Of a DNA stretch of 52,869 bases, positions 1 to 52,869 are shown piece after piece (within the stretch, counting starts at the first letter, position 1; each line of letters begins with the position of its first letter). The notes under the pieces were generated by a model. It had not been told where the DNA came from and did no database searches. It saw only the letters and a list, made by a program, of their open reading frames with translations. Origin of the DNA: a bacterium (GTDB taxonomy: Bacteria; Patescibacteriota; Minisyncoccia; CAIUEV01); contig JAJYBC010000001.1 of NCBI GenBank assembly GCA_021779255.1, positions 1 to 52,869 of the forward strand. Reading direction: 5' to 3'. A program made the position numbers and the translations under genes.

Positions 1-328
1 AACCACGGCTTATCTTTCTGAATTCATAGATTAAATCATCTAATTCAGCTTCAGAAATGACTAAACCGTAGTGTTTGTTGAATGTCTTTGAAAGAATCGT
101 AGCAAAGTTATGCTGACATAAATTAATATTATGATCAGCGTAAAAGGCTTTTAGCTCATTATCATAGTACGATTGTATCAAAGAAGCTTCTGTTTTGTTG
201 ATCTTTTTTACTAGTAAAAAAGGAAGAATAATTTTTTCAAATCCGTTATTCTTTCCTTCTTTTTCTTGGCTGAAATCAACATCAAGCAACGTTTGGTAGA
301 GATCAAAAAATATGGCTTGAGTAGGCAT
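1..328 (-). CDS. HAD-superfamily hydrolase, N-terminal part (3' end runs off the window)
   Basis: Reverse-strand ATG at 326-328. Translation MPTQAIFFDLYQTLLDVDFSQEKEG... has a HAD motif-I-like FFDLYQTL (DxYxT variant, as in haloacid-dehalogenase-type members). Open to the window edge, so absent from the ORF track. Confidence 0.5.
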   Translation of the reverse strand, partial: MPTQAIFFDLYQTLLDVDFSQEKEGKNNGFEKIILPFLLVKKINKTEASLIQSYYDNELKAFYADHNINLCQHNFATILSKTFNKHYGLVISEAELDDLIYEFRKISRG

Positions 329-422
329 GTAATTCAGTTTATCGGTCTAACGGGTCGCTTATATGGATTAGAATATCATAGAACTGTTTTTGGGTCAAAA
401 AAGTCTTTGTAGATTGATTAAC

Positions 423-451
423 TTGACACCTTAGTATCGTTTAGCTACATT
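423..451 (+). promoter_or_regulatory. sigma70-like promoter of the 630-5025 operon
   Basis: TTGACA (423-428), 17-nt spacer, TACATT (446-451). The predicted start falls at the first unit of the 13-nt repeat. Confidence 0.45.
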
Positions 452-454
452 AGC

Positions 455-553
455 AAGAAATATTATTAAGAAATATTATTAAGAAATATTATTAAGAAAT
501 ATTATTAAGAAATATTATTAAGAAATATTATTAAGAAATATTATTAAGAAATA
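455..553. repeat. Tandem repeat, 13-bp unit AAGAAATATTATT, 7 perfect copies plus an 8-nt partial
   Basis: Read directly: units start at 455, 468, 481, 494, 507, 520 and 533, with a partial at 546-553. Stop codons occur in all frames on both strands. Confidence 0.97.
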
Positions 554-629
554 ACTTACTGTTATTAGCGCATATAATCACTGTGATTTACCAGAAAAGC
601 AAAACCCCTTACCGATAAAACAGCGTAGT

Positions 630-1634
630 TTGTTACACAAAAAGCTGGATATTCCTAATTGTATTGAAAAAAGAATTAGCATCTCAAAAGCTGAAGGAGG
701 ACAAATAATTATTTTATTACGTACAGACAGTGCTCATCTTGCGAAATTTTTTACAATGAATTGGCTAGCTGATAATTCGTCAGTAAAACCAAATGCAATA
801 ATTATTGCTTTAAAGGGAAGCGCTAAGCTGTATGGCCTTAGTCAAGATCTTGACGGATTTCGTTGGTTTTGCCCAAAGACAAATCAAGTTTGGATGTTTG
901 ATAACGAATTCTATGGAAATATTAAGATAACTGTTCGTGGGTTATGCTCAGAAATTGTCCCCGCGGAAGAGACTTTTTTGCATGGCTGCTCAATGTCAAT
1001 AGATGGTCACGGACTAGTTCTTTCTGGATCGTCGGGTGCCGGCAAAACAACTTTGACCACTGTTTTTCGGCGTTTGCTTGGATCGAGATTAAAAATCATC
1101 AATGATGATTGGGGACCTTGTTCGTTGGTAAGCGGGCAACTGAAATTTACGGGTGAGCCACATTTACATATGAAATATCCAAGTGTTCATGCATTAGCAC
1201 CTAAAATTAATCTTAATCCATCTTTTTATCCTAGCGAGAATTTTCATGGTGATGTAAAAGATCCTAGGGCACGTTTACTAATTGATCCAAGGAAAGTCTT
1301 TGGCCAAAAAGACTTTATAAATGAAGCTAAATTACAATTATTTGTTATGGTTACACGTGATCCGTCTAAGCCAATAGGGATAAAATTTCTTTCGACGCGT
1401 GACCTATTTTTATTTGAGCAAGGCCAATATTCTGATTTTTACGAAAGAACAGAAAGATTTCTCAATGGCTCTCTTTTTTTTGTTAACAATAATCAAGAAA
1501 AAAGAGAAAGTAATCGATGTCGAATGCTTTTAAAAAAATTTCCTTGTATTAGTATTAATAACGTAGGAAATCCTGAAAAAACTGCGAAGCTTATACTCAC
1601 AGAGTTTGAAAAAATTATACTTTCTAAAAGATAA
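630..1634 (+). CDS. HPr kinase/phosphorylase-like P-loop protein (HprK-related kinase family)
   Basis: LHGCSMSIDGHGLVLSGSSGAGKTTLTTVFRRLLGSRLKIINDDWG matches the HprK C-domain layout (HG..V...G.GVLI.G.SG.GKS....L...G..LV.DD). The TTG start is from the track. An alternative ATG at 756 and no clear SD leave the start uncertain. Confidence 0.55.
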   Translation: MLHKKLDIPNCIEKRISISKAEGGQIIILLRTDSAHLAKFFTMNWLADNSSVKPNAIIIALKGSAKLYGLSQDLDGFRWFCPKTNQVWMFDNEFYGNIKITVRGLCSEIVPAEETFLHGCSMSIDGHGLVLSGSSGAGKTTLTTVFRRLLGSRLKIINDDWGPCSLVSGQLKFTGEPHLHMKYPSVHALAPKINLNPSFYPSENFHGDVKDPRARLLIDPRKVFGQKDFINEAKLQLFVMVTRDPSKPIGIKFLSTRDLFLFEQGQYSDFYERTERFLNGSLFFVNNNQEKRESNRCRMLLKKFPCISINNVGNPEKTAKLILTEFEKIILSKR

Positions 1635-1637
1635 ATT

Positions 1638-2810
1638 ATGTCTACAATTTGTGTTATCAAAAGTAGAAAATATCCTATAGAAGAAGAAGACATTGTTGAT
1701 GGGGGAACGCTTAATGCTCAAATTATAGTAAAAGAACTTATAAAAAAAGGTTTTAATATTGAGGTCTTTACGCGTTACGAAGGTAATGGCCGAAAGATGT
1801 TTAATAAACCAGGAATTCGTATATTTCGAGTTCCTTTTATACGTTCCAAAAAACGAAATGTATTGCAACGTGATTACGAAGAGGGGTGTTCTTTTATAAA
1901 AAGCGTAGTTTCCCATAGTGAGTTTCAACCAGAAAAATATATCTGTATTCACACTCATCATTGGACATCGGGCGTTGGTCTTGAGTCCTTTATTCCTAAG
2001 CAATTAAAACTTATTCATACACCGCATTTATTGGCCATAGAAAAAGCGTACTATAATAAACTTTCATTTTCCTCTTGCATTAAAGCTTGCGAACAAGCGC
2101 TTATCAACAGAGCTAATCATGTCATTGCCCTATCTAAAAGCGAGAAAGAAGCCTTAATCGTTAAGTATGGGTGTAATAAAGAAAAAATAATATTAGCTCC
2201 CAATGGAGTTGATTCTGTTTTTTTTAAAATTCCTTTACCAAAAAAAGAAAATATTAATACGTTACCACTTCTTTTTATTGGACGGCGTTGTCGTCAAAAA
2301 GGGAGTGATATTTTGCTAGAAGCTGTTAAACAAATTTCAAAAAAAGACATTCCAATTTCACTTCGTTTGGTAGGTGGTTCATATGGAGAAGCTAATTTTG
2401 ATAAATTAATTGAGTCGCGAATTCAAAAATTACTGTCCTCTTGTGTTATAAAACAGTTCGAAGAAGTCTCGCATAATCTTATTCCATCTCTAATAAAAGA
2501 TAGTCTTATATATGTTCAACCTTCTCGTTATGAAAGTCAAGGCGTTGCCATTTTGGAGGCAATGGCTGCCGGACGGATTGTTATTGCTTCTAACCTTCCT
2601 GCAATTAGCGAGTACATTTGTCACGGTAAAAATGGTTTTTTAGTTGATTCTGAAAACTCGAACGCTCTTGCAAAAAGTATAATGGAATTACTTATTAATC
2701 CTGAAAAATCAATTTTATTAGCACGTGCCGCTCGAGAAACGGCAAAAAATTATACATGGTCTCATATGTTGAAAAGCATATTACCGCTTTTCGAAAGTAA
2801 TCAAATTTAA
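1638..2810 (+). CDS. Glycosyltransferase, GT1/GT4 family (GT-B fold)
   Basis: C-terminal PSRYESQGVAILEAMAAGRIVIAS...GFLV (EX7E-type motif). ATG lies 3 nt after the upstream stop. Confidence 0.8.
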   Translation: MSTICVIKSRKYPIEEEDIVDGGTLNAQIIVKELIKKGFNIEVFTRYEGNGRKMFNKPGIRIFRVPFIRSKKRNVLQRDYEEGCSFIKSVVSHSEFQPEKYICIHTHHWTSGVGLESFIPKQLKLIHTPHLLAIEKAYYNKLSFSSCIKACEQALINRANHVIALSKSEKEALIVKYGCNKEKIILAPNGVDSVFFKIPLPKKENINTLPLLFIGRRCRQKGSDILLEAVKQISKKDIPISLRLVGGSYGEANFDKLIESRIQKLLSSCVIKQFEEVSHNLIPSLIKDSLIYVQPSRYESQGVAILEAMAAGRIVIASNLPAISEYICHGKNGFLVDSENSNALAKSIMELLINPEKSILLARAARETAKNYTWSHMLKSILPLFESNQI

Positions 2811-2818
2811 TTATAAAT

Positions 2819-3988
2819 ATGAATTCAACTATAATTTTAGCACCACAGGAAACTCACGATCAATCTCGTCAACAAATTATGAAGGATCGCGCTATCAGAA
2901 CCGCCAATATTTTAAAAAAACAGGCTGGAATTGTTGGTATTTTACTCTCTGGTAGTGTGGTAAGAGGTCCGGTTAGTGAATCTAGTGATCTTGATTTGCA
3001 TGTTATTGTTTCCAATAAATTTAGTGGTGTTTTACCTGAATGGACTTTTCATAAAGAAGGGATTATTGAGAATTTACATACAATACGAGAAGATGAACTT
3101 TTTAATGGGTGGTGCGTTCGTAAAAACGAAAATCTTCTGGCCTTTTGGTTTTATAGAACAAAATTTGGTGATCAACTTAATTGTTTTGTGCCTTTGTGGT
3201 GGAGCTCAAATACAAAATGGCAGGAAAGGTTACTTGTTTTGTTAGCGTTTCGACAGAATTTGAATATTGAAAAAAAGATAGCTCAATATTATATAAAATC
3301 AGCTCGCTTATCTTTGGATCAAGCGCAAAAGGCATGTATTAGTGGTGCTTATTACGATAGTCATCATAATCTAAGAATGGCTTTCCAATCAACATTAACA
3401 GCCGCGATGATTAATCGAAACTGGATTATTCGTGGATCAAAAAAAAGAATAGAAATAGCCCAAGCTTTTCTACCTGATTCGAAAATCAAATTCTTACTAG
3501 ATGCTGGTCTGGATATTATTGATTTAAAAAATATAACTTTTAACCAGGCTAAAAACTTATGTAAGAAACGCCTTCGATATAGAAGAACATTCATTGATGA
3601 GTTGTATAGGCTAAAAGAGCAACATAAATCTAATGAAACTGTTAATAATAAATTAAAATTGGTTATTAAGAATCAAGAAAAACATGATTCGATGGCTTAT
3701 GACTATTATGAGTCGCTTTTAGCTAATAATATAATCTTTGGTCCGATTAATCACATTAGATGTTTTTCGGGATTATCTCAAATTCCGCAAACAATTATCT
3801 CGTGTTTTTATCATAAGAATAGTCGCTGGCCAATGAATAAATTTATAAATTCAAGTTTATTCTCAAAATCGGTACGGAATGATTGGCTTGAAATAATGAG
3901 TTTGACGTCGTCAAATAAACGTTGCGTTCAATTATCTTTGCGATTGATTAAATCTATAGATAGCTGTTGGTTAACAAATAATATTTGA
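2819..3988 (+). CDS. Pol-beta-superfamily nucleotidyltransferase domain protein with a large helical C-terminal region
   Basis: GILLSGSVVRGPVSESSDLDLHVIV is the G[SG]x9-12DxD minimal NTase motif. The remaining ~300 aa have no motif I recognise. Confidence 0.6.
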   Translation: MNSTIILAPQETHDQSRQQIMKDRAIRTANILKKQAGIVGILLSGSVVRGPVSESSDLDLHVIVSNKFSGVLPEWTFHKEGIIENLHTIREDELFNGWCVRKNENLLAFWFYRTKFGDQLNCFVPLWWSSNTKWQERLLVLLAFRQNLNIEKKIAQYYIKSARLSLDQAQKACISGAYYDSHHNLRMAFQSTLTAAMINRNWIIRGSKKRIEIAQAFLPDSKIKFLLDAGLDIIDLKNITFNQAKNLCKKRLRYRRTFIDELYRLKEQHKSNETVNNKLKLVIKNQEKHDSMAYDYYESLLANNIIFGPINHIRCFSGLSQIPQTIISCFYHKNSRWPMNKFINSSLFSKSVRNDWLEIMSLTSSNKRCVQLSLRLIKSIDSCWLTNNI

Positions 3989-3999
3989 TTGGAAATTTT

Positions 4000-5025
4000 A
4001 TGAAAAATGTAAAAAGGGTAAAGATTAAACTTCCTATTCCTGGTAAGACACCATTGACCAAGTGTAATGGTCTTTTTGGTATTCAAAATTTATTTATGAA
4101 AGATGAAACAAAAAATCCTAATCATACTTTTAAAGACAGATTAGCTTATGAGGCTGTGAAACCTATTATGGAAGCAATAAATTTAAATAAAAAATTTACA
4201 AAAACCACTTTTGGTTCCATCTCGTATGGCAATACAGCTTATAGTTTAGGGTACTACACTTCGGTGCTTAATAAACTAGCCAAAGAAAAAATTGTTAATA
4301 TGGTCTCTTTTGTTCCTCCATTCTTAAAAAATAAAACTTTTGGTCCAAACACTGATGGTCAATTTGTGTTTCCAAAAACTTATTTTAGAAAAATGTTTCA
4401 TAATTTTGATAGTGCTGATTTTATAGAGATAGATTTAACAAAAAAAATCTATAATTCTAATGATTTAGAAAATATTGCTAGGGCGAGATGCCTCGTCGAG
4501 GATAAATTTATTGATGTGACAGAGGGATTAGATCGACCTGCGTATGTAAATATAATTATAGAAGCTATAGAGCAACAATTAAAATCTGCCCCTGACTATA
4601 TAATAGTTCCTTTTGGCGCCGGTATTTTGTGTGATGAAGTGATTGATTATATAAAAGATAACAATCTATCGTCAAAAGTTATACCTGTTAGTTCTGGCGA
4701 CCCAAAGACAATAGCAGTGATGTTATATGGTCCTATTTGGGTCGATACAAAAGTGTTGCTAGAGGAGGGAAGTGCTTTAACGAGACATAAAATTCCTGAT
4801 AAGAAAGTTCGATTTAGAGAACAATATAGAGTTTATCATGTTGATGATAGTGAAATAAAAAATGCAATGGAAATTTTAAATAAAGCAAGAATCAGCGCCG
4901 AAGCAAGTGGGGCATCTGGATTTGCAATTTTATCTAGACTAAAAAAAATAGATCCTAAATTCGATTCAAAAAAACATTCAGTTTTGGTAATCAATACCGG
5001 TAATGGTCTTTCAAATTTTTCCTAA
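4000..5025 (+). CDS. Fold-type-II PLP-dependent enzyme (threonine synthase / cysteine synthase-like)
   Basis: NPNHTFKDRLAYEAV (PLP-lysine motif, cf. NPTGSFKDR), GNTAYSLG, and the glycine loop VPFGAGIL. The track starts at TTG 3985; I prefer ATG 4000 (MKNVKRV...). Confidence 0.6.
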   Translation: MKNVKRVKIKLPIPGKTPLTKCNGLFGIQNLFMKDETKNPNHTFKDRLAYEAVKPIMEAINLNKKFTKTTFGSISYGNTAYSLGYYTSVLNKLAKEKIVNMVSFVPPFLKNKTFGPNTDGQFVFPKTYFRKMFHNFDSADFIEIDLTKKIYNSNDLENIARARCLVEDKFIDVTEGLDRPAYVNIIIEAIEQQLKSAPDYIIVPFGAGILCDEVIDYIKDNNLSSKVIPVSSGDPKTIAVMLYGPIWVDTKVLLEEGSALTRHKIPDKKVRFREQYRVYHVDDSEIKNAMEILNKARISAEASGASGFAILSRLKKIDPKFDSKKHSVLVINTGNGLSNFS

Positions 5026-5065
5026 TTGTTAAAATTAGAAATTAATCTCAAGTTAGAACCAAATA

Positions 5066-5088
5066 AAAGGCTTGTTAAAGCCTTTTTT
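5066..5088 (+). terminator. Rho-independent terminator of the 630-5025 operon
   Basis: AAGGCTT-GTTA-AAGCCTT stem-loop followed by TTTTTT. Confidence 0.7.
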
Positions 5089-5106
5089 GGGTCGTATTTT
5101 CATCAG

Positions 5107-5178
5107 CTGGGGTGGTAGGATTCGAACCCACGATTTTCTCGTTCAGAGCGAGATGCCTTACCACTTGGCCACACCCCA
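5107..5178 (-). tRNA. tRNA-Gln (anticodon CUG)
   Basis: Reverse complement UGGGGUG...CACCCCAG folds as a cloverleaf. Anticodon arm UCUCG-CUCUGAA-CGAGA, T arm GUGGG-UUCGAAU-CCUAC. CCA is not encoded. Confidence 0.9.
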
Positions 5179-5206
5179 AAAATAAAATTTTCAACCTGAA
5201 AAAAAC

Positions 5207-5231
5207 GGGCGGGCACAAGGCCCGCCCCTAC
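5207..5231. repeat. GC-rich hairpin with CTAC tail (REP-like)
   Basis: GGGCGGGC-ACAAG-GCCCGCCC (8-bp perfect stem) followed by CTAC. The reverse complement reads GTAG plus palindrome. Confidence 0.6.
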
Positions 5232-5390
5232 ATTACGATTTTTTTATGAAAAAATCAAAAAATAGGAATACGCATAGAAAGGAGATGTCGAAATAAATTC
5301 GGCATGACAATTGGATAAATACAAATACAGAAACCTAGATTGCCCGGTCGTGGCCGGTCAATGACAATGTTATGGGGGTGCTCCTATAAA

Positions 5391-5765
5391 TTATACGTCT
5401 TCCTTGCGCATAAAACCAGATTTTTTGAGAGTAACTTTGAATTCCGGTTCGTAGCGATTATTGTTTTCGTCGACAATTTTGACGTTTTGACCTTTCATAA
5501 TAGTGGCCATAGCGATGTCGTTGATGAGCTGTTGATCGGCATTGATATCGTCGCGCAGACTTTCTAGTTTATCATAAGCTTCACCCATATCAACTTGCAC
5601 GTCGTTTTCAATTTGTTGTTTTTTAGTGCGCATTGTCTTGATTTCTTCAATTAGATTTTTGTAACGCTTGTCGTTGTCTAGCCCGTCTTTGTACATAGCG
5701 CGCAAATCTTTGAGCTTTTTTTTCTTCTCTTGCATGCGGTCAAAAACCGCTTGGATGTTTTGCAT
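5391..5765 (-). CDS. Hypothetical coiled-coil protein (124 aa)
   Basis: Longest ORF at this locus, charged heptad-like sequence, no recognisable motif. It is bracketed by REP-like elements and sits next to tRNA-Gln. Confidence 0.5.
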   Translation of the reverse strand: MQNIQAVFDRMQEKKKKLKDLRAMYKDGLDNDKRYKNLIEEIKTMRTKKQQIENDVQVDMGEAYDKLESLRDDINADQQLINDIAMATIMKGQNVKIVDENNNRYEPEFKVTLKKSGFMRKEDV

Positions 5766-5854
5766 GATCGATTTTTAAAATTTATTTTTTAGCACCTTTC
5801 GATTATAAAGAAGCTTTTTATTTTTCAAAAGTTTAGAAGGATGATATGGTGAAA

Positions 5855-5956
5855 GGGCAGGTCGCGACCTGCCCGTACAAGGCCTGCCCGTACAAGCCTT
5901 GCCCGTACTAAATCATTCCCGCCAAGGCCTGCCCGTACAAGATCTGCCCGTACGTA
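5855..5956. repeat. REP-like element: 20-bp perfect palindrome plus five copies of CTGCCCGTAC
   Basis: GGGCAGGTCGCGACCTGCCC (5855-5874), then CCTGCCCGTACAAGG-type units at about 5868, 5883, 5897, 5928 and 5943. Confidence 0.9.
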
Positions 5957-5982
5957 CTGATAAAAAATTAAAAATTCTATTT

Positions 5983-6555
5983 ATGAGTAAAATCTTCTTA
6001 CAATCTTTCTTGAAAAATCCGCGGCAAACTGGGTCGATTGTCCCCAGTTCGGTTTTTTTGGTTAAAAAATTAACCGATCCGGTAGATTATGAAAAATCTA
6101 AAATTTTGGTGGAGTTTGGAGCAGGGAACGGAGTGGTAACCAAAACGATTTTGCGTAAAATGCGTGATGACGCGATCTTGGTTTGCATAGAGATAGAGGA
6201 AAAACTTTGTCGAGAAATCAAAAAAAAGATTAAAGATCCGCGTTTGAAGTTGATCTGTGGTGGGGCAGGGGATTTGGGTGATTTTTTGCGGGAACTAAAA
6301 ATTGAGCAGGTGGATTACATCATTTCAGAACTACCGTTGGTTAGTTTGCCAGCTGAAATGGTGGAAAATATCTTAATTTCGGCTAAAAAATATCTAAAGC
6401 CGGACGGTAAATACATTCAAATGCAATATTCGCTACTAGGGCTCAAGAAATTAAAAAGACATTTTTCGGAGGTAAAAATTAGCTTTACGCCACTAAATAT
6501 TCCACCCAGTTTTGTATATATTTGTTCTTTATCACTCTCCCTTGACGAGTGCTAA
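5983..6555 (+). CDS. Class I SAM-dependent methyltransferase (COG3963-like)
   Basis: MSKIFLQSFLKNPRQTGSIVPSS... and VEFGAGNGVVT (SAM motif I). The track start TTG 5899 would read through the repeat array, so ATG 5983 is preferred. Confidence 0.65.
   Translation: MSKIFLQSFLKNPRQTGSIVPSSVFLVKKLTDPVDYEKSKILVEFGAGNGVVTKTILRKMRDDAILVCIEIEEKLCREIKKKIKDPRLKLICGGAGDLGDFLRELKIEQVDYIISELPLVSLPAEMVENILISAKKYLKPDGKYIQMQYSLLGLKKLKRHFSEVKISFTPLNIPPSFVYICSLSLSLDEC
6529..6555 (+). promoter_or_regulatory. CIRCE (HrcA operator) upstream of groES
   Basis: TTATCACTC-N9-GAGTGCTAA versus consensus TTAGCACTC-N9-GAGTGCTAA (1 mismatch). It overlaps the last codons and stop of the methyltransferase ORF. Confidence 0.75.
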
Positions 6556-6679
6556 ATTTATGATAAGATGAAATTGGCTAGAGTGTATTTCTAATACGCT
6601 CGCGATGTTCGCGTGATCTAGGCGAACAATTATTCGCTCGTGCGAGGTGTTAATAATTTAATATTTAAATCAAAAAGCT

Positions 6680-6955
6680 ATGGCAACGTTGATCAAACCC
6701 TTGGGAGACAATGTTCTGATCAAGGTCACGAAATTAGAGAAGAAAACTAAAAGTGGTATTGTTTTGCCGGAAACGGCCGAAGACGAAAAACCGCAAATGG
6801 GCGAAGTTATGGCTGTCGGTAATGACGAAAAGAAAATTCAAGTTAAGACTGGCGATAAGATTATTTTTGCCAAATATGCCGGCACCGAAGTTAAAATGGA
6901 TGATGAAGAATATTTAATTTTAAAATCGGAAGACATTTTGGCAATAGTAATGTAA
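6680..6955 (+). CDS. groES: Co-chaperonin GroES
   Basis: [16 protein letters not shown]...SGIVLPETA...GEVMAVG...[14 protein letters not shown], typical Cpn10. Confidence 0.95.
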
Positions 6956-6958
6956 GAA

Positions 6959-7047
6959 GGGACAGGTCGCGACCTGTCCGTACCGACCTGTCCGTACCGA
7001 CCTGTCCGTACCGACCTGTCCGTACCGACCTGTCCGTACCGACTCGG
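6959..7047. repeat. REP-like element: 20-bp perfect palindrome plus a 5x tandem 14-bp array
   Basis: GGACAGGTCGCGACCTGTCC (6960-6979). CGACCTGTCCGTAC repeats at 6970, 6984, 6998, 7012 and 7026, then a partial CGACTCGG. Confidence 0.95.
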
Positions 7048-7052
7048 TAATG

Positions 7053-8600
7053 TTATTCCACGATAATTTCCCCTGACAATTTATTGATTTTTTTGATTTT
7101 AATCAATAAAGCCAAAAAAGCTCCAGTAAAAAGGAAAAGAGAAGAAATGGCAAAAACAGTGTCATAAGCGGAAATCTGGGCTTTTAAGATAACTAACGAA
7201 ATAAATGTCGGGAGGTAGTTTGTCATTGGCTTTAAACCAATAGCGACTGAATTGATAGCGCTATGACTGGCGATGGTGAGAACGTTGGAATTGGTGGCGT
7301 CGCTCAAAATAGTACTAAAAATAGCGATGCCAAAAGCTCCCGCAATGTTTCTGGCTAAGGCGAGAATAGACGAAGCGATGCCAATTTCATTGACGGGAAC
7401 GATAGAAGCGATAATATTGGTTCTTTGCGCCATACCGAGACCCATACCAAAGGCCATAATGGAAAGGGGAATGATTATACCCAAGGCTCCCGACCGAGGG
7501 TCAAGATAAGAAAAAAGGTAAAGGCCGATTCCGGCGATGAAAGTGCTGATAGCAATAATAAAGCGAGGCTGTATTTTTTCTCCTAAAAAAACTCCCAAGG
7601 GGGAAGAAGCTACCATAATAAAGGCCATAGGGATAAATAAATAACCGGTTTGGGTGGCATCGTAGCCTAAAAAAGTTTGAGCGAAGATCGGAATCAAAAA
7701 AATACCTCCCATCATGCCCATAAAAATTAGAAAATTATTGATGAGAGTATGAATAAAAGCGCCAATTTTGAAAAATTTGAAATCGACGAGTGGCTCGGGA
7801 TGTTTTTTTTCAATCCGGATAAAAACAGCGAGAAAAATTAAGACGGAAAGATAGCAAGAAAAACTGTTGAGCGAGGTCCAGCCCCATTCCAATCCTTTGT
7901 CAAGAACCAAAACTAAAGCGGAAAGAGCGATGCCTAAAGTGCCGGCGCCCCAAAAATCAAATTTGACTGTTTTCTTTTCCGAAACGGATTCCCGAATAAA
8001 AGACATGGCCATCAAAATACCGATAATTCCGATAGGTAAGTTAATTAAAAAGACTGATCGCCAGCTAAAATTATCAATTAACGGACCTCCAATTAACGGT
8101 CCAAAGACAGCCGCGGCCGCGAAAGAGGCCGACCAAATTCCAAGAGCCTGAGCTCTTTCTTTGCCTTCGCGAAAGGTAACGGCAATGATGGCCATAGCGG
8201 TTGGATAATCGGCTGAACTGGCGATGGCTTGAATAATACGAAAAACAATCATAGAACTTAAATCCCACGCAAGTCCGGCTAGAACTGAACCGAAAATAAA
8301 AATAGAAAAACCCAAGATATAAACTTTTTTTCGGCCAATAGTGTCGCCTAATTTTCCCCAGATGGGGACGAAAATAGCGTTGGCTAAAATGTAAGCGGTA
8401 GCGATCCAGCCGGCTGCCGAAACGGTAATATTAAAATCGCCAATGATTTTTGGTAAAGCCAAATTGACGATAGTTTGATCGAGCCGTCCCAAAAAAGTAC
8501 CGATAATAACCGTAAGGAGCACCAACCAGCGCAAGTTATCGGGATTATTTTTGATTGATCTTATTTTTTTAATCATAGAAGCTAATCTTTGAAAATCCAA
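7053..8600 (-). CDS. MFS efflux transporter, DHA2 (EmrB/QacA-like, 14-TMS) family
   Basis: 515 aa polytopic protein with N-terminal LDQTIVNLALP and GKLGDTIGRKK MFS motifs. Confidence 0.8.
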   Translation of the reverse strand: MDFQRLASMIKKIRSIKNNPDNLRWLVLLTVIIGTFLGRLDQTIVNLALPKIIGDFNITVSAAGWIATAYILANAIFVPIWGKLGDTIGRKKVYILGFSIFIFGSVLAGLAWDLSSMIVFRIIQAIASSADYPTAMAIIAVTFREGKERAQALGIWSASFAAAAVFGPLIGGPLIDNFSWRSVFLINLPIGIIGILMAMSFIRESVSEKKTVKFDFWGAGTLGIALSALVLVLDKGLEWGWTSLNSFSCYLSVLIFLAVFIRIEKKHPEPLVDFKFFKIGAFIHTLINNFLIFMGMMGGIFLIPIFAQTFLGYDATQTGYLFIPMAFIMVASSPLGVFLGEKIQPRFIIAISTFIAGIGLYLFSYLDPRSGALGIIIPLSIMAFGMGLGMAQRTNIIASIVPVNEIGIASSILALARNIAGAFGIAIFSTILSDATNSNVLTIASHSAINSVAIGLKPMTNYLPTFISLVILKAQISAYDTVFAISSLFLFTGAFLALLIKIKKINKLSGEIIVE

Positions 8601-9223
8601 ACTTTAGCCGACATACCATTTTTTAATTCCGGATATTCAGTAACGCTAAAACGAATTTTAATATTAAATTCTTTTTCTTGTCGGGCGGTGGAAATATTAA
8701 AAACCACATCTCCGCTGCGAGAAGTAGGACTGATTTCTTCGACGAGACCGGAAAATTCTTTCGTCCCGAAAGCGTCTACGGTAAAAGTAACTCTTTGTCC
8801 GACTTTAATTTCATTGAGCCCTTTATCCTCTTCTATTTGAGCGATAACTTTGAGTTCATCGGGTTGAATCATCTCAGCCACGGCTTCATTGGGTGCAAAA
8901 TTCTTGCCAAGACCGTCATTGATTGAGAGAATAATACCACCAACTTTGGTTTTAACGAGACTATTGCCAACTTGAGCTACGGTTTGGTGGGCTTTAACTT
9001 CGTCGCCTGCTTTGACAAAAACGGTTTGCAAAACACCTCCGCTAGCGGAAGAAAGATCGATTAAATCAGCTTCAATAGATGAATTTTCAACATAAATACT
9101 GTTTTTTGAGAGATTAAAATAAAGAAGGCCAACAATTATTGCAACAATAAAACCGGTAAAAACGAGAATTAAAAGTGACTTATTATTCTTTTGTTCTTCT
9201 TCTTTTTTATTATTATTCTCCAT
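8582..9223 (-). CDS. HlyD-family membrane-fusion / secretion adaptor (short)
   Basis: N-terminal TM followed by a lipoyl-like beta domain (VKAGDEVKAHQTVAQV). Overlaps the MFS start and lies in the same operon. Confidence 0.6.
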   Translation of the reverse strand: MENNNKKEEEQKNNKSLLILVFTGFIVAIIVGLLYFNLSKNSIYVENSSIEADLIDLSSASGGVLQTVFVKAGDEVKAHQTVAQVGNSLVKTKVGGIILSINDGLGKNFAPNEAVAEMIQPDELKVIAQIEEDKGLNEIKVGQRVTFTVDAFGTKEFSGLVEEISPTSRSGDVVFNISTARQEKEFNIKIRFSVTEYPELKNGMSAKVWIFKD

Positions 9224-9232
9224 AAAAGTAAA

Positions 9233-10111
9233 TTAAAATCTAAATTTTATGTTGGCGCTGATACCAGAACGTAAATCGGAAACTGAATCAACGAAAATTA
9301 AAGTTATTTTATAGTTGGAAACGTTGTTTATATCCGTTTCAATCGGATCAAGAGAGGTAATTTTGGCGTTTAAAATTTTTTCTGGATTATTATCTAAAGT
9401 AATTTGAGCTAAATCGCCAATTTTTAAACGACTAATCTCGAGTAGGGAAGTGAAGCTCTCAATTTTAAAAGAATTTTGACTGACTAGCGTAATAATAGGT
9501 GTTCCAGCGCCGGCAATTTCTCCCACTTTAATATCTTGCCTGGCTATAATACCGTCGAAAGGCGCTTCTATAATCGTTTTTTTTAGTTGAGATTTAATAT
9601 TTTCAATGTTGGAAAGGGAAGCGGTAACTTGTTCTTCTTGAGCGTCAATTTGGGCATCACTGGCGGATATTTGAGCTCTTTGAGCTTTTTTGTCAGACGA
9701 ATTAGCCGTTTTAGTTTTTTTGAGAGAGCCGAGTTTAGCTTTTTGAACCTTTAGAAGCTCTTTATATTGATCCAAAATATCTTCCGAGCTTTTAGTAAGG
9801 GCTTCGGCTTGATCAAGTTGAGCTTGGAGATCGTCCGCATTAGTAGAAGCCAAAAAGTCTCCCATCTTAACAAAATCACCTATTTGATGATCTATTTTTA
9901 TAATTTTACCATTTTTTTCAAAGCCGAGATTGGCGCTATTTTCCGGAACAATTTTGCCGCTTAGCTCAATGGTATTTTGAATATTTCCTTTATTTACCAG
10001 AGTCTCTGTATGAGCCGGTCTTTTGGAAAGTGATTGGTAAAAAAATTCAGCTACGCCGCCTCCGGTGAGTAAAATAGCCAAGAGAATTAAAATAAAAAGT
10101 TTTTTATTCAT
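9233..10111 (-). CDS. HlyD/efflux periplasmic adaptor family protein
   Basis: Signal/TM, lipoyl motif (IGDFVKMGDFLAS), a coiled-coil hairpin, then a beta-barrel region. Confidence 0.65.
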   Translation of the reverse strand: MNKKLFILILLAILLTGGGVAEFFYQSLSKRPAHTETLVNKGNIQNTIELSGKIVPENSANLGFEKNGKIIKIDHQIGDFVKMGDFLASTNADDLQAQLDQAEALTKSSEDILDQYKELLKVQKAKLGSLKKTKTANSSDKKAQRAQISASDAQIDAQEEQVTASLSNIENIKSQLKKTIIEAPFDGIIARQDIKVGEIAGAGTPIITLVSQNSFKIESFTSLLEISRLKIGDLAQITLDNNPEKILNAKITSLDPIETDINNVSNYKITLIFVDSVSDLRSGISANIKFRF

Positions 10112-10219
10112 AAAGAGAAAAAAAGAAAGGTGTTAAATTGAGTTTTAAGCGTTTTATAGTCATATAGGAATAGTAAAGGTCTGTCAAGGGAAGAAAAAAA
10201 CAAAGGAGGCTCTACTACC

Positions 10220-10247
10220 TTGTCGCATAAGATACCTTGTGCGACAC
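10220..10247. other. dif-like tyrosine-recombinase core site (11-6-11)
   Basis: TTGTCGCATAA-GATACC-TTGTGCGACAC. The arms are inverted repeats (9/11). The CGCATAA arm core equals that of the XerC arm of E. coli dif (GGTGCGCATAA). Confidence 0.4.
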
Positions 10248-10510
10248 TATGTATTTATCTCCCCCGTTCCCTCAGGAGAGCAAAAAACGAATAATCAAGA
10301 ATGAAAAATAATATTTTTTTGTCAGAAAAACTTTCCGGTAAGTCTTCCCCACCTTATAGAAATATTTTTGCGAGTCTCTTGTGCCCCAAATGCTGTACCT
10401 GAGCCTCTTTTGACATATTCCCTCGATTGGTCAAAATCGGTTTTTGGCCGAAAGAGACTTCCCTGCTGATAATAAATACAAATAGGAACGAGATAATGAA
10501 ACGACATTTT

Positions 10511-10543
10511 AAATTAAAAAGCCTGATCATGTCGATCAGGCTT
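10511..10543 (-). terminator. Rho-independent terminator (minus orientation)
   Basis: Minus strand reads AAGCCUGAUC-GACAU-GAUCAGGCUU followed by UUUUAAUUU. 10-bp perfect stem. Confidence 0.75.
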
Positions 10544-11100
10544 GTGAGAAACAAAGACAAGCAATGTAAGTTTCTTGGCCAAGCGTGTTCTTGGTTTATG
10601 GTAGGCGTGAATTTTATCACCCTTTTTGTGCTACCGGCTCTTTCTTGAGCGGTACGAAAATTCCATAACCTGATGGAAAACTTAGGAAGGTGGTTATAAA
10701 AATAAACTCAAAGTTTATTTTTTGCTTCCACTACTTCAGGTTTTCTATAGCTTTGGACGCGTCAACTTACGATCACTGTTGGAGGCGATAAAGCCTTTGC
10801 TTCTCTAGGCAGAGCAAGTAAAGTTATTCCCAGTGCCCTCGGGATTTTCTTTACTGTCCGCTGTAAGTATCTTATACCAAATCAAACTAGCCGTAGTCAA
10901 TTTTCCTCATCTTGGCTCCTTCCTATTAGCGAAACTCAAGATAGAATTACGTTGGCGTTGTTGCCTTTGGGGGTTATCAATCTAGACAAAAACAAAGAAT
11001 TTCTCTCGGCATATAGCTACCTCCCGTGGTAAAAGAACTCAGCCTTTGGAATGTTGCCTGTTGCTTATTGCACGGCGAATTTTCCTCAAAAGGCATGGTA
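10544..11100 (-). ncRNA. Candidate large non-coding RNA (~0.55 kb), class unknown
   Basis: ORF-free and GC-richer than its surroundings. A CCCTTGACAG -35-like box lies at 11128-11137 (minus), but I found no convincing -10 at canonical spacing. The strong terminator at 10511-10543 marks the end. Many local hairpins are readable by eye. Confidence 0.3.
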
Positions 11101-11157
11101 AGTACTTTTAATATGGATATTTTAAACTGTCAAGGGTTTTTGGGGATAATTTGAACA

Positions 11158-11184
11158 GGGACAGGTCGCGACCTGGCCGGACAG
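11158..11184. repeat. Degenerate REP-like palindrome
   Basis: GGGACAGGTCGCGACCTGGCCGGACAG shares the CAGGTCGCGACCTG core with 5855 and 6960. Confidence 0.8.
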
Positions 11185-11209
11185 TAGTGTCGCATAATAT
11201 TTAGTGTCC

Positions 11210-12922
11210 TTACGGAGAAATACGAAAATCGCGTATAATTAAAGTTAATTTTTTTTCTCCGTTCCATTCGTCGCTACTAATCTCAAAAATGATATCTAAA
11301 AAAGTATTTTTATTGGTAACTAATGAACCGTGTCTATTCCCTTTCCCGAAGGCGATAGCCTCGAAATATTGCTCACCGTCTTGGAACCAAATTTTTAGAT
11401 GCTTATTATCGCTCCCAATTATATTACAGCCAAAAACTTTGACTTTTTCCGCTAAAAAAAGAGGAGCGGGATTGCCGGAGCCAAAAGGTTCCAGTTTTTT
11501 GAGGTCCTTGTACATTTTTTGGTTTACTTCGGTCAAAGAAATTCGTCCGTCAATTTGAATTTCTTGGACCAAATCTTTTTCCGAGAGTAATTTATCGGCT
11601 ATTTTTTGTAATTTTTTAGCCAATTTTTTTTCATTTTGAATATTAAAAGAAAAACCACCGGCGAAATCGTGTCCACCGTAATCGATAAGTAAATCGCGAC
11701 ATTCTTCCAAAGTGGCAACCACTTTGAATTTACCAAGACTGCGAATGGAACCTCGGCAAAGCTGATCCTTAATTGTATAAACGAAGGTGGGGCGAGCGAA
11801 TTTTTCGCAAATTTTTCCGGCTACCAAGCCTAAAATACCGATGGGCCAACCCTTTTGGCCGACAAAAATGAGTTTTTGATTCTTATCAACTTTTTCTTCG
11901 ATTTTCTGCACGATTTCGTGGGTAATTTTTTGTCTTTGGCTGTTTTTTTCTTCTAAATTGCTAGCAATTTTTTGCGCTTCAGCTTTTTCTTGGGTGTTTA
12001 ATAAAGCGAAAGCGAAATTAGCGTGGTCTATTCGACCGGCGGAATTAATACGAGGCGCGATTTGAAAACCAATTTGGCTGGTTCCAAGAGGATTTTTTGA
12101 GGAAAAATTTAGGCGTGCGGTTTTAAAAAGCTCTTGTAATCCAAGGCGACGAGTTTTGTTAAGAACAACCAGTCCATATTTAACTAAGGTGCGATTTTCT
12201 CCCAGTAGAGGAACCATATCGGCAACAGTTCCCAAGGCGACCAAGTCAAGAAGCCATTTTTCAAATCCGGCAGGAAATTGTTCCGGCACCTCTTTTATAA
12301 GAGCCAAGGCTAGTTTGTAAGCCACACCTACTCCCGCCAAATCTTTAAAAGGGTACCGTTCATTTTTCAATCGAGGATTGATAATAGCTAAAGCTTTGGG
12401 TAATTCTCTTCCCGGTAGGTGATGGTCGGTTATAATTACATCTAAACCAAGTTTATTGGCTTTTTCTATTTCTTCAATATCTCGAACGCCACAATCAACG
12501 GTGATGAGTAATTTTATTTTCTTTTTTTTAAATTCGGTAATGGCTGGAAAATTTAGACCATAACCTTCATCTTTTCGATCAGGAATATAAACCGTGGGCT
12601 CTGAGCCGAGAGCGGAAAGAGTGTCGCATAATATTAAAACGCTAGTTACTCCGTCGACATCATAATCACCAAAAATAGCTATTTTTTCTTTCTTATCAAC
12701 AGCTTCTAAAATACGTTTAACGGCTTTGGACATATCTTTAAAAAGAAAAGGACTATGTAATGTTTTGGTGTAATCCGGATTAAAAAAGTTTTCGATATTT
12801 ACTAAATTGTGGGGCAAACGATGATATATTAAATTTAAAATGATTTGAGAGTATTGAGGAAATTTAGTTTTGAAAGATTCGGGAGCTTGAGACAGAATTT
12901 TCCAAGTTTTACGTGAAGTCAT
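11210..12922 (-). CDS. recJ: Single-stranded-DNA-specific exonuclease RecJ
   Basis: DHH motifs (IFGDYDVDGVTS, TVDCG, ITDHH) and a DHHA1 region (GGHDFAGG). Confidence 0.9.
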   Translation of the reverse strand: MTSRKTWKILSQAPESFKTKFPQYSQIILNLIYHRLPHNLVNIENFFNPDYTKTLHSPFLFKDMSKAVKRILEAVDKKEKIAIFGDYDVDGVTSVLILCDTLSALGSEPTVYIPDRKDEGYGLNFPAITEFKKKKIKLLITVDCGVRDIEEIEKANKLGLDVIITDHHLPGRELPKALAIINPRLKNERYPFKDLAGVGVAYKLALALIKEVPEQFPAGFEKWLLDLVALGTVADMVPLLGENRTLVKYGLVVLNKTRRLGLQELFKTARLNFSSKNPLGTSQIGFQIAPRINSAGRIDHANFAFALLNTQEKAEAQKIASNLEEKNSQRQKITHEIVQKIEEKVDKNQKLIFVGQKGWPIGILGLVAGKICEKFARPTFVYTIKDQLCRGSIRSLGKFKVVATLEECRDLLIDYGGHDFAGGFSFNIQNEKKLAKKLQKIADKLLSEKDLVQEIQIDGRISLTEVNQKMYKDLKKLEPFGSGNPAPLFLAEKVKVFGCNIIGSDNKHLKIWFQDGEQYFEAIAFGKGNRHGSLVTNKNTFLDIIFEISSDEWNGEKKLTLIIRDFRISP

Positions 12923-13025
12923 AAAGCTATGTTAAATGGATTAAAACAGATTATTTCTTACATATTTAACATATCATAAAAATTGTTTTATAATAAAAGT
13001 CGTTATAAAAATAATACAAAAAAAA

Positions 13026-13460
13026 ATGAAGCCTTATGTCTTCATCTTAATTCCGCTTCTTGCCGGTTTGTTGGCGCAAGTAGCTAAATTTTTGATCTTT
13101 TCTTTTAAGCACGGTTTTGACTGGCGATTTTTACTGGAGTATGGCCATATGCCTTCTTCGCATACAGCCATGATGAGCTCTCTCATTTGGGCTATCGGCT
13201 GGTACGGTGGCTTTTCTTCCCCTGAATTTGCCGTGGCTCTAATGGTTACTCTTTTAATTATTAGCGATGCTTTACGTTTGAGAATCTATATCGGTTCTTA
13301 CGGAAAGACTTTAAATAGTCTTTTGGATCATTTAAGAATTGAAGATTATTCCATTCCTCCAAAACTAAAGGAGCGCGTGGGTCACAAGCCTTCAGAAGTT
13401 CTGGGTGGTTTAATCTTGGGAATTGCGACAGCTGTTTTTATTATCGAGCTAATTGGTTAA
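13026..13460 (+). CDS. Divergent PAP2 / DUF212 family membrane protein
   Basis: GHMPSSHTAMMSSL and RVGHKPSEVLGG motifs, with 3-4 TM segments. Confidence 0.65.
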   Translation: MKPYVFILIPLLAGLLAQVAKFLIFSFKHGFDWRFLLEYGHMPSSHTAMMSSLIWAIGWYGGFSSPEFAVALMVTLLIISDALRLRIYIGSYGKTLNSLLDHLRIEDYSIPPKLKERVGHKPSEVLGGLILGIATAVFIIELIG

Positions 13461-13475
13461 AAAATTATATTTGAG

Positions 13476-14534
13476 ATGGAATTGAAAGAAAATTCAGACG
13501 TCAATCTTTGGGAAAATTTTATCGCTAAAAATCAGCAATTTAATTTTTTGCAGAGTCGTTTTTGGGGTCAAATTTTGGAAAAAGAAAAGAGGGATGTGAA
13601 ATATTGGGAAATCTGGAAAAGAAAAAAATTAATCGGGATTTTTTTGATGGAAAAAAAATCGTTGGCTAGGGGTTTTTCCTACTCGGAATCTCTTTGGGGG
13701 CCGGTTTGGCTTCGCAGTCTGATTGGTGAAAAAGTAACGGATTTAACCAGAGAATTATTTAAACTTGTTTCCAAAGAAGAAAAAAGTATTTTTTGGCGTC
13801 TTAGTCCGCCGGCCGGCGCTTTGATTTCACCAAAAAATTCCGCTCTCGAATTTTATTTCGAACCTGATTATAAAAAAATTGATTCCGGTTTGGAACCTCA
13901 GGACTTCTTTCCCACTTTGGCTCGAACTAGACCGCCTAAGAAAACTTTAATAATCGATTTATCTCAAGATGAAAAGGAGATTTTAGCTCAAATGAAGGGC
14001 AAGACTCGCTACAATATTAATTTGGCTAAGAAAAAAAATCTCAAAATTGTTTGGAGTCGGGATCGAAAAAAATTAAAAGATTTTTGGCGGTTAAATGTGG
14101 TTACTTCTAGACGCAATGGTTTTAAACCGCATAGTTTCCCCCATTATTTATCCATTTTAGAAGTTGTTTTAGCTGGTGAAAAGGATAAAAAAAACCAAGC
14201 TGAATTAATTTTGGCTTATCACAATAACAAAGTTATCAGCGCCAATTTAATTTTGTTTTTCAATGAAACTGTTTATTACCTACACGGAGCTTCTTCCAAT
14301 GAGAGCCGTAATTTGATGTCGACCTATCTTTTGCATTGGGAAACTATTTCAAGAGCAAAGAAAGAAGGTTATTTATGGTACGATTTTTGGGGGATTGATC
14401 AAAATAAATGGCCGGGAGTAACCCGTTTTAAAGAAAGTTTTGGCGGTCAGAAAAAAGATTATCCTTCTCTCTATGAATTGCCTTTTAAAAATTATTATTA
14501 TAAGCTTTACAGAATTTATAAGAGGCTAAGATAG
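13476..14534 (+). CDS. FemAB-family peptidoglycan interpeptide-bridge aminoacyltransferase
   Basis: KGKTRYNINLAKKK and YYLHGASSNE...LLHWETI...GYLWYDFWGI are characteristic FemAB/MurM blocks. Confidence 0.75.
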   Translation: MELKENSDVNLWENFIAKNQQFNFLQSRFWGQILEKEKRDVKYWEIWKRKKLIGIFLMEKKSLARGFSYSESLWGPVWLRSLIGEKVTDLTRELFKLVSKEEKSIFWRLSPPAGALISPKNSALEFYFEPDYKKIDSGLEPQDFFPTLARTRPPKKTLIIDLSQDEKEILAQMKGKTRYNINLAKKKNLKIVWSRDRKKLKDFWRLNVVTSRRNGFKPHSFPHYLSILEVVLAGEKDKKNQAELILAYHNNKVISANLILFFNETVYYLHGASSNESRNLMSTYLLHWETISRAKKEGYLWYDFWGIDQNKWPGVTRFKESFGGQKKDYPSLYELPFKNYYYKLYRIYKRLR

Positions 14535-14654
14535 TAGCAAGATAAATTTCTAATTACCTAATTGTCTAATTTTTAATAAAAAAGAAGAAAAAGAAGAAAT
14601 TTTTCCTCTTTCTTTTTTATTAGAAATTAGGTGAATTAGAAATTTTCAATTTTA

Positions 14655-14726
14655 GGCCCTATCGTCTAGCGGCTAGGACGCTGGATTCTCATTCCAGCAA
14701 CCGGGGTTCGATTCCCCGTAGGGCTA
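14655..14726 (+). tRNA. tRNA-Glu (anticodon CUC)
   Basis: GGCCCUAUCGUCUAGCGGCUAGGACG..., anticodon arm CUGGA-UUCUCAU-UCCAG, T arm CGGGG-UUCGAUU-CCCCG. Confidence 0.9.
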
Positions 14727-15071
14727 CTGCTTGGTAACTTTTAGAACGATCGCTTTGAAGGTTTGAGGAAATTCGCTGGCCAGTTTTGCCAGTATTTTTC
14801 TGTCCAAAATGATATTTTGCTCTTTGAGAAGATGAATAAATTGACTGTAGGAAAGACCAAATTGTTTGACACCTGCGCTGATTCTCATTTGCCAAAGTTG
14901 TCGATAAGTGTGCTTTTTGGCTTTGCGGTCTTTGTAAGCGTTAGTTTGAGCTTTAATAAAAGCTTCTTTAGCTCTTTTAATGCTTCCTTGGCGTGAGCTG
15001 ATATAACCCTTAACGGCTTTCTTTAAAGTTCTTTTCTTCTTTTTGGCGTGGACGGCTCGTTTGATGCGCAT
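14724..15071 (-). CDS. rplT: 50S ribosomal protein L20
   Basis: MRIKRAVHAKKKKRTLKKAVKGY...YRQLWQMRISAG. The stop codon overlaps the tRNA-Glu 3' end in antisense. Confidence 0.95.
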   Translation of the reverse strand: MRIKRAVHAKKKKRTLKKAVKGYISSRQGSIKRAKEAFIKAQTNAYKDRKAKKHTYRQLWQMRISAGVKQFGLSYSQFIHLLKEQNIILDRKILAKLASEFPQTFKAIVLKVTKQ

Positions 15072-15130
15072 AGTAAATAGTGATTAACAAAAAATTAGAT
15101 TATCGTTTCTCTGGTTTATACCGATATAAT

Positions 15131-15337
15131 CTATTTAGCTCTCATTTGATCAGTGATTTGTTTGGCGGTACCTTTCGTCAAAACAACAAGACCCTTTTTG
15201 CGATCTTTCTGAGATGCATTATCGTTGGCATTATAATGGCCTTGTCCGGAGTGAAGACGTTGTATCTTGCCTGATTTACGAATTTTGAATCTTTTAGCGA
15301 CGCTTTTCTGATTTTTTAGCTTATACTTTTTAGCCAT
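15131..15337 (-). CDS. rpmI: 50S ribosomal protein L35
   Basis: MAKKYKLKNQKSVAKRFKIRKSGKIQR..., 68 aa, between infC and rplT. Confidence 0.9.
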   Translation of the reverse strand: MAKKYKLKNQKSVAKRFKIRKSGKIQRLHSGQGHYNANDNASQKDRKKGLVVLTKGTAKQITDQMRAK

Positions 15338-15423
15338 ATAATTTGATTAATAACTGGTTAGCAGACTAACATAACAAAACAAAAAAGCCAAATTTTACAA
15401 AAAAATTGGGAAGACGACTGATT

Positions 15424-15936
15424 TTATTTGGGAGTGACAACACAATTAAAACCGCGAGGACTGCCCATAATTGGTTGATCGGTTTGAAAAGAAAAATCCT
15501 CGGCCAGTTTTTTTAAGAAATTTTCAATAATTACACGAGCTAAATCACGATGAGTGTGTTCCCTACCCTTCAAAAATATTTCTATCTTAACTTTTTTGCC
15601 GGCTTTTAAAAATTCAACGGCTTTTTTTCGTTTAAAATCCAGATCGTGTTCCCCGGTGCGAACGCCTAGACGAACTTCTTTCATATCGATTTTTTTGCTT
15701 TTTTGACGTTGTTCTTTCTCTTTTTTGGCCAAACGAAAACGAAATTTATCGTAGTTGGCAACGCGACAGATAATAGGGTTAGAAGCAGAATTAATCTCAA
15801 TAAGATCCAGCTCTTTTTCTTGGGCGATTTTTAGAGCTTCTTCTCGGGAAACAATACCAATTTGTTGACCATCTTCGCCAATGAGTCTCATTTCTTTAGC
15901 CCAGATTTGTTCGTTAATACGAACGGATTTTGCCAT
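15424..15936 (-). CDS. infC: Translation initiation factor IF-3
   Basis: MAKSVRINEQIWAKEMRLIGEDGQQIGIV... The track extension to 15984 would overlap the tmRNA 3' end, so ATG 15936 is preferred. A non-ATG start cannot be excluded. Confidence 0.9.
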   Translation of the reverse strand: MAKSVRINEQIWAKEMRLIGEDGQQIGIVSREEALKIAQEKELDLIEINSASNPIICRVANYDKFRFRLAKKEKEQRQKSKKIDMKEVRLGVRTGEHDLDFKRKKAVEFLKAGKKVKIEIFLKGREHTHRDLARVIIENFLKKLAEDFSFQTDQPIMGSPRGFNCVVTPK

Positions 15937-15963
15937 AAATAATTTATAAAATTTAGAAAAATG

Positions 15964-16349
15964 TGGAAGTGGCCGGAATTGCACCGACGTTTGAAAAGTT
16001 TTGAAGAACCGACCCTACAAGTTTAGCTTAATTTTTTTGTTTGGGAAATAACGAGGATAAATTAAGCAAAATCTCGCTTTCCCGGCTTTTTTAAAAGTTT
16101 CGAAAAAGGTCAAAAAGCAAACCTTTTTCTATTCTGATAAATGACACCGCCTCTTTCTCATCAGAAATCGGAAAGGGCGATGGCAGTTGCGTTTAGGCTA
16201 CTGCGTATGCTGGAGAAGCGACACCAAACAAACTGGCGATACGCTCCTGCATTTTGGAAAGGTTGGCATTTAATAACCTTTTGGGCATAACGCGCCCAAG
16301 TTCGACTTGCGTCTGTTTTTCTCGACTTCCATCGAATCTAATCACTCCC
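15964..16349 (-). ncRNA. ssrA: tmRNA (SsrA)
   Basis: The 5' end GGGAGUGAUUAGAUUCGAUGG pairs with the 3' end CACUUCC-A, including a G3:U70 wobble. T arm GUCGG-UGCAAUU-CCGGC. Tag frame GCC AAC ... GUA GCC UAA gives ANLSKMQERIASLFGVASPAYAVA*. Confidence 0.85.
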
Positions 16350-16364
16350 TGTTTTTAAAAACTG

Positions 16365-16436
16365 TAGCCCTACGGGGAGTCGAACCCCGGTTACTGGACT
16401 GAAAACCCAGTGTCCTAACCACTAGACGATAGGGCC
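16365..16436 (-). tRNA. tRNA-Glu (anticodon UUC)
   Basis: Reverse complement GGCCCUAUCGUCUAGUGGUUAGGACA..., anticodon arm CUGGG-UUUUCAG-UCCAG, T arm CGGGG-UUCGACU-CCCCG. Confidence 0.9.
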
Positions 16437-16538
16437 TAGAATTGAAAATTTCTAATAGGTAATTAGAAATTTGTATTAGTTATCTTACCCTATTATCTTG
16501 AAAAAAGCAAGATTTTATATTGAGTTTTTGTTACCAAT

Positions 16539-17819
16539 TTATTTTTCCGAATCGTTTGGTTGCGATTTTTTTCCTTGATCCAACTGAGAGATCGTGTCTG
16601 AATTATCAATACCGGTGTGAGTTGCTCCTTTGTGAGCTTCTTCTAAAATTTTAACAACATTGGGAAATGTTTTAAGTAATGCTTTTTTGCAACCCGCCAA
16701 TTCTTCAAAAATAGACAGCCAAAAAGCAATAATATATCCTCCCCAAAGAGAAAAAAAGACAGCCATAAAACTCAGAAGAATTAATAATGCTAGAATTCCC
16801 AATCCGATGGCGATTTCCCAAGGGTGGGTTTGTCCCAATACAAAGTAAAGTAGGAGCCAAAAAATTCCCCCGATTAAGAGATAGACCAAACTAAATAAAA
16901 TGGTTGCCAGCGCTAGAAAAATCCAAAAAATTATTTGTAAAACAAAATTAACAAAACTAGCTAAAAGGCTTTCTTTCCAATGATTGATAAAAAGATCATA
17001 ACCTTTATCGGTGGCACTTCGGAGGCTAATACCGGTTAGAGCGAAATAAAAAAGACTGTAGCGAAAAACATAACCAATAATGAAAAAAGCGACAGCAGAA
17101 GTTAGTAATCCAAGAGCAGAAAGGGTTCCCGCCATAATCCAAGATTTTTGTAAGGCGAAAATGCCCGCAGGAGAAAGAAAAAGTAAAAAACTGATTAAAT
17201 AAACCAATCCAAAAATAATTCTTAACCAAACCAAATTGCGCCATTTTTTTCGAGCGTTTTCTTTTAAAAGCAATCTAGACCTTTTGTGATTATGGAATAA
17301 ATCTCTCAATTGATTGATTAAAAGCAGATGAAAATAAGAATTTAGACAAAAAAGAGCAATCACTCCGATGATAATAATCAGCGCTAAAGAAAGACCGCCA
17401 TAAATAAAATAATTTTTTTTGTCTTTATTTTTTTCGATGAAATTTTGAATTTGGATTTTTTGGTTTTCTTGATCCTCAATATTTTTCAGAGTTTCCATCC
17501 AGTTCCCCGAATTTTGTTGAGTCGGATTAGTCTGAGTCGAATTATTATTGGAGGTTTGATTAGTTGGTGACCAGTTACCGTTAAAAGAAAAATTTTGAGA
17601 AATAGCTTGCCCTCCAGTCAGAAGGAGCAAAAGACAAAGAGGTAAAAGTTTTTTCCAATTTTGCCAGAATAGAAGGCCATTTTTTTTGAGAAGATCAGGG
17701 TAACTAAAACGATTAAACCAAGAAATAGTTTCAGTTGATTTGCTTTTTTGAAGGGGTTTTTTTAGACGATTTTTAGGCTTTGTTTTTTTTAATTTTGAGA
17801 AAATTGGGGAGTTCGTCAT
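16539..17819 (-). CDS. Hypothetical polytopic membrane protein with an N/Q/T-rich N-terminal region
   Basis: 426-aa ORF with several long hydrophobic segments and no recognisable motif. Confidence 0.5.
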   Translation of the reverse strand: MTNSPIFSKLKKTKPKNRLKKPLQKSKSTETISWFNRFSYPDLLKKNGLLFWQNWKKLLPLCLLLLLTGGQAISQNFSFNGNWSPTNQTSNNNSTQTNPTQQNSGNWMETLKNIEDQENQKIQIQNFIEKNKDKKNYFIYGGLSLALIIIIGVIALFCLNSYFHLLLINQLRDLFHNHKRSRLLLKENARKKWRNLVWLRIIFGLVYLISFLLFLSPAGIFALQKSWIMAGTLSALGLLTSAVAFFIIGYVFRYSLFYFALTGISLRSATDKGYDLFINHWKESLLASFVNFVLQIIFWIFLALATILFSLVYLLIGGIFWLLLYFVLGQTHPWEIAIGLGILALLILLSFMAVFFSLWGGYIIAFWLSIFEELAGCKKALLKTFPNVVKILEEAHKGATHTGIDNSDTISQLDQGKKSQPNDSEK

Positions 17820-19461
17820 AAATTATTTTTAATTCTTTACATTTGAGAGTTTTGCAGATAAAAAGATAAAAAGCAATACTGACTAGCCCAGCAAAAAAAA
17901 CTTGGCCAAAGACAGCTAGGAAAGAAGAAAGGGGGAAGAAAATAGCCCAAAACCATTTAATCAATTGCGCGCCCAGACCAGCGATAAAAGTAGCTAAAGC
18001 AATTTTCAAAAAAGTTCTTTTAATGGAAGAAATATCGATTCCTTTAATATATTGGTGCAATCCAGCCAGAAGAAAAATAAAGGTTATAATTTGGGAAATC
18101 GAATAAATAAGGGCTAATCCGACAATAGGAGATTTAAGTCCAGAAAGATGGGCGTTTTTCTCTAAAAAGGGAGCAATTTCTGGCCAATATCGAACAACCC
18201 CCACACCAGCGACGATGTTAAAAAGGAGACTAACAACCCCTGATTTCAAAGGAGTCCAAGCATCATGCAGAGCGAAAAAAGCTCGAATAAAAAGCAAATT
18301 TAAACTTTGAGCAAAGAGGCTGATGGCTAAAACTCCCAAAACATTGAGAGTCTGAACGGTATCCTCCCAATCGAATTTTCCGCTTCCCAAAACGATTCTC
18401 ACAACTTGAGCCCGAAAAATAATCAGTAAAGTGGATAAAGGAATAATAAAAAAAAGAATTTGACACATAGCCCGAGAGAACTCATGGCGAAAACGAGCTT
18501 TTTTCTTTTTGGCGACCAAAATGGAAAGAGCGGGAAAAGCGGCGATAGCATAGGAAGCTCCAAAAATTCCCAACGGTAAACTTTGCAAGTTGTTGGCAAA
18601 ATTAAAAACAGACAAAGAGCCGACAGGTAAGACAGAAGCCAAAAGAGTCACAGCTATTAGATTTAGCTGTAAAACTCCCAAATGAAGACTGCGAGGAAGC
18701 ATCATTTTCAAAACTTTAATCAATCCGGGATGAGTGGGATCCCAACGAAAGCGAATTTTTAAACCCATTAAAATAGAAGGAACGAGTTGAACAGAAAAGT
18801 GAAAAAAGGCGCCGAGAGCAATTCCCCAAGCTAATCCGGTGATACCAAAGTGAGGCACCAAAAAAATTATAGCCAAAATGGAACCCAAATTATAAACTAC
18901 AGGAGCAAGAGAGTAGAAAAAGAAAAAACCGCGTAGATTTAAAATATTACCCAAAAGACCGGAGAAACTTAAAAAAAGAGGAGAAAGAAGCATAATTCTA
19001 GTCAAGCGGGCGGTTAAAGCTTGTTGTTCCGGAGAGAAGCCGGGAGCGATCCAACTGACTAAAAAAGGAGAAAAAAACCAGAGTAAGACAATAACAGCAA
19101 AAAGAAAAAAAGTTAATATTGTGACTAAACTGTCAACAAAATTTTGAGTATCTTGAGAAAAATCGAAATCGTTTTTAGCTTTGTTCTTTTCCTCCGGCTT
19201 GTGTAAATACTGGCTTAGTATAGGCAAAAAAGCGGAAGAAATTAAACTGGCCATTAAAGTATTATAGAAAAAATCGGGGATACGAAAAGAGGCGTAATAG
19301 GTGTCTAATTCTTGACCGGCGCCGAAAGCGTCAGCTAGCATTCGATCGCGAAACATTCCTAACAAGCTGGATAATAACGTAAAAAAACCGACTAAAAAAG
19401 CGGCTCGGGTGAGTGTGCGACTGAGATTTTCCAGTTTATTGATTAAAGATTCCAATTTCAT
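17773..19461 (-). CDS. murJ: Lipid II flippase MurJ (MviN family)
   Basis: SSLLGMFRDRMLADAFGAG...DTYYASFRIPDFFYN, 14-TM layout, 562 aa. Confidence 0.85.
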   Translation of the reverse strand: MKLESLINKLENLSRTLTRAAFLVGFFTLLSSLLGMFRDRMLADAFGAGQELDTYYASFRIPDFFYNTLMASLISSAFLPILSQYLHKPEEKNKAKNDFDFSQDTQNFVDSLVTILTFFLFAVIVLLWFFSPFLVSWIAPGFSPEQQALTARLTRIMLLSPLFLSFSGLLGNILNLRGFFFFYSLAPVVYNLGSILAIIFLVPHFGITGLAWGIALGAFFHFSVQLVPSILMGLKIRFRWDPTHPGLIKVLKMMLPRSLHLGVLQLNLIAVTLLASVLPVGSLSVFNFANNLQSLPLGIFGASYAIAAFPALSILVAKKKKARFRHEFSRAMCQILFFIIPLSTLLIIFRAQVVRIVLGSGKFDWEDTVQTLNVLGVLAISLFAQSLNLLFIRAFFALHDAWTPLKSGVVSLLFNIVAGVGVVRYWPEIAPFLEKNAHLSGLKSPIVGLALIYSISQIITFIFLLAGLHQYIKGIDISSIKRTFLKIALATFIAGLGAQLIKWFWAIFFPLSSFLAVFGQVFFAGLVSIAFYLFICKTLKCKELKIIYDELPNFLKIKKNKA

Positions 19462-19467
19462 AATAAT

Positions 19468-22467
19468 TTATTGATTTTTAGTCAACTCTTTCCCCTTCCC
19501 TTTCTCGGTCAAAACCATACCGGCGAAAATATCTTTATCAAATTTTTGATTGATTTTCCAATCAGGAAAACTGAGATTATCAGGATAACGATAAAGCATA
19601 TCAAAATTTTCCAGACCTTTAACTTCAGAATTAACCCAAGAGCGATCGTCGCCGGCTTGTTTTTGAACAAGAAGACTATAAGTGTCGGCTGGTTTTTTGA
19701 GATCGTCAAAGCGTAATTTAAAAGGGAGAAGATAAGTATATTTAACAGTGAGCGTTTCTCCCGGTGAAACATAAGTCCAGTTAGCAAAAACCGTTTTACC
19801 GGAATCTTCATAGACTCTAGTTCCGGTGTAGGGATCGATATTGGTTCCACTTTCCTCAGTGATAACCATATCGTCTTCAACAAAGCCTAATTTAGCATAG
19901 TCAACTGGCGGAGAATTAACTTCTCGAGTGTAACCCTCGGCGCTTAAAAGCTCACTTCCTTTTGGAACATAGATTCTCATCCAATCAGCATTGACCGCAT
20001 TGTACCAACTGGCAGTTTCTTTCCCTCCTTTGTGAGAGCGAGTAACAGTCACAGTATCAATGACGGAACCATCAGGCTTAATTTCCGCTTGATGGCTGAT
20101 TTTTTGTTCAATCATTCGATCGGTTTTCATTCCGTTGATATTTGTATTGACAACAGAAAGATAATCTTTGGGAACGTTAAGGATTTCCCCCGTCCAACCC
20201 AATTCGGAAGCGGCTTTTTGAACGTTATAATCAAAAAAATAGGTGACGACGGAACGATCTTCCAGACAACCAGCAAAAGAAGCTAAAATTTCCATCCATT
20301 TTTCCGGAGGTGAATTAAAAACTTTTTCTAAGATGAGAGGCGCTAAATCGGCTAAAAATTGTTTAGGTCTGTTAAGAGTTTTGTCGTATTCTGAATCGAC
20401 TTGATTTTGAGTTAATTCAACGAAATTATCGGCGGAAACAACTTGGTTGTATTTTTCGTGGTTGATCGGGCCGGTGATTCTTAGAAGATTCTCTAAAACT
20501 TTGGGAGTAAAAGCAATTACGCCATCTACGGACGGTCCACCTGTTTTTTCGTAGAACCAAGCTACTTTCTCGGCGCTCTTAGGAAAGTCCGGCCACCAGT
20601 TGGCATCGTGCATTGACCAAGTAGCACTCATTTTTTGGATGGGCTTGGGCGGGATAATTCTTTCTTTCAGTTGGCCGTCCGGATTATAAATACCGTCAAT
20701 ATAAAGTTGAGAGACATTGCCTTCATTGATTTTCATAATGCCATAAGTGCCAATAAATCCGCCGGTGGCTCGTATTTCATCGTTATTCTCAAAAAGAAAA
20801 AGATATTGGCGAGCTTCTTTATGTCCCAGAACCGAGAGAATTATATTGGTGTAAGCAGAAAAATCGTTAATGTCTTTGATAATAGTCGGGAGTTTTTCTT
20901 GGAGTAAAACGAATTGTTCTCTCTTGTCTTCGGGTAAGTCACTAATTTTAACGTTTCCTAAGAAACCGTTGGCTTGCTCCATTTCCGATTTGGCTTGGGT
21001 TATCTTTTCTTGAAAAATAACGATAGCATCGGTTAAATTATTCGCTTTTTTATTACCGGAGTCAGTCGTTTGATAATCGGAAATTTCTTTCAAAGCCGAA
21101 ATATTATCAGTGTTGAGAAACTTTTTCTTTAAAGCTCCTTGATCTCCTAGAAAAACATCAAAAGCTTCGGAAACAATTTGACCGGCCGAAGATAAATGTT
21201 TACCGGCTTCCAACAGGTTTTCGCCACTTTTGATTTTCGATCCTAAAGGCAAGACTTTAATAACCGAGAAAAGAGTCCCATCTATTTCATTGAGAGAATT
21301 ACCAGCGGAAAGGAAATTTTGATAAGCGTTTTGAAAATTACGTCGAGCTTCTTCTGGTTTGGCGGAAAACATTGCTGATTTAGCCGAATCGATGTTTTTG
21401 TAAGCTACTTGGCTTTGAGATTCTATTTGATTTTTAGTATCGATAACTTTTTGCACATAAGCGACAACGGGTATGGCTAGAGAAACAAAAATGCCGACAG
21501 TTAATAAAGCCACTGATTTTTTGGTACCGGAAGCTGATTTTCTAAAAAAAGATTTTTTTTCACCAACTTTTTTCCAAATTCGGTAAGCTTTGCCAGTCAA
21601 AGGCATCTTTTTTTCGGGATCTGATTTTTCTTTTATTCTAAAAATAGGATTATGCCTAAAAAGATTGTTCTTTTTGGATTTTGAAGAGACAATCTCCGAT
21701 TTTGCTTTGATTGGTTCCGGCTCGGGGTCGGGCTGGTAAAAAATAGGAGTTGAAGTTATGTTTTCAAACGGAGAAATTTTTTCCGCTAGTTCTGTTTTTT
21801 GAGGAGTCAGTTCTTCTTGAAAATCAATTGGTTTAATTTTTTTTATTTTTGAAGGAATATCGGAAAGAGGCTTAGTCGCTTTAACAAAAGAGTTTTTGAT
21901 TTTGGTTTTATCTTTATTTTTTTGACCAGCAGTAAAACTGATTTTTTCCTTTAAAGTTTCTTTTTTTTGTTGATTAATCTCGGCCGCTTGATAATCGGAA
22001 TCAATTTTTAATTTTATTTTAGGCACACCTCGATAATCATATTTTTCATCTAATAGATGTTTATCTTCTTGACCAAAACGTTGGAAAGCCGGTTCAACAA
22101 AAAAGGGTTTTCCTTTACCATCTGCTAGCGATTTATGCGGAACGAAGACGTCAGAAACATGCTTGCCCTTTTTTCCGGAGACAAAAGGAATCATTCGAGA
22201 AGGAAATAGACCAATACTGTTTCGGTCAGCTGACGAAAGCTCAAAGTTTTTTTCCGGATGAGAAAAATTTGATTTTGATTTATTTTTTCGACCGACCAAA
22301 TCAAGGCCACCTTTTCTATCCGAAGAAAAGTGTTCTCGGATAGCTTGCCCCTTCCCTTTTGGAGTAGGTTCGTAAGCCAGAGGATGAGAAAAAGTCTGGT
22401 TATCGGCTATTTTCTTTTTTTCCTTTTGAATTTTAGCTTTTTGTTTTTTAATTAAATCAAAAGACAT
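19468..22467 (-). CDS. DUF4012 domain-containing large membrane-anchored protein
   Basis: 999 aa with one TM near residue 320. The block LFENNDEIRATGGFIGTYG is the DUF4012 signature as I recall it. Confidence 0.6.
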   Translation of the reverse strand: MSFDLIKKQKAKIQKEKKKIADNQTFSHPLAYEPTPKGKGQAIREHFSSDRKGGLDLVGRKNKSKSNFSHPEKNFELSSADRNSIGLFPSRMIPFVSGKKGKHVSDVFVPHKSLADGKGKPFFVEPAFQRFGQEDKHLLDEKYDYRGVPKIKLKIDSDYQAAEINQQKKETLKEKISFTAGQKNKDKTKIKNSFVKATKPLSDIPSKIKKIKPIDFQEELTPQKTELAEKISPFENITSTPIFYQPDPEPEPIKAKSEIVSSKSKKNNLFRHNPIFRIKEKSDPEKKMPLTGKAYRIWKKVGEKKSFFRKSASGTKKSVALLTVGIFVSLAIPVVAYVQKVIDTKNQIESQSQVAYKNIDSAKSAMFSAKPEEARRNFQNAYQNFLSAGNSLNEIDGTLFSVIKVLPLGSKIKSGENLLEAGKHLSSAGQIVSEAFDVFLGDQGALKKKFLNTDNISALKEISDYQTTDSGNKKANNLTDAIVIFQEKITQAKSEMEQANGFLGNVKISDLPEDKREQFVLLQEKLPTIIKDINDFSAYTNIILSVLGHKEARQYLFLFENNDEIRATGGFIGTYGIMKINEGNVSQLYIDGIYNPDGQLKERIIPPKPIQKMSATWSMHDANWWPDFPKSAEKVAWFYEKTGGPSVDGVIAFTPKVLENLLRITGPINHEKYNQVVSADNFVELTQNQVDSEYDKTLNRPKQFLADLAPLILEKVFNSPPEKWMEILASFAGCLEDRSVVTYFFDYNVQKAASELGWTGEILNVPKDYLSVVNTNINGMKTDRMIEQKISHQAEIKPDGSVIDTVTVTRSHKGGKETASWYNAVNADWMRIYVPKGSELLSAEGYTREVNSPPVDYAKLGFVEDDMVITEESGTNIDPYTGTRVYEDSGKTVFANWTYVSPGETLTVKYTYLLPFKLRFDDLKKPADTYSLLVQKQAGDDRSWVNSEVKGLENFDMLYRYPDNLSFPDWKINQKFDKDIFAGMVLTEKGKGKELTKNQ

Positions 22468-22521
22468 CGGGTTGATTTTATTTTTCGATTTTTAAGACAA
22501 CTCCTCTCGGAGAGGATAGCA

Positions 22522-23742
22522 TTATTTTTTTTGGAGATAAAGTTTTAGAGTTTCTTGAGCCGTTTTCTCCCAATTATACTTTTTTAGAATTTTTTGAGCT
22601 CTGGGGAGATATTTTTTTTCAAGGCTGGGTAATTTTCTTAGGGTTTCTAAAATGGTTTTGGCCATATTTTCGATGGAATAGCCGTTAAAATAAAGAGCGG
22701 AATTGCCAAGAATTTCCGAAAAGCAGGTACCTTCATGGCAAAGAACCAATTTATTTCTCTCGAAAGCCTCTAAAGGTGGCAAACCGAATCCTTCGCAGAG
22801 AGAAGGGAAAATACAGAAAAGAGCTTCTTGGTATAAAAATTCTAAAGTTTTTGAATCTTTAATAAAACCAGGAAAAATTATCTTCGGAATTTTTTTCTTT
22901 TTAACCATTAGTTTTAAACGATTAAAAAAATAATCATTTCCTCCGGCAATAACCAAGTAAAGGGATTTTGATGATAAAATAGATGTTTCTTTGGCGGAAA
23001 CGCCCAGCTTAGTTTTGAATGGGTATTTTTTTTGAATCAAATCAAAAGCCATAATCAATCGTTCTAAATTCTTATGAGGATAAGCTCCACCAAGATAAAA
23101 AATAAAAGGAAAATTTTTAATTCCCTTCTCTGATAGCCATTTTTGGCGATTTTTTTGAGAATTTTTTTGTTCAATATTTAGTTGGTTAACTTTTTGTCCT
23201 CCAGCACCTTCATAAATAATTTGAATTTTTTCCTTCTCAATCGTTGGGAAAAACTTTTGAATGGCTTGAGCTGTACTTCGAGAAACAGAAATAATAAAAC
23301 GAGATTTTTTTAGAGCTCTTTTGATGGTAAAGCGATAAGCCCAATTTTTAATTTGATAAAAAATTGGTCCCAACGTGGTAGCTTTTTTAGTAGGAAAAGA
23401 AAAAAGGATTAAATCATGGATGGTCACAACAAAAGACCCTCGATAAAGAATAGGAACGTTAAAATGAGGAAAATGAACCAAATCGGGTTTTAGTTTATGG
23501 AGAAGATAAGGGATTAAAATTTGTTCTTTCCAACCATACCAATGAGCTTCGGCTAAAATTTTTTGAAAATTCGGTGTGGGAAAATTAAGTGTCGCATAAT
23601 CTTCTTGACGTAATAAAATAGAATACTGATTTTGTTGATCAATCTTTACTAAATTATCAATCAGATTTTTGGTATAATAGGAAAGTCCCCGATTACGAGG
23701 ATTGATGAAGCGAGCATCAATAACGATATGCATATTATTCAA
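22522..23742 (-). CDS. Glycosyltransferase, GT1/GT4 family
   Basis: C-terminal PSLCEGFGLPPLEAFERNKLVLC (EX7E motif), GT-B length. Confidence 0.75.
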   Translation of the reverse strand: MNNMHIVIDARFINPRNRGLSYYTKNLIDNLVKIDQQNQYSILLRQEDYATLNFPTPNFQKILAEAHWYGWKEQILIPYLLHKLKPDLVHFPHFNVPILYRGSFVVTIHDLILFSFPTKKATTLGPIFYQIKNWAYRFTIKRALKKSRFIISVSRSTAQAIQKFFPTIEKEKIQIIYEGAGGQKVNQLNIEQKNSQKNRQKWLSEKGIKNFPFIFYLGGAYPHKNLERLIMAFDLIQKKYPFKTKLGVSAKETSILSSKSLYLVIAGGNDYFFNRLKLMVKKKKIPKIIFPGFIKDSKTLEFLYQEALFCIFPSLCEGFGLPPLEAFERNKLVLCHEGTCFSEILGNSALYFNGYSIENMAKTILETLRKLPSLEKKYLPRAQKILKKYNWEKTAQETLKLYLQKK

Positions 23743-24952
23743 TATAATCCATTACCATATACATTGGTTGAATAACGGCAATGGCAAAGAAACCGACTCC
23801 TCCGCCGATAATTAAAATCAAAATTGGTTCAATAACGGAACTTAAATTTTTGGTAATATCATCTACTTCTTTTTCGTAAAAGTCAGCTAATTGAGCTAAA
23901 ATTTGTTCAGAACTGCCGGTTTCTTCCCCAATTCTAATCATTTGAATAACCATCGGTGGAAATAAGTCGGGAAATTCCTCGACGGCTTTATTAAGAGCAA
24001 TTCCCTTTTGAACCATTTCGGAACATTTCTTTAAAGCTCTTCTAAAATAAGTATTATCGAGAGAATCGGAAATAATATCAAGAGAAGTAACAATAGCCAC
24101 ACCGCTTTTGAGAAGAGAACTGAGTGTTCGTGAAAAACGAGCAGTATTGACTTTTTTGATGATATTTCCTACCATGGGAATCTTGAGAAAAATAAAATCA
24201 AAGACTTGTTTCCCGCCGGGGCTGCGAGCTAGAAAAGTAAAAGCGATAGGACTTAAAATCATAATTAGCAAAGAAATAATAACGTGAGAAGAAAGAAATT
24301 TACTGAGGCCGATAACAATGCGAGTGGAAATGGGCAATTCGATAGCCATTTCAGAAAATATTTTCATGAGGTTAGGAACTACAAACATCATCAATAAAAT
24401 GCCGATGGCAATCATTGCTACAATAATAACGGAAGGATAAATCAAGGCACCTTTGATTTTCGAGCGAATATCGTGATCTTTTTGAAGCTGAAGACCTAGA
24501 AGCTCCAAGACTTCTTCTAAATTTCCTCCGATTTCTCCGATACGAATGGCGCTGGAAAAAAGAGGAGGAAAAACTTGTGGAAAGTCTTTCATCCCGTCAG
24601 CCAACGTCTGTCCTGTTTTAACTTTTTCTTTGATATTATTGATAACTTCTCGAAAATAGCTGGAACCGGTTTGAATGGCTAAAATTTCTAAAGCTCGCGG
24701 AATGGGCAATCCCGCTTTAATCATGACTGAAAGATGTTTAATAAACATCATTTTTTCGGTCAAAGAAACTCTTTTCAAAAAAGGCAATCCTTGCCAACCG
24801 AAGCTCTTCTTTTTTATTTTTTCACTGGCAAAAACCAAAATCAAACCTTGATTTTTAAGAGTATGGGCCAGCTCATTTTTATCTTGAGCGGGCATAAAGC
24901 CTTCTATTTTTTTTCCAGCTTCGTCGCGGGCACGATAGTTAAAGAGAGGCAT
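23735..24952 (-). CDS. pilC: Type II secretion system F family / type IV pilus platform protein PilC
   Basis: Two GspF repeats (LSVMIKAGLPI..., LSSLLKSGVAI...), three TM segments, 405 aa. Confidence 0.85.
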   Translation of the reverse strand: MPLFNYRARDEAGKKIEGFMPAQDKNELAHTLKNQGLILVFASEKIKKKSFGWQGLPFLKRVSLTEKMMFIKHLSVMIKAGLPIPRALEILAIQTGSSYFREVINNIKEKVKTGQTLADGMKDFPQVFPPLFSSAIRIGEIGGNLEEVLELLGLQLQKDHDIRSKIKGALIYPSVIIVAMIAIGILLMMFVVPNLMKIFSEMAIELPISTRIVIGLSKFLSSHVIISLLIMILSPIAFTFLARSPGGKQVFDFIFLKIPMVGNIIKKVNTARFSRTLSSLLKSGVAIVTSLDIISDSLDNTYFRRALKKCSEMVQKGIALNKAVEEFPDLFPPMVIQMIRIGEETGSSEQILAQLADFYEKEVDDITKNLSSVIEPILILIIGGGVGFFAIAVIQPMYMVMDYIE

Positions 24953-24962
24953 ACGGGTATTT

Positions 24963-26612
24963 TTATTTTTTATTCTTCTCTGATGTTTGGATAAATTTCA
25001 AGAATAGAGGATGCGGGTTAAAAGGATTGGATTGAAATTCGGGATGGAACTGAGAAGCCACAAAGAAAGGATGAGTTTTTTTAGGTAATTCCGCAATTTC
25101 CATCAATCTCCGATCAGGAGAAGTAGCGGAAAAAACTAGCCCGGCTTTTTCGAGACGATTAATAAATTTAGGATTAACTTCGTAACGATGACGGTGGCGT
25201 TCACTAATTTGAGTGTCTTTATAAGCTGAAAAAGCAATCGTTTCTTTTTTAATTTTAGCCGGATAGCTGCCTAAACGCATTGTTCCGCCATAACGGTTTT
25301 GACTGAGAATGGTTTTTTGCTCCGGTAAAATATCAATAACCGGATAAAGAGTCCGAGGGTTAACCTCGGTGGTGTGAGCTCCTTTTAGTTTGGCTACATG
25401 GCGAGCAAATTCGATGACGGCCAATTGCATACCATAGCAAAGCCCAAGATAAGGAATTTTGTTTTCTCTAACGAATTGAATGGCCTGAATAATTCCCTCT
25501 ACGCCTCGACTACCAAAACCGCCGGGAACAACAATGCCGGCGTATTGTTTGAGATCCGCCAACTTCTTGGGATCTTTTTCAAAAATTTCCGAGTCGATCC
25601 AATAGAGATCTAGTTGGGCGCCAGCAGCGTAAGAAGCGTGTTTTAGCGATTCAATAACGGAAATATAAACATCGCTCAAAACAAAATTACCGGTAGCGAA
25701 ATATTTGCCAACAACACCGATTTTAATTTTTTTCTGGCTGTTTTGAATCCTTTTTCTTAAATTTCTCCATTTTTCAAAATCTTTTTTACGCGGTTTTAGG
25801 TTCAGCTTTTGTAAAATATTTTGACTCAAATTTTCTTTTTCGAAATTAACGGGAACGTCATAAATTGAGCTGATATCCGGTGCGGAGATCACGTCTTTTT
25901 TACGAATATTGCAGAAGATGGCAATTTTTTCTTTGCGTTTATTGTCTAAAGGAACGATTGACCGAGCAATAATCAGATCCGGTTGAATGCCGGCGGAATT
26001 TAAACTGCGAACGGCGTATTGAGTCGGTTTGGTTTTCATTTCGCCGATTTTGTCGGGTACCGGTAAAAAGCTGACCATTACAAAAAGTATTTGACCGGGC
26101 ATATCCATTTTCATCATACGTCCGGCTTCCAAAAAAAGGATGTTTTGATATTCTCCCACCGTACCGCCGATTTCGATGATTACAATTTCCGCCTTATTCG
26201 TTTGTCCTGCCTTTTTAATGCGTCGAATAATTTCGTAAGGAATATGAGGTACAACCTCGACACACTTACCTTTATAGTGCATTTTGCGTTCTTTTTCAAT
26301 CACTTCTTGGTAAACGCTACCAGTTGTCATATAATTGTCTTGGCTTAATTGACATTCTAAAAATCGTTCATAATTTCCCATGTCTTGATCGCATTCAGTG
26401 CCATCTTTTAAAACAAAAACTTCACCATGCTCTGTGGGATTCATTGTGCCAGCGTCCACGTTAACATAGGGGTCGATTTTCATAGAAGTGACGCTAAAAC
26501 CGCGGGCTTGTAAAATAGCGGCGATTGAAGAAGAAGTCACACCCTTCCCTACTCCCGACATGACACCACCGGTGACAAAAATATAGCGGGTATCCTTTTT
26601 GTGGTTAGCCAT
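24963..26612 (-). CDS. pyrG: CTP synthase
   Basis: YIFVTGGVMSGVGKG, DPYVNVDAGTMNP, and GATase LGLCYGMQ...HRHRYEV. Confidence 0.95.
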   Translation of the reverse strand: MANHKKDTRYIFVTGGVMSGVGKGVTSSSIAAILQARGFSVTSMKIDPYVNVDAGTMNPTEHGEVFVLKDGTECDQDMGNYERFLECQLSQDNYMTTGSVYQEVIEKERKMHYKGKCVEVVPHIPYEIIRRIKKAGQTNKAEIVIIEIGGTVGEYQNILFLEAGRMMKMDMPGQILFVMVSFLPVPDKIGEMKTKPTQYAVRSLNSAGIQPDLIIARSIVPLDNKRKEKIAIFCNIRKKDVISAPDISSIYDVPVNFEKENLSQNILQKLNLKPRKKDFEKWRNLRKRIQNSQKKIKIGVVGKYFATGNFVLSDVYISVIESLKHASYAAGAQLDLYWIDSEIFEKDPKKLADLKQYAGIVVPGGFGSRGVEGIIQAIQFVRENKIPYLGLCYGMQLAVIEFARHVAKLKGAHTTEVNPRTLYPVIDILPEQKTILSQNRYGGTMRLGSYPAKIKKETIAFSAYKDTQISERHRHRYEVNPKFINRLEKAGLVFSATSPDRRLMEIAELPKKTHPFFVASQFHPEFQSNPFNPHPLFLKFIQTSEKNKK

Positions 26613-26649
26613 AAAAAATAAAGCAATAAAAATAAATTTACTCTTTTAA

Positions 26650-28152
26650 CTATATATAAAAAATAAAAAACAATCCACCAAAAATCAAAATAAAAAGAAA
26701 AAAGAGCAAGAAAGGAGATATATTCGGTACATTCATCCACCAGAAATTAAGACAGTGGGCTTGATATTTATTGTTGTCATAAACGATTTCTTTGGTGAAG
26801 ACAGAGCCTTTTTTTGTAGCGACTTCTTCCATTGGCGGGCTATAAATTATTTTATAAATCAAGGGTTTTCTAACGCGCAAAATTTTATTGGTAAGTAGCT
26901 GGTAATTGACAAAATAAGGGGCAAATTGAGGAATATATTGGTACTCTTGGCTAGCGAGAACGTTATAACCGGTGGCGTTATAAATTTCGTAGAAAGAATA
27001 AGGAAAGACATCGTAACGAACCAAAGTACCCAACAGTTGAAAAAAGAAACTAAAAGCTATAATAAGGCCGAAGACAATCTTTTTAATTTGTTTTCCATCT
27101 TTTTTTAAAGATTGCCAGTCTAGAGCAATCAGCGGTAAAAGTCCCACGGCACTTAGAGATAATAAATATCGCGGACCCCAAGTTTCATCGCTCCACCAAT
27201 GAATTCGGGCAACAAAAAGAACAAGCGAAATTGTGTAAATTAAAACAAAAAACGCTTCCTTTTGATTCTTTTTATAAAATTGAGAAAAAAGAAGAACGGA
27301 CAAAAGAAGAACGGGATTGTAAATAAAAAGACTTTTACCAAAGCTAAAAAGTAGCCCGTAAATTCCAAAAATAAAATTTTCTCCACCAAACAATTCATTA
27401 CTTAATTTGTACGGACCGCTGAAACAACCACCGAAATTGTATTTATTGGCGATAAGATAAATCGGAGCAAGAAAAATTAAAGAGGAAAAAAACAGGAGAA
27501 AATAACGGAATAATTTTTTTAAAAATTTTTTAAAATCCTTTTCTTTGCGAGAACAAAAATAAATAAAAGACAAAAAAGCTAAGCCGGTTATTAAATAATA
27601 AGTTTTGGAAAAAAACAGGAGAAAATAAAAAAAGCCGGATAAAAACAAGTAGAGATTCGCTTTTTTATTTTCTACTAAAGCTATTTTTTTTCCAAATAAA
27701 AACAAAAAATAAATTGCGAATAAAACGAATAAAACGGCTGTCGGATCCATCCCGATAGTCGCGTAAGGGAAAGCCATAGTGCCAAAAGCATAAACAAGAG
27801 AAAGCCAAAAGGCTTGATGTTTTTTATTATAAAGATTAAAAATTAAAAACATAACAACCACCGAAAGCGCTGAAACAAAAGGGTTATAGAAAAGAGCAAA
27901 AATTTGAGAAATTTTGTCGTGTTCAATTTTCAAAAAACTATCAAGAATTTGCCCCGTCCAAATGAAAGGTGTTTCTAATAGAATTTGAAGATAACCGGAG
28001 CGAGCTGTTTTTAGCTCACCGGATTTTAAATTGGTGATTATTCGATTATAAGTTTCATCTTCGTATCCTTGAAAGCCGGGAAATTGAAAAAAAGTGTAAA
28101 CGGCAAAAGAGAAAAAAAACAGAAAAAAAAGCAATTTAAATTTTTTTGGCAT
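26650..28152 (-). CDS. Polytopic membrane protein, possibly a GT-C (ArnT/PMT-like) glycosyltransferase
   Basis: About 12 TM segments. I trimmed the start to ATG 28152 (MPKKFKLLFF...) because the track start overlaps the thrS 3' end. Confidence 0.4.
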   Translation of the reverse strand: MPKKFKLLFFLFFFSFAVYTFFQFPGFQGYEDETYNRIITNLKSGELKTARSGYLQILLETPFIWTGQILDSFLKIEHDKISQIFALFYNPFVSALSVVVMFLIFNLYNKKHQAFWLSLVYAFGTMAFPYATIGMDPTAVLFVLFAIYFLFLFGKKIALVENKKANLYLFLSGFFYFLLFFSKTYYLITGLAFLSFIYFCSRKEKDFKKFLKKLFRYFLLFFSSLIFLAPIYLIANKYNFGGCFSGPYKLSNELFGGENFIFGIYGLLFSFGKSLFIYNPVLLLSVLLFSQFYKKNQKEAFFVLIYTISLVLFVARIHWWSDETWGPRYLLSLSAVGLLPLIALDWQSLKKDGKQIKKIVFGLIIAFSFFFQLLGTLVRYDVFPYSFYEIYNATGYNVLASQEYQYIPQFAPYFVNYQLLTNKILRVRKPLIYKIIYSPPMEEVATKKGSVFTKEIVYDNNKYQAHCLNFWWMNVPNISPFLLFFLFILIFGGLFFIFYI

Positions 28153-28171
28153 AGGATAGTTTTTATAAATT

Positions 28172-29932
28172 TCAAATTTTTGGTAGTTCTTTTTGAATTT
28201 TTCGGAGGAATTCTTTTTGGTTGATATTGATTGTTTGACCGGTATCGCGATGGCGAACGGCAAGATTGCCGGATTCTATTTCCTTATCGCCGATAACAAT
28301 TACGTAGGGGATTTTTTCGCTGATAGCCTGGCGAATTTTCTTACCAACACTTTCGTTTTGATTATCTATTTCTACGCGAAAATTATTTTGGAGTAATTCT
28401 TGTTGCAATTTTTGACAATATTTCCAATGTTTTTCGCTAACGGTCACAATTTTTATTTGTACTGGTGAAAGCCAAAAAGGAAAATTACCCGCCAAATGTT
28501 CGGTTAATATGCCGATAAATCTTTCTATAGAGCCAAAAACGGCAGCGTGAATCATAACCGGAGTTTTCTTCTTACCATCTTTATCAGCATACTCCAACTT
28601 GAATTTTTGAGGCAGTTGAAAGTCTAGTTGAATAGTAGCCAACTGCCATTTTCGTCCCAGTGAATCTCGCATATCAACGTCGATTTTCGGACCGTAAAAA
28701 GCGCCATCTTTTTCTTTAAGTTGAAATCGAATTCCCTCTTCCGTTAAAGCTTCGGTCAAATTTTTTTCAGCTTTATCCCAAATTTTTTGTTGTCCCAAGA
28801 AATCGTCCGGTCTGGTGGAAAGATAAAATTCCGGTTTTAAGTCGAAGGTTTTATAATAATTTTTAACCATTTTTAAAGCGGTAATAATTTCTTGTTTAAT
28901 CTGATTTTCTTTTAAGAAAATATGAGCGTCGTCCTGAGAGAGAGCTCTTAAACGAAAAAGTCCGTTTAATTCCCCGGATTTTTCGTTGCGAATAATGCGA
29001 CCTATTTCAGTGTAACGAACGGGCAATTCTTTATAAGATTTTGGTTGTGTTTGATAAATTTGGATATTAAAAGGGCAATCCATTGGTTTTAAACAGTAAG
29101 TTTCTTTTTCGTAATCAAAATGAAACATACTATCTTTATAATGATCCCAGTGACCGGATTTAATCCAAAGACTACTCTTAGCCAATTGAGGTGTTTGAAT
29201 TTCTTGATAGCCGTTTTGGTGGCGCAAACTTTTGCCGTATTTTTCCAGTTCGTTCCAAATAATCATGCCTTTGGGATGCCAATAGGCTGAACCGAGAGCT
29301 TCTTTGTGAAAACTGAAAAGATCAAGTTCGCGGCCGATTTTTTTGTGATCTCTTTTTTTAGCTTCTTCTTTCAAACTTAAAAATTTTTGAAGTTCTTTTT
29401 GGCTCTTAAAAGCCAAGCCGGAAATGCGGGTTAACATCGGATTTTTTTCATCGCCTTGCCAATAGGCGCCGGCCGTTTTCTCTAGCAAAAAGCCGATTTT
29501 TTGAAGTTCTTGCGTATTCTTAACGAGCGGACCCCGACAAAGATCTTCAAAATCGCCAAGTTGAAAGTGAGTGACTAAAATATCTTCTTTGACTTTAATT
29601 CTTTCATCTTTGCTAATTTTCTCCAAGACTATTTTGTCCAATAATTCTAATTTATACGGTTGATTTTTTGCTTTAAAAAACTCAAAAGATTCCAACCAGG
29701 GCATTGTTTTTTTTTGAAAATGGATTTTTTCTTGGATAATTTTTTCCATTACTTTTTGAATCTTTGGCAGATCGGATTCAGTGAGGGATGTTGATAGTTC
29801 TAAGTCGTAATAAAAACCATTTTCAACGGCTGGGCCAGTTCCAAATTTAACATCGGAGCCGTAAATTCTTTGAACGGCTAAGGCTAAAACGTGAGAAAGA
29901 GAGTGGCGAAGAGTTTCGATGGGAGTAGACAT
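28172..29932 (-). CDS. thrS: Threonyl-tRNA synthetase (no N-terminal TGS domain)
   Basis: MSTPIETLRHSLSHVLALAV (SAD HxxxH), class II motifs (FRLRALSQDDAHIF, YGPKID) and an anticodon-binding tail. Start trimmed to ATG 29932. Confidence 0.9.
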   Translation of the reverse strand: MSTPIETLRHSLSHVLALAVQRIYGSDVKFGTGPAVENGFYYDLELSTSLTESDLPKIQKVMEKIIQEKIHFQKKTMPWLESFEFFKAKNQPYKLELLDKIVLEKISKDERIKVKEDILVTHFQLGDFEDLCRGPLVKNTQELQKIGFLLEKTAGAYWQGDEKNPMLTRISGLAFKSQKELQKFLSLKEEAKKRDHKKIGRELDLFSFHKEALGSAYWHPKGMIIWNELEKYGKSLRHQNGYQEIQTPQLAKSSLWIKSGHWDHYKDSMFHFDYEKETYCLKPMDCPFNIQIYQTQPKSYKELPVRYTEIGRIIRNEKSGELNGLFRLRALSQDDAHIFLKENQIKQEIITALKMVKNYYKTFDLKPEFYLSTRPDDFLGQQKIWDKAEKNLTEALTEEGIRFQLKEKDGAFYGPKIDVDMRDSLGRKWQLATIQLDFQLPQKFKLEYADKDGKKKTPVMIHAAVFGSIERFIGILTEHLAGNFPFWLSPVQIKIVTVSEKHWKYCQKLQQELLQNNFRVEIDNQNESVGKKIRQAISEKIPYVIVIGDKEIESGNLAVRHRDTGQTININQKEFLRKIQKELPKI

Positions 29933-30025
29933 AGAATATGGGTTAAAAATATAAGTATGAAACAAAATTTTCAATCAGAGTATCTTGTATTGTAGGAACG
30001 GTAGCATCTCTACGTTCGAATTTAC

Positions 30026-30802
30026 TTAGTAATATCGCCATTTGCTGGTGATTAAAATAATGCCGATAGCAATAAGAACCACAACCACATCTTTAGCCAG
30101 CCTGCGATTTTTTTCTTCTTTAGTTAGAAAAAACTGGGTAGTGGTGAAAAAAAGATAGTAAGTGGCGAAAAGAATAGTAGCGCTGGATCGATAACGAAAA
30201 GGAAAAAAAAGCAAACCCCAAGCAATCTCACTAGTCATAAGAGCGATAATCAAACTGGAAATGTTGATGTCGTTTTTGGTTATCTCATTTCTTTTAATGG
30301 ATAGAAAAAGTGAATGGACAAGAGTATCTCTAGAAACAATAAAACAAATTAGAGCGGAAAGAACAATCATTAACCAATCAGGAAAAACTTGTTCGGAAAA
30401 ATTAATGAAACTGGCAAAAAGTAAGTTGGAAAGGACAAAAAAAATGGAGAAGTTAACCCCACTCAAAATAGAGAGGGCGATTTTGTTAGCCGGATTATCG
30501 TTGAGGCGACCTTTGACCAAGAGGGCTAAATAAAAAAGTAAAGAAAGAAGAATAATAGCGAAATAACGCAAGCTGGGAGTTCCCATTAAGGATAAAACCG
30601 GTAGACTGGCCAGAACCAAAAGAAGAGGTAATAGAGTATTGGAAAATTTGCCGACTGCTTTTTTAGTAAAAATAAAAATAATAAAAATATTTAACAAAAT
30701 GATCCACCACCAATCAAGTAAATTAGCGAAAAAATAAAGGACAAAGAAGATTAGTTCAACAAAAAAAATAGTAGCAATAAAGGGAAAAAAGCGGAAGAAC
30801 AT
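30026..30802 (-). CDS. Hypothetical integral membrane protein
   Basis: 258 aa, about 8 hydrophobic segments, no motif recognised. Confidence 0.5.
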   Translation of the reverse strand: MFFRFFPFIATIFFVELIFFVLYFFANLLDWWWIILLNIFIIFIFTKKAVGKFSNTLLPLLLVLASLPVLSLMGTPSLRYFAIILLSLLFYLALLVKGRLNDNPANKIALSILSGVNFSIFFVLSNLLFASFINFSEQVFPDWLMIVLSALICFIVSRDTLVHSLFLSIKRNEITKNDINISSLIIALMTSEIAWGLLFFPFRYRSSATILFATYYLFFTTTQFFLTKEEKNRRLAKDVVVVLIAIGIILITSKWRYY

Positions 30803-30920
30803 GAATATATATTAAATTGAAAATTTATTTCATTTCTTTATTATAATATCACAAAAAAGAAAAAGCCAATTGGGTTAAAATACTGATGAGCATATTACAA
30901 TACGCCTATATAGAGATAGA

Positions 30921-32180
30921 TTATTTGAGCCATTCTTTGTCGCGTAGTTTTCGATGGTAAGAGATAGCAAAGCGGTGAGCTTCGTTGCGAATTTTTTCAA
31001 TTAATTTTAAATCGAACGGAAAAATATTTTTGTGTGCAGATTTGTCGAATTTATTTTGGTCAAAATATAAATCCAATTTTTTACGAGTTGGACCTTTGGC
31101 TACGGCTAAGATCAAAATATTTTCTAATTTTATTTTTTTAAGTAACTCGGCAGCCATATTAAAATGTCCCTTACCTCCGTCTAGAACTATTAAATCGGGA
31201 TGCGGCCAGTTATGATTAAACCTTCTCGCTAAAATTTCTTGCATCATAGCAATGTCATCAATACCCTTAATATTTTTGATTTTAAATTTACGGTAGTCAG
31301 ATTTTTTAGGTTCGTTCTTCTCAAAAACAACCATTGATCCCACAGCGTAGGCGCCGGAGATATTGGAAATGTCGTAACATTCGATGCGATGTTGCCATTG
31401 TAGAGACGCCCTATAGGGCGTCTCTACAATGGCAACATCATTGATAAAATCGTCCGATAATAATGCTACATCTCGGATGTGTTGTAGGGCAAAAATTTGA
31501 TTGCGAATTTTTTGAGCTTTTTCGTACGCTTTTTTTTGGGAAAATTCTTGCATTTCTTTTTCTAATTTTTTGAGTAAACTATTTTTTTTGCCTCGTAAAA
31601 TCATTTCAATATTGCGGATATTTTTTTTATAATCTGCAGGACTAATTTGGCCGGCGTAAGGTCCGGGGCAATAACCAAGTTGAAAATCAAGGCAACCTTT
31701 TTCCGTTTTTTGTTGACCGGAATGAAAAGGAAATATTTTTTTTAAAATTCGGAGAGCCACGGAAATTTGTTTCCGAGAAGTATAAGGACCGTAAATTTTA
31801 GGCGTTGAATATTTTTTCAAATCAGTTTTTCTAACAATTATTATTCTCGGAAATTTGTCTTTTTTGGTGATCAAAAGATACGAAAAACTTTTGTCATCCT
31901 TAGCTTTAATATTATATTTCGGCTGATTTTTTTTGATTAAGTTAGCTTCCAAAATTAGAGCCTCAAGTGTATTTTGAGTCGATTGAATTTTAATTTTGGC
32001 AATTTGAGAAACCAGTTGTTCGGTTTTATTATCGTGAGCACCAGTAAAATAAGATCCGACGCGATTGCGAAGAGAAGTGGCTTTACCAATATAAATAAGT
32101 CTATTCTGGCTGTCATAAAACTTATAGATACCCGGTGATTTAGGCAGAGAGGAGACAGTTTTTTTGAGATTGAGATGCAT
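30921..32180 (-). CDS. uvrC: Excinuclease ABC subunit C, short form lacking the C-terminal (HhH)2 domain
   Basis: GIY-YIG (PGIYKFYDSQNRLIYIGKATSLRNRV), RIECYDISN and RNEAHRFAISYHR blocks. Only 419 aa. Confidence 0.85.
   Translation of the reverse strand: MHLNLKKTVSSLPKSPGIYKFYDSQNRLIYIGKATSLRNRVGSYFTGAHDNKTEQLVSQIAKIKIQSTQNTLEALILEANLIKKNQPKYNIKAKDDKSFSYLLITKKDKFPRIIIVRKTDLKKYSTPKIYGPYTSRKQISVALRILKKIFPFHSGQQKTEKGCLDFQLGYCPGPYAGQISPADYKKNIRNIEMILRGKKNSLLKKLEKEMQEFSQKKAYEKAQKIRNQIFALQHIRDVALLSDDFINDVAIVETPYRASLQWQHRIECYDISNISGAYAVGSMVVFEKNEPKKSDYRKFKIKNIKGIDDIAMMQEILARRFNHNWPHPDLIVLDGGKGHFNMAAELLKKIKLENILILAVAKGPTRKKLDLYFDQNKFDKSAHKNIFPFDLKLIEKIRNEAHRFAISYHRKLRDKEWLK
31388..31439. repeat. 52-bp perfect palindrome inside the uvrC coding sequence
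   Basis: GATGTTGCCATTGTAGAGACGCCCTA|TAGGGCGTCTCTACAATGGCAACATC. All 26 arm positions were checked pairwise. Confidence 0.97.
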
Positions 32181-32195
32181 TATTTCAGTTTATTT

Positions 32196-35030
32196 TTATT
32201 TGTTCAAAAGTTTCTTTAAAAACTGGCCGGTGTAGCTTCTGGTATTTCTAGCCACTTCTTCCGGTGTACCGGTAGCTACAATTCGTCCTCCCTCTTCTCC
32301 ACCCTCCGGACCAAGATCAATAAGGTAGTCAGCCGTTTTAATTACGTCCAAATTATGCTCAATAACAATGACAGTATTGCCAGCGTTGACTAAACGATTA
32401 AGCACGTCCAAAAGTTTTTTTATATCATCAAAATGAAGACCGGTGGTTGGTTCGTCTAGGATATAGAGAGTATCGCCTCGGCCACGTCGGCTTAATTCGG
32501 AAGCTAATTTTATTCTTTGGGCTTCACCGCCTGACAAAGTGGTGGCGGATTGGCCTAGACTAATATAACCCAAACCAACTTCTTCCAAAACTTTTAGAGG
32601 CTCAAAAATTTCCGGAAAATTTTGAAAAAAATCTTTGGCTTCACTAACTGTCATAGCTAAAACTTCGGCAATATTTTTACCTTTAAATTTGATGTTTAAA
32701 GTTTCACTATTAAATCTTTTACCGCCACAAACATCGCAAGGTAAATAAACGTCAGGCATAAATTGCATTTCTATTTTGAGAAAACCTTCTCCTCGACAGT
32801 TATCGCAACGACCGCCTCTAACGTTAAAAGAAAATCGACCAAGTGAATAGCCGCGAGCTTTTGCTTCTTTACTGCTGGCAAAAAGTTTACGAATAGCCGT
32901 AAAAAAGCCGGTGTACGTGGCGGGATTGGATCGAGGAGTACGACCAATTGGAGATTGATCAATCATAATAACTTTTTTTAGATTCTCGACGCCCATGATT
33001 TCTTGATAATGACCTGGTCTTTCCAAAGAGCGCATAATTTTGGCCGACAAAGCTTTATATAAAATTTCTTCAACCAGAGTTGATTTCCCGCTACCACTAA
33101 CGCCGGTGACACAAGTCAAAACTTTCAAAGGAAAACCAACAGAAAGATGGCGCAAATTATTTTCAGAGGCTCCTTTGATGGTAATTATTTTTTTATTCTT
33201 AATATTGCGACGAAATTTGGGAATCTCAATAGAAATTTCGTGACGTAAATATTGGGCGGTAATGGATTTTTTGTTTTTGAGAATTTCTTTTAGGCTTCCT
33301 TCGGCGATAACTTCCCCGCCTAGTTTTCCAGCTCCTGGGCCGATATCAACAATATGATCGGCCGATAAAATAGTTTCTTCGTCGTGTTCAATAACTATTA
33401 AAGTATTGCCAAGCGAGCGTAGCTGGTGCAGAGTATTTAGTAATTTGCTGTTATCGCGAGCATGCAAACCAATGGAAGGCTCATCTAAAACATAAAGAAC
33501 ACCAACCAGTTGAGAACCGATTTGAGAGGCTAGACGGATTCTTTGCGATTCTCCACCCGCCAAAGTATTGGCTGAACGGTTAAGAGTTAAATAAGAAAGA
33601 CCGACGTTATTTAAAAAACCAAGACGATTTTTTATCTCCTTAATAATTTTATCGGCGATTATTTTTTCTTTGTCAGTGAGCGTTATTTTTTCAAAAAATT
33701 TTAAAGATTGGTCAATACTTTGATTGGAAATTTCGTAAATATTTTTTTCGTGAACTGTCACCAGCAGAGCTTCTTTCTTGTAGCGAGAGCCACCACAGAT
33801 TGAACAAGGTTTTTGAGACATATATTTTTCAATATCTTGGCGCACGGCGTCTGATTGAGTTTTAAAATAACGATCTTCCAGAAAGCCGATAATTCCCCGC
33901 CATTGTAAATTAAAATTCCAAGAAGAGCCGGTTTTGGAATGAAATTTAACCAAAAGCTTATCGGTTGGGTTGTTGCCATAGAAAAGAAGTTTTTTTTGAT
34001 AAGCGGGTAAGTCGTTTATTCGAGCATTTTCCGGAATATTATAAAATTGAGTGACGGCTCGCAAAATTGTTCCTTGATAATTATTTTTTTTATAACTCCA
34101 AGGCATAATGCCTCCCTCGGCAATAGTTTTACTTTGGTCAGGAATAAGCAAGCGCAAATCAATTTCTTTTTTGAGGCCCAGACCTTCACAGGCACTGCAG
34201 GCGCCGAAAGGACTATTAAAAGAAAAAAGACGGGGCTCTAGTTCGGGAAATTCAATCTCGTGAATAGGACAAGCTAAATTTTGATTATAAATTTGTTCCT
34301 GTTTCTGACTCTTGATTTTAAGTAAACCACCCGATAATTTTAAGGCCATTTCTACCTCTTCAAATAAACGGGAAAGATTGTCTTCCTCAATTTTAAACTC
34401 ATCGATTAGGATATCGATTCGATGTTTTTTATAGCGAGCCAGTTTGATTTTAGCAATTTCGCTTTTTTCTTCCAGAAAATAAAATTTGTTATCTATGTAA
34501 ATTTGACGAAAACCGCGATCCCACATTTCTTCGAGCAAAGTAGAATACTCGCCTTTGCGCGATCGAACAACGGGCGAAATAATTTTAATTTTTTGTCCAC
34601 TGCCTAAATCTAAAATTCTTTCAATAATTTCGTCGAGAGATAATTGTTTGATTTCTCGACCGCAAATGGGACAGTGAGGAATGCCGATTTTGGCGTAAAG
34701 CAAGCGTAAATAATCGTTAATTTCCGTCACTGTGCCAACAGTCGAGCGAGGGTTGTGGGAAGTCGATTTTTGATCAATGGAAATAGTGGGACTCAGTCCT
34801 TCGATATAGTCAACGTCCGGTTTGTCCATCTTGCCTAAAAATTGGCGAGCATAGCTCGATAAACTCTCTAGGTACCTTCGCTGACCCTCGGCAAAGATAG
34901 TGTCAAAGGCTAAAGTTGACTTGCCGGAACCGCTTAGTCCGGTAAAAACGATAAATTTATCTCGCGGTAAAACGAGATCAATATTTTTGAGATTATGCTC
35001 TCTGGCACCTTTTACAACAATATTCTGCAT
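32196..35030 (-). CDS. uvrA: Excinuclease ABC subunit A
   Basis: MQNIVVKGAREHNLKNI, two ABC modules (GLSGSGKST, GVSGSGKST, LSGGE) and zinc-finger cysteines. Start trimmed to ATG 35030. Confidence 0.95.
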   Translation of the reverse strand: MQNIVVKGAREHNLKNIDLVLPRDKFIVFTGLSGSGKSTLAFDTIFAEGQRRYLESLSSYARQFLGKMDKPDVDYIEGLSPTISIDQKSTSHNPRSTVGTVTEINDYLRLLYAKIGIPHCPICGREIKQLSLDEIIERILDLGSGQKIKIISPVVRSRKGEYSTLLEEMWDRGFRQIYIDNKFYFLEEKSEIAKIKLARYKKHRIDILIDEFKIEEDNLSRLFEEVEMALKLSGGLLKIKSQKQEQIYNQNLACPIHEIEFPELEPRLFSFNSPFGACSACEGLGLKKEIDLRLLIPDQSKTIAEGGIMPWSYKKNNYQGTILRAVTQFYNIPENARINDLPAYQKKLLFYGNNPTDKLLVKFHSKTGSSWNFNLQWRGIIGFLEDRYFKTQSDAVRQDIEKYMSQKPCSICGGSRYKKEALLVTVHEKNIYEISNQSIDQSLKFFEKITLTDKEKIIADKIIKEIKNRLGFLNNVGLSYLTLNRSANTLAGGESQRIRLASQIGSQLVGVLYVLDEPSIGLHARDNSKLLNTLHQLRSLGNTLIVIEHDEETILSADHIVDIGPGAGKLGGEVIAEGSLKEILKNKKSITAQYLRHEISIEIPKFRRNIKNKKIITIKGASENNLRHLSVGFPLKVLTCVTGVSGSGKSTLVEEILYKALSAKIMRSLERPGHYQEIMGVENLKKVIMIDQSPIGRTPRSNPATYTGFFTAIRKLFASSKEAKARGYSLGRFSFNVRGGRCDNCRGEGFLKIEMQFMPDVYLPCDVCGGKRFNSETLNIKFKGKNIAEVLAMTVSEAKDFFQNFPEIFEPLKVLEEVGLGYISLGQSATTLSGGEAQRIKLASELSRRGRGDTLYILDEPTTGLHFDDIKKLLDVLNRLVNAGNTVIVIEHNLDVIKTADYLIDLGPEGGEEGGRIVATGTPEEVARNTRSYTGQFLKKLLNK

Positions 35031-35049
35031 AACAATGTCTTTTTTTATT

Positions 35050-35469
35050 CTACTTAATAATTTTCCCAATAGCCTTCATAAATTCTTCAAAGTCTCCCAA
35101 ATTATTTTTCGAATAATCAAATATTAACTCGTTATCAGCTTCCCAGTATTGATGAATGAGTTTATTCCTGAATCTGGCCATTTCCTTGAGTCTCTTGGCC
35201 AGCTTCTTACTAATTGATTTTTCTTTTTCTAAAACTTCAAAACACTCTCCAAAAGAAGAAACGCCCTTATTATATTTTTTGGCAGCGACGTGGGCGCAAA
35301 CACTGCCAGTTGCTTCGACAGCTTGAATTAAATAATATTTAACGGCGGCCATATTTTCTTTTTTTGCCCAAAAATCCTTTTTGGGCACACTCGTTAATCT
35401 TTTAATTTCTGACAAGGATTCGTTAATTTCGGAAAATCTTTTTTTAATTTTAGCTTTTTCTAGATTCAT
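35050..35469 (-). CDS. hepT: HEPN-domain toxin HepT (DUF86 family)
   Basis: RFRNKLIHQY is the Rx4H HEPN motif. 139 aa, directly downstream of an MNT gene. Confidence 0.75.
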   Translation of the reverse strand: MNLEKAKIKKRFSEINESLSEIKRLTSVPKKDFWAKKENMAAVKYYLIQAVEATGSVCAHVAAKKYNKGVSSFGECFEVLEKEKSISKKLAKRLKEMARFRNKLIHQYWEADNELIFDYSKNNLGDFEEFMKAIGKIIK

Positions 35470-35479
35470 TTTGTGAAAA

Positions 35480-35926
35480 TTATTGATAAGAAAGTTCTCC
35501 TAGTGACTGTAGAGAGATAAGTTCATTTTTCAAAGATTCTAAGGAAGTTTTTTCTATCATTTCAGATAATAAATTTTTATCTCCGGTAAACAATAATTTT
35601 CCTTGAGAAAAAACATTAGAAAAAAAGTAGTTAGGTGAAAAATTTAAAATCCGAGTGTCGATTTTATCGAAAGAAATCTTGATTTCTTTACTAATTTTGT
35701 CGGCAATTTTTGCTTCTAATTTTATTAGATCATTTTTGTTGATAGAGCCAGGGGGGGTGATATAGACAGCAACGTCTATATCACGTGGATTAGAAGAATA
35801 GAGAAAAGATCCGAAAATGTAAGCAAACAAAACTTCGTCTTCTTGTTCGAGGATTTTTTTGATTTTAGAACAAATTTCATCTTTTTCTTTGGAAGAAAAG
35901 GATAAAAATTCTTTTGAATAACTCAT
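35480..35926 (-). CDS. mntA: MNT-type nucleotidyltransferase antitoxin
   Basis: LFAYIFGSFLYSSNPRDIDVAV is the GSx10DxD minimal NTase motif. Paired with HepT. Confidence 0.7.
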   Translation of the reverse strand: MSYSKEFLSFSSKEKDEICSKIKKILEQEDEVLFAYIFGSFLYSSNPRDIDVAVYITPPGSINKNDLIKLEAKIADKISKEIKISFDKIDTRILNFSPNYFFSNVFSQGKLLFTGDKNLLSEMIEKTSLESLKNELISLQSLGELSYQ

Positions 35927-35971
35927 AATTTTTGATTAATATTGCCCTGTTCAAAATGGTAGAGTAAAAAT

Positions 35972-35984
35972 TTGAATAATTCAA
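35972..35984. promoter_or_regulatory. Palindromic operator candidate upstream of the MNT/HepT pair
   Basis: TTGAATAATTCAA is a perfect 13-bp palindrome, 46 bp upstream of the MNT start. Confidence 0.3.
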
Positions 35985-36068
35985 TCAAATTATGTTTTAT
36001 GCCAAAAAAAATCCCCCGCTATAATATAGTCGAGGGTAATGTTGAGAAAAAAATTGAAGAAAATAATT

Positions 36069-36785
36069 TTAGGCGTTATCGATAGCCTGTAATTTTTTTG
36101 ACGACTTTGGGCACAAGAAGTAAATGTTATCATCCGGTGTTATTTTGCAAAGACCGAATAGATCTTCGACAGAAAGGTGAGAAATTTCCCAATCAGTTTT
36201 TTTGGAATCGTATTGTATTATCGGGATATATCTGTTTACGCACAAACCAATCGGACCATAATATTGAGCCATTGGATAATATTGAAAAAATTCTCCCCAA
36301 ATAGTTCCCGGGAAAACTATGGTTGGTCTAGTCTCTCGCCAGCCGATAGGAAAACTTTTTCTTTGCTCCAATAGACAACGAGCGTGTCGTTCTCCCAAGT
36401 TAGCGTCCAATTCTCGAGCTCTTTGGAAAATAAGACTTCTTCGATCAAGACTGATTCCGAACTTTTTTTTCATTTTCTTCTCTATTTTTACAAACCAGAG
36501 CAAATCTACTTTTACCAACTTTGTTTTACTTGGCTTTTTTAAAGCTAGACCCAAGTCTAAATTTAGCTGTGCGGCATTAGCTGTCATTTCTCGATAAAAG
36601 TCTTCTTCTTTTTTTTTAAAGATAGGAATTAAATTTAGCTCCGAGACAGAGATAGTTGAGGGTTCGGTTGTGTCGTTAAGAATTTTCCAGCCATTTTTAT
36701 CTTTGAATTGCAAAGATGGCGAAGGTAACGGTTCGGTGGAAATTCTAAATCTTTTTGCTCTGGTTTTGGAATGAACAGCACTCAT
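36069..36785 (-). CDS. Orphan hypothetical protein (238 aa)
   Basis: Start trimmed to ATG 36785, preceded by AAAGGAGG at an 8-nt spacing. No motif recognised. A terminator-like hairpin with a U-run lies at about 36015-36045. Confidence 0.55.
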   Translation of the reverse strand: MSAVHSKTRAKRFRISTEPLPSPSLQFKDKNGWKILNDTTEPSTISVSELNLIPIFKKKEEDFYREMTANAAQLNLDLGLALKKPSKTKLVKVDLLWFVKIEKKMKKKFGISLDRRSLIFQRARELDANLGERHARCLLEQRKSFPIGWRETRPTIVFPGTIWGEFFQYYPMAQYYGPIGLCVNRYIPIIQYDSKKTDWEISHLSVEDLFGLCKITPDDNIYFLCPKSSKKLQAIDNA

Positions 36786-36885
36786 TTTAAAATCCTCCTT
36801 TTCTCGTGACAAAAATATTTGCGACAAAAAGCAGACATTGTAAAGATCTTTTGTTCTTCCCTTTTCTCACGGTTTATCCTAAATG

Positions 36886-37161
36886 TCAACAGATTTTATT
36901 TTGCTCATAAAGCTCGCTGTGCGTTCCAATGGCCATGAAAATTATTTCGTCATTCCCTTTCTCCACGTAAAGAGCTCTGACGTCGCCGGTGATATTAATA
37001 CTGTGGAGACCTTGTAGCCTACCAACAAGAATATGATTATGTAGCAACGGAAAATTTTTATTGATAGAAAAAATTGCCACTCTCGCTCGAAATTTAGTTT
37101 GAATCCCGAGCGGACATTTTCTAAGATTCTTAATAAATTTTTTGCTATAACTTATTATCAC
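36886..37161 (-). CDS. RelE/YafQ-family mRNA interferase toxin
   Basis: HNHILVGRLQGLHSINITGDVRALYVEKGNDEIIFMAIGTHSELY fits the RelE/YafQ C-terminal pattern. 91 aa, downstream of a DinJ-like gene. Confidence 0.7.
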   Translation of the reverse strand: MIISYSKKFIKNLRKCPLGIQTKFRARVAIFSINKNFPLLHNHILVGRLQGLHSINITGDVRALYVEKGNDEIIFMAIGTHSELYEQNKIC

Positions 37162-37170
37162 TAAAGAAGT

Positions 37171-37467
37171 TTATTTATTATTTGCTCTGATGACTTTTTC
37201 ATCCAAAAATCTTAAAGATTCTTCTACACTACTAAATTTATGGTAATCTCCCTGTGCAATTTCTTTCTCCGACTCTTTTAGCATATCGAGCAAATATTTT
37301 GTCGGTTCTTCATACTGAGAGGAGAAAAAAACCGTTTCTGTTTCGACAAAATGGCGAAGGTAGGCATTGAGTAAACTACTCAGGCTGAAACCCAAATTCT
37401 TGGCGATTTTTTGGGCTTTCTTTTTGATTTTGAGATCGGTTTTGATACTGATTAAAGCGGAGTTCAT
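37171..37467 (-). CDS. RelB/DinJ-family antitoxin
   Basis: ISIKTDLKIKKKAQKIAKNLGFSLSSLLNAYLRHF is a ribbon-helix-helix DinJ-type N-terminus. Confidence 0.7.
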   Translation of the reverse strand: MNSALISIKTDLKIKKKAQKIAKNLGFSLSSLLNAYLRHFVETETVFFSSQYEEPTKYLLDMLKESEKEIAQGDYHKFSSVEESLRFLDEKVIRANNK

Positions 37468-37486
37468 TTTTTTAAATTAAATTATT

Positions 37487-37524
37487 TATACATACAAAGT
37501 ACATACAATGTATACACTTGTCAA
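37487..37524 (-). promoter_or_regulatory. Candidate promoter/operator of the DinJ-RelE pair
   Basis: Minus-strand TTGACA (37519-37524) is followed by two direct repeats TTGTATGTA (plus-strand TACATACAA at 37489 and 37500, 11-bp period). Confidence 0.3.
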
Positions 37525-37540
37525 ATTTTAGAATTTTAAA

Positions 37541-39505
37541 CTATAAAGAAATTTTATTTTTGATTTTGCGTAATTCTCCGATTTCGTCGCGAATAATGGC
37601 GGCTTTTTCGAACTCTAAATTGCGGGCGGCTTCTTTCATCTCTTTCTCCCTTTGTTTTAAGTAGCCATTTAAATCTTCCAATTTTTCCAGTTCAATAAAA
37701 TCTCGCGAAACAGTCGGCTTAATCTCGTGATCGATAATAGATTCGATTTTTTTACGAATTGTTCGAGGAGTAATATGGTTTTTTTGGTTGTAAGCTACTT
37801 GGATTCGGCGGCGACGATTTGTTTCGGAAATAGCTTTTTCCATAGAGCCAGTAATATTGTCGGCGTACAAAATAACTTTGCCTAAAACATTGCGGGCAGC
37901 GCGACCGATGGTTTGAATGAGTGAAGTTTCGCTACGTAAAAACCCTTCTTTATCGGCGTCTAAAATGGCTACTAATATAACTTCCGGTAGATCCAAACCT
38001 TCTCGCAACAAATTAACTCCTACTAAAACATCAAACTCGCCGCGACGCAGATCTTCCAGAATTTTAATACGATCGAGAGTATCAACGTCGGAATGTAAAT
38101 AACGAGTTTTAATTTTTTGTTCCGTTAAAAAATCCGATAAATCCTCGGCCATTTTTTTGGTTAAAGCGGTAATCAGCACCCTGCCCTTTCGTCGAAGAAC
38201 TTCTTTAATTTCTTCTATCAAATCTTGAATTTGATTTTTAGCCGGTTTGATAATCAACTCTGGGTCGACAAGCCCTGTCGGTCGAATAATTTGTTCCACA
38301 GTTTGAGTCGATTTCTCTTTTTCGTATTGGCTGGGGGTGGCGGAAGTAAAAATAACTTGATTAATTTTAGCTTCGAATTCTGTGAATTTAAGTGGTCTAT
38401 TATCAAGAGCGCTGGGCAGACGAAAACCGTTTTGGATTAAAGATTTTTTGCGAGCATGGTCGCCACTCCACATGGCGCCGATTTGTGGCACAGTGACGTG
38501 TGATTCATCAATGATCATCAGAAAATCTTTGGGAAAATAGTCAATAAGGGTGTACGGCGCTTCACCGGCTTTTCGACCGCTTAGATAACGAGAGTAGTTT
38601 TCAATGCCATTACAATAACCGATTTCCTTCATCATCTCTAAATCTTGACGAGTGCGACGTTCAATTCTCTGAGCTTCTAAAAGTTTTTTCCTTTGCGTAA
38701 AATATTTCACGCGCTTATTCAATTCCTGTTCAATTTTTAGAAAAGATTGAGTCATAATTGTTTCGGACACCACGAAATGTTTAGTTGGGTAGAGATAAAA
38801 ATTTTCTAATTCATTTAATCTTTTACCCGTCAGATTATCATATTCGCCAATTTTATTTATTTTGCCACCTTTAATTTCAATCCGATTGATAGTTTCTCGA
38901 GAAGGCGAAATAATCTCAAGAGTTTCTCCGCGGATTCGAAACTTGCCCCGAGCTAGAAATTCAGATCGTTCAAAATGGAGCTCGATTAATTTTTGGATAA
39001 TTTCTTCGCGATTAATTTTATCGCCAACTTGAAATTTTAGAGAAATATCTTTGTAGAAGTCCGGTGAACCTAAACCGTAAATACAAGAAACTGAGGCAAC
39101 AATGATAACATCCTTTCTGGAAAGTAGAGCTGACGTGGAGGCGTGGCGCAGACGATCAATTTCTTCATTAATTTGGACTTCTTTTTCAATGTAAGTATCG
39201 GTGCCGGTAATGTAAGCTTCCGGCTGGTAATAATCATAGTAAGAAACAAAATATTCGACAGCGTTTTTGGGGAAAAAAGCGCGGAATTCTTGAGTGAGTT
39301 GAGCGGCGAGAGTTTTATTATGAGCGATAACTAGTGTCGGTTTTTGTATTTTTTCGATAACCTTGGCCATTGTAAAAGTTTTACCGGAACCGGTGACACC
39401 GAGAAGAGTTTGGAATTTTTGTTGTTGATTTAAACCGGAGACTAATTTATCAATAGCTTTGGGTTGATCGCCGGCGGGTGTGAATTTAGAGGAAGTTTGA
39501 AACAT
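37541..39505 (-). CDS. uvrB: Excinuclease ABC subunit B
   Basis: LLGVTGSGKTFT, DESH, helicase motifs, and the C-terminal UVR domain (FEKAAIIRDEI). Confidence 0.95.
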   Translation of the reverse strand: MFQTSSKFTPAGDQPKAIDKLVSGLNQQQKFQTLLGVTGSGKTFTMAKVIEKIQKPTLVIAHNKTLAAQLTQEFRAFFPKNAVEYFVSYYDYYQPEAYITGTDTYIEKEVQINEEIDRLRHASTSALLSRKDVIIVASVSCIYGLGSPDFYKDISLKFQVGDKINREEIIQKLIELHFERSEFLARGKFRIRGETLEIISPSRETINRIEIKGGKINKIGEYDNLTGKRLNELENFYLYPTKHFVVSETIMTQSFLKIEQELNKRVKYFTQRKKLLEAQRIERRTRQDLEMMKEIGYCNGIENYSRYLSGRKAGEAPYTLIDYFPKDFLMIIDESHVTVPQIGAMWSGDHARKKSLIQNGFRLPSALDNRPLKFTEFEAKINQVIFTSATPSQYEKEKSTQTVEQIIRPTGLVDPELIIKPAKNQIQDLIEEIKEVLRRKGRVLITALTKKMAEDLSDFLTEQKIKTRYLHSDVDTLDRIKILEDLRRGEFDVLVGVNLLREGLDLPEVILVAILDADKEGFLRSETSLIQTIGRAARNVLGKVILYADNITGSMEKAISETNRRRRIQVAYNQKNHITPRTIRKKIESIIDHEIKPTVSRDFIELEKLEDLNGYLKQREKEMKEAARNLEFEKAAIIRDEIGELRKIKNKISL

Positions 39506-39569
39506 GGAGGGTAAATTTTCGTTTTATCTTCTGCACAATCTTTATAATTTCTTTTTTAGGTAGTTTAGC

Positions 39570-39602
39570 ATAAAAATAAAAAGCCCGATCGATGATCAGG
39601 CT
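39570..39602 (-). terminator. Rho-independent terminator, sequence-related to the one at 10511-10543
   Basis: Minus strand AGCCUGAUC-AUC-GAUCGGGCU followed by UUUUUAUUUUU. Shares AAAAAGCC(T/C)GATC...GATCAGGCT with 10516-10542. Confidence 0.65.
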
Positions 39603-39635
39603 ATGGTTTGAAAACAAATTACGAAGGTAATTTTG

Positions 39636-39851
39636 TTAGCGGATGTCTATGCGCATGCCGATATCGGCAGTGGCGCTGGCCATGATAAAGAAAAGATTGT
39701 TTTGGCGATGAAAGTATTCCATCTCTAGCTCGTAAGTATCTTCCCAAGAGGTGAGAACTCCGTCCTCGTGAAAATATTTTTGACGATGAATCTCTTCATC
39801 TTCCTCGAAAGCCTCAATTCCTTTAGTCACGAAATCATTTTTTTTAGACAT
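39636..39851 (-). CDS. Hypothetical small acidic protein (71 aa)
   Basis: ORF with its own terminator. No motif recognised. Confidence 0.4.
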   Translation of the reverse strand: MSKKNDFVTKGIEAFEEDEEIHRQKYFHEDGVLTSWEDTYELEMEYFHRQNNLFFIMASATADIGMRIDIR

Positions 39852-40050
39852 AGCTACTCCCTTCGTATTCTAAAACAAAAACATAGTAACAAGGTTGATT
39901 ATCGCATAGATAAACAAATTGTCAAGATGAGTGTCGCATAATAAGGAGGTGACGACAGTGGAGAAATATTTTAACACAAAAAACAAAACAAACACTAACA
40001 AAATAGTAGTGACGCCATAGATGATATAGTACTTTGTCGGATATTTCTAT

Positions 40051-40287
40051 TTACTTCTTTTCCAGTTTAGGAGGCATAAGAAGCATATAAATAGCCGAAA
40101 CGCCAACTAATAAATAAATAATTCTCGACAAAGTGGTTCCTTCTCCAAAAATATTAGCAACGAGGTCAAGCTTAATCAATCCAACGAGACCCCAATTTAG
40201 GCCACCAATAATTAGGAGAATAAAAGCAATCCAACTAATTTCGTCTTTTTTGGCTTTTTCCTTGTTATTTTCATCCATGGTTGTCAC
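40051..40287 (-). CDS. DUF378 family small membrane protein
   Basis: IIGGLNWGLVGLIKLDLV is the DUF378 signature. 78 aa, 2 TM. Confidence 0.7.
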   Translation of the reverse strand: MTTMDENNKEKAKKDEISWIAFILLIIGGLNWGLVGLIKLDLVANIFGEGTTLSRIIYLLVGVSAIYMLLMPPKLEKK

Positions 40288-40319
40288 CCCCTTTCATAAG
40301 ATATTTATTTGTGAATAAA

Positions 40320-40892
40320 TTACCAATTTTCGCAAATTATCTCAAAATAGGCTTGTGGATGTGCGCAGGCGGGACATTCGTTGGGAGCTTCGATTCCTTC
40401 TTGAATAAAACCGCAATTTCGACAACGCCAAGTGGCAGGAGCATTTTTTTGAAAGACTTTTTTCTCTTCAATATTTTTCATTAAAGCCAGATATCTTTTT
40501 TCGTGACCGACTTCCGCTTGGGCGATGCGACGAAAAATTTCAGCAACGATCGGCATATTTTCTTGTTCGGCGATTTTAGCAAATTCCGGATACATTTGAG
40601 TGTGTTCATAATTTTCTCCCGCGGCTGAAGCTCTAAGATTTTCAAGGGTCGTTCCAATAATTCCGGCGGGAAAATCGGCTTGAATTTCCACTTCCCCTCC
40701 TTCTAAAAGTTTGAATAATCTTTTAGCGTGTTCTTTCTCATTGTCAGCTGTTTCGAGAAAAATAGCTGAAATTTGTTCATACCCCTCTTTTTTGGCGACG
40801 GAGGCAAAAAAAGTGTAACGATTACGCGCTTGTGATTCCCCCGCAAAAGCGGTGAGAATATTTTTTTCGGTTTGAGTGTTTTTAAGAGACAT
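40320..40892 (-). CDS. rbr: Rubrerythrin
   Basis: Ferritin-like ExxH pairs (EKEHAKR, EVGHEKR) plus a C-terminal rubredoxin-like CRNCG...CPACAH. Confidence 0.9.
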
Positions 40893-41055
40893 ATTAGTAA
40901 ATTATTTTTAGTACCAATAAACATATTAATAATTTCTAATTCAATTAAGATCTAATTTGAATATTAAATATTAAATCTTAATTTTTTTTGATTTGGTCTT
41001 AGAAATTTTATTAGGTGAACCTGCCTACCGGCAGGCAGGTTAGAAATTTATCTTA

Positions 41056-41304
41056 CTATATTTCCACCAACTTCGTTCTCACTGCATATAGCGCATCTAA
41101 TTTTTTAGCCAAAACCTTCTTATCCCCAGAAGTGCCTACTAACTCTAAAATAATTAAGCCTTCGTCGGAGCAAACATCCCCTACTCCGTCGTGAATGCCA
41201 AGGCGAGTCTTGATGCAACAACCGCTCGCCGTTAAGATTTTTTGAATTTCAACAGCAACATCGCGACGTTTACCGACTGCAATAATCAAAATACTTTTTT
41301 TCAT
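41056..41304 (-). CDS. Small ACT/NikR-C-like regulator (TM1266-like)
   Basis: 82 aa. The pattern ILIIAVGKRRDVAVEIQKIL...RLGIHD...GLIILEL...KLDALYAVRTKL resembles the TM1266 family as I recall it. Confidence 0.35.
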   Translation of the reverse strand: MKKSILIIAVGKRRDVAVEIQKILTASGCCIKTRLGIHDGVGDVCSDEGLIILELVGTSGDKKVLAKKLDALYAVRTKLVEI

Positions 41305-41318
41305 AAATTTGATGAAGA

Positions 41319-41582
41319 CTAAAATTGGCTTTTAGGTTCTTCAGGAGAAGACATCTCGCCGGAAATTGTAGGCTCTTCAATAGCGACTTCAGCAACTGGT
41401 GTAGTGGAAACTGGTGTTTCGGCGGCCATCGTCTCGACGACCGGTGTTGCAGCCATCGTTCCTTCTTCGATTTCCAATTGCATCGGTTGTCCGCAGCAAA
41501 CCAACTCCCCAGCTCCGTTTTGAACTACTTTAACAACGTTGCCACAGACATTGCAACGGTAAACTTGGTCTTTCTCAGTCAT
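41319..41582 (-). CDS. Desulforedoxin-domain protein with a low-complexity C-terminal tail
   Basis: YRCNVCGNVVKVVQNGAGELVCCGQPMQL is the Dx Fe(Cys)4 motif, followed by a ~50 aa A/T/P/E/V-rich tail. Confidence 0.75.
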   Translation of the reverse strand: MTEKDQVYRCNVCGNVVKVVQNGAGELVCCGQPMQLEIEEGTMAATPVVETMAAETPVSTTPVAEVAIEEPTISGEMSSPEEPKSQF

Positions 41583-41649
41583 TTTTTTATTTTAAAATTT
41601 AAATTATTTTACATATTCATAATAACATATGTTTTTGAAAAAGTTTAAT

Positions 41650-41726
41650 TGGTCGGGGTACTGGGACTTGAACCCAGAATCTCCTGCTCCCAAAGCAGGC
41701 GCCTTAGCCAATTAGGCCATACCCCG
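41650..41726 (-). tRNA. tRNA-Pro (anticodon UGG), CCA encoded
   Basis: Reverse complement CGGGGUAUGGCCUAAUUGGCUAAGGCG, anticodon arm CCUGC-UUUGGGA-GCAGG, ending ...UACCCCGACCA. Confidence 0.9.
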
Positions 41727-41733
41727 ATTTCTG

Positions 41734-41806
41734 AGCCGTTGGGCGGACTTGAACCGCCGACCTACTCCTTACCATGGAGTTGCTCTACCAACTGAGCTAC
41801 AACGGC
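41734..41806 (-). tRNA. tRNA-Thr (anticodon GGU)
   Basis: Reverse complement GCCGUUGUAGCUCAGUUGGUAGAGCA, anticodon arm ACUCC-AUGGUAA-GGAGU, T arm GGCGG-UUCAAGU-CCGCC. Confidence 0.9.
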
Positions 41807-41945
41807 GAAAGAAAACTACTATTATAAATAACGGCTTTTTTTAGAAATTACAATATTTAAGAAAATTCAACTTGATAATTTTAGTTTTATTTTTTTATTT
41901 TTATGTTAGTATGCTTAATATAACAAAAATTGCTAGTCAGATATT

Positions 41946-42584
41946 ATGCAAAACAAAAACATCCTTGAAATTTTAAAGTGGCCGTTGTCTCTTATCGTTA
42001 TTTTTCTCACACTGGGTGGTCTGGGAAGTTGGTTTATTTTTTGGAAAGTGGACAAAGAAGAAGAAAAGTTGGATTTGGCTAAAGAAAATTATCGATTAAC
42101 GGCGTTACAAATCCGATCAATAGACGAAATAAAAAAAAATCATGACAGCAGTCAGTATTTAAAAACAGAATTGGATAAAATGACTCTCAATCAAGCCAAC
42201 ACTCTTGACTTAATTGAGGAATTGGAAAAAGTGGCCGTTTCTTTAGGCTTAACTTTAAAAACCAGCGTGGGAGAAAACCCTAATTCTTCGTCGGGTAATA
42301 TTAAAAACCTTCAAGACAAAACAGTTAAAGCGGGATCAAACCAAGATTCTAACAAAAAAAATGAAGATCAAGTCTGGCTTGATCTAGAGACAGAAGGTCG
42401 TTTTAATGACATTCGAAAATTCGTTTTCTATTTGGAAAATTCACAGAAATTAGTTTTAATTGCCAGCCTAAGCTTATCTCAAGGTCAAGTTTTATTGCCG
42501 GAAGAAGTTTTTAAGGATCCAACAAATAATTTTTCAAATGAAGATTTAAAAGTGGAAATTTTGATAACTAACCAGTTTAATTAA
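41946..42584 (+). CDS. Membrane-anchored protein, PilO-like (type IV pilus assembly) candidate
   Basis: N-terminal TM, coiled coil, then a C-terminal block VWLDLETEGRFNDIRKFVFYLENSQKLVLIASLSL reminiscent of PilO. Confidence 0.35.
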   Translation: MQNKNILEILKWPLSLIVIFLTLGGLGSWFIFWKVDKEEEKLDLAKENYRLTALQIRSIDEIKKNHDSSQYLKTELDKMTLNQANTLDLIEELEKVAVSLGLTLKTSVGENPNSSSGNIKNLQDKTVKAGSNQDSNKKNEDQVWLDLETEGRFNDIRKFVFYLENSQKLVLIASLSLSQGQVLLPEEVFKDPTNNFSNEDLKVEILITNQFN

Positions 42585-42591
42585 TTCTTTT

Positions 42592-42840
42592 ATGTTATTT
42601 TTTAATCAAACGAGAAGTTGCGCTCCCAAAATGGCTTTTTTAGTGTTTGTGGCTATTTTGCTTCTAGCTTTTTGGGGTATTTTTTATTTCGGAATTCGTT
42701 TTTTGAATGTAGGTTCTTCTCTTTCAGAAATAAATTCTAACGATCAAAATCAGAAAGTTATTTTAGAAATTGACAAGGGCGGAGAAATTACTAAAATGAT
42801 TCAAATAAGAGCAGAAAATAGGAAGAAATTGGGAGAATGA
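42592..42840 (+). CDS. Hypothetical small membrane protein
   Basis: 82 aa with a single TM (MAFLVFVAILLLAFWGIFYFGI). Confidence 0.4.
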   Translation: MLFFNQTRSCAPKMAFLVFVAILLLAFWGIFYFGIRFLNVGSSLSEINSNDQNQKVILEIDKGGEITKMIQIRAENRKKLGE

Positions 42841-42859
42841 ATTAAATTTATATTTTTTT

Positions 42860-43744
42860 ATGCTTTTATCTATTATCATCCCTGTTTTTTTTGGTGAAGA
42901 AATTTTTGAAAAATGTTTGGAAACTTTAACTAAAAGCGCTAAAGGTGTTATTGGTCGTGATTGGGAAATTCTCGTTTTAAATAACGGTTTTGAGCCAAAA
43001 CGTTTTCAAGAATTGAAAGAAACTTATTCGCAAATAAAATTTTTTAACAAAGGAGAAAATTTAGGTTTTGCCAAGGGAAACAACTTTCTCTGGCGAAAAA
43101 GTCGAGGCAAATATGTTTTAATGATCAATCAAGATGTCTTTATTACTAAAAAAAATATTGAAAAACTAACTTGGTTTTTAGAAAAAAATTCAAAATATGC
43201 TTGTGTTGCTCCCAAGTTAATTTTAGAAAACGGTGAGGCTCAGTTTTCTTGTCGTCCTTTTCCCACCGGTTTTTGGTTTTTAATTGCAGATTTTTTTAAT
43301 CGAGGCCAAAAATATCGTCGTTTTTATTCTCCATTCAAAAGTCAAGAAGTGGAACAACCGATGGCCAGCTGTTTACTTTGGCGTCGAAAAAATTTAAAAA
43401 AATTAAAAGGTTTCGATGAACATCCCCATTTTTTTCTCTATTTTAACGATGTGGATTTAAGCTATCGTTTGAGTCAAATGAAAGGTCGGAGTTACTTTTT
43501 AACTTCAGCCGAAGCGACTCATTTGCACGGACAGAGCGCCCTATTGTTAAAAGAATTGAAGCGACTTTCTCTTTGGTATAAAGGGCTTGGTCGTTTTTGG
43601 TTTAAAATGAACGATCATTTTTTTTGGGCTTATTTTCGTTCTTTCTGGGTGACTTTCTTGTTAAGTCTGATTAAAACTGGTCAATTTTTGGTTAGTAAAT
43701 TTTTTTTGCTCAAATCAAAAAAAAGAAATAAGGTGAAAGAGTAA
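42860..43744 (+). CDS. Glycosyltransferase family 2
   Basis: LSIIIPVF..., NLGFAKGNN and INQDV (DxD-like) are GT-A features. Confidence 0.75.
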   Translation: MLLSIIIPVFFGEEIFEKCLETLTKSAKGVIGRDWEILVLNNGFEPKRFQELKETYSQIKFFNKGENLGFAKGNNFLWRKSRGKYVLMINQDVFITKKNIEKLTWFLEKNSKYACVAPKLILENGEAQFSCRPFPTGFWFLIADFFNRGQKYRRFYSPFKSQEVEQPMASCLLWRRKNLKKLKGFDEHPHFFLYFNDVDLSYRLSQMKGRSYFLTSAEATHLHGQSALLLKELKRLSLWYKGLGRFWFKMNDHFFWAYFRSFWVTFLLSLIKTGQFLVSKFFLLKSKKRNKVKE

Positions 43745-43752
43745 GAAATTAA

Positions 43753-43958
43753 AAAAGCCCTTCACATTTTTGGAAACATGAAACTGTAGACAATCTTCTC
43801 ATCTCTTTGGATGGGAGGGAAGAGTTCCCGAGGAATATTCCAGTCGCGCCAAAATATCCTTAAATTCTAGGAACCCTCCCGAGGCAACTTTTTATAAGAG
43901 GCATCGCCCCATCGTCTACAGATTCTTGTTCCCCTTTGTGAGGGCTTTTGTGCTTTTT
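43753..43958 (+). ncRNA. Structured small RNA candidate (rod-like, 6S-RNA-like architecture)
   Basis: Long-range pairings: AAAAGCCCUUCACA with UGUGAGGGCUUUU (13 bp, one bulge), CUGUAGAC with GUCUACAG (8 bp), and GGGAGGG with CCCUCCC. Followed by a U-run. Confidence 0.3.
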
Positions 43959-44000
43959 TATTCGAACGAATAATTAAAGCACTAGTTTAAATTTTGTCAA

Positions 44001-44399
44001 GTGAAAACAAATTTTTTGGGTCTTGATTTTGGTCAAAAAAGAGTGGGTGTGGCTATTGCTTTGGAAGGTATTTTGGCCTCCAGTATAGCTATTTTGGAGA
44101 ATGATAAAAAATTTTGGTTAAAACTTAGTAAACTGGTAGAGGAAGAAAAAATCAAAGTTATTGTAGTTGGCTGGCCACTTTCTCTGGATGGGTCTTTCTC
44201 CTCTCAAACTCAAAAAACCGCGGAATTTATGGATGTTCTCACTCAAAAATTTCCGAAAGTGAAGATTGAAAAACAGGATGAAAGGATGAGCTCTATAGAG
44301 GCGCGAAAAAATTTGTCTTCTTCCTCTCCCCTACCCTTTATTGACGCTGAGTCGGCTCGGATAATTTTACAATCTTATCTGGACAGTCGAAAAGAGTAG
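44001..44399 (+). CDS. ruvX: Holliday junction resolvase-like RuvX (YqgF)
   Basis: FLGLDFGQKRVGVAIA ... IVVGWPLSLDGS ... DERMSS. GTG start per the track. Confidence 0.85.
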   Translation: MKTNFLGLDFGQKRVGVAIALEGILASSIAILENDKKFWLKLSKLVEEEKIKVIVVGWPLSLDGSFSSQTQKTAEFMDVLTQKFPKVKIEKQDERMSSIEARKNLSSSSPLPFIDAESARIILQSYLDSRKE

Positions 44400-44708
44400 A
44401 AGTTTTGAGATGTTTATCGAGGGGGGGCGTATGTAATACGCTCGTACAATTTATAATACGTTTGTATTGAAATTTATTTTTTGCCTTTTTTTATTTTTTT
44501 ATCTAAAATGAAATTAGGCTAATTTTGGTTAATTAAAAAGGAAGAAATTTTTAAAGCTCTGTGCCTCGGAGAGAGGAGCAGAGTTTTTTACACTCTAACT
44601 ATAAATGTTCTTTTTAATAAATAGCGAATTAAAAATAACAAAAAAATCCTAAATCAAGCAATGTTAATAAAGAGTAAAAAGACAATAAATATATAATTAA
44701 CAACCTCT

Positions 44709-46715
44709 ATGTCAGAAAATCCAAAAACAGAAACTCAAACAAAACAGTCGCCACTCAAATTGGATTTAGGTACTGATGTAACGGACAAGGCTTTGTTTGT
44801 GCGAACCAGTGAAGATGAAATCGAAAAATGGAACGTCAAGAGAATTTCGGAAAGCATTGTCAAGGAAACGGGGATTAGTCAAAGAATCGCGACGGAAATT
44901 GCCCAAGAAGTAGAAAAGCAAATTTTTGAAGGCAAGATTAAGGCCATTACCGCCCGCTTAATTCGTGAATTGGTTTTGGGTCAATTGTTGGAAATGGGAT
45001 TGGAAGAGGCGCACAAAAGATATAGTCGTTTGGGCTTTCCAATTTATGACGTGCAACAAATTATTGAAAACGAGACTAACAAAGATAACGCCAATGTTCC
45101 CCATGGTCCGGAGGCAACTAATCTAACTTTGGCCGAAGGTATTAAAAAAGAGTACGCGCTTTTGCGGATTTTTTCTCAAGATGTGAGTGACGCTCACGCC
45201 AGAGGTGATATTCATTTACACGACTTAGGTATGATTGATCGGCCGTATTGTTCCGGCCAATCATTGGAATATATTAAAAAATATGGTCTTGACCTCACCT
45301 CTTCCCTTTCTCAAGCTAGGCCAGCGAAACACGCGGAAGTTCTAATAGCTCATTTGATAAAATTATCCGCCGCTTTGCAATGCCATTTTTCAGGGGCTAT
45401 CGGCTGGGATGCTATTAATGTTTTTTTAGCCTCTTATTTAGTTGGTCGCAACGAAAAAGAAATCAAACAGCTGGCTCAAATTTTGATTTACGAGTTTTCT
45501 CAGCAAGCGGTGGCCAGAGGCGGGCAAGCAATTTTTTCCGATATTAACTTGTATTGGGAAATCCCCCGTCATTTTCAGGACGTGCCCGCTATCGGACCGG
45601 GTGGAGAATACACCGGAAAAACTTACAAAGAGTATATTAAAGAATCCCAGATGTTTATTAAAGGTCTTTTTGAAGTTTATTTGGAGGGAGATGCTTCGGG
45701 ACGTCCCTTCTTTTTCCCAAAACCTTTAATGCATATTACGGAAGATTTTTTCAAGACTCCCGGTCACGAAGAATTTCTGAGATTTATTTCTCAGGTGGCG
45801 GCTGAAAAAGGCAATACTTATTTTGTCTTTGATCGTCGTAATGAAGCTAAAATTTCTGAATGCTGTCGTTTATCTTTTAAATTAGAGAGAAGCGATATTG
45901 AAGATGCCAAGAAGCCTTGGAAGATGAGGTATTCGGCTTTGCAAAATATTTCTTTAAATTTACCCAGAGTTGCCTATAAAGCTGGAGGTAATGATGAAGT
46001 TTTTTTTGCGGAATTAAAAAATTTGATGAATATTATTGTTAAAGGTCATCGCCAAAAAAGAATTTTTTTGGAACATTTGTTGGCCAAAGGAACTAACGGA
46101 CCACTCGGGCTTTTGTCCATTAAAAAGCCGGATGATGAGCACCCGTACCTCCGATTGCATCGAGTGACTAATCTCGTCGGCTTAGTTGGATTAAACGAAG
46201 CTGTTCAGTATCACATCGGTGAGGAACTTCATCAGTCGAGGAGAGCTTTAAAATTTGGTTTAAGAGTTGTTGCCGAACTTAAAATTTTGTGTGAAAAATT
46301 ATCAGAACGATACGGTCTGCGTTTGGTCTTGGAGCAAACTCCCGCCGAGACGACCGCTTATCGATTTGCCAAATTGGATTTGAATTGGTTCGAGAGAGGA
46401 GCTCATCGCGTAGTTAAAGGAAATTCGAGCAATGGAGAGGTTTATTATACCAATTCAACTCAGATTAACATTGGGTCAAATTTCGATCCACTGGAAAGAA
46501 TTCGATTGGAAGGTTTGTTTCACCCGATGATTGATGCGGGAGCCCTAACACATATTTGGTTGGGTGAATCTAAACCGCCGGCCGAGGGCATTGCTAATTT
46601 AGTGGAAAAAAGTTTTCGTTTGACCGAAGTGGCGCAAGTGGCTTTTTCACCCGATTTTGTTTATTGTGATGATTGCGGATTTATTAAAAGAGGAATTTTA
46701 GACTCAGATAATTAA
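44709..46715 (+). CDS. nrdD: Anaerobic ribonucleoside-triphosphate reductase NrdD (class III) with an ATP-cone; the C-terminus appears truncated
   Basis: ATP-cone (VKRISESIVKETGIS...), finger-loop ISECCRLSF. Ends 13 aa after the first CxxC (YCDDCGF...DSDN*), with no RVxGY glycyl-radical motif. Confidence 0.8.
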   Translation: MSENPKTETQTKQSPLKLDLGTDVTDKALFVRTSEDEIEKWNVKRISESIVKETGISQRIATEIAQEVEKQIFEGKIKAITARLIRELVLGQLLEMGLEEAHKRYSRLGFPIYDVQQIIENETNKDNANVPHGPEATNLTLAEGIKKEYALLRIFSQDVSDAHARGDIHLHDLGMIDRPYCSGQSLEYIKKYGLDLTSSLSQARPAKHAEVLIAHLIKLSAALQCHFSGAIGWDAINVFLASYLVGRNEKEIKQLAQILIYEFSQQAVARGGQAIFSDINLYWEIPRHFQDVPAIGPGGEYTGKTYKEYIKESQMFIKGLFEVYLEGDASGRPFFFPKPLMHITEDFFKTPGHEEFLRFISQVAAEKGNTYFVFDRRNEAKISECCRLSFKLERSDIEDAKKPWKMRYSALQNISLNLPRVAYKAGGNDEVFFAELKNLMNIIVKGHRQKRIFLEHLLAKGTNGPLGLLSIKKPDDEHPYLRLHRVTNLVGLVGLNEAVQYHIGEELHQSRRALKFGLRVVAELKILCEKLSERYGLRLVLEQTPAETTAYRFAKLDLNWFERGAHRVVKGNSSNGEVYYTNSTQINIGSNFDPLERIRLEGLFHPMIDAGALTHIWLGESKPPAEGIANLVEKSFRLTEVAQVAFSPDFVYCDDCGFIKRGILDSDN

Positions 46716-46732
46716 GTCATTTTTTCAATGTA

Positions 46733-49714
46733 ATGGGAGCTTACAATCCTCAAAAAATCGAACCGAAATGGCAAAAATTTTGGGAGAAGAATAGACAACT
46801 TTGCGAAGTTGAGGAAAAAAGTAAAAAACCCAAATTTTATTGTCTCTCAATGTTTCCTTACCCTTCTGGGGAAGGGTTGCATGTTGGTCATGTAGAATCG
46901 TATACAGCGACTGATATTTATGCGCGAACAAAAAGGATGCAAGGCTTTAATGTTCTTTTTCCTATGGGTTGGGACGCTTTTGGCCTACCAGCCGAGAACT
47001 ATGCTATTAAAATTAAAACTCATCCGGCCGATTCAACTAAAAAAAGTATTTTTAAATTTAAAAATCAAATTAAGTCATTAGGTCTTAGCTATGATTGGAG
47101 CAGAGAGATTAATAGCTCCGATGAAGAATATTATAAATGGACTCAATGGTTTTTTCTCTTATTATACAAAAGGGGGCTGGCTTATAAGAAAAAAGCTAAG
47201 GCTAATTGGTGTCCTCATTGTCAAACAACTCTAGCTAACGAACAAGTGGTGAATGGTCGTTGCGAAAGATGCGAAACAGAAGTTTTTCAAAAAAATTTAG
47301 ATCAATGGTTCTTTCGTATTACCAAATACGCCGATTCTTTGCTGGAAGATTTGAATTTAGTTGATTGGCCGGAAAATTTAAAAGAAATTCAACGTAATTG
47401 GATCGGAAGAAGTCAAGGGATGGAAATTGTTTTTGACTTGAAAAAAATTCGCAAGACGGATGAAAAATTTTTGGATAATTCCAAATTCAATAATTTGGAA
47501 ATTGCTTTGGCGCTCAAAAAATATCCCACGGTAGCTAAAATTAAAGTTTTTACGACTCGGCCGGATACTTTATCCGGTTCGACTTTTATGGTTTTAGCTC
47601 CTGATGGAATTGCTACTAAAAAATTGGAAAAATATATTAGTAATAAATCTCAATTAAAAGCTTACCAGCTTAGCGCTACCAAGAAAAATGAGTTACAAAG
47701 GACTGAATTTAATCGGGATAAATCAGGGATTGCTTTGCAGGGATTGGTAGCTGTTAATCCCATTAACGGCAAACCGATTTCTCTTTGGGCGGCCGATTAC
47801 GTAATGGGAGACTATGGATCCGGAGCTATTATGGCTGTCCCAGCTCATGACAGTCGTGATTTTGAATTTGCTTTTCGGCACAATCTTCCGATTGAGCGTG
47901 TTATTTATCAAGAAGAAAGATCTTTGGCTTTTTTAAATCTTTCCTTTATTCAAAATCCAAAAGAAGTTATAACCGAGCTAAAAAAATTTAATCTCTATTC
48001 CCTTCTCTTGGACGATAAAGGTTTTAAAGTCGAACTCTATAAATCTTCTAGTAGTTTGCCTTATGGTTTGATTGTTGAAATGAAAAACGAACAAGAAGTT
48101 ACTGAGTATATTAATTTAATTCAAGCTCAATTGAAGAAAATTTTTTGGAGTGAAATTGTTGGAGGTAAATATTGGCAATTTGTTTTTTCGGAAAAAGTTC
48201 TGAAAGATAATTCCGAAGAAAATTTAGCGGAGATTCAAAAAAAATTAAAAAAAGCTTTAAAAGTTTTAAAAAGAAGAAAAAGCTTTGATCCCCGAACTGC
48301 TTTATTGGAAAAAGCAATTAGAAGAAAATTTTTCTTTTCCGATTATGTCGGTTGGACGATTCCAGCCGGTCTTTTCCGAGATTATGTTTGCTATGCCGGT
48401 AAAAAAGGCCGACTTTTCAACTCAACTTTTTTGGATGGAATGAGCGTCGAGAAAGGTTGGCAAAGTATGGCGGACTGGCTGGTAGAAAGAAATCTGGGAC
48501 GACGAGTTAAAAATTATCATTTGCGAGATTGGTTAGTTTCTCGCCAGCGTTATTGGGGAGCGCCAATCCCGATGATTTATTGTGAAAAATGTGGTTTAGT
48601 GCCGGTGCCAGAAAAAGATTTACCCGTTCGGTTACCGGCCAAAGTGGATTTTGTACCCACCGGAGAATCTCCTCTTAAAAATTTAAAATCTTTTTCCAAG
48701 ACAACTTGTCCTAAATGTGGCGGTGAAGCGGAAAGAGAAACGGATACTATGGATACTTTCGTTTGCTCCAGTTGGTATTTTTTCCGCTATTGTGATCCAA
48801 AAAATGAGAAAGAGTTTGCTTCGCAGGAAAGAATCCGTCGTTTGATGCCCGTTAATCTTTACATTGGCGGAGTGGAACATGCTGTTTTGCATCTATTATA
48901 TAGCCGTTTTTTCACTAAGGTTTTACAAGAGGCGGGCTATGTGGACTTTTCGGAACCTTTTTTGAAAGTTCGTAATCAAGGTATTATTTTAGGACCAGAC
49001 CATAATAAAATGTCTAAGAGTAAAGGTAATGTTATTAATCCAGATGAAATTGTAAATAAATTGGGTGCAGACACACTTAGGATTTACGAGATGTTTATGG
49101 GACCGCTGGAAGAAATGAAACCTTGGGATACAAAAGGTATTTCCGGCGCGCGTCGCTTTTTGGAAAAAATTTGGCAATTACAGGAGAAAGTTCAGAAAGA
49201 AGCACCCGATTTTGAAGATAGGATGTCAACAAAAGATTCTCAAGATGATTTAAAGGCCAAAAAATTACTTCATCAAACAATTCAAAAAGTAAGTCGTGAT
49301 ATTGAAAACTTAGCTTTCAATACGGCAATTAGCCAGATGATGATTTTAATTAACGCTTGGAAAAATTTAGTGAAAATTTCCGTGATTGATTTTGAGTTTT
49401 TTTTAAAAATTCTTGCTCCCTTTGCGCCTCATTTAGTTGAAGAAATTTGGCAAAATTTAGAGCATAAGAAGAGTATTTTTGAAGAAGAATGGCCACGACC
49501 GATAGAAGAATTTTTAAAGAACAAAGATGTCTTAGTAGCAGTTCAAATTAACGGAAAAAAGAGAGGAACAATCACTTTGCCGGTGGAAATTTCCGAAAAT
49601 GAAGTGCGAGAAACAGTTTTGAATTTGCCTCCTCTTAAAAAGTTTTTAGAAGGAAAGTTGATTCGTCGTTGGGTTTATATCCCAGGGAAAATTATTAATT
49701 TGGTTGTGAATTAA
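46733..49714 (+). CDS. leuS: Leucyl-tRNA synthetase (993 aa, extra insertion after the CP1 domain)
   Basis: HVGH (LHVGHVESY), KMSKS, TTRPDTL editing block, and RDWLVSRQRYWG. Confidence 0.95.
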   Translation: MGAYNPQKIEPKWQKFWEKNRQLCEVEEKSKKPKFYCLSMFPYPSGEGLHVGHVESYTATDIYARTKRMQGFNVLFPMGWDAFGLPAENYAIKIKTHPADSTKKSIFKFKNQIKSLGLSYDWSREINSSDEEYYKWTQWFFLLLYKRGLAYKKKAKANWCPHCQTTLANEQVVNGRCERCETEVFQKNLDQWFFRITKYADSLLEDLNLVDWPENLKEIQRNWIGRSQGMEIVFDLKKIRKTDEKFLDNSKFNNLEIALALKKYPTVAKIKVFTTRPDTLSGSTFMVLAPDGIATKKLEKYISNKSQLKAYQLSATKKNELQRTEFNRDKSGIALQGLVAVNPINGKPISLWAADYVMGDYGSGAIMAVPAHDSRDFEFAFRHNLPIERVIYQEERSLAFLNLSFIQNPKEVITELKKFNLYSLLLDDKGFKVELYKSSSSLPYGLIVEMKNEQEVTEYINLIQAQLKKIFWSEIVGGKYWQFVFSEKVLKDNSEENLAEIQKKLKKALKVLKRRKSFDPRTALLEKAIRRKFFFSDYVGWTIPAGLFRDYVCYAGKKGRLFNSTFLDGMSVEKGWQSMADWLVERNLGRRVKNYHLRDWLVSRQRYWGAPIPMIYCEKCGLVPVPEKDLPVRLPAKVDFVPTGESPLKNLKSFSKTTCPKCGGEAERETDTMDTFVCSSWYFFRYCDPKNEKEFASQERIRRLMPVNLYIGGVEHAVLHLLYSRFFTKVLQEAGYVDFSEPFLKVRNQGIILGPDHNKMSKSKGNVINPDEIVNKLGADTLRIYEMFMGPLEEMKPWDTKGISGARRFLEKIWQLQEKVQKEAPDFEDRMSTKDSQDDLKAKKLLHQTIQKVSRDIENLAFNTAISQMMILINAWKNLVKISVIDFEFFLKILAPFAPHLVEEIWQNLEHKKSIFEEEWPRPIEEFLKNKDVLVAVQINGKKRGTITLPVEISENEVRETVLNLPPLKKFLEGKLIRRWVYIPGKIINLVVN

Positions 49715-50146
49715 ATTTTTACGATTACGAGAAAAAATACCCTTATATTCGAGTTCCCTTTTTTCATTTAGATAAAAATAAAAAGAGCTGATTTCTTGAT
49801 CACGTAAGATGAAAGAGGGACTACGAATAGCCTTATCCTGCCAATTTATTTGAAGAGAGACAGCTTGTCCGGGATAAATATTTTCAAAAACACCATACTG
49901 TCCCAGAGCTTTTTCTTGCAAAATATTTTTGATAAAAAGCTGAGCGACTACTGACTCATTTTTTGTTACTCCTTTAACGGAATAAAAAATTAAAGGCCCA
50001 TTTTCGTTTGGGCCTTGAGCTTGAGTATCGATATCAATTTTCCACCAATCTTCCCTCTCCGTGTAGCGAATGACACTTATTATGATGATAAACGCCAGTG
50101 TTGAACTCCAAAGGATGCGCCAAATTTCTTCGGCCAATTTTTCCAT
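49646..50146 (-). CDS. Hypothetical membrane-anchored protein
   Basis: 166 aa with an N-terminal TM. Its 3' end overlaps the leuS 3' end by 69 nt (convergent), so the true extent is uncertain. Confidence 0.35.
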   Translation of the reverse strand: MEKLAEEIWRILWSSTLAFIIIISVIRYTEREDWWKIDIDTQAQGPNENGPLIFYSVKGVTKNESVVAQLFIKNILQEKALGQYGVFENIYPGQAVSLQINWQDKAIRSPSFILRDQEISSFYFYLNEKRELEYKGIFSRNRKNLIHNQINNFPWDINPTTNQLSF

Positions 50147-50169
50147 AGGCGGAGAGAAAGATAAAAATA

Positions 50170-50328
50170 TTAAAAATTTCTATAAGTTTTCTCCGAACAG
50201 TTTTCTAGGGTAAGCAATTTTATCTTCTTGCTGTCATCTTCTTGAAAAATAATTCGAATATCTCCTTTTCTTATTCTAAAGATATTTTTATGTCCTTTCA
50301 ACTTTTTAATATCTAAATTAGTGTATGT
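50170..50328 (-). pseudogene. Remnant of a RelE/ParE-family toxin (C-terminal half only)
   Basis: Start-less frame gives ...LDIKKLKGHKNIFRIRKGDIRIIFQEDDSKKIKLLTLENCSEKTYRNF*, matching the L.G....yRiRiGdyRiiy pattern. A stop codon lies immediately upstream. Confidence 0.45.
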
Positions 50329-50335
50329 TTATTTT

Positions 50336-51007
50336 TTACGCCAGGGCGAGGTTGGGGGTTTTGAGGACTTCAATGACTTTGCCGTTGATGACGAAGTTAT
50401 CGCCCGGAGTCAAGTAGATCGGTTTGTGGGATTTTTCGGATGATTGAGGAAAGAGACCGATCGTATCTTGATCGATGCGGTGGAATATTTTGATAGTTGC
50501 CAATCCGTCAATGGTGGCTAGAACCTTGTCGCCATCGCGGAAATCTTTACTATCGGAATCGATTAAAACGTAGTCGCCATCCTCGATGCGTCTATTATTA
50601 ATCCTAGCTAAGTCCATTGAATTACCGAAAATTTGAATGGCAAAAAGAGCGTCAGTAATTTTCTTAGTAATAAGTCTTCGAGAAATTTTTAAATAACCCT
50701 CAATATTTTCTTGAGCAAAAAATAACGGAGTGCCGGCGCTGGCCGTTCCTAGAATCGGAACACTACAGAATTTTTTCTTACTTTGATCACAAATTTTGAT
50801 ACTGCGGTTGCCGGAGTCTCTTTGAATAAACCCCTTTTCTTCCAGATGGCGTAAATAAAGAAAAATACTGGCTAAACTTTTGGTTTTGAGTCCCAACCTA
50901 GATACCTCTTTTTGAATTTCTCGAATGGTCGGCATCCGATTTTTTTGGCCGAAATAATTTTTGATGGTTTTGAGAACAAGATCTTCTTTTTTGGTCAAGA
51001 GTCGCAT
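50336..51007 (-). CDS. lexA: LexA repressor
   Basis: N-terminal wHTH (MPTIREIQKEV), A-G-type cleavage region (LGTASAGTP) and S24 peptidase (IFGNSMDL ... K). Confidence 0.85.
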   Translation of the reverse strand: MRLLTKKEDLVLKTIKNYFGQKNRMPTIREIQKEVSRLGLKTKSLASIFLYLRHLEEKGFIQRDSGNRSIKICDQSKKKFCSVPILGTASAGTPLFFAQENIEGYLKISRRLITKKITDALFAIQIFGNSMDLARINNRRIEDGDYVLIDSDSKDFRDGDKVLATIDGLATIKIFHRIDQDTIGLFPQSSEKSHKPIYLTPGDNFVINGKVIEVLKTPNLALA

Positions 51008-51086
51008 AATATTTTGTTCACTTGTTTAATAAAACTTATACTTTTATTAAAAAGGAAAAAATATATCTTGTCAAATTTTTAAGAAT

Positions 51087-51974
51087 TTAGTTTTTACGAC
51101 ACGTTAGAAACTCAATGTAGGGAGCGTTGGTACCGGGAGCAGAGCCAGCGTTATAGATTCCGATGCCAGTTCCCGATCCGTAGATTCCGATACCTGTAGT
51201 TGAATATTCTGTGGTATGCCAATATACTCCAGCGTTTGAGCCACCACCATTATGAGTCCATCCCCATCCACCAGAAAAATTCCCCCAATGTGCATGTCCC
51301 GGATCGTAAACCCCATGTGCATGTCCTGGATCATAAACTCCGTGTGAGTGAAGTCCGATAGCTCGATTCTCTCCATCCCCCAAGGGTTGTCCCACTGTTA
51401 AATTCTTGTTGGCAGAGTTTTGAGTTCCCACCAGGTATCTGCCCTTGGCAGCCGGAACTTCACTCCAACCGGCGGGACAAGTAGTGAGGTCAAAATAAGC
51501 AATTGTTCCAGAGGGAGTGCTATCGCCACCGACTAATTCCCAAGAGGAACCATTATACATATTCATTTTTTTGGTATCTGTGTTGACAATAACTAATCCC
51601 AGTTGCGGTGAAATAATTGCATCTCTCTGTGCTGTGGTCATGCGAGGAGGTAAGAAGCCATTGCTGGTTGTTTCAATATTTAATCCAGTAGCCCGAATAG
51701 TGCCATTAACATCCAGAGTGGCTTGCGGATTATTGGTGCCAATTCCAACTAATCCTCTCTCGACAATTAAACCCAGAGTAGCTCCACCAGTGTTCAAAAT
51801 TAAACCTCCGGTTTTGATTTGGCCGGCGTTGCCAGTGTTAAGTGGCGCCGCAATATTGCCACCTGGTGGCATTTGATCAGGCTCTACCCAAGCTTTGGCG
51901 TAGAGGGTAAAAATAATCGCGAGAAAAGTAAACAAAAAAAGAAATTTTATTTTTTTAGGCATTTTTAGACTCAA
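51087..51974 (-). CDS. Secreted phage-tail-collar-domain (tail-fibre-like) protein
   Basis: Signal peptide, ATLDVNGTIRATG fibre-like block, GTIAYFDLTTCPAGWSEV...GRYLVG collar block, and tandem HGVYDPGHA x2 and GIGIYGSG repeats. Ends APYIEFLTCRKN. Confidence 0.6.
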   Translation of the reverse strand: MSLKMPKKIKFLFLFTFLAIIFTLYAKAWVEPDQMPPGGNIAAPLNTGNAGQIKTGGLILNTGGATLGLIVERGLVGIGTNNPQATLDVNGTIRATGLNIETTSNGFLPPRMTTAQRDAIISPQLGLVIVNTDTKKMNMYNGSSWELVGGDSTPSGTIAYFDLTTCPAGWSEVPAAKGRYLVGTQNSANKNLTVGQPLGDGENRAIGLHSHGVYDPGHAHGVYDPGHAHWGNFSGGWGWTHNGGGSNAGVYWHTTEYSTTGIGIYGSGTGIGIYNAGSAPGTNAPYIEFLTCRKN

Positions 51975-51980
51975 AAAAAG

Positions 51981-52679
51981 TTATTTATTGTTATTAATAT
52001 TAATGTTTGAATCCAGGGGCGGGGCATTTTCTGAGGGAACGTCTGAAATAACAACTAAAATCTTTTTTCCGCTTCCCGAAGGATCGCCTTGATAGGTTAC
52101 TTGATTTCCAACAGCTAGATCTTTCCAAGAAATTGCTTCTTCGACAAAAGGGCTTAATGTTTTATCCTCCGCCAATTGTTTGTTTTCCTCTGATGGCTCG
52201 GCAATGACATTAGGGTTTTGCTCGTACTTTTTCTGCATTTCTTCTTGAATTTGTTTGGCTTTTTCCGCGTTAAAATCAGGATTTTTAATTAACTTTTTAA
52301 TTTCATCTACTTGATTTTTCGTCACTTCTTTATCAATTTCTTGTTGCTGGTTTCCGGGAGAATAAATAGGAGAAAGAGTGACTGTAATTTTCTCCGAGCT
52401 TACCTCCTTGATTTTTCCAATGACTTGATTTTCCGGAATTTTTACTTCTTGATTGCTGACTTTTCCGGGATTTTGAATTATTTTTTGAGAATTTTCTGTT
52501 TTTGAGGGAATAATAGCAGATATATTTTTTTTGAAAGAAAAATACATAAAAATTATTCCTAAAAGTAGGATTATAACAAGTATAAACAGAACAATTATCA
52601 ACTTTTTTTGCTTCAATACTTCATTGTTTCCCTGTACGTTTGGATTCAAGTTTGGGCTTGAGTTTACTTCTGGTTCCAT
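51981..52679 (-). CDS. Hypothetical membrane-anchored protein
   Basis: 232 aa with an N-terminal TM. Polar Q/E/K/N-rich ectodomain. Confidence 0.45.
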   Translation of the reverse strand: MEPEVNSSPNLNPNVQGNNEVLKQKKLIIVLFILVIILLLGIIFMYFSFKKNISAIIPSKTENSQKIIQNPGKVSNQEVKIPENQVIGKIKEVSSEKITVTLSPIYSPGNQQQEIDKEVTKNQVDEIKKLIKNPDFNAEKAKQIQEEMQKKYEQNPNVIAEPSEENKQLAEDKTLSPFVEEAISWKDLAVGNQVTYQGDPSGSGKKILVVISDVPSENAPPLDSNININNNK

Positions 52680-52718
52680 CGAGATTATTTTATTGATTTA
52701 AGACTTAAGCATTTTATA

Positions 52719-52869
52719 TCAATTTTTGCGACACGTTAGAAACTCAATGTAGGGAGCGTTGGTACCGGGAGCAGAGCCAGCATTATTTATTCCGATACCC
52801 GTTCCCGATCCATAAATTCCAATATTACTTCCTGATCCATAAATTCCAATACCAACTCCTCTTTTATCA
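52719..52869 (-). CDS. Paralog of the 51087-51974 tail-collar protein, C-terminal end only (5' end off the window)
   Basis: Translation ...GIGIYGSGSNIGIYGSGTGIGINNAGSAPGTNAPYIEFLTCRKN*. 52729-52782 are identical to 51097-51150. Confidence 0.7.
   Translation of the reverse strand, partial: DKRGVGIGIYGSGSNIGIYGSGTGIGINNAGSAPGTNAPYIEFLTCRKN

Follow-up and report, generated by a model that had tools for sequence, protein, structure and literature searches.

A perfect palindrome of 52 bp is located in frame in the uvrC gene of an 843-kb Moranbacteria-like genome from an uncultivated, ultra-small bacterium of the CPR. We assign a probability of about 0.6 to a two-step origin, in which a REP hairpin was inserted into uvrC and its stem was later extended by template switching. 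That REPs can occur in frame in a Uvr gene has been known since 2013; what is new is a stem that continues 12 bases into gene-specific sequence on each side. The window is the whole stretch of 52,869 nucleotides that was analyzed, and coordinates given without a contig name refer to it.

The Palindrome and Its Position in UvrC

The uvrC gene (30921..32180, minus strand) encoded a protein of 419 aa that matched TIGR00194 with 368 bits. It adjoined uvrA (32196..35069, minus strand; 957 aa), which was located upstream on the same strand, and the uvrA-uvrC gene order was kept in relatives. The protein possessed a GIY-YIG domain at aa 16–90, a UvrB-binding UVR motif at aa 201–234 (PF02151; 31479..31580, minus strand) and an RNase-H-like endonuclease domain at aa 263–406 (PF08459, E = 3.5e-44; 30963..31394, minus strand). 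An earlier note on this DNA had placed the palindrome in the linker before the nuclease domain, and the Pfam boundaries agreed with this placement: no structured element came between the UVR motif and the insert, and the endonuclease domain followed directly after the insert. In an AlphaFold2 model, aa 242–261 were coil with pLDDT <50 and had confident domains on either side. Moreover, all 87 invariant columns of a 50-sequence UvrC alignment were retained in the 419-aa UvrC. The protein was also described in the note as short and lacking the (HhH)2 domain. Both observations were correct, but they reflected a trait of the clade rather than a local oddity. UvrCs of 400–460 aa were the norm, both among related genomes (34 of 41) and among the best database homologs (all 120). 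Thus, the short length is unrelated to the palindrome, and a palindrome-linked deletion was ruled out as its cause.

The palindrome occupied positions 31388..31439 (no strand assigned) and consisted of GATGTTGCCATTGTAGAGACGCCCTA followed directly by TAGGGCGTCTCTACAATGGCAACATC. Its two arms of 26 nt paired at 26 of 26 positions (complementarity, 100%) with a spacer of 0. Its minus strand codes for DVAIVETPYRASLQWQH, which is UvrC aa 248–264 plus the first base of R265, and translation of the open reading frame verified that this segment is in frame and directly precedes RIECYDIS. A palindrome of such length was rightly considered unexpected in coding DNA. None of 100 shuffles of the window contained its 22-nt core, and the genome had 43 perfect palindromes with a stem of at least 12, compared with 0–1 in five local-composition shuffles. 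The predicted energy of the 52-bp palindrome as a DNA hairpin was -29.7 kcal/mol (z = -14.6), and the GC content of its 22-nt core was ~64%, compared with 35% for the genome.

Only the central part of the palindrome was repeated elsewhere. This REP core, GTAG-AGACGCCC-TATA-GGGCGTCT-CTAC, was at 31400..31427 (no strand assigned) and contained the 22-nt GAGACGCCCTATAGGGCGTCTC at 31403–31424. It had a 12-bp stem that included GTAG and a TATA centre, and its 28 bp were within the 20–40 bp of a short GC-rich stem-loop. The core was translated as VETPYRASL, and as two of its three frames run into TAG, a single frame is open. The outer arms, GATGTTGCCATT at 31388..31399 and AATGGCAACATC at 31428..31439 (no strand assigned to either), were exact reverse complements of each other, with 12 of 12 outer positions paired on each side. 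On the coding minus strand, the first of them was downstream of the core, where it read AATGGCAACATC (QWQH), and the second was upstream, where it read GATGTTGCCATT (DVAI). A genome-wide search with the 13-mer GATGTTGCCATTG found no copy besides its own partner arm. The 12 bp at the outer end of either arm are unique to the uvrC locus and do not belong to the repeat family. The likeness to REP-like elements pointed out in the earlier note thus applied to the central 28 bp, and a separate explanation was required for these outer bases.

The ~17 residues encoded by the palindrome had been suspected to be an insertion, and alignment with orthologs bore this out. The UvrC linker was 20 residues long, compared with 12–13 residues in the same-family orthologs (n = 5), in which it was thus ~8 residues shorter, and these orthologs did not encode the same residues in non-palindromic DNA; the residues were absent from them. 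Among 120 homologs, the mode of linker length was 16 aa, compared with 23 aa here, and the linkers of distant homologs ranged from 12 to 54 aa. For this non-conserved and unalignable linker, the net gain of 7 or 8 aa is what the core alone would be expected to contribute and would fit a 24-nt insertion in the sole stop-free frame. The best non-self match of this UvrC among 5.8 billion proteins was 66% identical, so that no empty site was available for comparison.

The genome was assembled as a MAG from short reads, the core is an inverted sequence present in several copies and another long palindrome was located exactly at a contig end (C26:1–56). These features would suit an assembly artifact, such as a fold-back or a chimera joined at a palindromic k-mer that recurs in the genome. 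A fold-back, however, should keep running through the left flank in reverse complement, whereas the correct C-terminal half of UvrC resumed in frame after 12 nt. In addition, the same architecture was found in three independent genes, always in frame, and two contigs recorded at NCBI and ENA, the longer of which has 61,590 nt, encode the identical 419-aa protein; no further database record of this exact protein was found. An artifact is accordingly highly improbable. Bypass elements, such as those of T4 gene 60 and the mitochondrial byps, have an insert that breaks the frame or carries stops as well as matching take-off and landing codons. Programmed translational bypass was rejected for uvrC, because its insert was open and in frame and the frame break or stops of bypass elements were missing. 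Most likely, the insert is translated and UvrC is left functional.

A GTAG-Tagged REP Family and RAYT-Like Genes

The earlier note had regarded the GTAG-plus-hairpin core as a REP-like repeat and had proposed a search for further copies. Eight copies were found on six contigs of the genome, and a RAYT-like gene was flanked by the same hairpin. Identical 22-mers were located at G000:C26:2755 and C33:8938, and loop variants at C8:17656, C16:1733, C16:2014, C16:2403, and C17:1072. A reversed control pattern had 0 matches in the genome. The core pattern was found in none of 60 related genomes, which suggests that the event was lineage-specific and recent. The copies were located in intergenic DNA as well as in unrelated genes. 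Those of uvrC and tgt had GTAG on the 5′ side and CTAC on the 3′ side, whereas those around the RAYT-like gene had GTAG on one side only. In other phyla, gta preceded the core in ~150 of 277 copies.

The RAYT-like open reading frame at C16:1800–2324 (minus strand) was flanked by REP copies at C16:1732–1756 and C16:2401–2427, and one further copy was found in frame inside it. The genome also contained two more RAYT-like genes, each flanked by its own hairpin. The best match of all three was NF047646 (REP-associated tyrosine transposase), with scores of 69.4, 48.8, and 65.2 bits against a curated cut-off of 80. Their PF01797 scores were 40.9 and 33.3, which are above the cut-off of 23, and 18.0, which is below it. 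The RAYT-like proteins possessed an HxH motif, PNHIHG/V, and two of the three open reading frames were interrupted by a REP just after this motif; an intact one was located at C48:36498–37055.

Intragenic GTAG REPs are known in UvrABCD and in tRNA-modification genes (Di Nocera, De Gregorio, and Rocco, 2013, BMC Genomics 14:522; PMC3733652). Similar to these REPs and REPtrons, the family identified here is a dispersed, GC-rich stem-loop with GTAG, is accompanied by a tyrosine-transposase gene flanked by its own hairpin, and has in-frame copies in genes for Uvr proteins and for tRNA modification, where flexible linkers presumably accommodate them. Thus, membership of the uvrC core in the GTAG-tagged REP superfamily with RAYT is supported. 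Different from the GTAG REPs described previously, its host belongs to the CPR, GTAG is paired on both sides, and the stem runs 12 bp into locus-unique sequence. A MITE (70–300 bp, with terminal inverted repeats and a target-site duplication) was rejected, because the repeat unit was only 22–28 bp, the flanking TA/TA was part of the stem and the outer inverted arms differed at each locus.

The resemblance to the RPEs of Rickettsia drawn in the earlier note did not hold beyond an analogy. RPEs are likewise selfish palindromic repeats that are found in frame in housekeeping genes and add a peptide segment. Their sequences end with the tetranucleotide CGTC, the intragenic RPE-4 and RPE-6 are CGTC-tagged REPs, RPE-1 is a longer palindromic insertion, and RPEs have no dedicated transposase (PMC3733652). 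The element in uvrC, however, was GTAG-tagged, 28 bp long and RAYT-associated. REPINs of Pseudomonas are RAYT-associated REP doublets that form a long hairpin, with a stem made of the conserved REPs and a loop made of the variable spacer. Similar to REPINs, the palindrome in uvrC is a long REP-built hairpin in a genome with RAYT-like genes; different from REPINs, it has its conserved REP at the apex and its variable part in the outer stem.

Probable Insertion Into uvrC, tgt, and dus

It is very probable that the first step was the insertion of a GTAG-tagged REP hairpin into the unstructured uvrC linker that separates the UVR motif from the RNase-H-like domain. The inserted core would have been (GTA)GAGACGCCC-TATA-GGGCGTCTC(TAC), with a net gain of ~8 codons, and the cognate HUH/Y1 transposase would be the RAYT-like one whose gene, on another contig, has the same hairpin on its flanks. 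The uvrC copy would have survived because it happened to fall in the single stop-free frame of the core (VETPYRASL) and in a linker that is disordered and variable in length.

The same core was also found in frame in tgt, where it read VVETPYRASLP, and in dus, where it read DFAETPKLGVSAKS; all three housekeeping-gene copies were read in the single stop-free frame. The Tgt linker was 19 aa long, compared with 10–13 aa in four of five same-family orthologs, the fifth of which had its own insert.

These linker lengths also bear on whether core and arm were gained together. Following a break or a stalled fork in uvrC, repair could have copied a REP from another site, whose hairpin snapped back and primed on its own flank, for a net gain of ~34–37 nt and perhaps with a small deletion. 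A single event of this kind would yield a conserved core with locus-specific arms, and the range of 12–54 aa in the linkers of distant homologs makes a larger net insertion conceivable. After subtraction of core and arm, however, the linkers of UvrC and Tgt would be ~8 aa and that of Dus ~11–12 aa, which are below the same-family ranges of 12–13, 10–13, and 17–23 aa, respectively. Moreover, a murF-like gene and a repeat copy at C8:7891, both described below, showed in-register replacement instead. We consider such a single-step fold-back improbable.

Proposed Extension of the Stem by Template Switching

For the second step of the favored reading, we lean toward an intramolecular template switch that later extended the stem by 12 bp into the unique flanking codons. 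During replication, the nascent strand would have folded back on the GC-rich REP hairpin and overwritten one flank with a reverse-complement copy of the other, followed by an in-register return. Four codons would have been rewritten with the length unchanged, which would result in the perfect 52-bp palindrome. We infer this extension from its end product and from parallel cases, rather than from an ancestral reconstruction, and in a non-conserved linker the direction of the flank conversion is not provable. Template switching is known to create and perfect hairpin stems (PMC8794818). Similar to the quasipalindrome template switches of the Ripley model (PMC7202029, PMC8794818, PMC8604942), a stretch adjacent to a hairpin would have been rewritten to match the opposite arm in reverse complement, with many bases changed at once, the length kept and the stem made perfect. 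Different from these, the switch would have started from a mobile REP as its seed hairpin, and the converted bases belong to coding sequence.

Traces of this process were found elsewhere in the genome. The murF-like gene at C25:133–1434 contained a 49-nt palindrome with arms of 22 nt, of which one coded for the conserved VFTFGFR motif and the other replaced unrelated residues. The site was gap-free in an alignment with 12 orthologs, i.e., the replacement did not change the length. Eleven copies of another repeat, CTGCCTrCCGGyAGGCAG, had asymmetric flanks. In the copy at C8:7891–7928, which was intergenic and just past the end of an open reading frame, the right flank had given way to a reverse-complement copy of the left one. 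As the duplicated flank belongs to the asymmetric consensus of the repeat, symmetrization came after insertion. A TCGCGA family had 31 copies without extension and one with an extension of 18 nt. Extended stems were not confined to intragenic copies (3 of 5 compared with 21 of 63, for 68 copies of five families; Fisher p = 0.34). In other phyla, extended copies were mostly non-coding; on GC-rich contigs, an open frame of at least 60 codons on both sides was uninformative, as spurious frames were many.

The order of the two events could also be reversed. A locus-specific 28-bp palindrome, GATGTTGCCATTG-TA-CAATGGCAACATC, may have arisen by template switch or by chance and later received a REP at its dyad, with the precise position resulting from a preference of RAYT-type machinery for hairpin loops of single-stranded DNA. 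This would lead to the same end product. REPs inside longer palindromes have been reported, and Thermomicrobium roseum has hundreds of empty target palindromes (PMC3733652). The outer palindromes reported there fit a family consensus, whereas those found here were copy-specific. In addition, the genome contained REP-free coding palindromes, and both arms in dus resembled the GATTTT...AAAATC that the closest ortholog already had around the site. The dus arms would also fit REP insertion into a pre-existing quasi-palindrome. However, two rare events at one spot would be required in each of three genes (uvrC, tgt, and dus), and the copy at C8:7891, in which symmetrization must postdate insertion, would be left unexplained. 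Moreover, a fold-back switch would naturally nucleate at a GC-rich perfect hairpin. We regard a pre-existing palindrome as unlikely, and prefer insertion followed by stem extension.

Among 32 CPR uvrC genes, six had a perfect palindrome (stem, 9–26) that ended within nine codons of the RIE motif. Their recurrence, together with the perfect pairing and the very stable fold predicted for the 91-nt mRNA context (-50.8 kcal/mol; z = -11.1), might point to a selected hairpin that acts at the level of mRNA or DNA, for instance by pausing translation between the domains, by being cleaved by RNase III or by binding a protein, instead of neutral selfish DNA. However, linker palindromes were missing in the other 26 genes, including all five same-family orthologs, and the sequences of the six all differed, as did their sizes and families. 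The core is also a dispersed repeat, with copies between genes and inside unrelated genes, and tolerance of the linker to insertions is a simpler account of the recurrence. A selected function thus has little probability, slightly less than that of a single-step fold-back.

Similar to the uvrC palindrome, those of nematomorph mitochondria are long perfect inverted repeats in genes that are still translated to functional proteins (PMC6649704). They are up to 284 bp long, both of their arms code for conserved regions, and they have no mobile core, whereas the palindrome in uvrC is 52 bp long and surrounds a REP in a non-conserved linker.

Repair-Gene Background

No SbcD, MutS1 or XseA was found in the genome, a MAG that is 94% complete. 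Persistence of the palindrome would be explained by the apparent lack of SbcCD. Mismatch repair and ExoVII also appear to be missing; in E. coli, both oppose such template-switch events.

Implications

VETPYRASL, VKTGLRPVS, GAGRDLP, and VGAYCNTPL are marks of REP insertions in CPR proteins and should not be taken for functional motifs. The uvrC gene is a natural test case for a 52-bp perfect palindrome that is tolerated in a repair gene, in a genome in which SbcD was not detected. Together with the murF-like gene and the copy at C8:7891, it provides concrete evidence, at the level of sequence, that template switching may reshape coding sequence in ultra-small genomes.

Tentatively, REP hairpins may also seed in-register template switching that rewrites neighboring codons in repair-poor CPR genomes, so that their stems grow in a locus-specific manner even in essential genes. 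If true, this would join REP/RAYT mobility to quasipalindrome mutagenesis, which have so far been studied apart, and would suggest how hairpin repeats whose tip is conserved come to have variable stems. It could also account for the recurrent yet unrelated palindromes in the inter-domain linker of UvrC.

The Palindrome and Its Host Gene

At positions 31388–31439 of the window, GATGTTGCCATTGTAGAGACGCCCTA|TAGGGCGTCTCTACAATGGCAACATC formed a perfect palindrome of 52 bp, in which all 26 arm positions were paired with a spacer of 0. It lay within an ORF encoding 419 residues at 30921..32180 on the reverse strand, directly downstream of uvrA, whose product was identified as UvrC (TIGR00194, 368 bits). 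The palindrome encoded DVAIVETPYRASLQWQH, residues 248–264, right before RIECYDIS. Thus, the in-frame palindrome described in an earlier note was confirmed. The UvrC domains were GIY-YIG (residues 16–90), UVR (201–234) and UvrC_RNaseH_dom (263–406), which also confirmed its placement in the linker before the RNase-H-like domain. In an AlphaFold2 model (mean pLDDT 83), residues 242–261 were coil with pLDDT <50 and confident domains on either side, and UvrC retained 87 of 87 invariant alignment columns. The simplest reading is that the insert is translated and tolerated in a flexible UvrC linker.

The 22-nt core at the palindrome center was found in 0 of 100 shuffles. The host genome was unusually rich in perfect palindromes, with 43 of stem ≥12 in 843 kb, compared with 0–1 in local-composition shuffles. 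The palindrome is beyond chance origin. An assembly artefact at this site is argued against by uvrC resuming correctly and in frame after 12 nt, by the same design in three genes and by records of the identical protein from two contigs, NCBI and ENA.

The closest UvrC homologs were those of Candidatus Moranbacteria and other Patescibacteria. The genome (843 kb, 50 contigs, ~35% GC) was 94% complete. UvrC of ~400–460 residues without (HhH)2 was found in 34 of 41 related genomes and in all of the best 120 database matches. The short UvrC noted earlier is therefore genuine as a feature, but it is the norm rather than a local oddity, and the palindrome was rejected as its cause because this architecture is typical of the clade.

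The Repeated Core and RAYT-Like Genes

The core GAGACGCCC-loop-GGGCGTCTC had eight copies in the host genome, of which three (C26:2755, C33:8938 and uvrC) had a TATA loop, four (C8:17656, C16:1733, C16:2014 and C16:2403) had AAATT, AATTT or GAATT loops and one (C17:1072) had one stem mismatch. In most copies, GTA stood before the core and TAC after it, so that the hairpin was GTAG-tagged. In each uvrC arm, the outer 12 nt had no other occurrence in the genome, so only the palindrome center is repeated DNA; the genome search thus bore out the suggestion of a REP-like repeat. Several other GC-rich hairpin families tagged GTAG or GTAC were also present; the hairpin catalog held 59 hairpins, and a separate count of five families gave 68 copies. 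Other-family REP-like hairpins in the window were found at 5207–5227, 5855–5874, 6960–6979, 11159–11178 and 41021–41038, comprising GGGCGGGCACAAGGCCCGCCC followed by CTAC, three of the GGrCAGGTCGCGACCTGkCC type (two followed by GTAC) and CTGCCTACCGGCAGGCAG with asymmetric flanks.

No copy of the core pattern was found in 60 related genomes, which makes the insertions recent at genus scale. The 9-bp stem was identical in at least 240 genome and metagenome contigs, mostly as tGTA-stem-loop-stem-TACa, of Acidobacteriota, Chloroflexota, Bacteroidota, Gammaproteobacteria, cyanobacteria, Planctomycetota and CPR among the matches listed. In these contigs (L075–L314), it often read VETPxxGVST within long open frames. 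Occurrence in many phyla yet absence from the 60 close relatives suggests horizontal spread of the REP with its REP-associated tyrosine transposase (RAYT).

A Pfam Y1_Tnp search of the genome identified two genes, C48:36498–37055 with AGAGACGGGTCTCAGACCCGTCTCT on both flanks and C1:36430–37020 flanked by GGGGCGTATTGCAATACGCCCC-type hairpins, with one more in frame (VGAYCNTPL) right after the HxH motif. Another ORF, C16:1800–2324, was flanked by two copies of the uvrC hairpin and contained a third in frame (ETPNLGVS) at the post-HUH position. The best match of all three was NF047646 (REP-associated tyrosine transposase), at 69, 49 and 65 bits; these scores are under the cut-off of 80, so the proteins are termed RAYT-like and are not proven RAYTs. 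The arrangement of these genes with their hairpins is that of a REPtron, a RAYT gene flanked by its own REP. In two of the three genes, a copy of the flanking REP lies in frame directly behind the HxH motif (IIKHIETPNLGVSTN, C16:1700–2450; IRIVGAYCNTPLRD, C1:36390–37020), which suggests that the elements have inserted into the very transposase genes that they flank.

In-Frame Insertion in uvrC, tgt and dus

The UvrC linker from DVALIxxD to RIE had 20 residues, compared with 12–13 in same-family orthologs (58–63% identity), and the corresponding stretch had 23 residues against a mode of 16 among 120 homologs. The 7–8 extra residues match the length of the 22-nt core with two further bases (24 nt). 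The linker of tgt (C33:8365–9528) had 19 residues versus 10–13 in four of five same-family orthologs, the fifth, of the relative G004, having 29 with its own insert; that of dus (C8:16717–17895) had 23 versus 17–23. The element peptide was VVETPYRASLP in tgt and DFAETPKLGVSAKS in dus. The G004 insert (L042; NDSPLERGGSPKARRGV) is a different one of 16–17 residues at the tgt position of the REP here, and its first part looks palindromic (TCCCCTCT.GAGAGGGG).

Because the palindrome is identical on both strands and the core has TAG stops in two of three frames, a single frame is survivable within genes, and this stop-free frame was the one observed in every case. It is thus highly probable that a GTAG-REP inserted in frame in uvrC. 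The overall reading of the earlier note is supported, with corrections.

Stem Extension

Beyond the 22/23-nt core, the stem extended 15 nt in uvrC (12 beyond GTA/TAC; arms gatgttgccatt + gta), 9 nt in tgt (gtcgtggta/taccacgac) and 10 nt in dus (ggattttgca/tgcaaaatcc), with a different arm sequence at each locus. Removing more than the core would leave linkers shorter than in any same-family ortholog, so the arms do not appear to have added length. It seems that one flank was overwritten with a reverse-complement copy of the opposite flank. Replication template switching at the hairpin would extend the stem by such in-register replacement, with no net arm added, and we slightly favor this explanation of the extension.

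A murF-like (Mur ligase) gene (C25:133–1434) contained, at C25:848–896 (L315), a REP-free 49-nt palindrome with perfect 22-nt arms. The conserved VFTFGFR motif was encoded by one arm, and the other (GAKTKGKN) stood in place of unrelated residues; the alignment with 12 orthologs was gap-free there, so the second arm was rewritten in register. In 11 copies of the repeat CTGCCTrCCGGyAGGCAG, the flanks were asymmetric (aaatttctaac ... ggttcacctaatt). In the copy at C8:7891–7928, however, the right flank matched the left in reverse complement, so that this copy formed a perfect palindrome of 38 bp. The GGGCrGGTCGCGACCyGCCC family had an extension of 0 in 31 copies and of 18 nt in one (C26:1–56). 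These three independent cases show that in-register symmetrisation of this kind occurs in this genome. The C26:1–56 palindrome (L001; 56 bp, perfect, GGTCGCGAGGTTTT-GTAGGGGCAGGTCGCGACCTGCCCCTAC-AAAACCTCGCGACC) starts exactly at the contig end and may be real or an assembler break or fold-back point. Such symmetrisation is the signature of replication template switching at quasi-palindromes, a known source of new and perfected hairpin stems (PMC8794818, PMC7202029).

Alternatively, the palindrome may have come first, with the REP then inserted at its dyad. The nearest dus ortholog already has GATTTT...AAAATC around the site, and REPs inside longer palindromes were described by Di Nocera et al. 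(PMC3733652). However, the flank of C8:7891–7928 belongs to the repeat consensus, which places symmetrisation after insertion, and the palindrome-first order is unlikely. For in-frame GTAG-REP insertion and template-switch stem extension jointly, we estimate a probability of about 0.6.

In other phyla, 8 of 277 copies of the same core were extended by at least 7 nt, so stem extension is general but rare. An apparent association of extension with an intragenic position was not significant (p = 0.34). SbcD (TIGR00619), MutS1 (TIGR01070) and XseA (TIGR00237) had no match in the 94%-complete genome, while the same searches were positive in most control genomes. Work in E. coli has linked ExoVII and mismatch repair to template switching. 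The non-detection fits frequent switching as well as a tolerance of long palindromes.

Recurrence in the UvrC Linker and Comparison With Known Systems

Among CPR uvrC genes, 6 of 32 had a perfect palindrome (stem ≥9) whose end lay no more than 9 codons from the RIE motif, and all six sequences were different. Besides that at 31388–31439, they were found in L018 (stem 14), L030 (stem 14, with five more in the same uvrC, six in all), L031, L036 (two CCCAACATTsAATGTTGGG units) and L037 (GCA_030679895.1, 2256–2292; 37 nt, two inverted TGGAAG-loop-CTTCCA hairpins). These are 6 of 19 palindromes, clustered in ~4% of the uvrC length. Such recurrence could mean that the hairpin is kept for a function, which we consider very improbable; the recurrence of unrelated palindromes is read instead as tolerance of a disordered linker.

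Hairpins were also found in frame elsewhere. An ABC-transporter ATPase ORF (C1:10885–12069) contained the GGGCAGGTCGCGACCTGCCC hairpin (RAGRDLP) followed by DLPQPQH x5, in-frame tandem copies of the hairpin 3′ arm. Three long ORFs (C15:7384–9105, 18774–20123 and 23609–25045) had 2–3 in-frame REP-like hairpins each (VKTGLRPVS, GAGRDLP), and one of them (450 residues) had Hint/intein-like wording (VYDIEVDSTHNFVGNDIFAHN).

The GTAG-tagged REP superfamily and REPtrons were defined by Di Nocera, De Gregorio and Rocco (2013; PMC3733652), who found intragenic REPs enriched in genes for UvrABCD, RecBCD, PolA and tRNA pseudouridine synthase, where they probably lie in flexible linkers. uvrC and the tRNA-modification genes tgt and dus fit this closely. 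Different from those REPs, the copies here have perfect stem extensions into coding sequence, and unrelated palindromes recur at one UvrC linker. The resemblance to Rickettsia palindromic elements noted earlier holds as an analogy but not as a family, which is instead the GTAG-tagged REP superfamily. For long perfect palindromes in translated sequence, mitochondrial coding palindromes of Nematomorpha offer the nearest precedent (PMC6649704). Thus, an in-frame REP in a Uvr gene has already been described (PMC3733652), and the differences here are the CPR host, the copy-specific stem extension and the linker recurrence.
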